This document shows, piece after piece, positions 1 to 64,000 of a DNA stretch of 64,000 nt. The notes under the pieces are model-generated. The model was not told the DNA's origin, did no database searches, and worked only from the letters and a program-made list of their open reading frames with translations. Location: positions 1 through 64,000 of the forward strand of contig JBBCKI010000071.1 in NCBI GenBank assembly GCA_037190965.1, in the 5' to 3' direction. Numbering within the stretch: the first letter of the stretch is position 1; each line of letters opens with the position of its first letter. This DNA comes from Chthoniobacteraceae bacterium. Lineage in GTDB: Bacteria; Verrucomicrobiota; Verrucomicrobiia; Chthoniobacterales; Chthoniobacteraceae. A program made the position numbers and the translations under genes.

Positions 1-129
1 GTATGCTCGATTCTGAAAAACTCCGACGCTCATATTTGCCCTACACGGCCTGTTTCGAAGGAGGGCAATGATTTATCATTCCCAAAAATCGAGCATTTTA
101 CGACGAAATTAGAGTTTTCACACAGTCTG
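1..129. mobile_element. Probable end of an insertion sequence (IS1182/IS5-like terminus) running off the left edge
   Basis: An AT-richer stretch ends in GAGTTTTCACACAGTCTG (reverse complement CAGACTGTGTGAAAACTC), which resembles IS1182-type termini from memory. It abuts the half-palindrome TCTGTTTGGGAATGCC of a REP arm. No transposase is visible. Confidence 0.4.
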
Positions 130-270
130 TCTGTTTGGGAATGCCCGTGTCTTCGAAACTCCAGTTTCGCAACGCTTTTTGTTCCGGCAGCATGCACGAG
201 ATGACAAGGCTTCGAATCAGAGATTCGGGGACAATGGCATTACCAATCTGGAGATTGGTAACGAGGAAAC
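130..270 (-). repeat. REP-doublet family C, copy 1
   Basis: Contains hairpins TTACCAATCTGGAGATTGGTAA, CGAATCAGAGATTCG and CGAAACTCCAGTTTCG. Its reverse complement aligns with 63896-64000. Confidence 0.85.
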
Positions 271-292
271 TGGAAAACGCGCCAATTAAGTT

Positions 293-838
293 TTATCCCG
301 CCCAATCGATATCCACCCGGCGTTTCTGCTGGAAGCGGTCGGTGTAAAGAAGGTGCTTCTGCTGGTGGCCGAACTCGTGCACCAGCTTGGTGACTTTTAC
401 GTCAAAGCAGCAGTACTCGGCGATTTCCAATAGCTTCCCCTCGCGCCACCACCGGATGGCGTCAAGACCGTCCCCCGTTTTGCCGACGCCGAGCGTAGCC
501 GTGGCCACGGCGTCGAGACCGAGCCGATGGCCGAGTTTTTTTTCCAGCTCCACGAGAAGGTCGAGCGTCGGGATCTGCGAGGGGAGGTCGAGAATCGTGT
601 ATCCCATGAGCACTTCGTAGTCGAAATTGATGACGTTGAAGCCGACGACGAGATCGGCCCGCATCAGCTCGTTGACGAGGTCGTTCACCTTGTCCTCAGA
701 GTAAATTTTGTAGGCGCACGCGGCGGTGGAATACGTCACGCCGATGGACATTCCCATGTCGCGCTTGCGGTCCCACCCCCCGGCGTCGTTGGCGGTGCGC
801 TGCGTTTCCAGGTCGAAATAGACGATATTGCGGGACAT
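293..838 (-). CDS. RNase H-like (DEDD) 3'-5' exonuclease domain protein, YprB/RNase_H_2-like
   Basis: Exonuclease motifs VYFDLET, GFNxxxFD, LDLL and YCxxDV. Confidence 0.75.
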   Translation of the reverse strand: MSRNIVYFDLETQRTANDAGGWDRKRDMGMSIGVTYSTAACAYKIYSEDKVNDLVNELMRADLVVGFNVINFDYEVLMGYTILDLPSQIPTLDLLVELEKKLGHRLGLDAVATATLGVGKTGDGLDAIRWWREGKLLEIAEYCCFDVKVTKLVHEFGHQQKHLLYTDRFQQKRRVDIDWAG

Positions 839-1010
839 TGCTTGAGAGTGCGGGCGTTGGGCGGGAACGCTATCATTGCCCGAGGGGGGGGAGTAAACCT
901 AAAAGCGGCAATGGATCGGGTGAGCTGGCGCAATCTGCTGGCCAGCTCATCCCCTCCCATCACCGTTTTTAGGCTTTGAACTTCGGCTGCCCGGTTGTAG
1001 GTAAAACGCC

Positions 1011-1787
1011 ATGAGCAATCGAGTTCTGGAAGGCAAAACCGGCGTCGTCTTCGGCGTCGCCAACAAGCGCAGCATTGCATGGGCCATCGCCAAGGCGTGG
1101 GCCGCTGCCGGCGCGAAGCTGATTTTCAATTACCAGGGGGAACGGTTGAAGGAGAACGTGGAGGAACTCGTCGCGGAGTTCGGCCCCGACACGCCGCTGT
1201 ACCCTTGCGATGTGACCCGCGATGAAGAGATCGCCACGTTCTTCGGCAAGGTGCGCGAGCACACCCCGACGCTCGATCTCATGCTGCACGCCGTCGCGTT
1301 TGCTCCCAAGGAAGCGCTGGAAGGCGAGTTCATCAATACCACCCGCGAGGCTTATCGCGTGGCGCACGACATCTCCGCCTATTCCCTGGTCGGTCTGGCG
1401 CGCGAGGCGGCTCCGTTGATGACCAACGGCGGCTCCATCGTCGCGATGAGCTACTATGGCGCGGAGAAAGTGGTGCCCCACTACAATGTGATGGGTGTCG
1501 CCAAGGCGAGCCTTGAAGCCACCACCCGCTATCTCGCTTATGATCTCGGCGCGAAGAAGATCCGTGTGAACTGTATCAGCGCCGGTCCGGTCCAGACCCT
1601 CGCGGCTCGCGGCATCTCGGGCTTCAGCAATATGCTCAAGCATTATCAGGAGCACGCCCCGCTCAAGCGGAGTTGTGACCCGGCGGAACTCGGCGCGACG
1701 GGCGTTTTTCTTGCCAGCGAGGGAGCGGCCTCGATCACCGGCCAGGTGCTCTACGTCGACGGCGGCTACCAGATTATGGGGATGTAA
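1011..1787 (+). CDS. fabI: Enoyl-ACP reductase
   Basis: GVANKRSIAWAIA, YNVMGVAKASLE, ISAGPVQTLAA. Confidence 0.97.
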   Translation: MSNRVLEGKTGVVFGVANKRSIAWAIAKAWAAAGAKLIFNYQGERLKENVEELVAEFGPDTPLYPCDVTRDEEIATFFGKVREHTPTLDLMLHAVAFAPKEALEGEFINTTREAYRVAHDISAYSLVGLAREAAPLMTNGGSIVAMSYYGAEKVVPHYNVMGVAKASLEATTRYLAYDLGAKKIRVNCISAGPVQTLAARGISGFSNMLKHYQEHAPLKRSCDPAELGATGVFLASEGAASITGQVLYVDGGYQIMGM

Positions 1788-1842
1788 GAATCCCCAACAC
1801 CCCGAGACAGCTTCTAACCCTCCGGGGGACGATGCACTTTTC

Positions 1843-2292
1843 ATGCAGCGTCTCCGGAGGGTTTTTTGTGGCGGATTGGGGGTGATCTTTATGCTTTGGG
1901 GGGCCGTCTCTTTTGGCCAGACCGTGATTCCCAACCGGCCTCTGCCCACGCCGCTCCCGTTGCTGGTGCCTCCCACCCCGGTTCCGCTCGTTTCTCCGGG
2001 GCCATCGGTGGCTCCCTCCCCGTCGATTACACCGATTCCATTGCTGACCCCGACGCCCACTCCCACGCCTGTGCCTTCGCCGAGGGCGACCCCCACGCCC
2101 CTTCCGACGGTGACGCCGGTTCCCCTTCTTTCGCCGACGCCCACTCCGGCTTCTCCGACCCCGGCTTCTCCGACACCGTTGCCGACAGCACCGTTTCCCT
2201 CGCCGTTGCCCACCGCTCCCCCTCCGTCGCCCACGGCGAGTCCAAGCGTGACCCCTACTCCGACCGCAACGCCTGCCCGAGGGGCCCGGTAG
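1843..2292 (+). CDS. Secreted Pro/Thr-rich low-complexity protein
   Basis: ATG at 1843 is followed by a signal-peptide-like hydrophobic stretch, then about 120 aa of PTP/PSP repeats with no folded domain. Confidence 0.6.
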   Translation: MQRLRRVFCGGLGVIFMLWGAVSFGQTVIPNRPLPTPLPLLVPPTPVPLVSPGPSVAPSPSITPIPLLTPTPTPTPVPSPRATPTPLPTVTPVPLLSPTPTPASPTPASPTPLPTAPFPSPLPTAPPPSPTASPSVTPTPTATPARGAR

Positions 2293-2296
2293 CATG

Positions 2297-2457
2297 CAGG
2301 TAGTCCGCTCTCGCCGAGAGCGCGGGACACGACGATGAGACGCGTTTGGGCGCACATTCCTGCTGGATGAACCGTTGCTTGCCGGGATCTGGGTAGGGAA
2401 GCCTCGGGAATCGATACCCGCGCTCGCGGCGCGAGCGGACTACCAGTGCTGCCGCAC
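2297..2457 (+). repeat. GTAG-type REP doublet (REPIN-like) family A, copy 1
   Basis: GGTAGTCCGCTCTCGCCGAGAGCGCGGG, about 90 bp spacer, CCCGCGCTCGCGGCGCGAGCGGACTACC, then tail GTGCTGCCGCAC. Confidence 0.9.
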
Positions 2458-2520
2458 AGTTCAAGCAGGAACACTTTGCACCGGGGGTTTCTCTGGAAAG
2501 TGTTGGCGTAATCGGGCAGG

Positions 2521-3246
2521 ATGGAGGCCATGACCGCGATCACCTTTGCGTTGCCGGAGGAGAGCCGGGATTTTGCCCACGCGTTGCGGCATTCGGGCGT
2601 CGCGGGGAATGATTCGTGCCGCGCGCTATTGGGGAACCTTGGATCTCACGAAGTGCTTCTGTTTCATACCGGCATGGGGGAGGCTCGTACCCGGGAGCGG
2701 ATGGCGCGTCTTTTGGAGGAGCACCCCGTCAAGCGGGTGATCAGCGCGGGGTACGCGGGCGGGCTTGATCCCGGGCTTTCCGCAGGGGCGCTTTTCTTCG
2801 CCAGGAATTATTCGACCCCTCAACTGCTGGCGCAGGCGGAGGCTATCCTGAAGGGGGCGGCGGTGCATACCGGCGTGCTGGCCACGACGATGGCGGTGCT
2901 GGAGACGCCGGAGGACAAGGCGCGGCTAGCCCGCGAAACGGGGGCGGACGGGGTTGATATGGAGACCGCCGCGATTGACGCCCTCTGTCGGGAGCGGGGA
3001 GTGCCGATGCTGTCGCTCCGGGTCATCTCGGATACCGCGCGGGAGGAACTCGCGGTGCCATTCTCCGTCTGTTTTGACGCTGCCACCGAGCGTCCGCGCC
3101 CTGCCGCGCTGATCGGGTTCCTGCTCCGCAATCCGTCGCGGGTGCGTGGGTTTTTCCATTTTGCCCTGAGGATGAGCCGCGTGCGCGGGGTTTTGACGGC
3201 AGCGCTCATCAGGCTGCTGGAGGCGCTGCCTGCGACAAATCATTAA
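2521..3246 (+). CDS. Nucleoside phosphorylase/nucleosidase family protein (HpnG/MTA-SAH nucleosidase-like)
   Basis: TGMG, SAGYAGGL, VDMETAA, LRVISD. Confidence 0.8.
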   Translation: MEAMTAITFALPEESRDFAHALRHSGVAGNDSCRALLGNLGSHEVLLFHTGMGEARTRERMARLLEEHPVKRVISAGYAGGLDPGLSAGALFFARNYSTPQLLAQAEAILKGAAVHTGVLATTMAVLETPEDKARLARETGADGVDMETAAIDALCRERGVPMLSLRVISDTAREELAVPFSVCFDAATERPRPAALIGFLLRNPSRVRGFFHFALRMSRVRGVLTAALIRLLEALPATNH

Positions 3247-3327
3247 CCCGAATTCTGAAGTTGCTCGCGACGATCTTGCGCAATCTCTTGGGCAATTCAT
3301 CCGCTCCAAAATCGGAGTTCGGGATTA
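3244..3327. repeat. Imperfect inverted repeat between convergent genes (MITE remnant or bidirectional terminator)
   Basis: TAACCCGAATTCTGA ... TCGGAGTTCGGGATTA; its ends coincide with both stop codons. Confidence 0.5.
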
Positions 3328-4233
3328 AAACTCTCCGCCGATCTGGACTCGGAGATACGGCGCGGGGTCGGCGATGTAGCTTTTGTTGGCGCGCCAATAA
3401 TCGAAGGTGCGATCCACGGCGAATCCGGCGGCTGCCGTGATTTCCCAATGTTTGGCAGGCGTATAGAGAAAGCCGAGCCCGGCGCGGACCTCGGTGTAAT
3501 CAATGGTGGTGCCATTCAGGCTGTTCACCTTGGGGTCGTTCGGGCGGTCGCGCCGGTCGACTTTGTAGGAACCGGCCAGTACCTCTCCGCCCGCCCAGAT
3601 GGAGAAAGAGTCCGACACCTGGTAGAGGAGTCTCGGGTTTGGCAGATACCCTTCGAGGCGGAGCTTGTCGTTGATGAGCCAGACAACGCCGAGGGTGGGA
3701 ATCGCCGGATAATGCCGTAGGAAAGAAACTCCGAGCCCCCAGACGCCGTAGAGCTTTTCCGTCACAATCGGGATGTAGCCGCCCAGTTCGATCGGGACAT
3801 CGAACGCCCCTCGCGTCACCTCGTGCTCGAAATAGAAGCCGGGCCGGATCTGGGCGAGAAAGCCGACATGGCCGTACATGATGTACGAAACCCCGACGGG
3901 GACATTGAAGGTCTGCAATGTGGACGGGACAAACGCGTTGGCCGAGCCGCCGAAATCAAAGCGATCATAGGCCGCGCCGGCCTGGAAATACCACTGGCCC
4001 CGGATCGGAATGCGCCGGATGGACTCGAAGCGATTGTGCAGGGCGCTTCCCCGGCCGATTTCCTTGTGCGTAAATTCCACCCCGCTGGAGAAGACGACGC
4101 TGGATTCAAGGGTGATGACATTGAGTGGCACCGGCTCATCGATTTTGGGCGAGGTGTCCGGCGGCGTCTTTGGGCCGGCGATGACCGAGGAGACAAGAAA
4201 GAAGCTGGCGAGGAAGACGCTGGGAGAGTTCAT
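3325..4233 (-). CDS. Outer-membrane beta-barrel protein (DUF6268-like)
   Basis: Signal peptide, alternating aromatic/hydrophobic beta strands and a C-terminal Phe (YLRVQIGGEF). Start taken at ATG 4233. Confidence 0.7.
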   Translation of the reverse strand: MNSPSVFLASFFLVSSVIAGPKTPPDTSPKIDEPVPLNVITLESSVVFSSGVEFTHKEIGRGSALHNRFESIRRIPIRGQWYFQAGAAYDRFDFGGSANAFVPSTLQTFNVPVGVSYIMYGHVGFLAQIRPGFYFEHEVTRGAFDVPIELGGYIPIVTEKLYGVWGLGVSFLRHYPAIPTLGVVWLINDKLRLEGYLPNPRLLYQVSDSFSIWAGGEVLAGSYKVDRRDRPNDPKVNSLNGTTIDYTEVRAGLGFLYTPAKHWEITAAAGFAVDRTFDYWRANKSYIADPAPYLRVQIGGEF

Positions 4234-4547
4234 GGGCTTGCGTGGAAAAGAGGGGAGTGGGTTTTCCAGACAGAAACGCATGCTTCGCCAATCCCGGTTT
4301 TCAAGAATCCAATGTTGGAAGGGAATTCAACAAGCGTTTAACGGAGGATGTTGAGGGCTGCGTGTTTATGCGTAGTTCTATTATTAGGATCTCTGCTTTG
4401 ATTTTAAATAAATAGGCTTATAAAGTTTAAATCATCTTTTGATTAAAAAATCACTTGCCCGGGTAAACCCGGTTTGTTATCGATGCCTATGCCTTAAGTA
4501 ATTAAGGTAATAACACATAAACGCATTCATAATAAATAAATAATTGT

Positions 4548-4982
4548 ATGCTCCAGAAATTGAATAAGAAGACCCGCCAGGGCTTCACCCTCGTAGAAAT
4601 CATGATTGTTGTGGCGATCATCGCGCTTCTCGCCGCGATCGCCGTTCCGAACTTCCTCCGCTCACGGAAGCGTTCGCAGGCTCTTGCCATTCTTGAAGAA
4701 GTCAAGCTGGTCGAAGGTGCCAAGCAGCAGTGGGCTGTTGAAGGAAATAAGAAAGGCGATGATACGCCTGACTTCGACACCGATCTCAAGCGCTTCCTGA
4801 AGGCCGGTTCCCGGCTCGCTGATTCAGGTGGGACTGATACGCTTAACAATGAGTTCACCCTTGGCAATGTGGATACGCCGGTGAAGGTCAGCGCCGATAC
4901 GATCGGCGAGTTCACCGTCGACAACGGGGTGTGGGGGTCTGAGGACGAAGAAACCAAATTCTGGGGCGAGCATAAGCCCTAA
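4548..4982 (+). CDS. Type IV pilin-like protein (prepilin N-terminal cleavage/methylation)
   Basis: Class III signal KKTRQG|FTLVEIMIVVAIIALLAAIAVPNF. Confidence 0.92.
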   Translation: MLQKLNKKTRQGFTLVEIMIVVAIIALLAAIAVPNFLRSRKRSQALAILEEVKLVEGAKQQWAVEGNKKGDDTPDFDTDLKRFLKAGSRLADSGGTDTLNNEFTLGNVDTPVKVSADTIGEFTVDNGVWGSEDEETKFWGEHKP

Positions 4983-5006
4983 GGCTTCCGCTTAGAATCT
5001 ACTTTC

Positions 5007-5046
5007 AACATCCAGTCGCTTCCAAGCGGCTGGATGTTTTCTTTTT
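5007..5046 (+). terminator. Rho-independent terminator after the pilin gene
   Basis: AACATCCAGTCGCT-TCCA-AGCGGCTGGATGTT followed by a T-run. Confidence 0.85.
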
Positions 5047-5128
5047 AAAGCTTCGCGTGGGAAAAGGATTCATAACAGGCGCACAAGGAGAACCCGAGAG
5101 ACGATTCAGGGTGAACTCTATCGACGCC

Positions 5129-5641
5129 ATGAAACATCTGCACGAAGGAATCAAATCAGCGGCTCCCGCCCTCAATCCCACCCTGAACGACCTCCCCGAA
5201 AAAACGCGAAAAAAGGTCGTCAAACTTCTCAATCAACACGTGGCGGACGGCCTTGATCTCCGCACCCAGGTCAAGCAGGCGCACTGGAACGAAAAAGGAC
5301 CGAACTTCATCGGCCTGCACAAGCTTTTCGACAGGGTGGCGTCGGCGGTGGATGAGTACGTGGACGAAATCGCGGAGCGGGCCGTGGAACTCGGCGGCAT
5401 CGCGCTTGGCACCGCCCGAGTGGCCGCCCGAGACTCGCGCCTCCCGGAGTATCCTCTGGACATCATTGCCTCGCGCGATCACGTCAAGGCGCTCTCCGCG
5501 GCGATTGCCAAATTCGGAAAGTATCTTCGTGAAAGCATTACCGAAACGGCGGAGATCGACGCCGATACCTCGGATCTATTGACGGATATTTCCCGGGGCA
5601 TCGACAAGTGGCTCTGGATGGTGGAAGCGCACAATCATTGA
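5129..5641 (+). CDS. dps: DNA starvation/stationary-phase protection protein Dps
   Basis: Ferroxidase motifs KQAHWN.KGPNFIGLHKLFD, DEIAER and DKWLWMVEAH. Confidence 0.95.
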   Translation: MKHLHEGIKSAAPALNPTLNDLPEKTRKKVVKLLNQHVADGLDLRTQVKQAHWNEKGPNFIGLHKLFDRVASAVDEYVDEIAERAVELGGIALGTARVAARDSRLPEYPLDIIASRDHVKALSAAIAKFGKYLRESITETAEIDADTSDLLTDISRGIDKWLWMVEAHNH

Positions 5642-5662
5642 TCCCGAACTTGGCTGGCCCGC

Positions 5663-5823
5663 CAAGGGTACGCTCGTGCCGCCGAGCGCGGAAGACGAGC
5701 AGGAGCCGCGTTTGAAGCCCGTCCCCGCAGGACGGGTTTCTGACTGCCGGGATGCAGCTTGAATGAAGCCACGAAGCCGATAACCGCGCCCGCGCGCGGG
5801 CGGACTACCGATGCCGCCGCGCC
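5663..5823 (+). repeat. REP doublet family A, copy 2 (degenerate)
   Basis: Same spacer motifs (GCGTTTG, TCCCCGCAGGACGGG, GAAGCC, CGATA) and right arm GGGCGGACTACC. Confidence 0.8.
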
Positions 5824-5901
5824 TTTGTTTTTCTTTCCGGTTTTCGCTTTTCCGGTCTTCTCTCACACACTCCCCGGCTCAGCGTCTTTCGATACGTCGT
5901 T

Positions 5902-6756
5902 ATGAATGCGCAACAGGAAGCGGCTGTCTCGGTTCTCCGTGATTTGATCCTGAATGCCCGCGATGGGCAGGAGGGGTTCCGAAAAGCTGCAGAATGCATC
6001 GTGGACGATCCGGAGCTCAAGATGCTCCTGTCGTCTTTGTCACTACAAAGAGCGAAATTTGCGGGAGAACTCGAAGCTCAGGCCATCGCGATGGGTGAGC
6101 CTCATCCCGATCAAGGCTCGTCGATTTCGGGGACGGCGCACCGCTGGTGGATGGGGCTCAAGGCTTCCCTGGCCAAGGGGGATAATCACACCATCCTCGC
6201 TGAATGCGAACGTGGGGAAGATTTGGCCAAGGAAGCCTATAACCACGCGGTCTTGGCGGAGGTTTCCGAGGGCCTTCCCGACCCGGTGCGGGAGATCATC
6301 AACCGTCAACGCCGCGAGGTCCTCGCCGCCCATAACACCATCCGCGCCCTGCGCGACGCGACGCCGAGCGCCGCGGCTCAATTGATGGCTGCCGCCAAAG
6401 TGAGAAGCGAGCAAGCGGCCAGGGAGGCTTCCCAGGCATGGGAGCAGACGAAGTCGAAAACCCGCGAGATCACCCGCTCCGCCGGAGGGTTTGTCCGCCG
6501 CAATCCCTTTGCGATTCTGGGCGGCGCGCTGCTGGCCGGGCTTGCCGTGGGATTGGTGTTTTACGCCTTCGAACTCCGCTCCGAACGTACCCGCCTGAGA
6601 ACCACCCCCCGTTTTAATCGTTTACTTGGGCGGATCAGCGGGCGGGCACAATCGAGAATCGAGAGGGCTCAGGACCGGCTGGCCGACTTGACGCCAAGCT
6701 CTCGCAGATCCCTTGGACGCCGCTTCAGGCGGGCCTTCCGGCAATTCATGGATTGA
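5902..6756 (+). CDS. PA2169/DUF2383 four-helix-bundle protein with a C-terminal ElaB/YqjD-like membrane anchor and basic tail
   Basis: LxDLI...DGQEGFRKAA, GTAHRWWMGLK, ILAECERGED; then VRRNPF plus a TM segment. Confidence 0.8.
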   Translation: MNAQQEAAVSVLRDLILNARDGQEGFRKAAECIVDDPELKMLLSSLSLQRAKFAGELEAQAIAMGEPHPDQGSSISGTAHRWWMGLKASLAKGDNHTILAECERGEDLAKEAYNHAVLAEVSEGLPDPVREIINRQRREVLAAHNTIRALRDATPSAAAQLMAAAKVRSEQAAREASQAWEQTKSKTREITRSAGGFVRRNPFAILGGALLAGLAVGLVFYAFELRSERTRLRTTPRFNRLLGRISGRAQSRIERAQDRLADLTPSSRRSLGRRFRRAFRQFMD

Positions 6757-6785
6757 CCTGAACGGTTCTGAAATCGGACGGCTGC

Positions 6786-7547
6786 TTACAGGGTCCCGGT
6801 CTTATCGGCCGGGGCCTGAGCGTCGAGAAACGGGGTTAACACTTCGCGCCAGACAACGTACCCTGCCTTACTCATATGCAGGCCGTCTTTTACGAAGAGA
6901 TCCTGCCGGGGAGTGCCGTTTTCATCAAGAAAGGCGAAAAATGTGTCGATGAAGGTGCAATACGGCGTGGCCTGGCAGAACTCGGCGATGAGTGAATTTG
7001 CCTCCTTGAGCGTCTTCATCCTCCCGGAGTGCGCCGGCGCCGGTGTGATGCCAATGAAGGCGATCGGCGTGCCGGGCAGGGCGGCGTGAACTTTTTGGAC
7101 AAAACCGCGATAGTCGGCCAGCAGCCGTTCCGGGCTATGCCCCATTGCGAGATCGTTGCTTCCCGCGTACATCACCACCAAGCGGGGCTGGTACGGAATG
7201 ACGACTCGATCCGCGTAGAAGGTGGAGTGTGCAATCGTCGAGCCGCTAAATCCACGGGAGATAACGGAGTGCCGGGGGAAATCCTTCGCCAGCGTTGTCC
7301 AGAGCTGAATGCTGGAGCTGCCGATGAAGAGGATGCTTCCTTTGCGTGGGGGATGTTTGGCGTCCTGCGCCAGAAAAGCCTCAATTTGTTTTCCAGACGG
7401 GGAAACTGCGGGCGACACCGCCGGGGCTGGCGGTGTTTGCGCGTGGGACGACGAAGGGTGGCATGACGCCAAGCCCATTGAGAGCAACAACATGCAGCGG
7501 GGAAAGAAACAACGGAGTATCTTTCTGGCAGGATCCAACATGCGCAT
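6786..7547 (-). CDS. SGNH/GDSL hydrolase, probable lipoprotein (start uncertain)
   Basis: LFIGSSS, RGFSGS, YAGSND, DGLH; lipobox-like LASC. Confidence 0.88.
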   Translation of the reverse strand: MRMLDPARKILRCFFPRCMLLLSMGLASCHPSSSHAQTPPAPAVSPAVSPSGKQIEAFLAQDAKHPPRKGSILFIGSSSIQLWTTLAKDFPRHSVISRGFSGSTIAHSTFYADRVVIPYQPRLVVMYAGSNDLAMGHSPERLLADYRGFVQKVHAALPGTPIAFIGITPAPAHSGRMKTLKEANSLIAEFCQATPYCTFIDTFFAFLDENGTPRQDLFVKDGLHMSKAGYVVWREVLTPFLDAQAPADKTGTL

Positions 7548-7661
7548 TGAAAAATCAAAAATAGCCTTGGGGATTCAATGAATTTATCGTGCATCGCACC
7601 AAAAAATTTTCCTCACATGCGTTGCAAGCGGCTCGTTGGAATGCTCTGATGAAGCGCGTTC

Positions 7662-8561
7662 ATGGCTGCCCCCGATCGCAAAGATCGTCTTGTCGAAGCG
7701 TTCCTCGATTCCCTTGAAACCGAGCGGAACCTGTCTGCCCGCACCATCATCAATTACCGGCACTCCCTCGCGCTCTTTCGCGCTCATGGAAACCCGCCGC
7801 CGTGGCGGGAGTGCACGCCGGATCATTTCCGCGCCTTTCTCTTTCACCTGATGAAAAGCGAACTGGCCCGCGCCTCCGTCCGGCTTCATTTCGCGGCGTT
7901 ACGGACGTTTTATAAATTCCTCAAGGAGCGGCACGGGCTTCAGGTAAGCCCCCTTGAGGAGGTGCTGTTGCCCAAGGCGGAGCGCAAACTTCCCGTGGTG
8001 TTGACGGCGGGGCAGATCGACGCGCTTCTCAATGCTCCTTTCAAAGCGGAGCCGACCAAACAAGCGCCGAAAGGGCTGCCCGCTCGCGACGCGGCCATTA
8101 TGGAGCTTTTTTACTCAGCAGGGCTTCGTCTTCAGGAGCTCGCGGGGTTGAATGTGGCGGATCTCGATCCTTACTCGGAATCAGTGCGGGTGCTTGGCAA
8201 AGGCCGCAAGGAACGTATCTGTCCGGTGGGCGGTCCGGCACTTACGGCGATTGCTCGTTACCGGGAGGAAGCCAACGTCCGCAGCGGGCCGCTGTTTCTC
8301 TCCAAGCTGCGCAAGCGCCTTTCCGTCCGCAACATCGCCGCGATGCTGGAAAAATACGTGCTTCTGGCGGAACTCCCCCGGGGGGTCACCCCGCACAAAC
8401 TGCGACACTCCTTCGCGACGCATCTGCTCGACAACGGGGCCGATCTACGGAGCGTCCAGTCATTGCTCGGCCATGCCAGTCTCTCCACGACGCAGATCTA
8501 TACCCATGTTTCCGTGGAGCGGATGAAGAAGGTTTACGACCAGGCGCATCCTCGCGCGTGA
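7662..8561 (+). CDS. xerC: Tyrosine recombinase XerC/XerD family
   Basis: R..HxxR..H..Y catalytic set (GLRLQE, HKLRHSFATHLL, LLGH, TQIYTH). Confidence 0.88.
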   Translation: MAAPDRKDRLVEAFLDSLETERNLSARTIINYRHSLALFRAHGNPPPWRECTPDHFRAFLFHLMKSELARASVRLHFAALRTFYKFLKERHGLQVSPLEEVLLPKAERKLPVVLTAGQIDALLNAPFKAEPTKQAPKGLPARDAAIMELFYSAGLRLQELAGLNVADLDPYSESVRVLGKGRKERICPVGGPALTAIARYREEANVRSGPLFLSKLRKRLSVRNIAAMLEKYVLLAELPRGVTPHKLRHSFATHLLDNGADLRSVQSLLGHASLSTTQIYTHVSVERMKKVYDQAHPRA

Positions 8562-8576
8562 TCTGAAGTAAGCAAG

Positions 8577-9176
8577 CTATCCGGGGGGCAGCGATTCGAT
8601 GAATGTCCGGATGCCTTGGAGAAACATCTCCACCGCGATGGCGGTGAGGATAAGGCCCATCAGTCGTTCCGCGGCGGTCATGACGCGGGGACCGACGAAG
8701 GAGGCTATCTTCCCCGCCGAGATCAGGATGAACGTGGAGAGAATCATCACGACCGTCAGTGCCGCCAGGCAGACCCAGAGGCGCGAGGGGTCGCCCGAAA
8801 CCAGCAGCAAAACGGTGGCGAGCGCCGAAGGCCCGGCCACGGTCGGGATTGCAAGAGGGAAAAGGAGCGGTTCCGAGTCCGAGGTAACCCCGAAGAGATG
8901 TTCGGAGGTCGGGAAGATCATTCGCAGCGCGATCAGAAAGAGAATAATGCCGCCCGCGATGCCCAGGGAGGTGGCTGAAAGGTGGAGCAATTGCAGGAAG
9001 ACTTTTCCCGCCAGCATGAAGAGCACGAGTACACCGAAGGCCAGGGCGCACTCCCGAAGGATCACCCTCCGTTGCCGTTCCTCGGGCACCTTCCGGAGCG
9101 CGTTGAGGAAAAGGGGGATGTTCCCGATGGGATCGAGCACGAAAAAGAGGAGAAACGTCATCGAGATGAACGTCAT
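8577..9176 (-). CDS. MarC family membrane protein
   Basis: DPIGNIP, IAGGIILF, PLAIPTVAGP, ERLMGLIL. Confidence 0.92.
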   Translation of the reverse strand: MTFISMTFLLFFVLDPIGNIPLFLNALRKVPEERQRRVILRECALAFGVLVLFMLAGKVFLQLLHLSATSLGIAGGIILFLIALRMIFPTSEHLFGVTSDSEPLLFPLAIPTVAGPSALATVLLLVSGDPSRLWVCLAALTVVMILSTFILISAGKIASFVGPRVMTAAERLMGLILTAIAVEMFLQGIRTFIESLPPG

Positions 9177-9238
9177 GCCTTTATCTTCGTGCCGGGTTCC
9201 CCTCGCGGGCACCCTTTTTTTTGAGATACGCTCCTTCT

Positions 9239-9290
9239 TAGAGCGTTTTTGAATTTCCTGTTGTAAACATTTAACCTCAAGAACGTTCTA
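9239..9290. repeat. Short TAGAGC..TCTA inverted-repeat element
   Basis: TAGAGCGTTTTTGA ... TCAAGAACGTTCTA, immediately before the recO ATG. Confidence 0.55.
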
Positions 9291-9821
9291 ATGGAAAGCA
9301 CCGCGGCCATCCTGCTCCGCCGCAACCGGTATTCGGAAACCAGCCTCATTGTGACCTGGCTGACGCAGGGCCACGGTAAAATCAAAACCCTGGCCCGGGG
9401 AGCCCTGCGCCCAAAGAACGCCTTTTTCGGAGCGCTCGACCTTTTTTTCGAGGCCGAAATCGCCTTCGCCCGGAGCAGCCGCAGCGAAATCCACACCCTA
9501 CGCGAGGTTGCATTGAGAGATCCTCACGATGGATTGCGGCGGGAGTACGGCCGCGTGGAATTGGCTTCCTACTTCGTGGAGCTTCTTGAGCAGGTAACGG
9601 AGCCGGAGCACCCCGTCCCAGAACTCTATGATCTCTTGCGCCGCGCGCTGGGTTATCTGGAAGCCCATTCGCCCAGCCGCAAGGCGTTGCTCCATTTTGA
9701 GAGCGAACTGGCCCGACTCCTCGGCATCCACGCGGAGGGCCCGGCGTTCCCGGCGTTGGCTCGGCAGATCCATCGCCTGCCCGATGCGCGCCGGGGATTG
9801 ATAGCGAAGCTTTTGGAGTGA
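9291..9821 (+). CDS. recO: DNA repair protein RecO (short form)
   Basis: YSETSLIVTWLT..GKIKTLARGA OB fold; FESELARLLG. Confidence 0.9.
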   Translation: MESTAAILLRRNRYSETSLIVTWLTQGHGKIKTLARGALRPKNAFFGALDLFFEAEIAFARSSRSEIHTLREVALRDPHDGLRREYGRVELASYFVELLEQVTEPEHPVPELYDLLRRALGYLEAHSPSRKALLHFESELARLLGIHAEGPAFPALARQIHRLPDARRGLIAKLLE

Positions 9822-9884
9822 GGGGTTTGCAAGAAAGGCAAGGGCGAGCGCCTTTGGCGTTCCCGACCCACATTTTTTTGCCCC

Positions 9885-10661
9885 CTACGTCAGCCGCACC
9901 GGCACTCCTTCGCCTGCGAGGTAGCGCTTCACATCGCCCACGGTGAACTGGCCGAAATGGAAAATGCTGGCGGCCAGGACCGCATCCGCCTTGCCTTCGG
10001 CCAAGACCTCCGCGAGATGCTCCAGTTTCCCCGCGCCGCCGCTGGCGACTACCGGGACATTGACCATTTCGCTGACGCGCCGCGTGATCTCAAGGTCGTA
10101 GCCTGCCTTGGTCCCGTCGGCGTCGATGGAATTGAGGACGATCTCCCCCGCTCCCAGCTTTACGGCCCGGGCCGCCCATTCCACCGCGTCGAGGCCTGTC
10201 GCCTTTCTTCCGCCGTGGGCAAAAACCTCCCACAGGCCAGGGGCGACCCGTTTGGCGTCAATGGAGACAACGATGCACTGGCTGCCAAAGCGTTCCGCCC
10301 CGGCGGCAATCAGCTCCGGCGTCGCGAGTGCCGAGGAGTTAATGCTGATCTTGTCGGCCCCGGCCTTGAGCATGAGGCTCATGTCGGCGACCGTCCGAAT
10401 GCCCCCGCCCACTGTCAGCGGCATAAAGCATTGATCGGCAGTGCGTTCGATCACGTCGATCATCGAAGCCCTCCCGTGCGCGCTGGCGGTGATGTCGAAG
10501 AAGACCATCTCGTCGGCGCCCTGATCGTTATAGCGGAGCGCCATTTCGACGGGATCGCCCACATTGCGCAGTTCCCCGGCTTCCGCTTTGCCGAACTGGA
10601 CCCCGCGGGTCACTTTTCCGTCATGAACATCGAGGCAAGGAATGACACGTTTTGTCAGCAT
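9885..10661 (-). CDS. hisF: Imidazole glycerol phosphate synthase cyclase subunit
   Basis: [34 protein letters not shown]. Confidence 0.97.
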
Positions 10662-10850
10662 CTAGGCAAAATAGGTAGGAATTCGGACAGAACAGGGAAA
10701 TTTTTGCCCCGAACCTGTCCTAAATCGGTAAGGCATACCCTGATCGTGTAAAATTAAATTTGCTATCATCAATCTTGACTTTTAAGATCGCGCCCCGGGT
10801 CACAGGGCCACAGGTTTCGTCAACAACCAGCATATTTACGATCACCGGCT

Positions 10851-12332
10851 ATGGGCAATCACGAAGCGGGGGAAACACCAGAATCGATCCATTTCAAAAA
10901 ACCGGCATTTCAGCTTTCCAAGGAGCCGGTGGTCCATGGAAGACCGATCAGCCCCGTGGAGGATGCCCCCCGTTCGTATGAAGTTGCTCCCGGTGATTCG
11001 GGGGAGTCCGCCTTCCAGCCTGAGATTCCTCCTTACGAAGATCTCGGTTCATTGCCAGCGACTTACGGTTCGAAATCGCTTTTCCTCGTGGCCCGCGATC
11101 CCCATTGGTTCTTTAGCTACTGGGACATCGACTGGCAGGAGTTTCCCCGGATCCCCGGGAGCCGGATCATCCTCAAGATCTATAATGCCGATGGAGCGGA
11201 GGTTTATTCCACCCCCGTCAACCCCGATGCTCGCAACTGGTATGCGCCGGTTCCCCAGCAGAACGCCACATTTTACAGTGAGATCGGGTTCATCAACGCG
11301 GAGGGAGCCTGGGAGGTGGTGGCCCGTTCCAACGACGCGCTGACCCCATCGGATTCCATCTCCGACGAGATGGGGGACCGCTTTGCCACGGTCCCGTTTC
11401 ACCTCGCTTTCCAGAAGGTCCTCGACATGGTCAAGGTGAGCATGTCCGAAGGGGAATCGTTACTCTCGGCGCTCTCCCGGCTCCAGAGCGAGGGGCGGCG
11501 GCTTGTTTTTGCCCTCGGCTCCGCGCCGAACTGGAGCGACGAACAGCGCCGTCTTCTGGCCGCGCTCCTCGGCAATGAACTGACCGAGCTTTTCAAGCTC
11601 CCGCCGGACGAGGTCGATCGCCTGTTGCGCAATCAATTGAAAGAACGCCTTTCCAGTGAAAGCTCCAGCGGTTCCCTTCTGGAGGCTCTGTCCCTGCCCA
11701 TGGGGGCCTTCGGCTCCTGGACGGAGCTGGGAAGCTGGGTGCGGGCGGCGGAGAGTTCGTTCTGGAGTTCCTGGCTGAGTTCGTGGAGCGGAGGGCGCGA
11801 AGAACTCCCTTCCTCGTGGCTGGCGTCCTGGGGGGGAGCAAAGGAGAGTGCCTTCTGGAGTTCCTATCTTTCTTCCTGGGGCGGCGAAACGCTCGCTTCA
11901 TGGTCCGCCCCCATCGGCGCGAGCGAAAGCGCGTTCTGGAGTTCCTGGCTTACCTCGTGGGGAGGCGGGCTGGGCGGAGCCTCGGCGTTCGGTTCCCGAG
12001 AATTCGGGGCCAGCTGGAGCGCGCAACCGTTCGGCGCTCCGCGCGAATTCTTCATGCACGTCAACGCCGAGGTGATCTTCTACGGTGGCACGCACCCCGC
12101 CGCAGAGGTCTGGGTGGACGGGCAACCGATCACGCTCAACCCGGATGGCACTTTCCGGTATCACTTTAAGTTTCCCGACGGAAAAACCTCGATCCCCATC
12201 GTCGCGCAATCGCCCGACGGGCGGGAGCAACGTTCCGCCACGCTCCGGTTCGAGCGGCAAACCCAGCGTCGCGGGGATGTCGGAGCGACCGCGCAGCCGG
12301 CGTGGCTGGAGAATCCACCCGGGGGATCCTAG
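10851..12332 (+). CDS. DUF4912-like protein with internal Ser/Trp repeats
   Basis: LPATYG...LVARDPHWFFSYWD, NWY, ARSN; C-terminal NAEVIFYGGTHP...LNPDGTFRYHF. Confidence 0.8.
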   Translation: MGNHEAGETPESIHFKKPAFQLSKEPVVHGRPISPVEDAPRSYEVAPGDSGESAFQPEIPPYEDLGSLPATYGSKSLFLVARDPHWFFSYWDIDWQEFPRIPGSRIILKIYNADGAEVYSTPVNPDARNWYAPVPQQNATFYSEIGFINAEGAWEVVARSNDALTPSDSISDEMGDRFATVPFHLAFQKVLDMVKVSMSEGESLLSALSRLQSEGRRLVFALGSAPNWSDEQRRLLAALLGNELTELFKLPPDEVDRLLRNQLKERLSSESSSGSLLEALSLPMGAFGSWTELGSWVRAAESSFWSSWLSSWSGGREELPSSWLASWGGAKESAFWSSYLSSWGGETLASWSAPIGASESAFWSSWLTSWGGGLGGASAFGSREFGASWSAQPFGAPREFFMHVNAEVIFYGGTHPAAEVWVDGQPITLNPDGTFRYHFKFPDGKTSIPIVAQSPDGREQRSATLRFERQTQRRGDVGATAQPAWLENPPGGS

Positions 12333-12370
12333 GGAGCGCCGAAATCGAGGCTCGCGAGCCGGTAAAAAAA

Positions 12371-12468
12371 CACCACCAGAGAGCTACGACAGAGAGAGTC
12401 AGACGACCGTTGCTGCATTCCTGCCCTGGCGGGGTTAGCCTGCTCTCAATCCGTAGTCCCTGGCGGCG
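12371..12468 (-). ncRNA. ffs: Signal recognition particle RNA (4.5S, small bacterial type)
   Basis: The minus strand folds into a long hairpin (5' CGCCGCCAGGGACUACG pairs with 3' CGUAGCUCUCUGGUGGUG) with a helix-8 core CCGCCAGG-GCA-GGAA-UGC-AGCAACGG, followed by a U-run. Confidence 0.9.
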
Positions 12469-12619
12469 ACCACACTATTGCCGCGAATTGCCCCAATGAC
12501 AATTTTTTTGTCATCAATCGCTTGCAAACGCCAGAGTACGCCGCATAAAGTAAGCGCGCTAATACACGAGTGCGTGATTCATAGGATCACGCATTCCCCC
12601 CATCCCCTAATTCCCCAGT

Positions 12620-13396
12620 ATGGTCAAAATCGTTCTTGGTCTCGTCATTGTCTTGGCTCTCGGCTCGGGTGTCCTCAACCTTACTCGGACCAAAGATACC
12701 ATTAAATCCATCCGCGCGGAGGTTGAAACCGCCAAACAGGAGCTCTCTTCCGCTACCACCCAGCGTGACAAGGCGCTCAACGACGCAAAGGCCGCCGCCG
12801 AGCAGGCTGCCGCCGCCGCCGCCGCCAAGGAATCTGCGGAATCACAGGCCACCACCGCCAAGGCCGATGCCGAAAAAGCCAAGAGCGATCTCGCGGCAGT
12901 CAATCAGCAGATCGCGGCAAAGGACACCGAGCTGGCAGAGCTGAAAGCCAAAGTGGAGGCGGCCGCTCAAACTCAGGAAACTCCTTCCACGGATCTGGCC
13001 GATCTGGAAACCAAACTCAAGGAAGCGCAGACCAAGCTGGAAGAACAGCAGCAGGTTGCGCGCTCGCTGGAAAGCAAGAGCAAGGAGGCCGAACAGCGTG
13101 CCGCCTCTCTCGAGGAAGAAAAAGAACGCCGTATCAAGGGCCTGAATGCCCCGGGCCTCGAAGGCAAAATCCTCGCCGTTGATACCAACTGGAACTTTGT
13201 CGTTCTGAGCATCGGTGATCGCCAGGGCGTCGCGCCCAACTCCACCCTCCTCGTCAAGCGCGGGACCACGCTCGTCGCCAAGCTGCGCGTGACTTCGGTG
13301 GATCCCGCCACCTCTATCGCCAACATCGTTCCCGGTTCCGCCCCGAAGGGCTCCTTCGTCCGGCCCGGCGATGTCGTGATCTTCAGCGGCTCCTAG
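12620..13396 (+). CDS. Membrane-anchored coiled-coil protein with a C-terminal beta domain
   Basis: N-terminal TM, Ala/Glu/Lys coiled coil, GKILAVDTNWNFVVLSIG...VRPGDVV. Confidence 0.8.
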   Translation: MVKIVLGLVIVLALGSGVLNLTRTKDTIKSIRAEVETAKQELSSATTQRDKALNDAKAAAEQAAAAAAAKESAESQATTAKADAEKAKSDLAAVNQQIAAKDTELAELKAKVEAAAQTQETPSTDLADLETKLKEAQTKLEEQQQVARSLESKSKEAEQRAASLEEEKERRIKGLNAPGLEGKILAVDTNWNFVVLSIGDRQGVAPNSTLLVKRGTTLVAKLRVTSVDPATSIANIVPGSAPKGSFVRPGDVVIFSGS

Positions 13397-13407
13397 GCTT
13401 TCGTCTC

Positions 13408-13581
13408 ATGAGGTTCCGCTCCTGCCTTCTCCTCCTGTCCGCCGTCCTCGGCACTGGTCTCCTTTCGGGTTGCGCGACCACAGAGCCCGCCTCCGAAGAT
13501 CGGGTTTCCAGCATCCCTTGGAACCGGCCGGAGCGCTGGGAAGGCGGCGGCCCTCTGGGCGGGATGATGAACACCCAGTAG
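13408..13581 (+). CDS. Small lipoprotein, 57 aa (not in ORF track)
   Basis: MRFRSCLLLLSAVLGTGLLSG|CATTEPASEDRVSSIPWNRPERWEGGGPLGGMMNTQ; lipobox LSGC; starts 11 bp after the upstream stop. Confidence 0.8.
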   Translation: MRFRSCLLLLSAVLGTGLLSGCATTEPASEDRVSSIPWNRPERWEGGGPLGGMMNTQ

Positions 13582-13668
13582 AAGGGAATAAAAGAGATTG
13601 CCGGGCGGCGTTCCCTCCCGGTAAAGGCCTTCTGCGGGTTTTCATAAGACCGCCTCCAAAATTTTCCG

Positions 13669-14679
13669 ATGGGCGGCATTCTCGTCATTCGAGGCGGAGC
13701 GATTGGGGATTTCATCCTGACGCTTCCCGCCATCCGGCTCCTCCGCGAAGCCTTCCCGGAGACACCCGTGGAAATCCTCGGGTACAAGCATATCGTCTCC
13801 CTTGCCGAGGGGCGTTACTACGCGCGGGCCACCCGTTCCATCGAGTACGCCGGTCTCGCCTCATTTTTCATTCCCGGCGGGGCCTTGCCGGACGACTTGG
13901 TCGACTACTTTGCCGAGTTTGATCAGGTCATCAGCTATCTTTATGACCCGGACGGTTTCTTTGAAGGGAATCTTCGCCGCGCTGGTGTCGAGAATCTCAT
14001 CAGCGGCTATTCCCGGATCGATATCGCCCCAGGGGCCGCGCACGCGGCGCGCCAGCTTGCCCGCCCCTTGGAGCGACTCGCTCTTTTTCCGGAGGATGGG
14101 GTGGCAGGGGAGGAAGCCGTCGTCCATCCCAGCGCGGACGATCGCGCTTTCGCCTCCGATTTTTTGCGGGAATTCCGCCGTCTTTACCCGAACCGTCCTC
14201 TGATCGCGATCCACCCGGGCAGCGGCGGCAGGCAAAAGCGTTGGCCGCTGGAGCATTGGCAAAACCTTCTCGGTTCTCTTCGTCAACCGAACGCCCTGGG
14301 CTCCCCGGCGCTTCTGTTCGTAGGGGGTGAAGCCGACGCTGAGCAGATCGCCACTCTCGGCCCGAAATCCGAAGCAGGAGAGCTTTTGGCGTGGGATCTC
14401 TCCCTACCGCGTCTCGCCGCCGTGCTGGAGCAGTGCGCCGCCTTCATCGGGCATGATAGCGGTATTTCGCATCTTGCGGCCGCCGTTCGAACCCCGTCGA
14501 TTCTCCTGTTCGGCCCCACTGATCCCGCCATCTGGGCTCCCGCCGGGAAACATGTTGAAGTGGTCCGCGCCCCCGAAGGGGACCTGGCTCAGCTTTCCCC
14601 GCAGGCGGTTCTGATGCCGTTGGCGAGGATTGCTCAATCTCACCCTGGCTGGCAGTTTGACTTTGTGGATCGATTGTGA
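13669..14679 (+). CDS. Glycosyltransferase family 9 (ADP-heptose:LPS heptosyltransferase-like)
   Basis: GAIGDFIL, HPGSG..KRWP, GHDSGISHLAAA, LFGPT. Confidence 0.92.
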   Translation: MGGILVIRGGAIGDFILTLPAIRLLREAFPETPVEILGYKHIVSLAEGRYYARATRSIEYAGLASFFIPGGALPDDLVDYFAEFDQVISYLYDPDGFFEGNLRRAGVENLISGYSRIDIAPGAAHAARQLARPLERLALFPEDGVAGEEAVVHPSADDRAFASDFLREFRRLYPNRPLIAIHPGSGGRQKRWPLEHWQNLLGSLRQPNALGSPALLFVGGEADAEQIATLGPKSEAGELLAWDLSLPRLAAVLEQCAAFIGHDSGISHLAAAVRTPSILLFGPTDPAIWAPAGKHVEVVRAPEGDLAQLSPQAVLMPLARIAQSHPGWQFDFVDRL

Positions 14680-15383
14680 GCAACGTTGAATCGCAATTCA
14701 AGAGTATGAACCTTGCCAGACAACGGTTGGACGCAGCAATTGCATCGAAGGGCATTTCCAGTGAGCCGATCAGGGCGATGGCTCTTCGATTGCTCGCCAG
14801 GCATCAACCGTGCGGGAGCTTTCTGGACTATGGTGCCGGTGTCGGCGATTTGTTGCGGGAGATTGCCGCTCTGGCCGCCTATTCGGAAATGGCGGGAGTC
14901 GACATCCTGAGCCGCCCGGAGAACCTTTCGGAATCGATCGAATGGTTCGCCCAGGATCTGAACTCTGAATTTTTCATGGAAAAGGAGTTCGATGTCGTGG
15001 TCTCCACAGAGGTCATCGAACATCTTGAAAATCCCCGGGCGACATTCAGGAACATCCATCGACTCTTGAAACCCGGCGGCATCGCGATCATCACCACGCC
15101 AAACCAGAACTCGATCCGCTCCTTCGCCACCCTCATTTTTGCAGGGCATTTTTCGGCTTTCCTGGGGGCGTCCTATCCCGCGCATATCACGGCGCTGACC
15201 ATCCTCGATTTAATGCGAATCTCGAAGGAGACGAACTTCGAGGTACTCGATCTCTGCTTCACTGATAGTGGCGGAATCCCGAAGTTTCCCGGCACCAAGT
15301 GGCAGGACGTCAGCTTCGGTCTGCTTAGAGGCCAGTATTTCAGTGATAATGTGGCCGTTGTTGTCCGCAAGCCAGCCGCATAG
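14676..15383 (+). CDS. Class I SAM-dependent methyltransferase
   Basis: LDYGAGVG, FDVVVSTEVIEH, LKPGG..IITTPN. Confidence 0.9.
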   Translation: MSNVESQFKSMNLARQRLDAAIASKGISSEPIRAMALRLLARHQPCGSFLDYGAGVGDLLREIAALAAYSEMAGVDILSRPENLSESIEWFAQDLNSEFFMEKEFDVVVSTEVIEHLENPRATFRNIHRLLKPGGIAIITTPNQNSIRSFATLIFAGHFSAFLGASYPAHITALTILDLMRISKETNFEVLDLCFTDSGGIPKFPGTKWQDVSFGLLRGQYFSDNVAVVVRKPAA

Positions 15384-15530
15384 GGCTGTCTCGGGTAATT
15401 CTGACGCTATTATCAAAAAAATTGATAGTTTCCGAGAAATCGGTTGCCCGAAACAGAGGTCGGAGCTTTAATACCTCTTTCCGAAAGATCCAAAGCCCTA
15501 ACCCCGTCTTTCCTGTTACCTCTCTGAACC

Positions 15531-16127
15531 ATGGAACGTTACAGAACCTATCTCATTTTTGGTGCACCGGGCAGCGGCAAGGGCACCCAAGGGAAAACAC
15601 TCGGCACGATCCCGCGTTTTTTCCATTGTGCCTGTGGTGACGTTTTCCGCTCCATCGATACCCGCACGGAACTCGGTCAGGCCTTCCTGCGCTACTCCAG
15701 CCGGGGCGAACTGGTGCCCGATGAAATCACCCTCAAGCTCTGGCAGGTCCGCATCAACGATTGCGTGACCGCGCACACCTTCAAGCCCGAGCTTGACGCG
15801 CTGATCCTCGACGGGATCCCGCGCAACGTCCGGCAGGCGGAGCTGATGTCGAAGATCATCGACGTTAAGCGCGTTTTCCATCTTTCCTGCCCCGACCGCG
15901 ATGCGCTCGTGACGCGCTTGAAGAAGCGCGCGCTCAAGGACAACCGGCTCGACGACGCCAATGACGCCGTGATCCGGCATCGCCTTGAGACTTACGAGAA
16001 AGAGTCGAAACCTCTCCTCGACTTTTACGGCCCGGCATTGACCCAGTGCATTGACGCCTCGCAGTCGCCGGTCGCCGTGCTCGGGGAGATTATCCGAGCC
16101 ATCGTCCAGGACGAGCAAGGCGATTAG
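15531..16127 (+). CDS. adk: Adenylate kinase / NMP kinase (short LID)
   Basis: GAPGSGKGTQ, GELVPD, LDGIPRN, RLDD. Confidence 0.9.
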   Translation: MERYRTYLIFGAPGSGKGTQGKTLGTIPRFFHCACGDVFRSIDTRTELGQAFLRYSSRGELVPDEITLKLWQVRINDCVTAHTFKPELDALILDGIPRNVRQAELMSKIIDVKRVFHLSCPDRDALVTRLKKRALKDNRLDDANDAVIRHRLETYEKESKPLLDFYGPALTQCIDASQSPVAVLGEIIRAIVQDEQGD

Positions 16128-16190
16128 AGCGGTTTTGAATTAGGCTGTGTCTGCGAATTGAAAAAAGTGAGGCTTCGGCTGCAAGGAGTA

Positions 16191-16305
16191 CGGCGTCGCG
16201 GAGCTCCGCCCTCCGTTGGCGGGTATTTCGCTCCGGTTTATCAAGAGGCTTTCACCCACGCGCGCTTGCCGCGCGGTAGAGGGAGGGCGGAGTTCCACGA
16301 CGCCG
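16191..16305. repeat. CGTC-type REP doublet family B, copy 1
   Basis: CGGCGTCGCGGAGCTCCGCCCTCC ... GGAGGGCGGAGTTCCACGACGCCG. Confidence 0.85.
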
Positions 16306-16398
16306 CTTTTGGCCAAAGGCCCTCTATTTCTTCTTCTCAATAACTCGGGCTTGCAGGACCTTTTCTTAAACGTACTAATCTTTCAAAATTCGTAACCT

Positions 16399-17355
16399 GT
16401 GCGGATCGTTTTCATCGGCAGCGGCGAGATTGGCATTCCTGCGTTGCAATGGCTCCAGCGGGAACAGGAGCTTCTTGCCGTTGTCGCGCAACCCGATAAA
16501 CCGGCGGGGCGCAAGATGACGCTGACGCCCCCGCCCACCAAGGCGTTCGCGCTCGATCACGGCATCCCCGTGCTTCAGCCGCGCCGCATGCGGGATCCGC
16601 AAGCCATCGCGGAACTCTCGGCGCTCAAGCCCGAGGTGATCGTCGTGATGGCCTATGGCCAGATTCTGCCGAAGGCGGTGCTCGAAATCCCGACGCTGGC
16701 CTGCCTCAATCTCCACGCCTCCCTCCTGCCGAAGTACCGTGGGGCCGCGCCCATCCAGGCCGCCCTCGAAGCGGGGGAGCGCGAAACCGGCATCGCCGTG
16801 ATGTGGATGGATGAAGGGCTCGACACCGGCGACGTACTCCTGATGCAGTCGCTCCCGATCCGGCGGCGTGAGACCGGCGGGTCGCTGCATGATCGCCTTG
16901 CCCTGATCTCTCCCGCCGCCCTTGAAAAGGCACTGGCGCAACTGGCGGCTGGAACCGCGCCTCGCATCCCTCAGGATAACGCCGCCGCCACTTACGCGGC
17001 CAAGCTCTCCCGCGAAAGCGGGGTTATCAACTGGCTCGCGTCGTGCGGAGCCATTGACCGGCGTGTCCGCGCCATGAACCCGTGGCCCGCAGCCTCGACT
17101 TCGATTCCGGCATCGGGCGATCAGCCGGCGCGCAAACTCAAGGTTTTCTCCGTGATTCAGGAGCGTCGTCACGCCGAAGGTGCGAGCGAACCGGGTGTCG
17201 TCCTGCGGGCCGACCGGCGCGGGCTTCTTGTCGCCGCGGGGGAGGGCGCGGTGCTTCTGCGCGAGGTGCAACTTGAAGGCAAACGACGTATGGCCGCGGG
17301 GGATTTCCTGTTGGGTCATCCCGTCGTGCCGGGCACAAAACTGGGCGGCTTGTGA
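16399..17355 (+). CDS. fmt: Methionyl-tRNA formyltransferase
   Basis: QPDKPAGR, AYGQIL, NLHASLLPKYRGAAPIQ, LDTGD. Confidence 0.97.
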   Translation: MRIVFIGSGEIGIPALQWLQREQELLAVVAQPDKPAGRKMTLTPPPTKAFALDHGIPVLQPRRMRDPQAIAELSALKPEVIVVMAYGQILPKAVLEIPTLACLNLHASLLPKYRGAAPIQAALEAGERETGIAVMWMDEGLDTGDVLLMQSLPIRRRETGGSLHDRLALISPAALEKALAQLAAGTAPRIPQDNAAATYAAKLSRESGVINWLASCGAIDRRVRAMNPWPAASTSIPASGDQPARKLKVFSVIQERRHAEGASEPGVVLRADRRGLLVAAGEGAVLLREVQLEGKRRMAAGDFLLGHPVVPGTKLGGL

Positions 17356-18002
17356 AAACGCGCGTGCCATCCCGTTCGTCGCAGAAGACTCGCGAGTCGG
17401 AATTGGAGCGCCATGTTGCGGCATTGCGCGCCTGCGATCGCTGCCCGAAGATGCACAAGCCGGTGGTTTCCGGCGGCCCCGTTTTTAGCAGGGTGCTCCT
17501 CGTCGGGCAGGCTCCCGGCGTGAAGGAGCCGGTCCTCGGGCGTCCCTTTGCATGGACGGCGGGCAAGACCCTCTTCCGCTGGTTTTCGGAGCAATGCGGC
17601 GTTGCGGAGGCCGATTTTCGCGCCTCGGTTTACATGGCGGCGGTCTGCCGCTGTTTTCCCGGGAAGACGGCCCAGGGGGGCGACCGCGTTCCCACGCCAG
17701 GCGAGATCAGGCAATGCGCTTCGTGGCTCGACGCGGAGATCGAAATTTTGCGGCCCGAGCTGGTTCTCCCCGTCGGCAAACTGGCCATCGCCGAGTTTCT
17801 CCCTGCCCAGCCGTTGACCGAGATGATCGGCAAGATATTCCGCAGCCGGCGCGCCGGGGTGGAGTTCGATCTCGTGCCGCTGCCCCACCCGAGCGGCGCG
17901 TCGCCGTGGCATCGGATGGAGCCGGGCAAGAGTCTGCTGACCCAGGCGCTGGCAAAGATCGCCGCGCACCCGGCCTGGCAAAACCGAACACACGTTTCGT
18001 AA
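17352..18002 (+). CDS. Uracil-DNA glycosylase superfamily protein (Fe-S family 4/5-like)
   Basis: CDRCP, VGQAPG, GRPF..AG, RCFPG, PHPS. Confidence 0.88.
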   Translation: MKTRVPSRSSQKTRESELERHVAALRACDRCPKMHKPVVSGGPVFSRVLLVGQAPGVKEPVLGRPFAWTAGKTLFRWFSEQCGVAEADFRASVYMAAVCRCFPGKTAQGGDRVPTPGEIRQCASWLDAEIEILRPELVLPVGKLAIAEFLPAQPLTEMIGKIFRSRRAGVEFDLVPLPHPSGASPWHRMEPGKSLLTQALAKIAAHPAWQNRTHVS

Positions 18003-18059
18003 ACCCCGCTCTTTTCCGGCTTTCCCGTCCTACCGCCGAAACGGTAGGCTCTCGCCGTC

Positions 18060-19229
18060 ATGCGCACCCGGCAGTTTCTATTTCTCGTCCTGATCGCGGG
18101 ACTCGTCCTGATGCGGGAATCGCGCATCGAGCCGCTTGCCTCGGTGGAAAACAGCTTCGCCTCCTGGCTGAACACCAACGCCAAACGGGAGCCGAGCCGC
18201 GCGCCGCTCGTGCTGTTGGAGATCACCGATGATGATTTGAGCGCCACCCCGTGGCCATGGAGCCCGTTCGACTTCTCGTTAGCCGTCAGTGCCGCCCTCT
18301 CCTTCGAGCCTGCCGTGCTGGCGCTGGAGCCGGTGCTTTCGTGGGAGGCCGCCAAAACCGAGCAGATCACGCTTCTTCATCACCAGCTCCTGAGGGTTCC
18401 AAAGCTATTGCTTGGAGCGGATCTGGGAGTTTCGAGCACCCTCCTCCCGCCGCTGCAGGAGATCCCCCTGCTCCCGCATGTGAAGGGCGAGACCGGCGCT
18501 TTGCCCGAGTACAATGCCGTCGCGCAGCGTCCGGTGGAAGAATTGCGCCTGGCTGGCGCGCTCGGCTTTGAGAATCTTCCAGGGCGCGGTGAAACCCTTC
18601 AGAGAGTGCCGCTGGTCTTTCGCTATTATGGACACGTCGTGCCGTCCTTCGTGTTGCAGGCGGCGATGCTCTGGTACGGGGTGACGCCCGATGAAGTCAC
18701 GGTCGTCCCGGGGGGATATGTGGCGCTGGGAGAGGCCGTTCGTATCCCGATTGACGCGCGGGGAACTTTTGCCGTTGATTTCGGCATCCCGATCACGCGG
18801 CTTTCCGTGGGCGATCTGATACTGGCCGCCGCACAGGATCAGAAGCCTACAGCGGGAGCGGCCCCGCGCATCAAGGGCTCGTTCGCTCTCGTCGCGCGCA
18901 ATGATGGCGCTTCGCGCATGCTTCACTTTGCCAATCGCTCCGGTTCACGCGGGGAGTTCTTTGCGCAATCGATCGCGACGATCCAGCAGCAGGCGTTCAT
19001 CCGGCGCATCCCGGTTTACGGCGAAGCATGCATTATCGCCGCGGGAATCGCCCTGGCCTGGTATGCCTCGCGGAAAAGCAGGCTCGCCACCGTCACGCTG
19101 GGCGTCGCCGCCGTCGCCGCCTACATGCTTATCGCCCTCGGCATCTTTGCCGGAACCTTCATCGCCCTGCCGCTGCTGCTGCCGGTGGGTCTGATCGGGT
19201 TCGTCGTGCTTCTCCGGTTAATTGACTAA
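18060..19229 (+). CDS. CHASE2-like sensor domain membrane protein lacking an output domain
   Basis: N-terminal TM, LLEITDDDL...PWPW, GFENL, RVPLV, IPIDARG, C-terminal TM helices then stop. Confidence 0.7.
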   Translation: MRTRQFLFLVLIAGLVLMRESRIEPLASVENSFASWLNTNAKREPSRAPLVLLEITDDDLSATPWPWSPFDFSLAVSAALSFEPAVLALEPVLSWEAAKTEQITLLHHQLLRVPKLLLGADLGVSSTLLPPLQEIPLLPHVKGETGALPEYNAVAQRPVEELRLAGALGFENLPGRGETLQRVPLVFRYYGHVVPSFVLQAAMLWYGVTPDEVTVVPGGYVALGEAVRIPIDARGTFAVDFGIPITRLSVGDLILAAAQDQKPTAGAAPRIKGSFALVARNDGASRMLHFANRSGSRGEFFAQSIATIQQQAFIRRIPVYGEACIIAAGIALAWYASRKSRLATVTLGVAAVAAYMLIALGIFAGTFIALPLLLPVGLIGFVVLLRLID

Positions 19230-19687
19230 GCGGGCTTGGTGCAATCTTTGCAAACGCCGTAAAAGGCGAATTCGTGATGGAGCCCGCGAAATCCGTATTC
19301 TTCTTCCAACTGGCGTTCCAACCGGGCTCCCGGGCAAGTGATTTGCAGATTTTGGACCGTCGCGCATTCCGTGCAGACGACGTAATCATTGTGCTGCTCT
19401 CCCGGCATTCCCATCGTGAAGAACGGCGGCTTCTCCCGAACCGTGATTCGGCGGACCAATCCGATCTCCTCCAATTTGACCAGAAGCCGGAAAACCGTGC
19501 TCGGGTTGCAAAGCTCATTCAAAGGGGAGGAATCGCTCAACGTCCTCCAGTTAACCGGCCCGGATTGCGCCAAAAACCCCAGCAATGCATCGCGCGCCCG
19601 GGTCTTTCGCAGACCTTTGTCGTGGCAATACTGAAAGGCCCACGCCAGCCTCTCGGCTTTCGCGGCTGCTGTTTTGTTCGGCTTCAC
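19226..19687 (-). CDS. Fur-family transcriptional regulator (Zur-like)
   Basis: GLRKTRAR, STVFRLL..LEEIGLV, HNDYVVCTEC, FYGVCKDC. Confidence 0.88.
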   Translation of the reverse strand: MKPNKTAAAKAERLAWAFQYCHDKGLRKTRARDALLGFLAQSGPVNWRTLSDSSPLNELCNPSTVFRLLVKLEEIGLVRRITVREKPPFFTMGMPGEQHNDYVVCTECATVQNLQITCPGARLERQLEEEYGFRGLHHEFAFYGVCKDCTKPA

Positions 19688-19753
19688 TCTCCGGCAACTA
19701 TGACATCGCCGAATTTAAGGATCAACCCCCTTTGAGGCGTCGCCCGCGGCCTT

Positions 19754-20989
19754 TTACTCCGCCTCCAGCCATGCCGGAAAGGGATCGACGAACCGCTCAG
19801 GCCAAAGCGTCGGCCCTGATACCATTTCCTGATCCGTCAGAAGGCATTCGTTCAACCGATCCAGCATCGCTTTCTTCGGGAGATTCTGACCGATAAACAC
19901 CAGCTCCTGGCGCCGGTCCCCGAAAGGCTCCAGCCATTCCCTTTCGATGCTTTCAAGCATGGCTTCATCCTCCGGCCAGCAATCGCGTGGGGTCGTCGCC
20001 CACCAGAATCCCACCGGTCGATGCTCTGCCGTACCCCCGGCCTGCGACCATTGCCCAATGATGTCATGCCGTGTGGCCAGCCAGAAAAACCCTTTCGAAC
20101 GAAGCAACCCGGGCCACTCCTCGTTCATGAAATTCCAAAAGCGCTCGGGATGAAACGGTCGGCGGCCGCGAAACACGAAGCTCGAAATCCCGTATTCTTC
20201 CGTTTCCGGGGTGTGTGTTCCGGCCAGCTCTTTGAGCCATCCTGCCGAAGCCTGCGCTTCTTCCATATCGAAAAGACCCGTATCGAGAAGTCGGCTCAGC
20301 TCGACACGACCCCGAATGCAGGGGATGACGCGCGCTCCCGGGTTCAGCTTCTGCAAGATCATCATGAGATCGGATAGCCGTTCCGGTTTTGCGAGATCCG
20401 CCTTGTTGATCACGATGACGTTGGCGAACTCGATCTGACTGATCAGCAAATCCGCCAAAGAACGTTCGTCACCCTCGCCTGCTGCCAGTTCGATTTCCGA
20501 TAGCAGATCGGTCGATTGAAAATAGGCCAGAAAGCTGGATGCATCCACGACCGTCACCATGGTATCCAGACGGGCCAGGTCGTTGAGTCCCCGGCCTTCC
20601 TCATCCAAAAAGGTGAAGGTCTGCGCAACGGGGAGCGGCTCTGAAATTCCGGTGGATTCGATGAGGAGGTAGTCAAAACGGCCCTCCGATGCCAACCTGG
20701 AGACCTCTTTCAGCAGGTCGTCACGAAGGGTGCAGCAGATGCATCCATTGCTCAGTTCAACGAGTTTTTCCTCCGTCCGGCTGAGGCGGGAGTCGCCGTT
20801 GCGGACTAGGGAGGCGTCGATGTTCACTTCGCTCATGTCGTTGACGATTACTGCAACTCGCTTGCCTTCACGATTTGCCAGGATGTGGTTGAGCAACGTC
20901 GTTTTCCCCGCCCCGAGAAATCCGGAAAGGACCGTTACAGGAAGGCGCGCGTTAAGTTTCAAGGCCGGTGCCGAGGGAGCAGAATTCAT
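19754..20989 (-). CDS. COG0523/CobW-family G3E GTPase, zinc metallochaperone (YciC/ZigA-like)
   Basis: [58 protein letters not shown]. Confidence 0.95.
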
Positions 20990-20992
20990 GGC

Positions 20993-21703
20993 TTAAGGAA
21001 TATTGGCAGGGATCGCCGCAGGGTTGATCCCTTTGTCGAAGATTTTTTTCATGGACGCGGCGGAGATGTTTTCCACATGCCCGTCCATATAGAGATAGTT
21101 TGCAGAGCCTTTGAGCCGATCCGCTGCCCTCACGCCCGTGCGATGCCGGTCCGGCTCGGTGTCGTCGAGAAAAGCATACCATGTTAGCCAGCCATCAGAG
21201 TGGGTATGATCATGCGCGGGGCCGGGCTTTTTCTTATCTGCCGAGAGAATAAACATGGAAAGAGTCGCTGATGGGACCGGCAGGTTGGACAAACGGTTGA
21301 AGGCGGGATCATCGAAGACGAGATTGTTGAGCACATAACTCGTCGCCTTTTGCTTCAGGATGTATTGCTTCCGTTCACTTTCGTCGGCCGGGCAAACCCT
21401 GACGCTGTCAAGGTTGCCCAGGTAGTCGGAAAGAAGATAGATCCAGCTTTCTCCGATATAGCGAATGCCCGTTGTGTGGCTCGTCGGGGGAAGGCAGCCG
21501 TCGTGATCGCAGGCGTAGAGAGACAATGCCATGCCGATCTGGCGCATGTTTGACAAGCAGGCCGCCCGATTCGAAGTCATCATGCTGTGCGAGATGACAC
21601 TCAGAATCAATCCCGCCAAAACAGCGATGATCCCGCAGGCCAGCATGACCTCCAGCAAGCTGAAACCACGCCTCTTTTCCTGTGAAAACACGACAAGTGA
21701 CAA
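20993..21703 (-). CDS. Prepilin-type N-methylation protein with H-X9-DG-like C-terminal motif
   Basis: RRG|FSLLEVMLACGIIAVLAGLI, CLSNMRQIG, CPAD, HDHTH, DRH...ANYLYMDGHV. Confidence 0.9.
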   Translation of the reverse strand: MSLVVFSQEKRRGFSLLEVMLACGIIAVLAGLILSVISHSMMTSNRAACLSNMRQIGMALSLYACDHDGCLPPTSHTTGIRYIGESWIYLLSDYLGNLDSVRVCPADESERKQYILKQKATSYVLNNLVFDDPAFNRLSNLPVPSATLSMFILSADKKKPGPAHDHTHSDGWLTWYAFLDDTEPDRHRTGVRAADRLKGSANYLYMDGHVENISAASMKKIFDKGINPAAIPANIP

Positions 21704-21717
21704 TGCTTAAAAATGGA

Positions 21718-21746
21718 CCTCCACGACCCTTTTCAGGCCGTGGAGG
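21718..21746 (-). terminator. Intra-operon stem-loop after the PEP-CTERM gene
   Basis: CCTCCACG...CGTGGAGG stem, followed on the minus strand by TCCATTTTT. Confidence 0.55.
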
Positions 21747-21758
21747 CGCGAGGCATCA

Positions 21759-22595
21759 CTAGCGAGCTGGCCGCCGCCTGATGCGGGAAACCAGCACCCC
21801 ACCCACGGCCACACCGATAAGCGCCACCGAGGAAGGCTCGGGAATCACATGAAAACCAAAGGTGCCCATCGCGGTCTTTTCTCCATCGACGAGATGAGTT
21901 CCGCTGAATTCGAGCGTCAGCTCATAATACCCCGGAGCGGTAAACGCCCAATTGTAGTGTTCGTGACCGCCGGCGTAGAGTCCGTAGGAATTTTCACCCC
22001 ATGGTCCGCCGTCGCCCTCGTCAGGGTAAGTCGCCCCCAAAGTCAAAGAAGGAGCATAGGTGGAGAAGAGAAGATCCGTGAGTTGAGAGCCACCCGCGTT
22101 TGAATTGTAGAGAGCGAAATGACCGGGTCCGGTCCAGCTCTTCAATGTGATAACGATGGTATCACCAAGCCACTCGCCTAGTCCGATTTCCTCCGCTCCC
22201 AATCCAAGATCCGGCTTTCCGGCGGCAGTAGCTCCGCTTTTAGGGAGAACCCAGATACTCTCTCCGGCAGCGACACCCAGCACGGGCACTCCGGTCGGAT
22301 CAAAAGAAGCGGAGGCAGGACGAGCCTGTGGCAGATTGGGAACAATAGCTACAAGGTCTTCCGGTGCATATTCCGACTGCGGAGGCGGCGTCTGCCCATC
22401 CACTTTAGCCCCGAGGCCAACATGCCAGTGAGGGATCAATTCGCCATCCTCATAACCAATCCCTATGTCGGCATGGCCGAGGGAATAGCTGCTTTGTGCG
22501 ACTGCATTGGAAGCGGCAGTCATGAGGGTGAAAGCCCCTACCAGGACCGAGGCCGCCAAGGTTCGAACTTTTCGTGAATCGAGGGTGAGTTTCAT
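21759..22595 (-). CDS. PEP-CTERM surface protein with a His-rich domain resembling TIGR03769/choice-of-anchor M
   Basis: Signal peptide; GHADIG, PHWHV, WVLP, GPGHFALY, GGHEHYNWAFTAPGYYELT; IPEPSS, TM and RIRRR. Confidence 0.88.
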   Translation of the reverse strand: MKLTLDSRKVRTLAASVLVGAFTLMTAASNAVAQSSYSLGHADIGIGYEDGELIPHWHVGLGAKVDGQTPPPQSEYAPEDLVAIVPNLPQARPASASFDPTGVPVLGVAAGESIWVLPKSGATAAGKPDLGLGAEEIGLGEWLGDTIVITLKSWTGPGHFALYNSNAGGSQLTDLLFSTYAPSLTLGATYPDEGDGGPWGENSYGLYAGGHEHYNWAFTAPGYYELTLEFSGTHLVDGEKTAMGTFGFHVIPEPSSVALIGVAVGGVLVSRIRRRPAR

Positions 22596-22658
22596 AGACT
22601 AAGGTTTTTTCGATCGTTGAGAACGGTGACGAAGATCGCCGTTTCAGCGCGATAGAAA

Positions 22659-22706
22659 ATGCAATCGACTTGCATGTCAAATATAATTGCAATCTATTTG
22701 CATTAT
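22659..22706. promoter_or_regulatory. Tandem TGCAA-N5-TTGCA palindromes (candidate Zur/Fur boxes) adjoining a TTGACA -35 on the minus strand
   Basis: TGCAA-TCGAC-TTGCA (22660-22674) and TGCAA-TCTAT-TTGCA (22688-22702); TGTCAA at 22675-22680 reads TTGACA on the minus strand. Confidence 0.75.
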
Positions 22707-22750
22707 TGGTTTTGAAACTCGCTTTGCGTGATCGAGTGCCGGAAAGAGGC

Positions 22751-22911
22751 CAGGTAGACCGCTCGCGCCGCGAGCGCGGGATCGGTGTGGAGTCGGTCTT
22801 GCGCCCATCCGCGCAGGACGGACTGTTGGTATTGGGATGTAGCCCTTACGAAGCCATGGGAGGCGAACCCTGCGCTCGACGGCGCGAGCGGGCTACCGGT
22901 GCTGCCGCACC
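22751..22911 (+). repeat. REP doublet family A, copy 3
   Basis: CAGGTAGACCGCTCGCGCCGCGAGCGCGGG ... GCGCTCGACGGCGCGAGCGGGCTACCGGTGCTGCCGCACC. Confidence 0.9.
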
Positions 22912-22958
22912 ATGCTTCTTTTTTGTATCAACTCAGCCTTTTGCGCCGGTTCACTGGC

Positions 22959-25760
22959 CTAACCGGTCGTCCTCAACCCGCTGGCAATGGCGTTGATGGA
23001 GAGGAGCAGTTCGGGGAGCATGGCGTCCGCGCCCTGCTCGTCGCCCTCGGCATGCAGCCGCCGCCACTTGCGGAGGAGTTCGATCTCCTGTTCATGCAAG
23101 ACACGGAGCGCTTCGGCACGGAGCTGCAGCGTCTTGAGCATCTTCGGGCGGCGGGCCGTCAATGGGCGGCCGCTGAGTCTTTCCAGAGCGGTTCGCGTCT
23201 TCTCCCATTCGCTGAAGATCAGGCCGAACACCCGCTCGCGCACCGCTTCGTCTTCCACCAGCGACGCATAGGCGCGCATGAGGGTCGGCTCGGTGCTGCT
23301 GAGACTCGATTCGACGTTCGTGAAGAGATAGCTCAAAAACGGCCACGTCTTCATCCCCTCGGCCAGACGCGCGAAATCTTCCGGCGCGGCGGCTTCCAGC
23401 TCCAGCAACGCGGAGCCGACCCCAAACCAGCCCGGCACATAAAACCGCGCCTGGTTCCACGAGAAGACCCATGGAATCGCGCGGAGATCCTGCAACGTCG
23501 GTTGGCCGGTGCGCCGCGCGGGGCGGGAGCCGATGCGGCTGTGTTCCAGCGCGTCGATGGGGGTGGCCTGGCGGTAGAAAGTCATGAACCCGTCAGCTTC
23601 CAGCAGCGAGCGGTACGCCTTGTAGCTAGTCTCCGCGAGGCGCTCCATTACCGGTTCCAGCCCGTGCGCGGGAGGCGGCGAAACTTCATGGCGCAGCGTG
23701 GTGGCGCTGACCCCGGCCACCAGCAGTTCGAGGTTGTAGGAGGCGGTCTCGAAGTTTGCGAACTTCTGGGCAATGGTTTCGCCTTGTTCGGTCACGCGGA
23801 TCTCACCGGCCAGCGAAGCATGCGGGAGCGCTTCCAGGAAGCGGTCCGTGGGGCCCGCGCCCCGGCTTACCGTGCCGCCGCGCCCGTGGAAGCAGCGGAT
23901 CACGATGCCGTTGTCCCGCCCGATCTGCGCAAGGGCGGTCTGCGCTTTTTGCAGCCCCCATTGGCAGGCGAGAATCCCGGCATCCTTGTTGGAATCGCTG
24001 TAGCCGATCATCACCTGCTGCACGAGCCGGTCCTCTCCGTTGGCTCCCATAGACCTTGCAGGATGGCCTGCGATTTCCGTGGCCAGCCGCGCCTGCCAGC
24101 GAAGGCTTCGGCGGGTCATCGGGTGTTCGATAAAGCGGCGCAAAACGCGCGGCGCAAGCTGAAGGTCGGAGACGGTTTCGAAGAGCGGCACCACCGGGAG
24201 CATGCACGCGGGCCCCTCGGGAGTCTGGCGCGTCAGCCCGGCTTCGCGGGCCAGAATGTAGACCACCAGCAGATCGGAGAGCTGCCGGGTCATGCTCACG
24301 ATCAACGCGCCGACGCCCGCCGTCCCGTTGCGCTCGATCTGGGCGGCCAGCACGCGGAAGCAGCGCAGCACCGTGTCCGCTTCCTTCCCCGCCGAAACCC
24401 CGGAGTGCAGGAAGGGGCGGGGCGATTGCAACTCGCGTTCCAGGAACCGGAGCCGCTCCGCTTCGGGCCAGTCGGCAAATTGGCTGCCGTCGATGCCGGC
24501 GGCGGTCAAAAGCTGCGAGAGCGCCTGATCGTGGAACGCCGAGTTCTGCCGGATGTCGAGTTGCGCGAGGTGAAAGCCGAAAAGCTCCACCGCGCGCAGG
24601 ACCGGTTGCACGTCGCCGTCGGCCAGCCGCGCCGCGCCGACCTCGCGTAGCGAGGCATCGAGCAGTTGAAGATCGGCGGCAAGCTCCCGTGAAAAACGGT
24701 ACCCCGTTTCGCGTTCGTGCGCGCCTTCTCCCGCCTCGATCTCCAGCGGCAGCCGGGCCTGCATCAGGTTCACAAATTGCCGCCACGGTTCATCCCCGTG
24801 CATCGCGAGCACGGGGCGGGCGCGATCGCCGAGTTCGGCAATCAGCCGCTCGCGCCCTTCGCGAAGCGAGGCCGGAGGGAGTTGCACCCAGGCGGAGAGG
24901 CTCATCTTTTCCGAAAGCGCCCCGAGCTGCCGGTGCAGCATGAGCAGCGCATTGACACGCAGGGAATTGAGAGTCTCGGCAGTGACTTCCGGAGTCACCA
25001 GAGGATGCCCGTCGCGGTCGCCGCCCACCCAGTTGCCAAAGCGAATTTGCGGGTACTTGCCGCGAAGGATCTCGGGGTCGAACCCTGCGTTGGCCCAAGC
25101 AAAGCGGAGCCGTTCGTCGAGCTTCGGCAGAACCGTGGGGAAAACGTCGCGCAGATAATGCATGACGTTGCGCAACTCATCGGAGACCTGCGGCTTGTGG
25201 GTGAGGATTTCGCCGGTGCGCCAAAGCCTTTCCAGCGTGGCGACGGTCTTCTCGCGCAGGGACGCCGCTTCCGACGGAGTGAGCCCGGGGTTTTCGCGCG
25301 CTTCGATGAGGCTGAAGAGAACCCGGTGTTGTTCGAGCACCGCAAGCCGTTTGGCCTCCGTGGGGTGCGCCGTGAGCACCGGTTCCACGCGCACGCGGGC
25401 CAGCGTGTCGGCGATCTGCGCCGGGGTGAACCCGCTCTCCTTCAGTCGTGCCAGTTGCCGTCCCCAGAGCCCGTGCTCGGCGGCCAACCCCTCGGCGCGT
25501 TCGCGCAGCGAGCGCATATCGGCAGCAGCCAGTTCTTCCGCCATGTTGAGAAGCTGGAACGCGATGGAATAGACTAGCCCCACCCGCGCGGGCACCTTCC
25601 CCTCGGGCGGAGGTGTACCCCGCCAAGGCAGAAACGCCGCCATTTCGCCGTGACCGAGGCTTTCAAGCACCTCGGCCAGGCAATCCATCAAAAAACAAAG
25701 GTCGCGGTCGATCTTTTGAAATCCGACCCCGAGATAATCAGGCTTCTCTTCGCGCACCAC
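22959..25760 (-). CDS. ppc: Phosphoenolpyruvate carboxylase
   Basis: VLTAHPTE, WVGGDRDG, QQVMIGYSDSNKDAG, FHGRGGTVSRG, LRAIPWVFSWNQAR, LRTTG. Confidence 0.97.
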   Translation of the reverse strand: MVREEKPDYLGVGFQKIDRDLCFLMDCLAEVLESLGHGEMAAFLPWRGTPPPEGKVPARVGLVYSIAFQLLNMAEELAAADMRSLRERAEGLAAEHGLWGRQLARLKESGFTPAQIADTLARVRVEPVLTAHPTEAKRLAVLEQHRVLFSLIEARENPGLTPSEAASLREKTVATLERLWRTGEILTHKPQVSDELRNVMHYLRDVFPTVLPKLDERLRFAWANAGFDPEILRGKYPQIRFGNWVGGDRDGHPLVTPEVTAETLNSLRVNALLMLHRQLGALSEKMSLSAWVQLPPASLREGRERLIAELGDRARPVLAMHGDEPWRQFVNLMQARLPLEIEAGEGAHERETGYRFSRELAADLQLLDASLREVGAARLADGDVQPVLRAVELFGFHLAQLDIRQNSAFHDQALSQLLTAAGIDGSQFADWPEAERLRFLERELQSPRPFLHSGVSAGKEADTVLRCFRVLAAQIERNGTAGVGALIVSMTRQLSDLLVVYILAREAGLTRQTPEGPACMLPVVPLFETVSDLQLAPRVLRRFIEHPMTRRSLRWQARLATEIAGHPARSMGANGEDRLVQQVMIGYSDSNKDAGILACQWGLQKAQTALAQIGRDNGIVIRCFHGRGGTVSRGAGPTDRFLEALPHASLAGEIRVTEQGETIAQKFANFETASYNLELLVAGVSATTLRHEVSPPPAHGLEPVMERLAETSYKAYRSLLEADGFMTFYRQATPIDALEHSRIGSRPARRTGQPTLQDLRAIPWVFSWNQARFYVPGWFGVGSALLELEAAAPEDFARLAEGMKTWPFLSYLFTNVESSLSSTEPTLMRAYASLVEDEAVRERVFGLIFSEWEKTRTALERLSGRPLTARRPKMLKTLQLRAEALRVLHEQEIELLRKWRRLHAEGDEQGADAMLPELLLSINAIASGLRTTG

Positions 25761-25821
25761 TTTTTTGTCACCTGCCGGAAGGTTTGTGTCAACAGCGGGA
25801 GGAAGAGAAACCGGTCCGGCT

Positions 25822-26988
25822 TCAAGGTCTGAGTATTTCCACCACCCGGTCGATCTCTTCCACGGTGTTGTAGAAATGCGGGCTCAGGCGGATCAGCTCG
25901 CGCCCTTCGCGATTGTGGCGGAGCGATGCGACGATCTGATTTTCCTCCAGCTTCCGGAAAAGATCCGCCATGGACGCGCGGGGATGATGGAAGGTCGTGA
26001 TCCCGGAGGCGTTGGGGCCGTCGGTGGGGCCGTAGAACTCGAAGCCGAGGGGGCGGAGCGCGCCGACAAGATGCGCTTTCAACTCCAATAGCCGGGCCCC
26101 GACATTCTCGATGCCGTAGCTGTCGATCAACTCCAGCGCCGCCCGCATTCCATAGCAGCCCGAGGCGTTGAGGACCCCCGGTTCGTAGCGGACCGCCGTG
26201 TCGGGAAGGCGGATTTCATCCTGTGCGATGAAGTTGGGCGAAATGACATTCCACGCGCCCAACAAAGTCGGGCGCAACAGAGGGAAATGCTCCTTGCGGA
26301 CAAAAACGATCCCGATGGCCATCGGCCCGAGCATCCACTTGTGGGCGTCCGCGCTCAGGAAATCGACGTGTTCCACCGAGAGCGGAAACGCGCCGAGGGT
26401 CTGGATGGCATCGAGCGAAAACAGCACGCCGCGCTCTTTGAGCAGGCGGCCGATGGCGTCCACGTCGATCCGGTAGCCGGTCAGGAAATGGCACGAGGCG
26501 AGCGCGACCAGCCGGGTGCGCGGGGTGAGCGCGGCAGCGACCAGCTCCGGAGTAATCGCCCCGGGGGCTTCCGGTTTCAGGTAGCGGACCACGACACCGA
26601 GCCGGCGAAGGTCGATCCATGGGTAGACGTTGGCCGGGTAGTCCTCGGCGTAACAAACGACTTCATCGCCGGGAGCCCATGAGAGGCCGTTGGCGAAGAG
26701 GCTCAAACCGAGCGAGGTCGGGCCCAGCAACGCGATTTCGTCGGAATGCCCGCCGATAAACTTCGCGGCGATGGCGCGGGTGCGCTGAAAGTCGCGCAAC
26801 ACCGGGCCGAACTCCTGATGGTCTTCGCTGGAGCGCCGGGTGTAATCGACCACCGCGTCGGCCACGGCGCGCGGCAGAACGGTAACGCCCGCGTGGCCCA
26901 TGAAGATTTTGCGGCGGCAGACCGGAAAGGCTTCCTGTCTCGCCGCCTCGTTCTTGAGAATGGAATCGAAAACGCCGGAATTGCTCAT
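25822..26988 (-). CDS. Class V PLP-dependent aminotransferase / cysteine desulfurase-like
   Basis: DAIQTLG, AHKWMLGP, RLSPHFYN. Confidence 0.88.
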   Translation of the reverse strand: MSNSGVFDSILKNEAARQEAFPVCRRKIFMGHAGVTVLPRAVADAVVDYTRRSSEDHQEFGPVLRDFQRTRAIAAKFIGGHSDEIALLGPTSLGLSLFANGLSWAPGDEVVCYAEDYPANVYPWIDLRRLGVVVRYLKPEAPGAITPELVAAALTPRTRLVALASCHFLTGYRIDVDAIGRLLKERGVLFSLDAIQTLGAFPLSVEHVDFLSADAHKWMLGPMAIGIVFVRKEHFPLLRPTLLGAWNVISPNFIAQDEIRLPDTAVRYEPGVLNASGCYGMRAALELIDSYGIENVGARLLELKAHLVGALRPLGFEFYGPTDGPNASGITTFHHPRASMADLFRKLEENQIVASLRHNREGRELIRLSPHFYNTVEEIDRVVEILRP

Positions 26989-27287
26989 GGGATGGTCTGG
27001 TTGATGGGGGGAGATGGTGGTACTGTGGAGATCGTGCGCGCGGCGTCGGAATCTCGCCGTTCCATCAGCGCATCGGGCATCGCGAGCTTGGTGCTCACCT
27101 CAAACTCACGAATGATGTAGCGTTCGCCTGTCTCCTTGTCCTCCCACCGGGCTTCCCTTGCGAAGAAGTTCGGGCGGGAAACGGGGGGGATCTTGGGCAG
27201 CGGCCTCGTCCCGCTCAGCAGCCAGAAGAGCGCCGCGTGAGCCACGATGACCGCGAGCGCGATCAGGACGATTTGCCTTCGGCTCAT
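26985..27287 (-). CDS. Small membrane-anchored hypothetical protein
   Basis: N-terminal TM; 4-bp overlaps with both neighbours. Confidence 0.7.
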   Translation of the reverse strand: MSRRQIVLIALAVIVAHAALFWLLSGTRPLPKIPPVSRPNFFAREARWEDKETGERYIIREFEVSTKLAMPDALMERRDSDAARTISTVPPSPPINQTIP

Positions 27288-27649
27288 TGTTTCCGAGCCT
27301 GCTCGCCCTCCCGGATGAGCTGCCAGAATCCCGGCTTTTCCTCAAGGGAGCGGTCCTCTTCCACCATCGGCAGCTTGGAGCGGAAGAGAAAGTCGCGGAT
27401 CGTGTTCTTGTGGAGCACCCGGTGGATGGTGATCCCCTCCGTTGCCTTTTCGAAATAGATGCGGTAATCCCGCGCGCGGTAGCGGTAGAGCGCCTTGCCG
27501 TCTCGCGCCATCTTGCCAAACCGCTCCGGGTCGAGCCTGTCGAGGTCTTCGGGCAGGATCTGGAATTCCGCAAGAAGATCGAGTTGAAGCTCGGTCGGCA
27601 GCGCGGACATCTCGGCCGCGCTGATTTCGTTGAAGACGATCTGGAACAT
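27284..27649 (-). CDS. RelE/ParE-fold protein (no adjacent antitoxin seen)
   Basis: FQIVF..SAAEM..L, LYRYRARDYRIYF, IHRVLHK. Confidence 0.75.
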   Translation of the reverse strand: MFQIVFNEISAAEMSALPTELQLDLLAEFQILPEDLDRLDPERFGKMARDGKALYRYRARDYRIYFEKATEGITIHRVLHKNTIRDFLFRSKLPMVEEDRSLEEKPGFWQLIREGEQARKQ

Positions 27650-27712
27650 GAAGAGAGGGGGATGTTACTCCCGATTCCATCCTTTGGAAACCGGAAACCG
27701 GAAAGAAGAAAA

Positions 27713-27877
27713 GGTGCGGTAGCACCGGTAGTCCGCTCGCGCCGTCGAGCGCGGGAACTGACAAGGAGGCGCGTTTGACGCCCATCCCCGCAGGACGGGC
27801 TGCTGATTGTTGGATGCAACCTGGATGAAGCCAAAGGAGCCGATACCCGCGCTCGACGGCGCGAGCGGACTACCAAG
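27713..27877 (+). repeat. REP doublet family A, copy 4 (tail on the opposite end)
   Basis: GGTGCGGTAGCACC-GGTAGTCCGCTCGCGCCGTCGAGCGCGGG ... CCCGCGCTCGACGGCGCGAGCGGACTACC. Confidence 0.9.
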
Positions 27878-27878
27878 A

Positions 27879-28481
27879 TCAGCTACGGCTATCCGCGATC
27901 CTCGCGACCACGGCCGGGTAGAGCGCGTGTTCTGCAGCCTGGATGCGCGCGTGCAGGCTTTCGACGGTGTCCTCGGGAAGGACGGGGACCTCGCGCTGCT
28001 CGATGATCGGGCCGGTATCCATGCCGCTGTCGACATAGTGGACGGTACATCCTGTCACGGTAGCCCCGGATTCCAACGCCTGCTTCCAGGCCGCAAGCCC
28101 CGGGTAAGCGGGTAGGAGGGAGGGGTGGATGTTGATGATGCGCTGCGGAAACGCTTCCAGCAGCGGTGCCTTGACCATCCGCATGTAGCCGGCGAGCACG
28201 ACAAGCTCGACCCCGGCTTCCTGAAGCAGCGCCACGATTCGCGCTTCCGCCTCGGGCTCAAGCTTGGTGCGGAAGCGGCCAGGAGACACGAACTCGGCGC
28301 GAATCTTCAGGGATCGGGCAAGGTCGAGAATTCCCGCGTCTTCAAAATCGGAAAGGACAATGCGGACTTCCGCGTTGACCCGGCCCGCGTCGATGGCATC
28401 CGCGATGGCGGCAAAGTTGGAGCCCTTTCCGGAGCCGAGCACCCCGATTTTGAGTGGTGCGGTGGGGTTTACGGTTTGCAT
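27879..28481 (-). CDS. purN: Phosphoribosylglycinamide formyltransferase
   Basis: GSGKGSNF, LAGYMR, NIHPSLLP, GCTVHYVD.GMDTGPII. Confidence 0.96.
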   Translation of the reverse strand: MQTVNPTAPLKIGVLGSGKGSNFAAIADAIDAGRVNAEVRIVLSDFEDAGILDLARSLKIRAEFVSPGRFRTKLEPEAEARIVALLQEAGVELVVLAGYMRMVKAPLLEAFPQRIINIHPSLLPAYPGLAAWKQALESGATVTGCTVHYVDSGMDTGPIIEQREVPVLPEDTVESLHARIQAAEHALYPAVVARIADSRS

Positions 28482-28975
28482 GGAGAGGAGACGGATTTCA
28501 GGATGTTGGTGGTGGATCGGCCGGGGACGAGCGGGAGAATGCGGATTTCCGCGCCAGCCTTATCCAACGCGCCGCGCTCTTCGGGATCAAGCGATTCCGC
28601 GGTGTAATCGCCCCCCTTGGCGTAGATCTGCGGGCGAACGGTGCGGATCAGCCCGGTCATCCGGGTCTCCGAGGTTTCGGGGAAAATGACGACAAAATCG
28701 ACACACTCCAGCGCCGCGAGCACCTCGGCCCGGTCGTCCTGCCCGTTGACGGGGCGGGTCGGCCCCTTGAGCGCCTTGACGGAGGCGTCTCCATTGACCG
28801 CGACGGCGAGCGCATCCCCCAACGCCCGCGCGGCTTGGAGATAACGGACGTGGCCCACGTGAAGCAGGTCGAAGCAGCCGTTGGTGAACACCAGTTTCCG
28901 CCCTTCGGCGGCGAACTCGTCGCGCACCCGGGCAAGGGCGTCGCTGGAAACAATCTTTTTCAAGGCGTCAGGCAT
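28469..28975 (-). CDS. rfaE2: D-glycero-beta-D-manno-heptose 1-phosphate adenylyltransferase (RfaE domain II / HldC)
   Basis: FTNGCFDLLHVGH, LKGPTRPVN, KGGDY, STT. Confidence 0.92.
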   Translation of the reverse strand: MPDALKKIVSSDALARVRDEFAAEGRKLVFTNGCFDLLHVGHVRYLQAARALGDALAVAVNGDASVKALKGPTRPVNGQDDRAEVLAALECVDFVVIFPETSETRMTGLIRTVRPQIYAKGGDYTAESLDPEERGALDKAGAEIRILPLVPGRSTTNILKSVSSPCKP

Positions 28976-29232
28976 GAGATTCAAGGAAGGGAAAATCTTT
29001 AAGGAACCGCTGATTAAAGCGAGCGATGCCGCAAGCTGGTCATTTTGGCGGCTTTCCAACCCGATTTTTCCTCACCTGTCTTCAGACAGGCTGCGGAAAA
29101 TCGGCTTGGAAATCCATCCAAACTGCCTGCGCTTTCGTCATGCTCCATTTAATCAGTGATTCCTTAGCCGTGATTGCACCGCCCGACAATTAGCATTTGT
29201 GCTACCCCCGTTTCCTGATCCACAGTGGAGGC

Positions 29233-30342
29233 ATGCACGACCCACGGTTTGACAAGCTCGCGAAACTGCTCACCGGTTTTTCAACTTCGCTCCGGCGGGG
29301 CGACAAGGTGTTGCTGGAGGGGTTTGATATTCCGGCGGAAATGATGGTGTCCCTCGTGCGGGCCGTTCGCGGCCTGGGGGCGATTCCATTCGTGCAGATT
29401 CATCAGGCGCGCATCTCCCGGGAGATGGTTCGGGAAGCCGATCCCGAGCAGTACGACCTCATCGCCAGACATGAGCTGGCGCGCATGAAGCAGATGGACG
29501 CCTACATCGCCATTCGGGGCGCGGATAATGTCGCCGAGATGGCCGACGTGCCGGGCGACCGGATGAAGCTGGTCTCCAAGAAGATCAAGCCGGTGCTCGA
29601 TCACCGCGTGAAGAAAACCCGCTGGTGCATCCTCCGTTGGCCCTCCCCGTCGATGGCGCAACAGGCAGGGATGAGCACGGAGCAGTTCGAGAATTTCTTC
29701 TTCGATGTCTGCACGCTCGACTACGCGCGGATGCAGCCCGGCATGAAGGCGCTCAAGGCGCTCATGGACAAGACCGACCTCGTGGAGATCAAGGGCCCCG
29801 GGACCGATCTCCGCTTTTCGATCAAGAACATCCCCGCGATTTCCTGCGGCGGCACGCACAATATTCCCGACGGCGAGGTCTTTACCGCGCCGGTGCGGAA
29901 GTCTGTGCAGGGGGTGATCTCCTACAACGCGCCGACGATTTATCAGGGCGTGGCTTTCGACAACATCCGGCTCGAGTTCAAAGACGGCAAGATCGTTGGC
30001 GCCGTCGCGAACAACACCGAGAAGCTCAATCACATTCTCGATTCGGACGCGGGCGCGCGGTACATCGGTGAATTCGCCATCGGCTTCAACCCGCACATCC
30101 TCCACCCGATGCGCGACATTCTCTTTGACGAAAAGATCGCCGGGTCCTTCCACTTCACGCCGGGCCAATGCTACGAGCAGACCGAGAACGGCAACCGCTC
30201 GCAGGTTCATTGGGATATGGTCTCCATCCATCGTGAGGACTACGGCGGCGGGACCATCCATTTCGATGGCAAGCTGATCCGCGAGAATGGTCGGTTCGTC
30301 CCGAAAGCGCTTCAGGCGCTGAATCCGGAAAATCTGGCGTAA
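29233..30342 (+). CDS. Aminopeptidase, M29 family (AmpS/PepS-like)
   Basis: [29 protein letters not shown]. Confidence 0.93.
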
Positions 30343-30441
30343 TCGTTTTTTAGGGTAATCGGGAAAAAGCTGAAACCCGGAGGGGGAGAATAAAGTTTTT
30401 GTCGGCGGGCGTTAAAGTTGCTGTCATCGGCAGGCAACTTT

Positions 30442-31458
30442 ATGCACACCGACGCGACGACTTCGCATCCCCGCAGAAAAAAACGGTCCTTCCTTCGCAC
30501 CTTTTTTTGGGCAGTCGGGGCGGTTGTCCTGATTGTCGCTCTTATCGTGGCCGCTCTCGGGGCGGTCGTTCAGTACGGTGCGCCGCCGACTTTTGCGACC
30601 TTGCCGGATTCCTTCAAGAGCTACAAGGTTGAGCTGACGCCCGATCTCGTCGCGCGCGGCAAAGCCCTCGCGGAAATGCGTGGCTGCTTCGATTGCCATC
30701 TGAACCGGGATACCGGGAGCGCGACGGGCGTTCTCGTTCCGGATGTCCCGCCGCCTGTGGCCAAGGTGACCCACGGCTCTAACATCACGCGGGACCTCAA
30801 TCATGGCATCGGTTCGTACAGCGACGGGCAACTTGCGTGGCTTCTGCGCACCGGTGTTCGGCCCGACGGGAGGCTCCTCGCCCCCTGGATGCCTCGCATG
30901 GTACAGGCCGCCGACGAGGATCTGAAGGCGATCATCGCGTTCCTGCGGTCTGACGATCCGATGCTTGCCGCCAACCCCCTGCCTTCCAAGGGGACGGAAT
31001 TTGGATTCCTCGGGAAAGCCCTCCGCAAGTTTGCGTGGAAGCCAGATGTGCTGCTGCCAGGGCCGATCGTGGCTCCGCCCCTCACCGACAAGGTTGCTTA
31101 TGGCAAGTATGTGGTGGCCGGGATGATCGACTGCTACGCCTGCCACTCGGCCAATTTTGCGATGGTCAACAACGCGCAGCCGGAGTTGACCCCGGGGTTT
31201 CTTGGCGGCGGCAACCCGATGATTGATCTGGCGGGCGAGCCGGTTTTCTCGGCCAACATCACGCCCGATCCCGAAACCGGCATCGGCAAATGGACCGAGC
31301 AGGACTTCATCCGTGCGCTCCGCGAGGGAGTGCATCCCAAAGGGACTCCGCTCCGCTACCCGATGCCGCACTTCCATCAGTTGAGCGAAGAGCAGGCGTC
31401 CGCCGTGTTTGCTTACCTTAAGACGGTGCCGCCGATTCAAAACGCCGTGAAAAAGTAG
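30442..31458 (+). CDS. Membrane-anchored dihaem cytochrome c
   Basis: TM anchor, CFDCH and CYACH, NITPD..TGIG.W. Confidence 0.9.
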   Translation: MHTDATTSHPRRKKRSFLRTFFWAVGAVVLIVALIVAALGAVVQYGAPPTFATLPDSFKSYKVELTPDLVARGKALAEMRGCFDCHLNRDTGSATGVLVPDVPPPVAKVTHGSNITRDLNHGIGSYSDGQLAWLLRTGVRPDGRLLAPWMPRMVQAADEDLKAIIAFLRSDDPMLAANPLPSKGTEFGFLGKALRKFAWKPDVLLPGPIVAPPLTDKVAYGKYVVAGMIDCYACHSANFAMVNNAQPELTPGFLGGGNPMIDLAGEPVFSANITPDPETGIGKWTEQDFIRALREGVHPKGTPLRYPMPHFHQLSEEQASAVFAYLKTVPPIQNAVKK

Positions 31459-31496
31459 GTTCGGGTTCAACACGGGGTGCATGGAGGGGAAGTAAT

Positions 31497-31654
31497 GGTG
31501 CGGCAGCACCGGTAGCACGCTCGTCGAGCGCGGGTATCGGCTTTCGTGGCTTCATGAGCCCTCGTCCCAATACCAGAAGTCCGTCCTGCGGGGATGGCGC
31601 CAAACGTCGACTCGCGAACCGATCCCGCGCTCTCGGCGAGAGCGGTCTACCTTG
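31497..31654 (-). repeat. REP doublet family A, copy 5
   Basis: Reverse complement of the family A consensus, ending CCCGCGCTCTCGGCGAGAGCGGTCTACCTTG. Confidence 0.9.
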
Positions 31655-31692
31655 CCCATCTTCCACCGGCCAATTTCCAGCGGCTCTTCGGT

Positions 31693-32007
31693 TCAATCGG
31701 TCTCGTCCACAATCCACTCCAGATACTTGGGCAGACCGCCGGAAGGCACGAAGGTGACGATTTCGGGGACTTCGTAGGGGTGTAGCTCGGAAAGACGCGC
31801 TTCGAGGCGCGGATAGCACTCGTCCGTGCTTTTGAAGAGGACGAGCACTTCGGTGGAGGTCTCGATTTTGTCCTTCCAGCGGTAGATAGATTCCACGCCG
31901 GGGACGAGATTGCCGCAGGCGGCGAGCCGTTCTTCCACGCAGGTGCGCACGATCCGCCGCGCGGTGTCGGCATCGGGGAAGGTGCTGATGACGAGAAGCG
32001 GGAGCAT
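31693..32007 (-). CDS. cutA: Divalent-cation tolerance protein CutA
   Basis: RLAACGN, SIYRW, HPYEVPEI, YLEW. Confidence 0.93.
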   Translation of the reverse strand: MLPLLVISTFPDADTARRIVRTCVEERLAACGNLVPGVESIYRWKDKIETSTEVLVLFKSTDECYPRLEARLSELHPYEVPEIVTFVPSGGLPKYLEWIVDETD

Positions 32008-32047
32008 TGCTCTCTTTTCGTGGGTGGTGCCTCCTGCGGCCCTGCCT

Positions 32048-33181
32048 TTAAGCCGCCCCGACCGCTTGGCTTGACGTCGTGGAGATCGCCTGTTGCCGGG
32101 TGATCCAGCCCCCACCCAGCACGCGCTGGCCTTCACCGTAGCAGACGGCGGCCTGGCCCGGTGTTACGGCGCGTTGCGGGACATGGAGGCGAACGCGGGC
32201 TTCGCCATTGCCGCTGGGGTCCGGATAAACGGTCGCGTCGGCTCCAGGGTGGGCGTAACGGATTTTGACGTTCACTTCGAAAGGGCCGGTCGGCTCGCCG
32301 TCGAGCCAGTTGCAATGATCGATGCTGAACTCCTCGGTCACGAGATCTTCCGCGTCGCCGACAATCACGCGGTGCGTGGCAGGGTCGATATCGATCACAT
32401 AAAGCGGTGCAGGCGATCCGCCGGGCAGCCCCTTGCGCTGGCCGATGGTGAAAAGCTCGATGCCCTCGTGATCCGCAAGGCGCTTGCCGTTCTTGTCGTA
32501 GATGCCGCCGCGATGGAATTCGCTTTCGTCGAGGTGCTGGCGCAGGAACGCTTTATAGTCGTTGCCCGGCACGAAGCAGATTTCCTGGCTATCCACCTTG
32601 TCGGCCACCTTGAGGCCGAGCCGGCGGGCGATCTCGCGGATCTCCGGCTTCTCCATGCCGCCGAGCGGCGTGAGCGCGCGGCGGAGCTGTTCCTGCCTCA
32701 GGCTGAAGAGGAAGTACGACTGGTCTTTACGCGGGTCCCGCCCTTTGCGAAGGACGGAGGGCGCATTTTCGAAATGCTCGATGATCGCATAGTGCCCGGT
32801 GGCGATATATTCCGCCCCGAGCGAACGGGCCTTGGCCCAGAGATTGCCGAACTTGACCTTCTCGTTGCACATCACGCACGGGTTCGGTGTCCGCCCGGCT
32901 TTGTACTCGGAGGTGAAGTAGTCGATGACCAGCGCCTCGAAGTCCGTCGCTTCGTCCACGACGTAATGGGGGATGCCGATGGAATGCGCCACGCTACGCG
33001 CGTCCGCGATGGCCGAGGGGCCGCAGCATTTGTCTTCCGCCCGCGAGATGCAGTCCTGCGGCCAGACTTTCATTGTGACGCCGACAACATCGTACCCCTG
33101 CTGCTTGAGCAGATAGGCTGCGACGGACGAATCGACGCCGCCGCTCATCCCCAGGACGACGCGCGGTTTGGTGGTACTCAT
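32048..33181 (-). CDS. mnmA: tRNA 2-thiouridylase
   Basis: SGGVDS, TPNPCVMCN, ATGHY, KDQSYFL, DSQEICF, TIGQRKG, PGQAAV. Confidence 0.97.
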   Translation of the reverse strand: MSTTKPRVVLGMSGGVDSSVAAYLLKQQGYDVVGVTMKVWPQDCISRAEDKCCGPSAIADARSVAHSIGIPHYVVDEATDFEALVIDYFTSEYKAGRTPNPCVMCNEKVKFGNLWAKARSLGAEYIATGHYAIIEHFENAPSVLRKGRDPRKDQSYFLFSLRQEQLRRALTPLGGMEKPEIREIARRLGLKVADKVDSQEICFVPGNDYKAFLRQHLDESEFHRGGIYDKNGKRLADHEGIELFTIGQRKGLPGGSPAPLYVIDIDPATHRVIVGDAEDLVTEEFSIDHCNWLDGEPTGPFEVNVKIRYAHPGADATVYPDPSGNGEARVRLHVPQRAVTPGQAAVCYGEGQRVLGGGWITRQQAISTTSSQAVGAA

Positions 33182-33309
33182 GAAAACCCCTAGGATACGC
33201 CGGATCACGACGGCGTAAACCTCAAAAACAGCCTCTGCGGTCGGAGGGATGGCGGAAAGATTGAAAAACGTCGGATGGCAATCTTGAAATCTGCCCGCTA
33301 TCGTCCCTC

Positions 33310-33486
33310 ATGCAAAAACGTATGAGGGGGGCCCATCCCCGCACCCCGGGCGGCAGACAACCTGTCAAAGGTTCCCAAGGCAACGCACAGCCGGGCAGCT
33401 ATTCCAAGTTTATGCCCGTGAGAGCGCCAAAGCCTCCTGCAAAGCCTTCTCAGCCCTCTGCGCCGCCTTCCGACCCGACCGCCTGA
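33310..33486 (+). CDS. Possible 58-aa basic, Pro-rich small protein
   Basis: [10 protein letters not shown]...PSDPTA; its stop lies 2 bp before the next ATG; no recognised motif. Confidence 0.35.
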
Positions 33487-33488
33487 CG

Positions 33489-33794
33489 ATGAGCGAGTCG
33501 AAGGATCCACTTCACGGCGTGACGCTGGAGATGATGCTGACGCGCCTGGTCGAGTTCCACGGCTGGGAGGAAATGGGGAGGCGGATCAATATCCGGTGCT
33601 TCAATTTCGACCCGAGCATCAAGTCGAGCCTTCGGTTTCTTCGTAAAACTCCTTGGGCGAGGACGAAGGTGGAGGATTTGTATTTGCGCTACGTTTGGGT
33701 TTCAGCCCGACAGGCTGCGGACCTTAGGAACGCAGCGACGCCAGAGCCGCCTCGATCGGAACCGTCTGCCGCTGGCGATCCAGAAAGAAACTGA
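33489..33794 (+). CDS. VF530/DUF2132 family DNA-binding protein
   Basis: [41 protein letters not shown]. Confidence 0.92.
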
Positions 33795-34545
33795 TCTCGC
33801 GGTAGCCGACCTCGCGCAGGATGTGCAAGGCCTCCTCGTAGCGATCCGCCACGCGCTGGGGCAGGTGGGCGTCCGCGCCGAGCACCACGGGGATGCCCCG
33901 TTCGTGCATCAGCTTGAGCTGGGGAATGCCGGGGTTCATCTCCGGCAACAGTTTGCTCAGGCCGCTGGTGTTGAGCTCCATGGCCACGCCCGTCGCGGCG
34001 ATGCGGTCCAGAGCCCGCTCGATGAATGGTTGGATGCGCGCGAAGTGCCATTCCTCAGGCGCTTCGTTTTTGATCAAGTCGGGGTGGGCCAGCGTGTCGA
34101 AGAGACCGGACTCCGCCGAGCGGGCGAGGTGATCGTAGTAGAGTTGCTGATACGCGAAAACGTCTCCCGTAAAATAAAGCCGTCGATAGTCGCCGACCTG
34201 GTAATGCACCGAGCCAAGCACATGGTGGAGCGGTTCCCGCGCATGAAGCTTTTCCAGCCATGGCTCCACCCCGGGATAGTAATCGCTTTCCAGCCCCAGA
34301 CGCACATCGACCCGGCCCGCGAATGCCGCCCGAGCCCGCGCCACCATCGCCACATATTGATCGAACTCCTCCGGCTTCATCCGAACACTGGCGGAAAAGC
34401 CATCCGGCAGCGGGCAGTGGCAGGTGACGATCAGCCCGGCCAGTCCGCGCGCCTCGGCCACCGCCGCGAATTCCTCGGGTTCACCGATGGAGTGATTGCA
34501 GAGCGGCGTATGGCAATGGCTTTCGTAAAGGAGAGGTCCCGGCAT
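33724..34545 (-). CDS. PHP-domain histidinol-phosphatase (HisJ/HisK family)
   Basis: [36 protein letters not shown]. Confidence 0.88.
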
Positions 34546-34620
34546 GACCTCCTTACCTTCGACAATCCGGCACAGGGGCGCAAATCAAAACCCGAAACCT
34601 AAATTCGTTTCTGTAGGGCT

Positions 34621-34783
34621 CAGGGGTAGTTCGCTCTCGCCGAGAGCGCCGGAAAAGACGAAGAGACGCGCTTGGCTCTATCCCGCAGGATGTGCTGATT
34701 CCGTTGGGATGCGGCTTTCGATAAGACACGAGAGTCGATACCCGCGCTCGGCGGCGCGAGCGGACTACCGGTGCTGCCGCACC
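34621..34783 (+). repeat. REP doublet family A, copy 6
   Basis: GGTAGTTCGCTCTCGCCGAGAGCG ... CCCGCGCTCGGCGGCGCGAGCGGACTACCGGTGCTGCCGCACC. Confidence 0.9.
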
Positions 34784-34866
34784 GTTCGGTGCGATGGCGC
34801 GGCTTTTGCTTGGCGGCCCTTGTTTTTGGGGCGATGTTCCCGGGGACCTTAAGAAACCTGGTGTCC

Positions 34867-35319
34867 ATGCAATTAAAACGCGGTCTGATCCTTTTGATCA
34901 TCGCCATTCTCGGTGTGATCTGGGGTTTCATTCCCGAAACCAGGGTGGAATCGCGCCTGGAGCAACGGGAGCGCATTGGCAATCCCTCTGCCATCGAGGA
35001 GGCCGCCCCGAAGCAGGCGCAATCAGAGCTGCCGCTCTGGAGTTCCACGCGCAGTCAGTCCGCCCGAGAGAACGCGGAGGCGCATTGGAGGAAGCATCGC
35101 AGGGAGTTCCCCGAATATCGGAGCGCCGAAGAGTATATCGCGGGGGCTCATCAGTTTCTTCGCGGCCCGCCCCCGGGCACGCTCTTCAAATCCCGCGACA
35201 ATGGGGATCGGCTGTTTTATGATCCCGCGACGAATACCTTTGCCGTCCAGGCGAGGAACGGGGCGCCACGCACGATGTTTCGCCCCGACAAAGGGTTACA
35301 ATACTGGAAACGACAATGA
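34867..35319 (+). CDS. Membrane-anchored or secreted protein with a polymorphic-toxin-like C-terminal domain
   Basis: N-terminal TM; HWRKHRREF, NGDRLFYDPATNTFAV, GAPRTMFRP..G.QYW. Confidence 0.7.
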   Translation: MQLKRGLILLIIAILGVIWGFIPETRVESRLEQRERIGNPSAIEEAAPKQAQSELPLWSSTRSQSARENAEAHWRKHRREFPEYRSAEEYIAGAHQFLRGPPPGTLFKSRDNGDRLFYDPATNTFAVQARNGAPRTMFRPDKGLQYWKRQ

Positions 35320-35534
35320 GCACTCTCTACCCATGTCCCTGCTGCGGTTCAGAAGTCTTGTCTGAGCCTGACGTTTACGAGATTTGCGAGGTGTGTGGCT
35401 GGGAGGACGACCCCGCTCAACGCAAGGACCCCTCCCTGAAGGGAGGGGCCAATGAAATGAGCCTCAGGCAGGCGCAGCGCCGCTGGAAACGGCGGCAGCG
35501 GGATGGCGGCTTGCGGAGGCCTGGAGAGGTCTAG
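35316..35534 (+). CDS. Cys-rich CPCC family protein
   Basis: CPCCG, YEICEVCGWEDD, GGANEMSL.QA; ATGA overlap with the upstream gene. Confidence 0.88.
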   Translation: MSTLYPCPCCGSEVLSEPDVYEICEVCGWEDDPAQRKDPSLKGGANEMSLRQAQRRWKRRQRDGGLRRPGEV

Positions 35535-35568
35535 AGCGTCTTCGACAGAATAAACCGAAAAAGCTCTA
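35532..35568. repeat. Mini TAGAGC..GCTCTA element providing the stop codons of both convergent genes
   Basis: TAGAGCGTCTTCG ... CGAAAAAGCTCTA. Confidence 0.55.
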
Positions 35569-36273
35569 GCGGCGACGACTTGCCGGGGCCGCTGCCAAAC
35601 GGCGGCGGGATTTCATCATGACAAGGGCCGCTGCCGCGCATCCTCCAAGCATCACGTACGTGGAGGGTTCCGGCACAGGCGCGACCGTCAGTTTTGAAAA
35701 GGAGACATATCGCTCAGGCTCGGTTGTTGAAATCTCCAAGGTCCTGATGAGATCTTCCTCGGTTGCCCACCAGCCAAGGTATGGCTGCGTGCCACTGGAG
35801 ACGCTCAACAGGTCGATTGGCGCACCGCCGTTAATGGAGATTGAAAGAGTGCCGTCCATGGCGGCGTCGGAGATATCGGTCAGGGAGAAAAAGGCTCCCA
35901 CACCGAGGACGCCCGTGCCGAAATCGATCGTGAGCGAATAGTTCTGCGCAAGGGTACCCAGCCACGGCCCGCCGGTCAGATCCGAGTCATTCAGCCAGAG
36001 GCCATTGCCTTCCGCTTCCACCGTGCTCACGGTAAATGAGACTGACGAACCCGGATAACTATCAAAAGACACCGATAAACCGGACTGCTCCCCGGAGGGC
36101 AAACTGGAGAAGTCTTCTGTAATATAGCCTCCGACGGGGAGCAGTGCTGTGAACGCTGTCTCACCGACATAAGGATCGATCGCCGCTTTTGCGGGGGCGA
36201 AGGAAAGAACAGAGGATGCAAGAAGTGCCGCGAGTGGCAACCTGCGATTCAGGAGGTTCGTGGAGAGAAACAT
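35566..36273 (-). CDS. PEP-CTERM sorting domain surface protein
   Basis: Signal peptide; VPEPSTY, TM and KSRRR. Confidence 0.9.
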   Translation of the reverse strand: MFLSTNLLNRRLPLAALLASSVLSFAPAKAAIDPYVGETAFTALLPVGGYITEDFSSLPSGEQSGLSVSFDSYPGSSVSFTVSTVEAEGNGLWLNDSDLTGGPWLGTLAQNYSLTIDFGTGVLGVGAFFSLTDISDAAMDGTLSISINGGAPIDLLSVSSGTQPYLGWWATEEDLIRTLEISTTEPERYVSFSKLTVAPVPEPSTYVMLGGCAAAALVMMKSRRRLAAAPASRRR

Positions 36274-36544
36274 ACTCGTGAGTATAAGGTGTTGGGGGTC
36301 GCTGTTTTTGTTAGCGGTTCTCTAATCAACGGCTGTGTAGCTTGTTAAAAGTCAGACCGTCAAGGGTAATATGAATATCGAATAATAAACCATGACCTCT
36401 TCTCATTTTTGATTTGGCTAACCATTATTGATAACCATCCGCTTTATCCAATTTCACTCTTAGCATCCGGGGTTGTACGCACCTTTGCGTATATCATCTG
36501 TGATAAGACTTGCGGAGCAATTCTCCCGGTGGTTCCCAAGGCAA

Positions 36545-38026
36545 TTACGGCCCAATGACGACGAACGAACGGAATTTCCCTCGTGCGATCGAAATGACAA
36601 TCCGTTGTCCCGGTTTGATCGACCGGACCAGCCGTGTGAATTCGGCGGGGCTCCCGACGGGCTGCCCGCCGATTTCTTCGATCACATCGCCCGGTTGCAG
36701 GACTTCCGCGGCGGGAGCGGCGGGGTCGACGGCTGTGATTACGACGCCGTGCACGTTGGCGGGAAGCTCGCTTCGCTGGGCGGTCGGGATGGGGCCGGTT
36801 TCCAGCCCGTAGAGCGGGTTATCGGGGCCCGGCTCCCCTTGGGGAGCTTGTGGAGGCTTTTGTTGCTGCTGACGGGGTTGCGGGGAGGCGGAGGAGCGGA
36901 AACCGTCGGGTTGCTCCTCGATGGTGGCGGAGAGGGTCTCCTCGTTCTTATTACGCAGGATTTTGATTTCGACGGTCCCTCCAACCGGCGTGGAGGAGAC
37001 CTGCCGGAAGAGATCGCGGATGCCATGGATCGCCTTGCCGTTGAAGGCGATGACGACGTCGCCCTCTTTGAGCCCCGCCTTTTCCGCCGGAGAGCCGGGG
37101 GCAATGCCGGTGATGAGCGCCCCGGGTTGATTGGGCACGCCGAGTTGCGCCGCGATTTCAGGGGTCAGTTCCTGCATCGCCACTCCCAGATAACCGCGCA
37201 CGACGCGCCCGGTGCTGATGATGCTCTCAAGCGAGCGACGGACGGTGTTGGAAGGAATCGCAAAGCCAACGCCCTGCCAGGTGCCGCTGCCCGAGTAGTT
37301 GCCGATGGCGGTGTTGATGCCGATGATCTCGCCGCGCAGGTTGACGAGCGGCCCGCCCGAATTGCCGGGGTTGATGGCGGTGTCGGTCTGGAAGAATTCG
37401 GTGCCGCTTTCGTCGGAAACCTGGCGGCCCGTGGCGCTGATGATGCCCTGGGTAACACTCTCCTGCAGGCCGAACGGGTTGCCGACGGCGAGGACCATCG
37501 AGCCGACTTTCACCCGATCCGAATCTCCAAGCGGCAGCGGAACGAGCCCTTCGGCGTTGATTTTGAGCACGGCGATATCGTTGATCTCATCGGTGCCGAT
37601 GATTTTGGCGGGAAACTCCCGGCCGTCGCGGAGCTGCACTTTGACTTCGTCCACGTTGGCGACGACGTGGTTGTTGGTCAGGATATGCCCCTCCTTGGAG
37701 ACGATCACGCCGGAGCCGAGCGAGTTCTGGACGAACTCCCGGGGGACCTTGCGGCCTCTGCGGCCAAAGAAATACTCGAATGGGTCGACCCTCTGCTGCT
37801 CCTGCATCTTGCGCGAGGTGGTGAGGCTGACGACGGAGGGGATCACGGCCTCGACCAGCCGGGTATACGCTTCGTCGAGCGCGGCGAGCACCTGGACATC
37901 CTTCAGATCAATCCGGGGGGAAGGCGCGGGCGTGAACGTTTCAGGAACGCTTCGGTGCAGGTTCCAGCGGGAGATCAGGAAAACGGCGAGAATGACGAGG
38001 GCGACGAAGATGAGGAACCGTTTCAT
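36545..38026 (-). CDS. HtrA/DegP-DegQ serine protease with two PDZ domains
   Basis: LGSGVIV, LTNNHVV, DIAVLK, QTDTAINPGNSGGPL. Confidence 0.95.
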   Translation of the reverse strand: MKRFLIFVALVILAVFLISRWNLHRSVPETFTPAPSPRIDLKDVQVLAALDEAYTRLVEAVIPSVVSLTTSRKMQEQQRVDPFEYFFGRRGRKVPREFVQNSLGSGVIVSKEGHILTNNHVVANVDEVKVQLRDGREFPAKIIGTDEINDIAVLKINAEGLVPLPLGDSDRVKVGSMVLAVGNPFGLQESVTQGIISATGRQVSDESGTEFFQTDTAINPGNSGGPLVNLRGEIIGINTAIGNYSGSGTWQGVGFAIPSNTVRRSLESIISTGRVVRGYLGVAMQELTPEIAAQLGVPNQPGALITGIAPGSPAEKAGLKEGDVVIAFNGKAIHGIRDLFRQVSSTPVGGTVEIKILRNKNEETLSATIEEQPDGFRSSASPQPRQQQQKPPQAPQGEPGPDNPLYGLETGPIPTAQRSELPANVHGVVITAVDPAAPAAEVLQPGDVIEEIGGQPVGSPAEFTRLVRSIKPGQRIVISIARGKFRSFVVIGP

Positions 38027-38072
38027 TCGCGAGAAGGGATATACTTTGGCTGGAATCTCCAAAAGCTCATTT

Positions 38073-40205
38073 TCAAGTCGCCAGCGTCACCTGCCGCCGC
38101 GCGGCAAGCAGGCTGCGAAAGCGCCGGTTCTCCGGGGCCGCCAATTCGGGATCGGTTGCGAAAAGTTCCGTGGCTGCCTGCCGGGCAAGCCGCATCAGGT
38201 CCGCGTCGGCAATCGGGTCTCCGATCTTGAGCGGCGGCAGGCCGCTTTGGGCGGTGCCCAGCAAATCGCCGGGGCCGCGCAGGCGGAGATCAGCCTCCGC
38301 AATTTCAAAGCCGTTGGATGTCGCCTCCATCGTCTGCATTTTCTCCAGCCCCTCCGGGGTGTCGGCGGCGTGAATGAGGATACAGTACGATTTATGGCTG
38401 CCCCGGCCGATCCGCCCCCGAAGCTGATGCAGCTGGGCAAGCCCGAAGCGCTCGGCGTTTTCGATCAACATGATGTTGGCATTGGCCACGTCGATGCCGA
38501 CCTCGATCACGGTCGTGGCGATGAGCACCTGGCTTTCATTTCGGCGAAAGCGTTCCATGATGGCGTCCTTCTCCTCCGGAGCCACGCGGCCGTGCAGCAG
38601 TTCGCAACGGTGCGGGGCAAACTGCTTCTGCCATTTCTCGAATTCGGCGGCGGCTGCTTTGGCTTCCGTCTTTGCCGATTCATCAATGAGCGGATAGACG
38701 ACATACGCCTGCCGCCCGACGTCGAGGTGCTTCTTGATGAAGGCCACGGCATCGGGGAGCTTGGATTCGTCGCGCGCTGCGGTGACGATTTTGCCGCGCC
38801 CGGCGGGAAGCTCGTCGAGCATGGAGACGTCGAGGTCTCCGTAAAGCGTCATGGTGAGCGTCCGCGGGATCGGCGTGGCGGTCATGACCAGCACATCGGG
38901 CGCGACGGCACCCCGCAACAAAGCCGCGCGCTGGAGCACGCCGAATTTGTGCTGCTCGTCGATCACCGCGAGGCCGAGCCGCTCGAACTCTTCGCCATAG
39001 AGCAGCGCGTGGGTGCCGACGATGATCTGGGGGGCGGCGTCTTCCGACGATCCGCCGAAAAGCGGGAGCGGGGCGCTCTCTTCCTGCCGGGAACCGGTGC
39101 GGAGCGCGATCCGGACGCCCAGCGGCTCCAGCCATCGTTTGAAGTTGAGGTAGTGCTGCTCGGCGAGAATCTGGGTCGGGGCCATCAGGGCCGCCTGCGC
39201 CCCTGCTTCCACGGCCAGCAGCATGGCGGAGAGGGCCACGACGGTTTTCCCGGAGCCGACATCGCCGTGCAGCATCCGGTTCATGGGGCGGGAAGCGGCG
39301 AGATCGTGGCGGATCTCATCGATCACACGGCTTTGCGCGCCGGTGAGCGGGAAGGGAAGCTGCCCCTGGAAGGCCGTCAACAACGCGCCTGATCCACAGT
39401 GGGCCTGCCCGGGCTGTGCGGTGGCTTCCGCGCGGCGCGAGGCGATGACCAATTGCATCTCGAAGAACTCGCCTAGAATCAGCTCCCGTTTTGCCGCGTT
39501 GAGCGTCTCCCAGCTTTCGGGGAAATGCATCGCCCGGAGGGCATCGAAGTGCCGCATCGTCGCCAGCCCGGCAGGGAGAGGGCCGAGCAGCACGGAGGCG
39601 GCCAGGCTGGAGGTTTCCGCAAGCAGCCGGTAGATCCAGCCGCGCAGGTCGCGCGCGGAGATTCCTGCCGTGGCCGGGTGGATGGGGGTGATCCGGCGCA
39701 GGTGCGGCGTTTGGTGTTCGCCCTGCTGGCCGTCCGCTTCCGGATCGACTTCTTCAAATTCCGGGTGATCGATGACGATCTGTTTGCCCACCCGCTTCGG
39801 TTTCCCGTAAATGATCAGCTTCTGTCCGACGGCGATCTTCTTCTGTACATAATGGGCGTTGAACCAGCGGCAGATGAGCGTACCGCTCAACGCGTGGCCG
39901 TTCTCTTCCTGGAGCACCACGTCGAACATCTTCCGCCCGCCGCCGAACCAGCGAGAGTTGGTTTTGGCCACGATGCCGCAGACGCAGACGGCCTTGGGGC
40001 TCTCGTCGCGGGGGAAGGAGTCGAACTGTCGCCGGTCTTCATGCCGGTGCGGCAGGTGCGTAAGAAGATCGAGCACCGTCGTGATCCCGAATTTCTCAAG
40101 CGCCCGGACGCGGGCCGTTCCCAACCACTCGATTTCGCCCAGCGGTTTCCCCGCAAAGAAGGCGGAACCGTCCGGCGGGGCGGCAATTTTGGCAGGTGAC
40201 GTCAC
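38073..40205 (-). CDS. recG: ATP-dependent DNA helicase RecG
   Basis: GDVGSGKT, DEQHKFG, TATPIPRT, TTVIEVGID, QLRGRIGRG. Confidence 0.97.
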   Translation of the reverse strand: MTSPAKIAAPPDGSAFFAGKPLGEIEWLGTARVRALEKFGITTVLDLLTHLPHRHEDRRQFDSFPRDESPKAVCVCGIVAKTNSRWFGGGRKMFDVVLQEENGHALSGTLICRWFNAHYVQKKIAVGQKLIIYGKPKRVGKQIVIDHPEFEEVDPEADGQQGEHQTPHLRRITPIHPATAGISARDLRGWIYRLLAETSSLAASVLLGPLPAGLATMRHFDALRAMHFPESWETLNAAKRELILGEFFEMQLVIASRRAEATAQPGQAHCGSGALLTAFQGQLPFPLTGAQSRVIDEIRHDLAASRPMNRMLHGDVGSGKTVVALSAMLLAVEAGAQAALMAPTQILAEQHYLNFKRWLEPLGVRIALRTGSRQEESAPLPLFGGSSEDAAPQIIVGTHALLYGEEFERLGLAVIDEQHKFGVLQRAALLRGAVAPDVLVMTATPIPRTLTMTLYGDLDVSMLDELPAGRGKIVTAARDESKLPDAVAFIKKHLDVGRQAYVVYPLIDESAKTEAKAAAAEFEKWQKQFAPHRCELLHGRVAPEEKDAIMERFRRNESQVLIATTVIEVGIDVANANIMLIENAERFGLAQLHQLRGRIGRGSHKSYCILIHAADTPEGLEKMQTMEATSNGFEIAEADLRLRGPGDLLGTAQSGLPPLKIGDPIADADLMRLARQAATELFATDPELAAPENRRFRSLLAARRQVTLAT

Positions 40206-40409
40206 AAGGGCAACCTATGAGGGGAGCAGGCGCGAGGCAAGATCAGGGGTTATTCCCAGTTGTTGAAAAGTTATTCACAGGCAAAAAAGGACTCAGGAAA
40301 AAGAGGTAGCAGGGCCTCATCCTTTAACCCCCCGGCGGGAACGGGGGTGCGCCGATTGTGGCTGCGCGCCGCAGCCCATAGGCTCTCTCGCAACCGAAAG
40401 GATCCCGCC

Positions 40410-41078
40410 ATGTCTCAGACCACTGCCGATCTCTCCGAACCCGAAGCCCTCGACGATGTATTTGCGGAAACTGAAGCATTGATGCCCGTGCCAGAAATCC
40501 CCGAGCAGGGGGCGATCAGCGACGAATCGCTGATGCGATCCATTGCCCGGGGCAACGCTGCTTCCCTTTCCGCTCTTTATGACCGTTACTCTTCCATTCT
40601 CAAGGCGTTGATTATCCGCGTCGTTCACGACGAGGCAGAGGCCGACGACCTTTTGCAGGAAGTTTTCCTGCAAGTCTGGCAGCAGGCCCAAAACTATTCG
40701 TCCGACAAGGGCAAACCGCTCGGGTGGATTGTGACCCTCACGCGCAGACGCGCCATCGACCGCCTTCGCAAACGGCAGGCTTATTGTCGAGCCAAGGACC
40801 GTTTTGAGGTCACCGTGGACCGGCAACCCGAGTCCTGGGTACACAATCGAATCGAGGATGACATCAACCTGGAAGACATGCGGTCTTTCCTCAACGCGAG
40901 GATCGAAACGCTTCCTCCCTTCCAGAAGCAGGCCATCGAACTGGCGTTTTTCCAGGGGATGAGCCAGCGCGAGATCGCGATTGCGACCTCAACGCCGTTG
41001 GGAACCATCAAGACCCGGCTGGAGCTGGGCTTGCGCAAGCTCTCGGAGTCGATCCGAGGGATTCGGCACAAGATTTAG
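40410..41078 (+). CDS. ECF RNA polymerase sigma factor (SigK-like)
   Basis: DDLLQEVFLQVW, WIVTLTRRRAIDRLR, GMSQREIA...PLGTIKTR. Confidence 0.92.
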   Translation: MSQTTADLSEPEALDDVFAETEALMPVPEIPEQGAISDESLMRSIARGNAASLSALYDRYSSILKALIIRVVHDEAEADDLLQEVFLQVWQQAQNYSSDKGKPLGWIVTLTRRRAIDRLRKRQAYCRAKDRFEVTVDRQPESWVHNRIEDDINLEDMRSFLNARIETLPPFQKQAIELAFFQGMSQREIAIATSTPLGTIKTRLELGLRKLSESIRGIRHKI

Positions 41079-41161
41079 CTCCGATTTAACTTTCGTCGAG
41101 GCTCTGGTTTTTCGCTGTTTTCAGCGGAATCCAGGGTGTCAGTGGGGATCAGAAGCCAAGC

Positions 41162-41325
41162 GGTGCGGCAGCACCGATAGCACGCTCGCGCCGTAGAGCG
41201 GGGGTATCGGCTTCCGTAACGTCACGAAGGCCGCATTCCAATACCAGCAACCCGTCCTGCGGGGATGGACGCCAAACGCGACTCTTCATCAATCCCGCGC
41301 TCGACGGCGCGAGCGGTCTACCTTG
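41162..41325 (-). repeat. REP doublet family A, copy 7
   Basis: GGTGCGGCAGCACCGATAGCACGCTCG ... CCCGCGCTCGACGGCGCGAGCGGTCTACCTTG. Confidence 0.9.
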
Positions 41326-41384
41326 CGCCCTTTGCCTCGGCTCAGCCTCTTGCGCCAGCTTTCCTTCCACTACCGCTTTTAGGC

Positions 41385-42233
41385 TTAGTCTTCCTCGCGG
41401 AGAGCCGCGGGGTCGGCCCCTTCGGCCCGGAGTTGCCGTAGGCTCAACGCGGCGTGGCGTTTCGCCAGCCGCTCGCCGGTGGCGGGATCGAGCACCAGGG
41501 GTGCGTGGTAGAACGCTGGCGGCTCCCAGCCGAGGGCGCGGTAGAGCAATAACTGCCGAAAGGTGGAAAGCAGGAGATCCGCGCCGCGCACGACTTCCGT
41601 GATCCGCATCGCGGCGTCATCGGCCACCACCGCGAGCTGGTAGGCGGGGACATTGTCGCGCCGCCAGACCACGAAGTCGCCGAAATCAATCCCGGCTACC
41701 GCCGTTTGCGGCCCCTGGGCGGCATCGAGAAAGGCAAGGCGTTCGCCATGCGGCACGCGGAACCGCCAGTGGACATCGGGAAGATCGAGGCTTGGAGCGG
41801 GCGGCGTGCCGGGCAGCGGGCGGCAGGCTCCCGGGTAGTTGGGCTCCTCGTCGCCCGCATGAGGCGCGCCGAGGGCCGTCAGTACATCGCGCCGGGAGCA
41901 GCGGCACGGATAAATGAAACCGCCGCGCCGGAGATGTTCCAGAACTTCCCGGTAAAGGCCGCGCCGCTGGCTCTGGATGTAAGGGGCATAAGGGCCGCCG
42001 CAGTCCGGTCCTTCATCCCATTTCAGGCCGAACCAGTGTAAATCTTCGAGGATGGCTTCGCGGAACTCCGGCTTGCACCGGGCTTCGTCGATGTCCTCGA
42101 TCCTCATCACTAGCGTGCCACCCGCCGCCCGCGCTCGTTCCTGCGCGATCCAGAATGTCCGGGCATGGCCAAGGTGCAGGTATCCCGTGGGAGACGGGGC
42201 GATTCTGCCGCGATAACCGGGTTGCGGGGTCAT
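41385..42233 (-). CDS. gluQ: Glutamyl-Q tRNA(Asp) synthetase
   Basis: RIAPSPTGYLHLGH, RIEDID, YPCRCSR, YQLAVVADD, VRGADL, LAKR; no anticodon-binding domain. Confidence 0.92.
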   Translation of the reverse strand: MTPQPGYRGRIAPSPTGYLHLGHARTFWIAQERARAAGGTLVMRIEDIDEARCKPEFREAILEDLHWFGLKWDEGPDCGGPYAPYIQSQRRGLYREVLEHLRRGGFIYPCRCSRRDVLTALGAPHAGDEEPNYPGACRPLPGTPPAPSLDLPDVHWRFRVPHGERLAFLDAAQGPQTAVAGIDFGDFVVWRRDNVPAYQLAVVADDAAMRITEVVRGADLLLSTFRQLLLYRALGWEPPAFYHAPLVLDPATGERLAKRHAALSLRQLRAEGADPAALREED

Positions 42234-42343
42234 GGCCGGGGGTGCGGCGTTAGTCGCAAGCGGCGTGGGAAAAGCTGCGGAAAACCGCAGCACTCCAAGA
42301 CGTTTCGCGCTTCATCATGCGCCATATAGGCATCGTGGGGGTC

Positions 42344-42829
42344 TCAATCCCGGAAGTTCTTGAAGGCGAGGAAGACCCCGAAGTCCTGTCCCCGCAGGAA
42401 GGTGATCACTTCCTGAAGATCGTCGCGCTTTTTGCCGGTCACGCGAATCTGGCGATCCTGCAGGGAGCTTTGCACTTTGCCGCCCATGCCCTTGATTGCC
42501 TTGGTGATATCCCGGGCTTTGTCGCCTTCGATTCCCTGCTGGATCAGGATCTTCTGGGTGGCGTGACCGAGAGGCGAGATGGCAGGGTCTTTCCGCTCGA
42601 CGTTACGGAGGTCGATGTTCCGCTTGGCCAGTTTGTTGATGACGATCTCCAGCAACCCCTTGAGGTGAGCTGCGTCTTCGGCGGAGAGATCGATCTCATT
42701 CTTGTTCATCTCGATCTTGGCGGTGCTTCCCTTGAAGTCGAAGCGCGTGGCCAGTTCCTTGCGGGCCTGGGTGATCGCGTTGTCGATTTCTCCCTTGTCG
42801 ATTTCCGAAACAATGTCGAATGACGGCAT
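42344..42829 (-). CDS. yajQ: YajQ family cyclic di-GMP-binding protein
   Basis: MPSFDIVSE, RFDFKG, RVTGKKRDDLQ, NFRD. Confidence 0.96.
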   Translation of the reverse strand: MPSFDIVSEIDKGEIDNAITQARKELATRFDFKGSTAKIEMNKNEIDLSAEDAAHLKGLLEIVINKLAKRNIDLRNVERKDPAISPLGHATQKILIQQGIEGDKARDITKAIKGMGGKVQSSLQDRQIRVTGKKRDDLQEVITFLRGQDFGVFLAFKNFRD

Positions 42830-42877
42830 GGGGCGGATTCTAACCCGATGCGTTGATCCGCAAAAGAAGAAAGGATT

Positions 42878-42965
42878 TCGCGCCAAGCTCGCCAAGGCCG
42901 CAAAGAGAGAGGAGAGGGGCTCGTCCTGGAGACGAACCTTGGCGGTCTTGGCGAGCTTGGCGCGA
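42878..42965. repeat. Long inverted repeat built of CGCCAAG-type units (family D)
   Basis: TCGCGCCAAGCTCGCCAAGGCCGCAAAG ... CTTGGCGGTCTTGGCGAGCTTGGCGCGA. Confidence 0.8.
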
Positions 42966-43030
42966 GTCTCCTCCCCTCCTTGATGTGCAGGCTTCCCAAG
43001 GCCCCGCCCGGCCGTCATGCTCCCGTTCCG

Positions 43031-43831
43031 GTGAAAGCGTATCTTTTTGATGACGGCTCTGAAACAGGCTTGGGCCGGGGCAAACCGGTTCCCCTGGGCG
43101 CCCGGCTTCTCTATTTTGCGCTGGCGTCGGGCCTTCTTGTGGCGCTTTTCTACCTTTGCGCCCGCGCTTCCGGATACGTCTGGGATTGGGGGGCCGTGTT
43201 CCCTTACTGGCGCAAATTCGTCTCGGGGTGGCGGGTGACTGTGCAAATTTCCGCCGCCGCGCTGGTCCTGAGCACGGCCATCGGCCTCGTTTTTGCCCTC
43301 GCGCGGCGCAGTCGGATTCTGCCGGTCCGTTATTTCAGCCGGTTGTATGTGGAACTGATTCGGGGGACGCCGCTGCTGGTGCAATTATTGATCAGCTTTT
43401 ATATCGTGGCCAACGGCTTCGGGGTGCAGAACCGCTATGTGGTTGGGGTCGTGGCGCTGGCGCTCTTCAGCGGCGCGTACATCAGCGAAATCATCCGGGC
43501 GGGAATCGAGAGCGTCGGGGCATCGCAACTGGAATCGGCGCGCGCCATCGGGCTTACCCTCGCGCAGACCTACCGGCACGTCGTCTTTCCCCAGGCCATC
43601 CGGCAGATGATGCCGCCGCTGGCGGGGCAGTTTGCGTCGCTGGTGAAGGATTCCTCGCTGCTTTCCGTGCTGGGGATCAGCGAGTTCATGCTCAGCGGGC
43701 AGGAGGTCAGCAGTTTTACCTATGCGACGTTCGAAGCGTACATTCCGCTGGCGTTCGGCTATTTGATCATCACCCTTCCGATTTCGCTCTGGATCCAGGC
43801 GATGGAACGGCGGCACCGATTTGAGACATGA
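43031..43831 (+). CDS. Polar amino acid ABC transporter permease (start uncertain)
   Basis: RGTPLLVQL, AYISEIIRAGI, QLESARAIG, LVKDSSL. Confidence 0.93.
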   Translation: MKAYLFDDGSETGLGRGKPVPLGARLLYFALASGLLVALFYLCARASGYVWDWGAVFPYWRKFVSGWRVTVQISAAALVLSTAIGLVFALARRSRILPVRYFSRLYVELIRGTPLLVQLLISFYIVANGFGVQNRYVVGVVALALFSGAYISEIIRAGIESVGASQLESARAIGLTLAQTYRHVVFPQAIRQMMPPLAGQFASLVKDSSLLSVLGISEFMLSGQEVSSFTYATFEAYIPLAFGYLIITLPISLWIQAMERRHRFET

Positions 43832-44559
43832 ACCTTCATCTGGAACAGATCGTCAAAAGTTTCGACGGACGGCGCGTGCTTGAGGAGGTCTCTGCGCGAT
43901 TCGAGCAGGTGCGCTCGCTGGTTTTCATCGGCCCGTCGGGCGGCGGCAAATCGACGTTGCTGCGGATCATCGCCGGGTTGGAGACGGCGGATTCCGGTCA
44001 TGTCTCGCTCGATGGCGAGCGCGTTCCGCAGGAGGAACCGGCCTTGCGGCGGTATCGGCGCTCGGTCGGCGTGGTGTTTCAGGCGTTCAACCTGTTCCCT
44101 CACCTTTCCGCTTTGGAAAACCTGACGTTGCCGCTCGAGAAGGCGCATGGCCAGACTCGCGAAGAGGCACGGAGCACGGCGTTGGCGGCCTTGCGCCGGT
44201 TTCGGCTGGAAGCGCACGCCGACAAGCGGCCCGGCCAGCTTTCGGGCGGGCAGAAGCAGCGCGTGGCGATCGCGCGCGCCATCGCGATCAAGCCGAAGCT
44301 GCTGCTCTTCGACGAGCCGACCTCTGCCCTCGACCCCGAGATGACCGCCGAGGTGCTGGAAGTCATTGAGGAACTTCGCGCGGAGGGGAGCGATTTCATT
44401 CTGGTCACGCACCAGATGGGGTTCGCCCGCCGCGTGGCGGATCGCGTCGCCTTTCTGGCCGAGGGCCGTTTGCTGGAAAGCGGCCCCGCCGAGGAGCTCT
44501 TTGAGTCCCCTCGCAGCGCGGCGTGCCGGGAGTTTCTTTCGCGGGTGCTGAAATATTAG
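43828..44559 (+). CDS. Polar amino acid ABC transporter ATP-binding protein
   Basis: GPSGGGKST, FQAFNLFPH, LSGGQKQR, FDEPTSALDPE. Confidence 0.95.
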   Translation: MNLHLEQIVKSFDGRRVLEEVSARFEQVRSLVFIGPSGGGKSTLLRIIAGLETADSGHVSLDGERVPQEEPALRRYRRSVGVVFQAFNLFPHLSALENLTLPLEKAHGQTREEARSTALAALRRFRLEAHADKRPGQLSGGQKQRVAIARAIAIKPKLLLFDEPTSALDPEMTAEVLEVIEELRAEGSDFILVTHQMGFARRVADRVAFLAEGRLLESGPAEELFESPRSAACREFLSRVLKY

Positions 44560-44626
44560 GGCGTGTTCACACGAATTTGTCAAAAGTCGCCTTTTTGGCC
44601 CGGAATCGGCTTCTTCCAGAAGTTGA

Positions 44627-45490
44627 ATGCCGCAGCACAAGGTAGATTCTTTTTCCAGCCCCAAGCCCCGGGCGGCCTCCCGGGCAGTGGAGGAATTTTT
44701 GCCGCGCAAACCGGAGCGGGAGGCGGTGTATGCGTTATGGGACAAGCTGGCGGACCGGCCTGCGCATGAGATTGAGGCGAGCTTGCAGTTCCTGATGACG
44801 ACGCTATGCGAGTGGTTCGACGCTCGGGATGTCGTCTGGGTGGGGGCGGCGCGAGTGATGGCGGGGAAGGCGGCGGGGCAGGATGCGCAGTTGGGGTGGA
44901 GGGGGCTGGCAGTGCGGCACTACGATTGTGACGAGGCGAATCTGCTGCGGAGCCAGTACGCGGTAAAAGCGCAGGAGCATTCGCCCCCCGCGACGACGCT
45001 GGCGTTGATCGCGGGGATGGGGCGCTTGCGGGTGCATCGGTTGCACGACGGTTTTGTGGATATGGAGCGTTTCCGGCGGACGGAGGGCTACCGGGTAGTC
45101 TACGAGGAGGCGGGAATTGTGGATCGGATGTTTGCCGCGGTGCCGATCAATGAAGATGCCGAGTCGTTCCTGCTGCTGGATCGATATGGGGAGGCGCAGG
45201 GGTTTACGCAGCGAGAGATGGAATGGCTGCACTTCTGCATGCGGGGGCTGAAGTGGTTCCATCGGGAGCTGTTGCTGGCGAGCGGTTTGCTGGTGGCGGG
45301 AGCGCCGTTGACGCCCACGGAGCGGCGGATCTTATGCCTCGCGTTGACCGATAAGAGCGAGAAGCAGATTGCCGAGGCGGTGGGCCAGTCGCCCAAGACA
45401 ACGCATAAATACATCACTGAGATTGCCCGGCGCTTTGGAGTGCCGGGAAGGATCGGGCTCATGGCGCTTTGGCTGGGGCGGGCCGGGTAA
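44627..45490 (+). CDS. Transcriptional regulator with an N-terminal sensor-like domain and a C-terminal LuxR-type HTH
   Basis: LTPTERRIL...SEKQIAEAVGQSPKTTHKYI. Confidence 0.85.
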   Translation: MPQHKVDSFSSPKPRAASRAVEEFLPRKPEREAVYALWDKLADRPAHEIEASLQFLMTTLCEWFDARDVVWVGAARVMAGKAAGQDAQLGWRGLAVRHYDCDEANLLRSQYAVKAQEHSPPATTLALIAGMGRLRVHRLHDGFVDMERFRRTEGYRVVYEEAGIVDRMFAAVPINEDAESFLLLDRYGEAQGFTQREMEWLHFCMRGLKWFHRELLLASGLLVAGAPLTPTERRILCLALTDKSEKQIAEAVGQSPKTTHKYITEIARRFGVPGRIGLMALWLGRAG

Positions 45491-45573
45491 AGGGGGTGTT
45501 TTCCCCCTCTGATCCGAGGGGGGACGGGGAAGTGGGCGGTTGGTAGGGTGTTTGCCTTGAAACGCTCAACGCT

Positions 45574-46275
45574 ATGATTCCCAACAAAACTTTTTTGCTT
45601 GCTGCCGCGCTGCTCGCGGGCTTTTCCGTTAGCGTCCAGGCAGAGGTTTTGCTTTCCAATCTCTGGCGTCCTTATGCCTACGACATCGGCGTGGGGAGGT
45701 ACACGGCCTCGACTCAGTATCTGGCGCAGTCTTTCCAGACGGGATATACGAGCAAGGACTACTGGAGGCTGGACGCCGTGCGGCTGATGATGGGCAGTAT
45801 CGTAGACAATCCGGAAGGCGATTTCGAACTGGCGATCTACAGCAGTTCGGACAATCTGCCCGGCGTAAAGCTCGCGACGCTTTCCGGGCCGAGCCGACCA
45901 GATGACGATATGGCGGAGCAGGAATTTACCGGTTCGCTACTGCTCGATCCCGGGACGCAATACTGGATTGTTGCCTCTTCCCCGGCTGCGCGTGCAAAAG
46001 GGGCCTACCGCTGGGGCGGCAATGATTATACTTCCTTCTGGATTGATGAAGACGGCTGGGGAGCGGACCCTCTGCATGCGATTGCGATCTCTTCAAATGG
46101 CAGCACCTGGCAGAATTTCAGCCTTTCGGACAACGGGATCGGCTATCTTTTCTTTGAGATCGACGCCACGGCTGTTTATGCGATCCCCGAACCTGGTGCA
46201 TTGGCGATGCTGGGCGCCGGGTTGGCGGGGGGATGGCTTCGTAGGAAGCGGAGGACCGTGAAAGCCGCCTCCTGA
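45574..46275 (+). CDS. PEP-CTERM surface protein (choice-of-anchor R-like)
   Basis: Signal peptide, LSNL, AQSFQTG, PGVKLATL, L.PGTQYWIV; IPEPG, TM and RRKRR. Confidence 0.88.
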   Translation: MIPNKTFLLAAALLAGFSVSVQAEVLLSNLWRPYAYDIGVGRYTASTQYLAQSFQTGYTSKDYWRLDAVRLMMGSIVDNPEGDFELAIYSSSDNLPGVKLATLSGPSRPDDDMAEQEFTGSLLLDPGTQYWIVASSPAARAKGAYRWGGNDYTSFWIDEDGWGADPLHAIAISSNGSTWQNFSLSDNGIGYLFFEIDATAVYAIPEPGALAMLGAGLAGGWLRRKRRTVKAAS

Positions 46276-46366
46276 GCCGGCGGATAAACCCCGGGCGTCC
46301 ACACGCAGCTGGGAGGAGAAAAACGTTGCAATCAAAACCGCAAAAATTAAGCTCCTCCTCTCTAAT

Positions 46367-46600
46367 ATGGCAGATCTCGCGAACAAATATTCGGATAACG
46401 TCGCTGGTACGTTCTACGTCGACGATCAATGCATCGATTGCGACCTGTGCCGTGAGACGGCACCGGCAAATTTCACCCGCAACGACGACGGCGGCCATTC
46501 CTACGTCTACAAGCAGCCCGAGAGCCCGGAAGAAGAGGCCCTCTGCAAAGAGGCGATGGAAGGTTGTCCGGTCGAAGCGATCGGTAACGACGGCGAATAA
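46367..46600 (+). CDS. Single-cluster ferredoxin
   Basis: CIDCDLC ... CPVEAIG. Confidence 0.93.
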   Translation: MADLANKYSDNVAGTFYVDDQCIDCDLCRETAPANFTRNDDGGHSYVYKQPESPEEEALCKEAMEGCPVEAIGNDGE

Positions 46601-46631
46601 GCCGTTTACAGACATTCTAATTAGCGTTCCC

Positions 46632-46677
46632 CCCCGCGCTTCTTGTGATCTGCTCACAGCGCGGGGTTTTGTTTTTT
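46632..46677 (+). terminator. Rho-independent terminator after the ferredoxin gene
   Basis: CCCCGCGCT...AGCGCGGGG followed by TTTTGTTTTTT. Confidence 0.75.
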
Positions 46678-46751
46678 ACGGAACGCCGATGGCGTAGCGC
46701 GTCAAAAGAGCTTTCTGGAGACGCCGGGAACGGCTATACCGGGCGGGACCG

Positions 46752-47111
46752 ATGGAACCTTATCTCCGAGCCCGAGTCATCGCCGAATGGCGGGGTGCCC
46801 CCGAACCGGCGGTTCGCCCCGACCGGATGATCTCCGTCGCCGACGGGATCACCAAGCTTATGGGGTCTTTGGGGCTGGGGGAACGGCTTCGGGAGGAGGA
46901 GGTGCTTGGGGCGTGGGGTGAGATCGTCGGCGAGTTCATCGCTTCTCATTCCCGGCCTTTCAAGTTGCATGCAGGCGTCCTTCAGGTTCAGGTGCTTCAA
47001 TCGACGATGCACTACGAACTCGACCGGGTCTGGAAGGTCAAAATTCTCGAGAAGTTGAAGCAACGCTTCGGGCCGAAGGCGGTTCGGGAGATCCGTTTTC
47101 GCGTCGGGTAA
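46752..47111 (+). CDS. DUF721/DciA family protein
   Basis: W.EIVG..IASHSRP, GVLQVQV, IRFRVG. Confidence 0.85.
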   Translation: MEPYLRARVIAEWRGAPEPAVRPDRMISVADGITKLMGSLGLGERLREEEVLGAWGEIVGEFIASHSRPFKLHAGVLQVQVLQSTMHYELDRVWKVKILEKLKQRFGPKAVREIRFRVG

Positions 47112-47126
47112 GAGACCACTTTTTTC

Positions 47127-47495
47127 ATGGCTAGAAACCGCATCCCTGATCAGATCGAAATCCGCAACCTGGAAGTGTTCAGCCGTATCGGCGTTCCCGA
47201 GGAGGAGCGGCGCGAATCACAGCGGTTGACCGTTTCCCTGGTGTTTGAGCCCAGCCGCTCCTTCGAGGGACTTGAGGACCGAATCGAAAACACGGTCGAC
47301 TATGCGGCGGTGTGCGAGGCTGTCAAAAAGGTGGCCGCGGCGCGGCCTCGAAAGCTCGTTGAAACGCTGGCGGAAGAGTTGGCAGCCCATCTGCTGGCGC
47401 AGTTTTCCATCTGGCGGCTTTCCGTGGAAATTCGCAAATTCATTCTGCCCGAGACGGAATACGTCGCCGTCCGCATTGAACGTCCTCTCCCGTAG
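47127..47495 (+). CDS. folB: Dihydroneopterin aldolase
   Basis: IGVPEEER..SQ, TVDY, LVETLAEELA, VEIRK. Confidence 0.93.
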   Translation: MARNRIPDQIEIRNLEVFSRIGVPEEERRESQRLTVSLVFEPSRSFEGLEDRIENTVDYAAVCEAVKKVAAARPRKLVETLAEELAAHLLAQFSIWRLSVEIRKFILPETEYVAVRIERPLP

Positions 47496-47506
47496 TTCCC
47501 TCTCCC

Positions 47507-48616
47507 ATGAAAACTCGTGCCCGTCTTATCGTCGCCGACAGTGAGCGTGATCCCGATCTGCTTTACGCCACTCGTTTTTTCGCCCCGGACGCCTTTGTCT
47601 ACCTGGAGAAGGAGGGCCGAAAACTGGTTATGCTCAACGATCTGGAGATCGACCGGGGACGAGTTCAGGCCCAGGTGGACGAGGTGGTCGCCTACAGCGA
47701 CGTGGCCAAACGCGCGGGAAAGGCGGCGTCGTTTTCCGATGTAGTCTTGCGGCTTCTCAAGGAACAGCGTGTCCGGAGCGTCAATGTGCCCTCGTCTTTT
47801 CCGCTGGGGCTGGCTACCAAGCTGACCGAAGGCGGCCTCGGGCTTTACCCACAGGAAGGACTTTTCTTTCCCGAGCGCGAATTCAAGACACCGGAGGAGC
47901 TTCGCGCGCTGCGCCGGGCCCTGGCGATTACGGAGGCGGGAATGGCCCGTGGCATGGAGGTGTTGTCGGCTTCAAAGATCGGCGCGGGAAAACGGCTCAC
48001 CTGGGCCGGAAAGCAGCTCACCTCGGAACGGCTCCGCGCGGAGATCGATTCGGCGATTCTTCACGCGGGCGGGCTCCCCGCCAATACGATCGTGGCGGGA
48101 GGCGATCAGGCGTGCGATCCGCACGAGCGCGGCCACGGTCCGCTGAAGGGAGATTCGTTGATCATCCTCGATATTTTCCCGCGTGATGCCCGTAGCGGCT
48201 ACTTTGGCGACATGACCCGCACGGTCGTTCGGGGCAAGGCGAGCGACGCTCAGCGACAGCTCTGGGAGACGGTGCTCGCCGGGCAACAATTGGCCCTCAA
48301 GGCAATGAAGCCGGGCGTGGACGGGCGTAAGGTCCACGATGGCGTCACCCAATTTTTTACGGAGCGAGGCTATCCGACGGGCCAGAAGGAGGGGCGTTGG
48401 ACCGGGTTTTTTCACGGCACGGGTCACGGCCTCGGGCTGGAGATCCACGAAGCGCCGCGTTTCGGAGCCACCCGTTTCAAGCCCGGTCAGGTGCTGACGG
48501 TCGAGCCGGGGTTGTATTTCCCGGGGCTGGGCGGCGTGCGGATCGAGGACGTGGCCGTGGTGACGGAAACGGGGAACCGGCTGCTGAGCCGGTTTGAGAA
48601 GCGGCTGGAGGTTTAA
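47507..48616 (+). CDS. M24 family Xaa-Pro peptidase
   Basis: [39 protein letters not shown]. Confidence 0.93.
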
Positions 48617-48643
48617 GGATGATTTGAATCGGCGGTCCTGATA

Positions 48644-48727
48644 CGGCGTCGCGGAGCTCCGCCCTCCGTGAAGGAGTAGCCTACGTCGCGCATCCTTTAT
48701 TACGGAGGGCGGAGCTCCGCGACGCCG
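48644..48727. repeat. CGTC-type REP doublet family B, copy 2
   Basis: Perfect 26-bp inverted repeat CGGCGTCGCGGAGCTCCGCCCTCCGT between convergent genes. Confidence 0.9.
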
Positions 48728-48762
48728 CGATAGCCCCTTCAATCTGAAGGCTCTCTCTATAT

Positions 48763-50160
48763 CTACAACAGCGTCCCTTTCAGGATAAACCCGGCGATCG
48801 TGAAGTAGATGACCAGGCCGGTAACGTCGACCAGCGTTGCCACGAACGGGGCGGAAGAGGTTGCGGGGTCGAGGCCGCAGCGCCGGAGGATGAACGGGAG
48901 CATTGAACCGGCAAAAGTTCCCCAGAGCACGATCCCCAGCAGCGTCAGGCCGACCGTAAAGGCGATCAGCGCCCAGTGTTCCCCATAGCGCGTCGCTCCG
49001 GTAAACTCGATGGCGGCCAGCGAGGTGAGGATGATTCGCATCGCCCCAAGCCCGCCAAGCAGGAGGCCCAACAGGAAGCCGGCGGTGAGTTCCCGGCGCA
49101 TGACTCGCCACCAGTCGCGAAGGCGGACTTCGCCGACGGCCATGGCGCGAATGATCAGGGTGGAGGCCTGCGAGCCCGAGTTGCCACCGCTGGAGATGAT
49201 CAAGGGGATGAAAACGGAGAGCAGGACGGCCTTTTCGAGCGCGTGCTCGTAAAAAATCATCGCCGAGGTGGTCATCATTTCGCCAAGGAAAAGAACCACC
49301 AGCCAGGGTCCCCGCTTTCTCAGCAATCGCCCCATGGACACCGACATATAGGGCTCGTCGAGAGCCTCCATACCGCCGATTTTCTGAATTTCGCGTGTGG
49401 CTTCTTCTTCCGCTACGTCGAGAACGTCGTCGACGGTGACAATGCCGACCAGCACTCCGGCGCCGTCGACTACGGGGAGTGTGCTTCGGTCGTACTTTTT
49501 GAAGACTTCCACCGCTTCGGTCTGCGGATCGGTGACTGTCAGGGCGACGAAATTGGAGTCGCGGATTTCCGAAATCCTGACATCGAGCGGCCGGATCAGG
49601 AGTTCGCGAATGCGGATGTCATCGACTAGGTAACCCCGTTCGTCCACGACGTAGAGTACGTTGAGCGTTTCGGAGTCTTTGCCGTGGATGCGAATGTAGT
49701 CGAGGGCTTCCTTGAGGGTCCACTCATCCCGGACGGCGAGAAAATCGGGCGTCATCAAACGGCCGACGCTGTCTTCCGGGTAGTTGAGGAGCGTCTGTGC
49801 GACGGCTCGTTCATCCGGCGTGAGAAGGCGCAGGAGCTGGGTGACGACGTTGCTCGGCAGTTCCTCCAGAAGCGCGGTTCGATCGTCCGGCGACATCTCG
49901 TTGAGCACGGCGACCGCCTCTTCGTGGGCCATGGCCCGGAGAAGATGCTGCTGGTTGTCCAAGTCGAGGTACTCGAAAACATCCGTCGCCAGCGCGTGGG
50001 GCAGGAGGCGGAAGACGATCACGCGGTCGCCTTCGGGGAGATCGCCGATCAGATCGGCAATATCGGCGGGCTGCCAATCATCCAGAAATGTCCGCAAATC
50101 GCCAAACTGTCGTTCGGCAATCATTTCGCGGATTTCAGGTAGGAAGAGATTGCCCAGCAT
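48763..50160 (-). CDS. mgtE: Magnesium transporter MgtE
   Basis: CBS pair, GGNSGSQ, DPATSSAPFVATLVDVTG. Confidence 0.96.
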   Translation of the reverse strand: MLGNLFLPEIREMIAERQFGDLRTFLDDWQPADIADLIGDLPEGDRVIVFRLLPHALATDVFEYLDLDNQQHLLRAMAHEEAVAVLNEMSPDDRTALLEELPSNVVTQLLRLLTPDERAVAQTLLNYPEDSVGRLMTPDFLAVRDEWTLKEALDYIRIHGKDSETLNVLYVVDERGYLVDDIRIRELLIRPLDVRISEIRDSNFVALTVTDPQTEAVEVFKKYDRSTLPVVDGAGVLVGIVTVDDVLDVAEEEATREIQKIGGMEALDEPYMSVSMGRLLRKRGPWLVVLFLGEMMTTSAMIFYEHALEKAVLLSVFIPLIISSGGNSGSQASTLIIRAMAVGEVRLRDWWRVMRRELTAGFLLGLLLGGLGAMRIILTSLAAIEFTGATRYGEHWALIAFTVGLTLLGIVLWGTFAGSMLPFILRRCGLDPATSSAPFVATLVDVTGLVIYFTIAGFILKGTLL

Positions 50161-50330
50161 GCGTCAAATCGAGAAGGTTTTCGGAGCGCATGAAGTTAGG
50201 GCGAGGCTGCTCCAGCCGCCAGCGAAATCACCCGGATTCGCGCTTTTGCAGAGGGACAGGATTTCCCTCAGGTTTCCCCCGGTGAAAGAACGGTTGCGCG
50301 CGCCCGTCACTCACCGCTAGACTCCGGTTC

Positions 50331-51365
50331 ATGCTTGATTTTGCCAAACGGATTTCCGCGTCAGCGGCGACGCGAGAGAGGTTCGCGGAGGCTTACCGCT
50401 GGATGCTCCTCGCGCGAGTCATGGAGGAGAAGCTGGCGAGTCTCTATCGGGGCGGGAAGATTACGGGCGGCGTTTTTCTGGGCAAAGGACAGGAGGCGTT
50501 GAGCGTTTCGCTCGGGATATCGCTGCAAAAGGGCGATCTCTTTGCGCCGTTGATCCGCGATCAGGCCGGCCGCCTCGCGTTCGGCGAACCGATTCTCGAC
50601 GGCATCCGGACATACCTCGGCTCACGGCTGGGGCCGATGCGCGGGCGCGACGGCAACGTGCATCGAGGCCGCCCCAAAGAAGGGCTCTTCCCGATGATCA
50701 GCCATCTCGGGTCGATGATTTCCGTCGTCTGTGGGGCATTGATGGCGCGGCGATTCAAGGGCGAGACCGGGATGGTCGGTGCCACCTGTCTCGGCGAGGG
50801 CGGAACTTCCACGGGAGCTTTTCACGAGGCGATGAATCTCGCGGCCATTGAGCGGCTGCCGCTGGTGATGATTGTCGCCAACAATCAATACGCTTACTCC
50901 ACCCCTAATTCCCGCCAGTTTGTCTGCGAGGACCTCTCGACGCGCGCCGCGGGGTACGGCATTGCGGGGCACACGGTGGATGGAACCGATCTCGACGCCT
51001 GCCTTTCGGTCGTGGGGAATGCGGTGGAACGCGCCCGCCGTGGCGAAGGGCCGCAGCTTGTCGTTGCCAATCTGCTGCGGCTCGCGGGGCACGGGGAGCA
51101 TGATGACGCCGGGTATATCGACCCCGCGTTGAAAGCCTCGCCGCTGGGGCGCGACTGCCTGAAGGTAGCCGAAGAAGCGCTCATTGCCCGCGAATGGGTA
51201 TCCGCCAGTGAGCTTGCCTGCTGGCGCGAAGAGGCGTTGAGGCAGGTTGAAGAGGCCATTGCCACGGCGCAACGCGAGCCCGCGCCGGACCCGAACATGG
51301 AAAAATGGTGCGCTCTCGCAACATCGCGGCTTGCCGACAGTTACGCCGTCGAGCAGGCTCCCTGA
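50331..51365 (+). CDS. 2-oxoacid dehydrogenase E1 alpha subunit
   Basis: GQEA, GEGGTSTGAFHEAMN...NNQYA (TPP motif), RLAGHGEHD. Confidence 0.92.
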   Translation: MLDFAKRISASAATRERFAEAYRWMLLARVMEEKLASLYRGGKITGGVFLGKGQEALSVSLGISLQKGDLFAPLIRDQAGRLAFGEPILDGIRTYLGSRLGPMRGRDGNVHRGRPKEGLFPMISHLGSMISVVCGALMARRFKGETGMVGATCLGEGGTSTGAFHEAMNLAAIERLPLVMIVANNQYAYSTPNSRQFVCEDLSTRAAGYGIAGHTVDGTDLDACLSVVGNAVERARRGEGPQLVVANLLRLAGHGEHDDAGYIDPALKASPLGRDCLKVAEEALIAREWVSASELACWREEALRQVEEAIATAQREPAPDPNMEKWCALATSRLADSYAVEQAP

Positions 51366-51417
51366 AATTCCTGCTGATGAAGACCAAGGGAACCAAGGGT
51401 ATAGAAGCCCGCGTGAC

Positions 51418-52380
51418 ATGATTACCTACCTCGAAGCCATTCGCGAAGCCCAGGCCAAAGCTCTTGCGGACGATCCGCGCGTCTTTATTTACGGCCAGGA
51501 TGTCGGCAGTTTTGGGGGCGCGTTCAAGGCCACCAAGAATCTGGCCAAAGAGTACCCGGGGCGGGTGCTCGATGCCCCGATCAGCGAGGATGCCATCCTT
51601 GGGGCCGCGGTCGGCGCGGCCATCGGCGGGATGCGTCCGATCATCGAGATGCAGTATGCCGATTTTTCCACGGTCGGGTTCAACCAGGTGGTCAATCAGG
51701 CGGCGACTCTTTATTGGCGCACCGAGACGTGCTGTCCGATCACCGTCCGGCTCCCGAGCGGCGGCACTGCCGGCTCGGGGCCCTTCCACAGCCAGAGTAT
51801 GGAGGGGCTTTACGCCATGTATCCGGGGCTGGTGGTGATGACTCCCGCCACCGTGGAGGACGCCTACTCGATGTTGCTGGAGGCGGTTGCCATCGACGAT
51901 CCGGTGATCTTCTGCGAACACAAATACCTCTACTATCACCTGAAGGCCGAGGGTCTGCCGACTGAGGCGCTTCCCGTCGGTAAGGCGCGCATCGCCCGCA
52001 TGGGCCGCGACGCCACGGTGGTGACCTACAGCGCGATGGTCCACGAATGCCTCGCCATGGCCGAAGAGCTTGCCACCGAGGGCTATGAGGTGGAGGTTGT
52101 CGATCTCCGCTCCGTTAGACCGCTCGATACCGATACCGTGCTTGCCAGTGTGGCGCGTACGGGGAGGTTGCTTGCGGTTGGGGAGGCGTGGCCGTGGGGT
52201 GGAGTGACCGCCGAGGTGGTGGCCCGTGTGGCCAGCGAGGGGTTTGCTCTTCTCGACGCGCCGCCCCGGAGGCTCAACGCCAAGGACACGCCGATTCCGT
52301 ATCACCCGAATCTTTGGGGGACGCACCGTCCCACCGCGCAGACGATTGCCCGTTCCATGCGGGAATTGCTTCGTCTCTGA
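51418..52380 (+). CDS. 2-oxoacid dehydrogenase E1 beta subunit
   Basis: MITYLEAI, GQDV..FGG.F, DAPISE, GPFHSQ, DLRSVRPLD. Confidence 0.93.
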   Translation: MITYLEAIREAQAKALADDPRVFIYGQDVGSFGGAFKATKNLAKEYPGRVLDAPISEDAILGAAVGAAIGGMRPIIEMQYADFSTVGFNQVVNQAATLYWRTETCCPITVRLPSGGTAGSGPFHSQSMEGLYAMYPGLVVMTPATVEDAYSMLLEAVAIDDPVIFCEHKYLYYHLKAEGLPTEALPVGKARIARMGRDATVVTYSAMVHECLAMAEELATEGYEVEVVDLRSVRPLDTDTVLASVARTGRLLAVGEAWPWGGVTAEVVARVASEGFALLDAPPRRLNAKDTPIPYHPNLWGTHRPTAQTIARSMRELLRL

Positions 52381-52422
52381 TCTTCAAGCCCGCGATGAAC
52401 TGACCGTAACTTCCAAAAACCG

Positions 52423-53646
52423 ATGCCGCAGATTCCGATTATCATGCCCCAGCTCGGCGAGTCCATTGCCGAGGCCGCCATCGTTAATATTGCCGTGCAG
52501 ATTGGCGATTGCGTGGAAGCCGACCAGGACGTCATTGAGGTGGAAACCAACAAGGCCGTCATGAGCGTGACGACGCCTTGCCCGGGCCGCGTATCCCGCC
52601 TGATCGCCGAGCCGGGCCGGAGCTATCCCGTCGGGGCGGTGCTTGGCTACCTGGAAGCTTCCGAGGAAGATGCCGTTCGCCTTGGGCTTGACGCCCCTGC
52701 GCCCGCGCCCGAGAGCCGCGACTTCAACGACGAACGGGGGGCCATCGACGAAACTTCCGGCAAAGCCAACTCGCCTCACCCCGGCTCCCAAGCCGTGCAG
52801 CCGACCGTGCGTGGCCTGCCCGTGCCCGCTTACGCCTCGGGGGCCAGCTATATGTCGCCCCGCATGAAGGCGCGCATGAATGAGTTGGGGCTGCATGCCG
52901 CGGATCTTGCAGGGATCGCCGGGAGCGGCGCGGCGGGTCGCGTGACCATCGACGATTTCGAAAAGTTCCTGGCATCGCTCGAGCATCTTCAGATTACCCC
53001 GGCTTCGAGCATGCGCGTGGCGGTTGCCGACGCCATGCGGCGGAGTTGGACGCGCCCCATCGCGAGTGTCGGGATGGAAGTGGGGCTCGACGCCCTTCTT
53101 TCCCATCGCAAACAGGCCAACCCGAAGCCCGGCCCCGCGCTTTATGCGCTGCGGGCCCTCGGGATCGCGCTTTCGGAGAATAGCGCTCCGGCGGGACGGC
53201 TCGTGGGCGACAGGATTGTTCACCCGGCATCGATCGACATCGGGTTTGCCGTGGAAGCCGAGGACGGCGTGCTCGTCCCCGTGCTCCGCGCGGTTAACAG
53301 TACTCCGTTTACCGAGTTGGTCGTGCGTTACAACGAACTGGTGGAACTCGCCCGCCAGCGGCGGCTTCCGGCGAGCGCGACCGGCGGTTCGATTGCCACG
53401 GTGACGAACTTCGGCACCTTCGGTCTGACCTGGGCGACGCCGATCCCGCTCCCCGAGCAGACGCTGGTGCTGGGGCTCGGCGCAGGACGCCTGGTCCCGA
53501 GCTGGAACGCGCAGAAAGCGGCGTTTGAACCGGCGACGGAAGCGAACCTCACGCTAAGCTTCGACCACCGGGTGCTCGATGGCGGCGCGGCGGGACGGTT
53601 GCTGGTGCGCGTGGCGGCGTTGCTTGGGAAGCCTCAGGAACTCTGA
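52423..53646 (+). CDS. 2-oxoacid dehydrogenase E2 (dihydrolipoamide acyltransferase)
   Basis: MPQLGESI, lipoyl site VETNKA, GSGAAGRVTIDD, LSFDHRVLDG. Confidence 0.92.
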   Translation: MPQIPIIMPQLGESIAEAAIVNIAVQIGDCVEADQDVIEVETNKAVMSVTTPCPGRVSRLIAEPGRSYPVGAVLGYLEASEEDAVRLGLDAPAPAPESRDFNDERGAIDETSGKANSPHPGSQAVQPTVRGLPVPAYASGASYMSPRMKARMNELGLHAADLAGIAGSGAAGRVTIDDFEKFLASLEHLQITPASSMRVAVADAMRRSWTRPIASVGMEVGLDALLSHRKQANPKPGPALYALRALGIALSENSAPAGRLVGDRIVHPASIDIGFAVEAEDGVLVPVLRAVNSTPFTELVVRYNELVELARQRRLPASATGGSIATVTNFGTFGLTWATPIPLPEQTLVLGLGAGRLVPSWNAQKAAFEPATEANLTLSFDHRVLDGGAAGRLLVRVAALLGKPQEL

Positions 53647-53748
53647 GGCTAAAACGGAACGACAGGATTTTAGAGTCCTTTTGATGTCATCCTCCTGAGC
53701 AAGTGGATGGTTTGAGGAGAAGGCCGAGGTGTGCGCCTTCGGCGTTCC

Positions 53749-53862
53749 CGGCGTCGCGGAGCTCCTCCCTCCGACAAGGGCGCTGCCGCGCCGGTTTTTT
53801 AGGCGCATTCTTCCGCGCGCGCTCGTCGCGCGGTTCAGGGAGGGCGGAGCTCTGCGACGCCG
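53749..53862. repeat. CGTC-type REP doublet family B, copy 3
   Basis: CGGCGTCGCGGAGCTCCTCCCTCC ... GGAGGGCGGAGCTCTGCGACGCCG; spacer similar to copy 1. Confidence 0.85.
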
Positions 53863-54004
53863 CACATGGCCGTAGGCCCTTGTTTTTTCTTCTCTCTTCC
53901 GCAACCCATCAATCTTGTTGCTGTCGAAAAATGTCGGCTTCCAACAAAAAACCGGTGGCAACGGAAATCCCATCGCACCGGTTTCGGTTCGATTGTTTGA
54001 TTCC

Positions 54005-56206
54005 TTACCGCAGGAACGCTTCGTGCAGGCCGCCGTCCACGGTGATGACTTGGCCGGTGGTTTTGCTGAGGCGTTTGCTGAGCAGCAGGAAGAACGCTTC
54101 CGCCTGATCCGCCGGGGTGATCGGCGATTTGGTCAGGGTGCGGTCGGCGTAGAACTGTGCCAGTTTTTGCGTGAGCGATTCCGTCGCTTCGTCGTCGGTG
54201 TAAGCGATCTTGTATTTCGCGAGGCTAGCGATGACGCGGTCGCGCGGGAACATGGCGCTCCCCTGCACCACGGTGGCCGGGGCGACGCCATTGACGCGGA
54301 CGAGGGGCGATAGCTCGATGGCCAGCTCGCGGACGAGGTGGTTGGCTGCGGCCTTGGAGACGTCGTAGGCGACGCTCCCCTTCTTGGCGACCACGGCGTT
54401 CGCGCTGGTGGTGAGCACCAGGTTGCCCGCGAGCCCCTGTTCTTTCCAGAGGGCGAACGCTTCGTCGGCGACGAAGTAGCTCCCCGTGACGTTGATGGCG
54501 AACGTCAGGCCCCATTTTTCGTCGGGGATGTACCCCTTCGTGTCCGGCGGGACGAAAATGCCTGCCGTGACGGCGATGGAGTCGAAGCCGCCATAGGCCA
54601 GGGCGACCTGCGAGAGCATCGCGCGGATGCTTTCGCGGTCGGTAATGTTCGCGCTCAGGCCGATGGCCGGGCCGCAGTTGGAAATTCCGCATCCGGCCAC
54701 GCCGATGCCGACGCCGAACTTGTTGGTGATTTCTTTGGCGGTCGCCTCGGCTGCCGCCTGATTCATGTCAACGCAGACGACATGCGCGCCTTCTTTTGCG
54801 ATCCGGTGTGCCACTTCGCGGCCGATGCCGCTGCCTGCTCCGATGACGGCGATGACCTGACGGGCCAGTTCCTTCTCCGCGGGCATCCGCTTGAGTTTCG
54901 CTTCTTCCAGCAGCCAGTATTCGATATCGAAGGCTTCCTGCTGCGGCAGGGCGATATATTCGTCGATCGCCTCCGCGCCGCGCATCACTTCTACGGCGCA
55001 GTTGTAGAACTCCGCCGTCACGCGGGATTCGGATTTGTCCTTGCCCCACGCGATCATACCGAGGCCGGGGATGAGGATCACCGTCGGGTTCGGGTCGCGC
55101 ATCGCGGGCGAGTTCGCGTGCTTGCAGCGGTTGTAATAAGCGGCGTAATCGTCGCGGTAGGCGGCGAGGGCAACGGCGAGCTTCGTCTTGAGCGCGCCGA
55201 GGTCTTCGCCCTGCGGATTCCAGTCGACGTAGAGCGGCTTGATCTTGGTGCGCAGGAAGTGATCCGGGCAGCTCGTGCCGAGTTCGGCGAGCCGCGCGGC
55301 GTCGTTGGAATTGACGAAGCGGAGGATCTTCTCGTCGTCCTGCACGGTGCCGATAAAACGCTTCTGCTGCGAGACCTGGCCGCGCAGCCACGGGAGGATC
55401 GCCGCGAAGGTGGCATTGCGTTGAGCGGCATCGAGGGTCTGGTATTTCGCGCCGCCGAAAACGGTGCGGTCGCCCCCTTTGGCTTCGTAGCGGGCTTCGA
55501 TATAGGTAGCGGCTTTTTCGATCAGTTCGAGCGTGCGGGTGTAGCACGCCTTGTCGTCGTCATCCCACGAGATGAAGCCGTGCTGACCCATCATGATGGC
55601 TTTGACGGTTTTGTCGTTGGGCGCTTGCTTCTCGATCTCCTGCATGGCGAGCCCGAGTTCGAAGCCGGGGCGCATCCAGGGAACGTAGGCCATCTCGCCG
55701 CCGAAAATCTCCTGCGTCAACGCTTCGCAACGGCGGCTCGCCGCGATGGCGATGACCGCGTTTGGGTGCATATGGTCCACGTGCTTGCCGGAGAGGAAGC
55801 TATGGAGCGGCGTGTCGATGGAGGAGGCGCGCGGGTTCAGGTTGAAGGTGGCGTGCGTGTAGTAGCCGACCATGTCGTCTTCCGCCTGGGACTTGAGCCC
55901 GGTGTCTTCGCGCTTTGCGTAGAGGCACTGGAGGGCGATGAGTTTCTCCTGGTAGAGCGAAGAGAAATTCTCGCGCGTGCTGGTGCGGAGGTCGCCGCCG
56001 GAGCCTTTCACCCAGAGGACTTCCACGGGCTCGCCGGTGAGCGGGTCGTTCTCAATGAGCTTGGAGGAGGTGTTGCCGCCGCCGGTGTTGGTGATGCGCT
56101 GGTCGCTGCCGAGCAGGTTGGAACGGTAGACGAGCCGGGCAACCGGATCGAGGGCCGAGGCAGCGGCGTCGTCCCAAAGGAAGTTGACGTGTTTGAATGA
56201 TGACAT
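54005..56206 (-). CDS. rhaD: Bifunctional rhamnulose-1-phosphate aldolase / short-chain dehydrogenase (RhaEW-type)
   Basis: YRSNLLG, GGGNTSSK, SIDTPLH, HMHP, CPDHFLRTKI, EYWLLEEAKL, GAGSGIG SDR domain. Confidence 0.92.
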   Translation of the reverse strand: MSSFKHVNFLWDDAAASALDPVARLVYRSNLLGSDQRITNTGGGNTSSKLIENDPLTGEPVEVLWVKGSGGDLRTSTRENFSSLYQEKLIALQCLYAKREDTGLKSQAEDDMVGYYTHATFNLNPRASSIDTPLHSFLSGKHVDHMHPNAVIAIAASRRCEALTQEIFGGEMAYVPWMRPGFELGLAMQEIEKQAPNDKTVKAIMMGQHGFISWDDDDKACYTRTLELIEKAATYIEARYEAKGGDRTVFGGAKYQTLDAAQRNATFAAILPWLRGQVSQQKRFIGTVQDDEKILRFVNSNDAARLAELGTSCPDHFLRTKIKPLYVDWNPQGEDLGALKTKLAVALAAYRDDYAAYYNRCKHANSPAMRDPNPTVILIPGLGMIAWGKDKSESRVTAEFYNCAVEVMRGAEAIDEYIALPQQEAFDIEYWLLEEAKLKRMPAEKELARQVIAVIGAGSGIGREVAHRIAKEGAHVVCVDMNQAAAEATAKEITNKFGVGIGVAGCGISNCGPAIGLSANITDRESIRAMLSQVALAYGGFDSIAVTAGIFVPPDTKGYIPDEKWGLTFAINVTGSYFVADEAFALWKEQGLAGNLVLTTSANAVVAKKGSVAYDVSKAAANHLVRELAIELSPLVRVNGVAPATVVQGSAMFPRDRVIASLAKYKIAYTDDEATESLTQKLAQFYADRTLTKSPITPADQAEAFFLLLSKRLSKTTGQVITVDGGLHEAFLR

Positions 56207-56232
56207 AGGGATCAGGAAAAGTGGCCGGGCGA

Positions 56233-57723
56233 TCAGGCTTTTGGGTTCAGGGTGCGGAAGGCTTCGTAGGCTTTCTCCCACGCACCCGCGGGATCGACCG
56301 GCTTGAAGACTTCGACGGCGAACGAATCGCGCACCGTCTGGCGCAGGGCGGCGTGCGAAGGGAGGTGCCCCAGCGCGAGCGCCTGGATGAGAACGTTGCC
56401 GATGGCGGTGGCCTCGACGGGCCCCGCGAAGACCGTCAGGCGGGAGGCGTCTGCGGCGAACTGGTTGAGCAGGCGGTTTTTCGAGCCGCCGCCGACGATG
56501 TAGAGCGTCTGGAGCTTGCGGCCGGTGAGGGCGCGCAGCGCTTCGAGGTTCTGCCGGTAAAGCAGGGCGAGGCTTTCGAGGATGCAGCGGACGTAATCGC
56601 CGGGAAGATGCGGGGCGACCTGGCCGGTCTCCTCACAAAAGGTGCGGACTTTCTCCAACATATTACCGGCCTTGAGGAACCGGGGATCGTTCGGGTCGAT
56701 GATCGAGCGGAGCGGTTCGGCATCTTCGGCAAACTGGGTGAGCTGGTCGTAGTTGAACTCGCGGCCCGCGTCGGCCCAGGCGCGGCGGCATTCCTGGAGA
56801 ATCCAGAGGCCGGCGGTGTTCTTCAGAAACCGGGTGGTTCCCGCGAGACCGGCTTCGTTCGTGAAGTTAGCAGCGAGCACTTTGCTGTTGATGAGCGGCT
56901 CGGGCAGTTCAACCCCGAGTAGCGACCAGGTGCCGGAACTCAGGTAGGCCCAATCGCCATTGTCGTCCTCGGCGGGGACTGCGGCCACGGCGCACCCGGT
57001 ATCGTGCGAGCAGGTGGCGACGACGCGGGTGTTCTTGAGACCCGTTTCGGCTTCGATCTCCGGTTGCAGTGGCGCGAGCGGCGTCCCGGAGGGGACGATT
57101 TCGGGAAAGATCTTTCCCGGGAGGTCGAAGAGGTTGATGAGTTCGCGGGACCAGCCCCGCTGGCGGGGGTTGTAGATTTGCGTGGTGCTGGCGAGGCTTT
57201 CTTCCGCGCGTGGCGTGCCGCTGAAGAGGTAGTTCAGATAATCGCCGATGTTCAGGAACTGATCCGCCGCCGCGAGCGCGTCCGCGTTTTTCTCCGCGTC
57301 GGCCACAAACTGGTAGAGCGTGTTGATGCTCATGAACTGGATCCCCGTCTGCTCGAAGATCGTCTCCGGCCCGGCTTTTTTGAGCGCGCGCTCGTAGGGG
57401 GCGTCGGTTCGCGGGTCGCGGTAGTGGTAAGGAAGGGCGAGTTGCGGCTCGCCCTCGCGGAAGAGGACGTAATCGACGCCCCAGGAATCGACGCTCAGGC
57501 TTGCGGTCCCGTCGGCATCGACGAGGGCGGCGGCTTTCTTCAGGCCTTTTTTGAGTTCCTCGAAGATCCCATGCACGTTCCACCGCATTGTGCCCATGAC
57601 GCGGGTGGCTCCATTGGAAAAACGGTGGATTTCTTCGAGCTCCAGCCGTCCATCTTCGAGCCGTCCAAGGATAACGCGGCCGCTTTCGGCACCAAGGTCG
57701 CAGGCGATATAAGTGTGAGACAT
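56233..57723 (-). CDS. rhaB: Rhamnulokinase
   Basis: DLGAESGR, DSWGVDY, YRDPRT, INTLYQ, HDTGCAV, LSSGTWSL, VGGGSKN, GPVEATAIGN. Confidence 0.93.
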   Translation of the reverse strand: MSHTYIACDLGAESGRVILGRLEDGRLELEEIHRFSNGATRVMGTMRWNVHGIFEELKKGLKKAAALVDADGTASLSVDSWGVDYVLFREGEPQLALPYHYRDPRTDAPYERALKKAGPETIFEQTGIQFMSINTLYQFVADAEKNADALAAADQFLNIGDYLNYLFSGTPRAEESLASTTQIYNPRQRGWSRELINLFDLPGKIFPEIVPSGTPLAPLQPEIEAETGLKNTRVVATCSHDTGCAVAAVPAEDDNGDWAYLSSGTWSLLGVELPEPLINSKVLAANFTNEAGLAGTTRFLKNTAGLWILQECRRAWADAGREFNYDQLTQFAEDAEPLRSIIDPNDPRFLKAGNMLEKVRTFCEETGQVAPHLPGDYVRCILESLALLYRQNLEALRALTGRKLQTLYIVGGGSKNRLLNQFAADASRLTVFAGPVEATAIGNVLIQALALGHLPSHAALRQTVRDSFAVEVFKPVDPAGAWEKAYEAFRTLNPKA

Positions 57724-57725
57724 GG

Positions 57726-58502
57726 TTATGAGGGTTTGGGAGAATGCAGGCGCGCGGGGATGCCGTGGGTGGTGAGGGTGTCGGGTGAGGCGTCGCTCAG
57801 GAAAAACTTCACCGGTTTCCACGCGGTCAGAAAGGAGGGGGCGATGCGGCCCAGCTTGGAGCCGTCCACGCAGAAGGCGGTGGTCTCGGCGCAGGCGATC
57901 ACCCATCGCTGGAAGGCGGTGATGTCATCCTGCGAATTCCAGAGCCCGGCGGAATCCGCTCCTTCCGCGCCAAGGAACGCAAGGTCGATCTGGTAGGAGC
58001 CTAGCGAGGCCAGCGCCGCTTTGCCTGCAAGGGTCGATTGGCGCGGGAGCAGTTCCCCGCCCAGAAGATGGACGCGGACCCCGGGCGAGGGGGCGAGCAG
58101 TTCCGCGACCGGGAGGTTGTTGGTGACGACTTCCAGCGAGGGAAGCGGCTCATGCACCAACGCCTTGGCGAGCGTGTAGATCGTGGTGCCTGCGTCGAGA
58201 AAGAGGGTGCTGCCTGGGCGGATGAGCGCTCGCGCCGCCTTGGCGATGGTGGCTTTTGCCTCGGCCGCATGCTGCTGGCGTTCGTGGAAAGAGGCAAACC
58301 GCCGGTTGTAGTCGGCCAGCGCGCCGCCATAGGTGCGGACGATCTGCCTTTCCGCCTCGAGCACCGCGAGATCCCGCCGTGCCGTCGCCTCGGAAATGCT
58401 GAAACGGGCGCAGATTTCCTGAAGCGAAACATGGCCATGCTGCTGCATCCACTCCGCGAGTTGCTGGCGGCGTGCGTTGACGAGATGCAGAGGAACCTTC
58501 AT
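57726..58502 (-). CDS. DeoR/GlpR family regulator (probable rhamnose regulator)
   Basis: SEATARRDL, RTYGGA, FLDAGTT, VVTNNL. Confidence 0.93.
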   Translation of the reverse strand: MKVPLHLVNARRQQLAEWMQQHGHVSLQEICARFSISEATARRDLAVLEAERQIVRTYGGALADYNRRFASFHERQQHAAEAKATIAKAARALIRPGSTLFLDAGTTIYTLAKALVHEPLPSLEVVTNNLPVAELLAPSPGVRVHLLGGELLPRQSTLAGKAALASLGSYQIDLAFLGAEGADSAGLWNSQDDITAFQRWVIACAETTAFCVDGSKLGRIAPSFLTAWKPVKFFLSDASPDTLTTHGIPARLHSPKPS

Positions 58503-58512
58503 CGAAGTGCGA

Positions 58513-58553
58513 AAGTTATCGGCGTTATATGATTGAAGTCAATCATATAACGC
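58513..58553 (-). promoter_or_regulatory. Perfect 15-bp inverted-repeat operator over a sigma70-like promoter of the rhamnose operon
   Basis: GCGTTATATGATTGA-AG-TCAATCATATAACGC (58522-58553); the minus strand has TTGACT-N18-TAACTT. Confidence 0.8.
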
Positions 58554-58576
58554 GTGCCGAAGATCCACCAAACATA

Positions 58577-58748
58577 CAAGGTAGTCCGCTCTCGCCGAGA
58601 GCGCGGGACATGACGAAGCTGCGCGTTTGGCGTTCATCCCTGCAGGATGCGGCTTGTGAGCGGTTGGATCGGGATGTGGCTTTGAGGGAGGAGCGGGCGT
58701 CGATACCTGCGCTCGGCGGCGCGAGCGGGCGACCGGTGCTGCCGCACC
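58577..58748 (+). repeat. REP doublet family A, copy 8
   Basis: CAAGGTAGTCCGCTCTCGCCGAGAGCGCGGG ... GCGCTCGGCGGCGCGAGCGGGCGACCGGTGCTGCCGCACC. Confidence 0.9.
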
Positions 58749-58826
58749 TTTCCGGCGTCGATCCGCCGGTTTTTTTCTTCTCTTTTCGGCCCTTTCCCGG
58801 CGGTATTTCAGGGGCATCCCTTGCTT

Positions 58827-59591
58827 ATGAACCTCTACGAAACCGACCGCCTTCTCTCCGAGTATCTCCTCTTTCACTACGGTGCTCCCGAGGAGGTACT
58901 GCCGTGGGAGTTTGGCCCACGCTCGGCGCTCGGGTTTGCGGTGCGCGCCGTATCGGAAACTTTTGAGGAGGATCAGCCGCTGGATGAAGGTCGCGCGCTC
59001 GATCTTGGGTGCGCCGTGGGGCGCTCTTCTTTCGAGTTGGCGCGGCATTGCGGAGAGGTGATCGGCATTGATTTTTCCCACCGCTTTGTCGAAGCCGCCG
59101 GGGGATTGCAGCGGAAGGGCGCTCTCGACTACGACCGTGCTGACGAAGGGACGCTCACCACGCGTCTTGTGGCGCGGGTGCCGTCGGAGATCGACCGTTC
59201 GCGCGTCCGTTTTGAAACCGGGGATGCGATGGCGCTCCGCGAAGGGTTGGGGGTATTCGACCGGGTGCTGGCGGCGAACCTGCTTTGCCGGTTAAGCGAA
59301 CCCCGGCGTTGCCTGGAGCGATTTGCGGGGCTCGTCCGGCCCGGCGGTCAGTTGGTCATCACCACGCCGGGGACGTGGATGGATGAGTTCACGCCCCGCG
59401 ACCATTGGCTGGGGGGCGTTGAGCGGGCGGGAGTGCGCGTGACGACGCTCGCGTCGCTTCGCGAGGCGCTGGAGCCTGCCTTCGAATTGCGCCGGACGAG
59501 CGATCTCCCGTTTCTAATCCGGGAGCATGCCCGGAAATTTCAGTGGAGCGTGGCGCAGGCAAGTGTCTGGCGGAGAAAACTGAAGCCCTAG
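58827..59591 (+). CDS. Stand-alone OvoA C-terminal-like methyltransferase (putative 4-mercaptohistidine N1-methyltransferase)
   Basis: YETDRLLSEYLLFHYG, ALDLGCAVGRSSFELA, GIDFS..F, ANLLCRL, PFLIREHARKFQW. Confidence 0.85.
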   Translation: MNLYETDRLLSEYLLFHYGAPEEVLPWEFGPRSALGFAVRAVSETFEEDQPLDEGRALDLGCAVGRSSFELARHCGEVIGIDFSHRFVEAAGGLQRKGALDYDRADEGTLTTRLVARVPSEIDRSRVRFETGDAMALREGLGVFDRVLAANLLCRLSEPRRCLERFAGLVRPGGQLVITTPGTWMDEFTPRDHWLGGVERAGVRVTTLASLREALEPAFELRRTSDLPFLIREHARKFQWSVAQASVWRRKLKP

Positions 59592-59633
59592 GTCTTTCCT
59601 TGCATTTCGGGCTTCGGCCCCGTCAACCGGTTC

Positions 59634-59993
59634 TCATGGGTTTGCTTTAGGACTGATTGTAAACTCGGGGTTCCAGGTGGAAGGGTCGTTCGGTTGAAAC
59701 CCTGTCGAACCCTGGACTTTGGATTTTGGGAAGGCGTGATATCGGATGCCTTTGGTCTCTGAATAGGCGTAGTAGTAATCGCTGTCTTCGGCATGTAGCC
59801 ACCACTCGCCCGATCCATGATTCATCTCAGTGACTTCGAAGGTTAGTAAACTCGACTCATCGGGTATCTCATATCCTCGCCCGGTCACCACGTTCCACGC
59901 ATTTGCGAGGAGGGGAGTGAAAATAGAAACTCCCATGACTGAAGCGAGCAAAATGACGAACATGCTCCAGCAAATCAGTTTACGTGATTTCAT
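59634..59993 (-). CDS. Hypothetical membrane-anchored protein
   Basis: N-terminal TM; GY.IPDES, GSGEWWL.AED..YYY; lower GC than flanks. Confidence 0.65.
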   Translation of the reverse strand: MKSRKLICWSMFVILLASVMGVSIFTPLLANAWNVVTGRGYEIPDESSLLTFEVTEMNHGSGEWWLHAEDSDYYYAYSETKGIRYHAFPKSKVQGSTGFQPNDPSTWNPEFTISPKANP

Positions 59994-60009
59994 CGAATTC
60001 CTTTATTCT

Positions 60010-60645
60010 CTAGGCGTACGCTTCGAGCCAGTGGCCCCGCTCGCCCCAAAAAATGCACCACCGCCCGGCTGCCTGGACAACATCGAGATGAAATTCCGTG
60101 GAGTCAGGATCTTCGGCGATGTGAGTGGTGTTTAAATCAATGTTGTGTGCGGCGGCGAAAGCGGTCGCCTGCTGGAGCAGGTCGCGCCCATATGCGATGG
60201 TGTCGAATGGAAGTTTGGATTGGTAGGCACTTTTTAGCGCCTGCTCGCCGATGATGTCGGTGCAGTCGCGCAAAAATTGTCCGCGGAAGGCAAACGTTTC
60301 AACATAGCCGCCGGGGCTGCCGTTGGTGTAGCGGGGCACGCCATCGCAGGGCGAAACAAGGGCAAGTGCGCGAAAACCCGTCATCCCGGCGAGGAATTGT
60401 TCCTTGGTCAGCGACTTATTCACGCGTTTGTCGAATTGCTGGCGCGCCCACTCGGTAGCCGCTTCGTCGGTGCCCACGGTCGGCACGTTCAGCGTTTCGA
60501 ATGCGGTGAGCGTAATCGCACGGAATTGGCGAACTTTGGCATTGCGGCCCCAGCACCACGTCGAGTGGAGCTTGCGCCAGAGTTCCTCGAAATCTGCTTC
60601 AAAGCCGGGTTTGGCTTTTGGTCCGGGATTCCAGTCTAGGCCCAT
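60010..60645 (-). CDS. Hypothetical protein
   Basis: 211-aa ORF, aromatic-rich, co-oriented with 59634-59993. Confidence 0.65.
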   Translation of the reverse strand: MGLDWNPGPKAKPGFEADFEELWRKLHSTWCWGRNAKVRQFRAITLTAFETLNVPTVGTDEAATEWARQQFDKRVNKSLTKEQFLAGMTGFRALALVSPCDGVPRYTNGSPGGYVETFAFRGQFLRDCTDIIGEQALKSAYQSKLPFDTIAYGRDLLQQATAFAAAHNIDLNTTHIAEDPDSTEFHLDVVQAAGRWCIFWGERGHWLEAYA

Positions 60646-60698
60646 AAGTGTCGAAGGCGTCCCTGAACGATTTATTCGCTCCTACGAAACAAGCTCGA

Positions 60699-61454
60699 CT
60701 AAAGTTTCTTCAGTGCTTTCTCCGCCCGTTCCTTCATCAGGGGATCGGACTTTCCGGGGTTGGGCATTCCGATCGCCTTTTTGAGCATGGCCCGCGCTTC
60801 GGCGGTCTTGCCCATCGCGGCGTAGACTCTTCCCAGTTCCACGAAGTAGGCGGGGCGCTCGGCGTTCAGTGCGATCGCCTTCTTCAAGCAACGCTCCGCT
60901 TCCTCGTTGGAGGCGGCGGAAACACCGCTGTACATCCATTTTGCCATCGTCCGCTGGAAGGAGGTAAGGTTGGCCAGCTCCAGATTCCAGACGCCAAGGA
61001 CGTAGCAGGCAAGGTCGTTGTCGGGCTGGAGTTTCAGCGCCTTCCTGGCGTGCGCTTCGATCTGCTGGGAGTAGGCCACCTTCGTGCGGGTGTCGGCGAA
61101 TTTGGCGAGGCGTCCGTAGCAGATGGCGACGAGCGTTTCCGCCATGGAGTTTTTCGGGTCGAGTGTGACGGCCCGCTCCGCATAGGCGAGCGCGGAGCGG
61201 CAAAGCGTTCGCTTGGTCTCCTTTGCGGAGGTGTCGGCCATGGAGTCGTGGTACTGCTTGGAAATCCGGCAGAGGAGTTCGGCGTTTTGTGGCTGGAGTT
61301 TTTCCGCTTCGCGGTAGCAGGCCAGGGCGCGGTCGCTCTGCCCGAGCGCGTCGAAGGCGTTCCCCTTGCTGAGCCACGAGTCGAAGTCGTCGGTGGCAAA
61401 CAGGCCGCCGGGCAGGAGCATCACGAAAAGAAGAATTCGAAGGCGAAGAGTCAC
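60699..61454 (-). CDS. Secreted TPR-repeat protein (RMD1-like)
   Basis: Signal peptide; repeated A..L.P.N helical motifs. Confidence 0.85.
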   Translation of the reverse strand: MTLRLRILLFVMLLPGGLFATDDFDSWLSKGNAFDALGQSDRALACYREAEKLQPQNAELLCRISKQYHDSMADTSAKETKRTLCRSALAYAERAVTLDPKNSMAETLVAICYGRLAKFADTRTKVAYSQQIEAHARKALKLQPDNDLACYVLGVWNLELANLTSFQRTMAKWMYSGVSAASNEEAERCLKKAIALNAERPAYFVELGRVYAAMGKTAEARAMLKKAIGMPNPGKSDPLMKERAEKALKKL

Positions 61455-61470
61455 GGGAGAGTTGGGTTTT

Positions 61471-61626
61471 TAGAGCGGTTCACTTAATTGCTTTGCGGCG
61501 GCGTGGGCCGTTGCGCGGCCCCTCAAACTCGGGCAGTATGAAAATACAGCCGCATCGCTTGAAAGACCGCGCACCAACCCGCGGCGCTCGCAAATCAACG
61601 GCCACATCTTTAAGTAAACCGCTCTA
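61471..61626. mobile_element. MITE-like element with 17-bp terminal inverted repeats and TA ends
   Basis: TAGAGCGGTTCACTTAA ... TTAAGTAAACCGCTCTA (1 mismatch); the right end supplies the GT2 stop codon. Confidence 0.75.
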
Positions 61627-62460
61627 GCGAGCCCAGGGATGGCGGTAGCCGGGCTTTTCACATCGGAACTGCTGGCGCTCCAGGGCGTCTGGAGAGGGGT
61701 AAATGGCATAATCAATCGGTCCGCTCGAATAACCGCCTGCGAGGAATTTTTCCAGATGCCGAAATCGGCGCAACACCGGGGCGGCGCACCGCGCCCACGC
61801 TGGAGTGATGGCGCGGAGCCGGCGCAGTTCTTCGGTGGGCTCGGCACGAAGGCTCTGGTTGTCGTCAAGGATGGTGAAGGTGGAGAAATATTGCCGCACG
61901 TAGCGGATCCGCAGGCCGCTCCGGAGCAGACGCGCCATCCAGTCGGCATCGCCCGCGGCCCGGTACTCCGGGTCGAAGCGGATTCCTCGCTTCAGAAGGG
62001 AACTGCGAAAAAAGAGGGCGCAGGTAAAGTCGTAGAGGTGATCGGTGAGGATCATCGAGGGGCGCAACGGGGTGGATCGCCGGAAGGCGAGCAGGTTGCA
62101 GTGTTCATCCACCAGGAGGCTGTCTCCGACGACGAGATCGGTTTCCGGGTGGGTTTCAAACTCCCGGTGCACACGCTCGAGCGTCCCGGGGAGATATTGT
62201 TCATCGCAATTGAGGATGGCGAAGAGGTCGCCGGTGACTCTGGCCAGGGCGCGGTTGAGGGCTTCGTACATCCCTCGGTCGGGCAGGACGCAAAGCCGGG
62301 CGTCTGTCTCCCAGCGGACCCAGTGTTCCAGGTCGAAGCCCGAGTTTCCGTCCTGGATGAGGTGCTCCACTTCCACCCCTTTTTGGTCGGCTACGGAGCG
62401 GATCGCGCGCTTGAGCCAGGGCAATTGTTTGAAGCTGGCGGTGAGAATCGAAAATTTCAT
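61624..62460 (-). CDS. Glycosyltransferase family 2
   Basis: FSILTASF, SVADQ, QDGNS, DRGMYEALN, LNCDEQY. Confidence 0.92.
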   Translation of the reverse strand: MKFSILTASFKQLPWLKRAIRSVADQKGVEVEHLIQDGNSGFDLEHWVRWETDARLCVLPDRGMYEALNRALARVTGDLFAILNCDEQYLPGTLERVHREFETHPETDLVVGDSLLVDEHCNLLAFRRSTPLRPSMILTDHLYDFTCALFFRSSLLKRGIRFDPEYRAAGDADWMARLLRSGLRIRYVRQYFSTFTILDDNQSLRAEPTEELRRLRAITPAWARCAAPVLRRFRHLEKFLAGGYSSGPIDYAIYPSPDALERQQFRCEKPGYRHPWAR

Positions 62461-62567
62461 GATTGCCAAAAGGCGTAAGAAGGCGCGAAAACCTCCGTGA
62501 TATTACTTGGCTTGGACCGTCCGGCAAGGATGTTGGGATGCCCCGAGCGATTGCTTGATCGAAATGG

Positions 62568-63881
62568 GTGAATGCTTATAGTTGCGTCCCCCCCGCGAGG
62601 CGCGGCGTGGTTGTCAGTTTTTTAATCAGAGTGAACGATAAAGATCGAAAAGAGGGTCGGGGGGACCAACCTGTAGAGACGCGTGTCAAGAGTGCGCCTG
62701 TCAAACTGCTGGTGTTCGCGCATACACCCCCTCCTCACCATGGCCAGAGTTACATGGTTCAACTGATGTTGGAGGGCTTCGGTGGGGATGTCCGGGCAGG
62801 AGGGGTGGCGAACGACAGGCATAAAATCGCCTGTTACCACGTCAATTGCCAGATCTCCTCGGGGATGGAGGACATCGGCTCCATGCGCTTTGGCAAGCTG
62901 TTCCGGTTGTTTCGGTATTGCCTGGAGGCCATTTGGTGCCGGTATCGACACGGCGTTTCGACGTTTTACTACATTCCGGCCCCGGGCAAGCGTGCCGCCA
63001 TTTATCGGGACTGGATGGTGCTTCTTCTTTGCCGTCCGTTTTTCAAGAAATTCATTCTTCATTGGCACGCCGCCGGATTGGGGGATTGGCTCTCGCGTAA
63101 TGGGCACTGGGCCGAAAAGTGGCTCACGGTGCGTCTTTTCGAACGCGCGCACCTTTCGATGGCGCTGGCGACGGTCGGCATGCGCGACGGGCTCTGGTTT
63201 CGCTCGGACCGGATGGAGATCGTCCCCAATGGAATTCCCGATCCGTGTCCTGATTTTGCGGAGAGGGTGCTTCCGCGGCGTCGGGCCCGGCTCGAGGCGC
63301 GTTGCCGGTGGCTGGAGGGGAAAAATGACGTCGAAGAGCCGGTTTACCAGTTGCTCTTTTTGGCCCATTGCACCCGGGACAAGGGGGTGTTCGACGCACT
63401 GGAAGGGGTGGCTCTTTATAACGCGGGCAAGCCTCGGCTGCGGGCTCACTTGACGGTGGCGGGGGCCTTTCTGGATGAGCAGGAGGAGCGCGATTTTCGT
63501 GAGCGGATTGCCAAGCCCGATCTGGCCGCTTGTGTGACCTATGTGGGGTTTGCGGGAGGCGCGGAAAAGACGCGCCTTTTTGAGGAGAGCGACTGTCTCT
63601 GCTTTCCCACTTACTATCATGCCGAAAGCTTCGGCCTGGTAATTCTGGAGGCGATGGCATTTGGGATGCCCTCGCTCACGACCCGTTGGCGCGCGATTCC
63701 TGAATTGTTGCCCGAGGGGTATCCCGTCTACGTTCCTCCGCGTGCGCCGGAGAAGGTGGCGGAAATGTTGAACACCCTGCCGTCGCTCGATCTCTCCGAA
63801 GCGATGCGGAGGGCTTATCTGGAGAAATTCACGATCCCGAAGCATCTCGAAGCGCTCGCCAAGGCAATCAGGGGCGCTTGA
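62568..63881 (+). CDS. Glycosyltransferase family 4 (true start probably near 62700)
   Basis: PPPHHGQ, VPNGI, DKGVFD, ESFGLVILEAMAFG. Confidence 0.92.
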   Translation: MNAYSCVPPARRGVVVSFLIRVNDKDRKEGRGDQPVETRVKSAPVKLLVFAHTPPPHHGQSYMVQLMLEGFGGDVRAGGVANDRHKIACYHVNCQISSGMEDIGSMRFGKLFRLFRYCLEAIWCRYRHGVSTFYYIPAPGKRAAIYRDWMVLLLCRPFFKKFILHWHAAGLGDWLSRNGHWAEKWLTVRLFERAHLSMALATVGMRDGLWFRSDRMEIVPNGIPDPCPDFAERVLPRRRARLEARCRWLEGKNDVEEPVYQLLFLAHCTRDKGVFDALEGVALYNAGKPRLRAHLTVAGAFLDEQEERDFRERIAKPDLAACVTYVGFAGGAEKTRLFEESDCLCFPTYYHAESFGLVILEAMAFGMPSLTTRWRAIPELLPEGYPVYVPPRAPEKVAEMLNTLPSLDLSEAMRRAYLEKFTIPKHLEALAKAIRGA

Positions 63882-63895
63882 GGCCGAACTCTGAC

Positions 63896-64000
63896 GTTTC
63901 CTCGTTACCAATCTCCAGATTGGTAATGCCCCTGTCCCCGAATCTCTGATTCGAAAGCCTCATCATCTCGTCCAGCGTGCCGGAATGGACAGGGTTGCGA
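63896..64000 (+). repeat. REP-doublet family C, copy 2 (truncated by the window edge)
   Basis: CTCGTTACCAATCTCCAGATTGGTAATGCC..TGTCCCCGAATCTCTGATTCG; matches the reverse complement of about 166-270. Confidence 0.85.

Follow-up and report, generated by a model that had tools for sequence, protein, structure and literature searches.

Four co-oriented genes on the minus strand of the 64,000-nt stretch of Chthoniobacteraceae DNA analyzed here (the window) very probably form a zinc-starvation module, in which the gene of a prepilin with a conserved DHxH motif stands beside a gene of the choice-of-anchor-M type, a position held in other genomes by the gene of a ZnuD-like TonB receptor. We consider it rather probable that the pilin fills the role of this receptor in some way. 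The gene order is choice-of-anchor-M PEP-CTERM protein (22595–21759), prepilin (21703–20993), ZigA (20989–19754), and a divergent Fur-family regulator (19687–19226), with intergenic gaps of 55, 3, and 66 bp. Recomputed coordinates agree with the layout given in a first-pass annotation, and all motifs named there for the four proteins (GHAD, HWH, GHEH, HDHTH, DRH, DGH, GCICC, and two CxxC) were located. The same annotation had proposed a zinc-starvation operon with a surface metal-binding protein and a His-motif pilin that delivers metal to a cytoplasmic chaperone. The zinc-starvation operon was borne out by motif conservation, neighborhood, and operator, and the surface protein of a metal-binding type and the conserved His-motif pilin stand as well, whereas direct hand-over from pilin to chaperone found no support. 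Loss of the motifs or of the neighborhood among relatives had been named as grounds against this reading; both are kept, and the operator agrees.

The operon and its products

The first gene encodes a 278-aa protein of the choice-of-anchor-M (TIGR03769-type) class, which exceeded the cut-offs of NF038134 (76.2 bits vs 55), TIGR03769 (35.5 vs 30.9), and the PEP-CTERM model TIGR02595 (19.3 vs 16). It carries GHAD at residues 40–43, HWH at 56–58, and GHEH at 210–213, and ends in a PEP-TM-basic tail with the PEP at 252; the single exosortase of the genome is encoded on contig C42. His58 is found in 38 of the 42 aligned choice-of-anchor-M proteins. The predicted structure is beta-rich (pLDDT 86.9), and neither a sequence search nor Foldseek returned a PDB match at E ≤ 0.001 for the protein or its model. 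From these features we predict a surface or secreted zinc-binding protein. An assignment as ZepA was rejected, as NF040463 gave no match at E ≤ 0.01.

The second gene product (236 aa, H-X9-DG/DUF1559-related) has the hallmarks of a type IV prepilin: a G|F cleavage site with E+5 within GFSLLE (13–18), a TIGR02532 match of 21.1 bits (cut-off 16.3), and, in a model with pLDDT 95.8, a 50-residue N-terminal pilin helix (residues 16–66). Foldseek searches of this model against the PDB gave weak pilin matches, none at E ≤ 0.001, PDB sequence searches matched the pilin helix only, and the clusters obtained from the ESM Atlas were all of a generic DUF1559-like kind. Its His-motif residues are H76, D165-H166-x-H168 in HDHTH (164–168), H187 in DRH (185–187), and H209 in DGH (207–209). 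Among the 120 homologues listed, D165 is kept in 119, H166 in 120, H168 in 119, H76 in 117, and E18 in 111; the first His of the HDHTH motif emphasized in the first-pass annotation is variable, and only its DHxH part is conserved. Judged by these residues, the DHxH pilins are a distinct subfamily, and every named homologue that we found is verrucomicrobial. The cultured Cerasicoccus frondis and Opitutaceae TAV5 are among the carriers of the pilin.

Membership in the H-X9-DG family proper, also assigned earlier, did not hold, since H187 and D207 lie 19 residues apart, which leaves the scores for TIGR04294 (16 bits vs 19) and DUF1559 (PF07596, 17.1 vs 23.3) below their cut-offs. Most of the 120 homologues listed carry PF07596, and the canonical 9-residue spacing is present in relatives (L041, L046). 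With the H-X9-DG/DUF1559 family, an orphan family with 68 paralogues in P. limnophila (PMC10632474), the DHxH pilin shares the prepilin N terminus and the SYxxN and NYLxxDGH elements. It differs by DHxH and H76, by ten extra residues inserted into the H-X9-DG tract, and by its specific regulatory and genomic context. A [DE]HxH motif occurs in only 2 of the 58 prepilin-like ORFs of this genome, and a search of genome contigs with the pilin as single query found one locus only. A sister module with a DHFH/EHIH pilin adjoins a non-ZnuD TonB receptor in L164 and L048, which counts against a pilin that takes the place of a receptor.

The third gene was identified, as in the first-pass annotation, as a COG0523 zinc metallochaperone GTPase: it passed the ZigA model NF038288 (630 bits, cut-off 600), with GCICC at residues 82–86 and the CxCC and P-loop motifs present. 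The regulator matched the FUR model PF01475 with 35.5 bits (cut-off 23.1) and possesses the structural pair of CxxC motifs of Zur (CTEC at 105, CKDC at 146). No NCBIfam equivalog model passes for it; NF008646, a Zur model of the enterobacterial type, scored 21 bits against a cut-off of 167, and the alignment has QHNDY where relatives carry the canonical His sensing tract. It is likely a Zur.

A predicted Zur-type operator

Two palindromes with the core TGCAA-N5-TTGCA are located upstream of the operon, at 22685..22705 (29.7 bits) and, 28 bp from this box, at 22657..22677 (22.0 bits). In a scan of the 4.2 Mb genome with a matrix trained on 24 sites of relatives only, they are the two top hits, in this order. 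Neither was noticed in the first-pass annotation. Exact-match counts alone were rejected as proof of the box: five exact cores, the box at 22685..22705 among them, exist in the genome, compared with 0–6 at other spacer lengths. The matrix and held-out loci were therefore used instead. On held-out loci, the matrix found 60 sites in 41 of 80 loci where 0.2 were expected; six loci that belong to the order of this genome had no box at ≥15 bits.

In relatives, the box is common to marker genes of the zinc regulon. It lies upstream of the gene for type B L31 (L31B) in L042 and of ZnuD-like receptor genes in L036, L039, L043, and L044, and in L180 it separates a true ZepA gene from the gene of a DHTH pilin; its position before these genes points to Zur and zinc. 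For Luteolibacter yonseiensis, the ZepA paper (PMC10957091) marks this palindrome as a putative site of Zur, and in the published zepA upstream region of that organism, read by hand, the palindrome is accompanied by the start of a prepilin on the opposite strand. These sites define a likely verrucomicrobial Zur box.

A TTGACA hexamer at 22675..22680 (minus strand), between and overlapping the two boxes, is a possible −35 element; a consensus scan found no full sigma-70 promoter. Between the first and second gene, a 13-pair hairpin followed by a T-run (21717..21747, minus strand) might act as an attenuating terminator, a weak reading because terminator-like sites in the region (6) do not exceed the count in shuffled sequences (5.1).

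Alternation of the pilin with a ZnuD-like receptor

A choice-of-anchor-M match occurs within 2.5 kb of 46 of 48 pilin genes. In metagenomes it is found beside the pilin in 70 of 80 loci, including 30/30 of those of at least 8 kb, and among 301 genomes the domain is present in only 18, all 9 pilin genomes included. The linked partner in 88 choice-of-anchor-M genomes was the pilin in 42, a ZnuD-like TonB receptor in 33, neither in 13, and both in none. These receptors, encoded under the same box in the loci read, are called ZnuD-like only, because they score 155–438 bits against the cut-off of 950 for ZnuD-type receptors (NF038289); such a gene is absent from the operon here. By presence anywhere in the 88 genomes, 37 have only the pilin, 36 only the receptor, 6 both, and 9 neither (Fisher p = 2.5e-10, which overstates the exclusion because the genomes are kin). 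In the 301 unselected genomes, the overlap of 9 pilin and 44 receptor genomes was 0, near the 1.3 expected.

The swap is seen within two genera (g25 and g176) and within three families (f9, f15, and f19); in g25, either partner is flanked by the same porin-like gene and choice-of-anchor-M pair (L174 vs L175 and L036). On a tree of 23 PEP-CTERM partners, mostly unresolved and with one row (G081) that is probably a wrong ORF, the pilin and receptor labels were unclustered (4 changes vs 4.6–4.7 after shuffling). The exclusion is not absolute: apart from the six genomes, in which the two genes are unlinked, both are present in two metagenome fragments, namely L133, where a ZnuD-like N terminus (E 1e-53) is divergent from the pilin, and L087, where a pilin locus carries a weak receptor fragment.

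The median number of TonB receptors is 3 in 36 pilin-only genomes and 9 in 12 receptor-linked ones, and six pilin-only genomes carry 8–20 other TonB receptors. The genome studied here has one, which is not ZnuD-like and lacks the box. No ABC transporter or TonB receptor adjoins the operon, as stated in the first-pass annotation, which took the missing ZnuABC as an argument for a pilin route. This argument is weak, as two ZnuA-family ABC loci are located on other contigs of the same genome. With these loci, and with a ZnuA-like gene in 16 of 80 pilin loci, we rejected the pilin as a replacement of ZnuABC; it does not, therefore, replace the inner-membrane step.

A possible route for zinc and its alternatives

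What supports a pilin route is that the pilin alternates with the ZnuD-like receptor: a His-motif pilin is found beside the surface protein gene in relatives without a linked receptor, so a pilus may carry zinc into the cell instead. In the proposed sequence of events, the adjacent Zur-type regulator would repress the operon until zinc is scarce. The surface HxD/HxH protein would then capture zinc and pass it to the DHxH pilin, presumably zinc-binding as well, and the pilin, predicted to be a subunit of a type IV pilus that retracts, would bring the metal through an outer-membrane secretin in place of the receptor. An unlinked ZnuABC-type transporter would import it onward, and ZigA would allocate it. 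The genome has five secretin matches, four PilT-family ATPases, and PilB/GspE-like ATPases. We regard this full route, from surface capture to entry by a retractile pilus, as plausible, with the chances slightly against it. A wider reading, in which the pilin is a substrate-specific minor pilin (at the tip or studded along the pilus) interchangeable with a TonB receptor and the H-X9-DG/DUF1559 families serve pilus-based nutrient import in general, is more tentative still. If true, it would make the zinc pilin the first tractable test case for these families. The genome encodes at least 45 prepilins and one TonB receptor.

The most serious competitor, though an unlikely one, is an unassembled pilin, anchored in the inner membrane, that traps or relays zinc with high affinity on the periplasmic side while zinc enters passively via porins. 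It would make an energized receptor just as unnecessary, it agrees with the ZnuA-like genes in pilin loci, and assembly is unshown for any of the 45 or more prepilins of the genome. OprB-family and His-rich porin-like genes moreover adjoin several pilin loci (porin or porin-like genes in L064, L070, L090, L168, L169, L173, and L174), but the operon here has no porin, a His-rich porin-like gene stands also beside receptors (L036, L175), and the pilin keeps its cleavage site and E+5 as well as a full pilin helix in the model. Somewhat less probable is that the alternation is historical, left by two independently spreading zinc islands or by loss of ZnuD in receptor-poor lineages, with the pilin serving adhesion, biofilm formation, or storage. 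The kinship of the genomes, the low receptor numbers of pilin genomes, and the co-occurrence in L133 and six genomes fit such a history, as does a second choice-of-anchor-M gene that tends to be about 550–600 aa in receptor loci and about 360–430 aa in pilin loci; the recurrence of the swap in two genera and three more families, the identical flanks in g25, and the unclustered, if largely unresolved, tree labels argue against it.

An outward action of the pilin, as a pseudopilin specific for choice-of-anchor-M cargo in a type II-like machine for the export or display of these proteins, would explain the near-obligate linkage to their genes and could draw on the secretins and PilB/GspE-like ATPases of the genome; according to PMC10957091, the passage of PEP-CTERM proteins through the outer membrane is still an open question. 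Yet 33 genomes link the same type of surface protein to a receptor and not to a pilin, so export does not need the pilin, and a pilin that serves export would not be expected to alternate with an importer. We therefore judge this improbable. Least likely is a module for copper, nickel, cobalt, or iron, or for several metals. The regulator's metal site is divergent, and single loci have PCuAC and SCO (downstream of the module in L171), MerC, CusF-like, or FeoB-like (upstream in L042) neighbors, but box or neighborhood is common to ZigA, L31B, FolE2, ZepA, and ZnuD-like genes.

Relation to known systems

A pilin-based zinc module was not described in the literature searched. A close parallel is ZepA (All3515) of Anabaena with its Zur-regulated TonB-dependent transporters (PMC10957091), which has Zur-type control, a PEP-CTERM zinc protein with a signal peptide, and COG0523 and Fur-family neighbors in common with the operon as predicted here; a hand-over of zinc to an outer-membrane receptor is proposed there as well. 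ZepA belongs to a different protein family, however, with its own motif H-X2-9-H-F/Y-H in place of HxD...HxH, and the parts of the paper considered do not discuss a pilin.

By motif and spacing, the first protein resembles the surface-anchored, Zur-repressed ZnuE, ZnuF, ZnuG, and CmrA of Corynebacterium diphtheriae (PMC12445094): H41-x-D43 and H211-x-H213, each of the four residues in 42/42 aligned proteins, span about 165 residues here and about 150 there. It also gave weak matches to the actinobacterial anchored-repeat ABC models TIGR03772 and TIGR03773. ZnuE needs the motif for function in zinc-limited growth, whereas zinc binding to these residues in vitro was inconclusive (PMC12445094). 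The corynebacterial proteins have a sortase or membrane anchor; the operon here relies on Gram-negative PEP-CTERM sorting, has no ABC transporter, and needs an outer-membrane step. These similarities would extend the HxD/HxH-type domain to Gram-negative PEP-CTERM proteins. A precedent for pilus-like nutrient acquisition in the same phylum is the type IV-like pilus MUL2 of Akkermansia, used on mucin and fucoidan. As described in PMC13174399, however, the substrate is a glycan, the role proposed is attachment, and the archaeal-like pilin MUL2A is not of the H-X9-DG/DUF1559 type and involves no metal.

Few orphan families of PVC bacteria are as large as the H-X9-DG/DUF1559 prepilins, and through the DHxH subfamily one member can be tied to a regulator, to a likely ligand, to a partner, and to an alternating protein of known class. 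The function of the family thereby becomes directly testable, by way of a simple phenotype of cultured verrucomicrobia under zinc limitation. If the pilin replaces ZnuD, pili would be a route by which metal is imported through the outer membrane, and it would be explained why TonB receptors are scarce in many such genomes.

Gene content of the operon

The first-pass annotation had proposed a surface zinc-capture operon with possible pilin-assisted uptake (19226..22706), and on re-reading the sequence its four genes, which lie on the minus strand, their intergenic gaps and their motifs were all as it stated. Family-profile searches identified gene 1 (21759..22595) as a choice-of-anchor-M (TIGR03769) protein ending in a PEP-CTERM tail, gene 2 (20993..21703) as a prepilin, gene 3 (19754..20989) as ZigA with a score above the equivalog cut-off, and gene 4 (19226..19687) as a weak match to the Fur family. 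That this is a real zinc-type operon is well supported. An insertion within its H-X9-DG tract keeps the pilin below the cut-offs of both TIGR04294 and DUF1559. In the public annotation this protein (P0001) has 217 aa against 236 aa for the ORF; a start placed further downstream, at the cost of the prepilin cleavage motif, would fit this difference of 19 residues. The flanks are unrelated: PEP carboxylase upstream and a convergent membrane-protein gene downstream (18060-19229, without family match), the end of which shares 4 bp with the regulator gene.

Residues H41, D43, H211 and H213 of gene 1 were kept in all 42 aligned proteins. At the level of the motif, this HxD/HxH pattern matches Corynebacterium diphtheriae ZnuE/F/G, for which the study reports that these histidines are necessary for ZnuE-dependent growth in low zinc and that zinc binding to them in vitro was inconclusive (PMC12445094). 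The structural model is a confident, beta-rich domain without a match in a PDB search. A functional parallel is ZepA, described as a Zur-repressed zinc-binding PEP-CTERM exoprotein and proposed zinc donor to an outer-membrane receptor (PMC10957091), but gene 1 belongs to a separate family. Very large proteins (1200-2500 aa), each with several tandem choice-of-anchor-M domains, occur at locus L181:9900-16814 and in genomes G550, G475, G516 and G326.

A search with the pilin gave 194 homologues. In an alignment of 120 of them, D165 (119), H166 (120), H168 (119), H76 (117), H187 (107) and H209 (103) are conserved, H164 is not. The DHxH motif is present in 96 of 98 core members of the fetched loci vs 2 of 58 prepilin-like ORFs of the source genome. 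The model (pLDDT 95.8) is confident and shows a pilin helix and a head, the latter without a match in a PDB search.

Operator and regulator

Two TGCAA-N5-TTGCA palindromes spaced 28 bp lie upstream of gene 1. Exact cores number five in the source genome, a count that alone does not exceed that of other spacer lengths. With a matrix built from 24 sites of relatives and none of the source genome, the window's two boxes ranked first and second in the 4.2 Mb genome (29.7 and 22.0 bits; next best 18.5). The same scan detected 60 sites in 41 of 80 held-out metagenome loci vs 0.2 in local shuffles. Among 20 additional loci from genomes, 8 had sites, whereas six loci of the source genome's own order had none. 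In relatives the box, often as a pair, is found ahead of homologous genes, of ZnuD-like receptors and of type B L31; L31B and FolE2 are markers of Zur regulons. The regulator carries QHNDY at the position of the His tract of most relatives, so its Zur identity rests on context; the divergent tract is partly common to L181 and L182.

A 27-bit box separates a DHTH pilin from a true ZepA gene (NF040463, 267 bits) at L180. In L. yonseiensis, PMC10957091 reports a putative Zur site, a palindrome that lies upstream of zepA; the sequence in its supplement contains the identical box core and, when the opposite strand is read by hand, a prepilin start. These two cases were not counted as independent.

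One locus (L042:2393-14061) is a clustered zinc regulon of type B L31, COG0523, flavin oxidoreductase, FeoB-like, pilin and choice-of-anchor-M genes, then S18 and FolE2. Another (L049:8677-8746, G005) has two boxes and a weak choice-of-anchor-M remnant close to nitrogenase genes, possibly a decayed module.

Linkage to the surface protein and alternation with a receptor

In a phylum-wide sample of 301 genomes, 18 encode choice-of-anchor M and nine the core pilin, all nine within the 18. The partner gene (choice-of-anchor M) accompanies the pilin in 70 of 80 metagenome loci, including 30/30 of those of at least 8 kb; the same 80 loci contain a ZigA-like gene in 22, a Fur-family gene in 19 and a ZnuA-like gene in 16 cases. 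Pilin-profile matches at E<=1e-8 occur in 38 of 111 genomes of the source genome's order (14 at E<1e-50).

The pilin of gene 2 represents a conserved subfamily in alternation with a gene resembling a zinc receptor. In 19 loci read, partner genes stood beside either the pilin or a ZnuD-like TonB-dependent receptor. Two order-level draws added 70 partner-bearing genomes, 88 in total, a few with sub-cut-off partner matches; receptors were called at 1e-40 with three candidates scored per genome in one survey and at 1e-25 in the other. By presence, 37 genomes have the pilin only, 36 the receptor only, six both and nine neither; by linkage to the partner, 42 have the pilin, 33 the receptor, none both and 13 neither, counts that include kin and are not independent. 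Of the 48 pilin genes in this set, 46 have a partner match no farther than 2.5 kb away, with coordinates taken from listed matches, which omit some partner matches. None of the 25 pilin loci whose flanks both exceed 3 kb has a receptor. At L133 a ZnuD-like N-terminus is divergent from the pilin, and L087 holds a weak receptor fragment.

A historical origin of the alternation appears distinctly unlikely. Weighing against the pilin as a stand-in for the receptor are the kinship within the counts, the unselected 301 genomes, where zero overlap between nine pilin and 44 receptor genomes is near chance, and the smaller number of TonB receptors in pilin-only genomes (median 3 in 36, vs 9 among 12 receptor-only genomes out of 36). 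Still, 35 of those 36 encode at least one TonB receptor and six have 8-20. The swap occurs inside genera g25 (three pilin, three receptor) and g176 and inside families f9, f15 and f19; in g25 the same His-rich porin-like gene and pair of partner genes surround the pilin at L174 and the receptor at L175 and L036. The labels show no clustering on the partner tree, itself largely unresolved.

Proposed mechanism

The source genome (97% complete) encodes at least 45 prepilins, five secretin matches, four PilT-family ATPases over cut-off and one exosortase; PilT drives pilus retraction. Its single TonB receptor is not ZnuD-like, and neither a zinc receptor nor a ZIP-family match was found in it. Both ZnuA-family ABC loci lack the box (one adjoins a gene that is MntR-like by inspection) and the matrix ranks the operon's sites top, thus the operon is the sole strong box target.

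Gene content, motifs, operator, linkage and alternation are the observed basis for a mechanism to which we give slightly less than an even chance as a whole. Low zinc would lift repression; the PEP-CTERM protein would be displayed or released and bind zinc; built into a retractile pilus as one of its minor subunits, the pilin would carry zinc or the loaded protein through a secretin; an unlinked ABC transporter would perform the inner-membrane step, and ZigA would allocate the imported zinc. A periplasmic trap supplied by porins, which flank several pilin loci, is an unlikely alternative to such pilus-borne import, though a credible one. A role of the pilin as an export adaptor is improbable, and a metal other than zinc very improbable. 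Copper or iron genes, which would point to another metal, occur near the module in single loci. Pilin-based zinc import may be a categorically new transport route. Searches of the full-text literature, whose coverage mostly excludes subscription journals, gave no account of a prepilin under zinc regulation or of a pilin alternating with a receptor.

Related modules and neighbouring genes

A sister module, which may serve another metal, combines DHFH/EHIH-motif prepilins with other His-bearing PEP-CTERM proteins (L048, L163-L167, L171:5885-6652, L179) and in some loci a small membrane gene with HWxxLQxxAW. At L048 and L164 its DHFH-type pilins accompany a non-ZnuD TonB receptor; at L171 it stands head-to-head with the DHTH module. 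His/Asp-rich porin-like proteins beside zinc modules (L174:8288-9709, L175:3580-4929, L036:4442-5764, L168:7669-8583, L169:2248-3309) are candidate zinc porins; a Pfam search of three gave no matches. A fused MFS/spermidine-synthase-like gene recurs within metal modules (L037:5862-8243, L038, L040, L071-L075, L165, L171). On source contig C59 (27812-32081), a box-free ZnuA-family ABC locus includes TIGR03943/SO_0444-like permease genes, so labelled by likeness to L173, where the same pair lies within the pilin operon.
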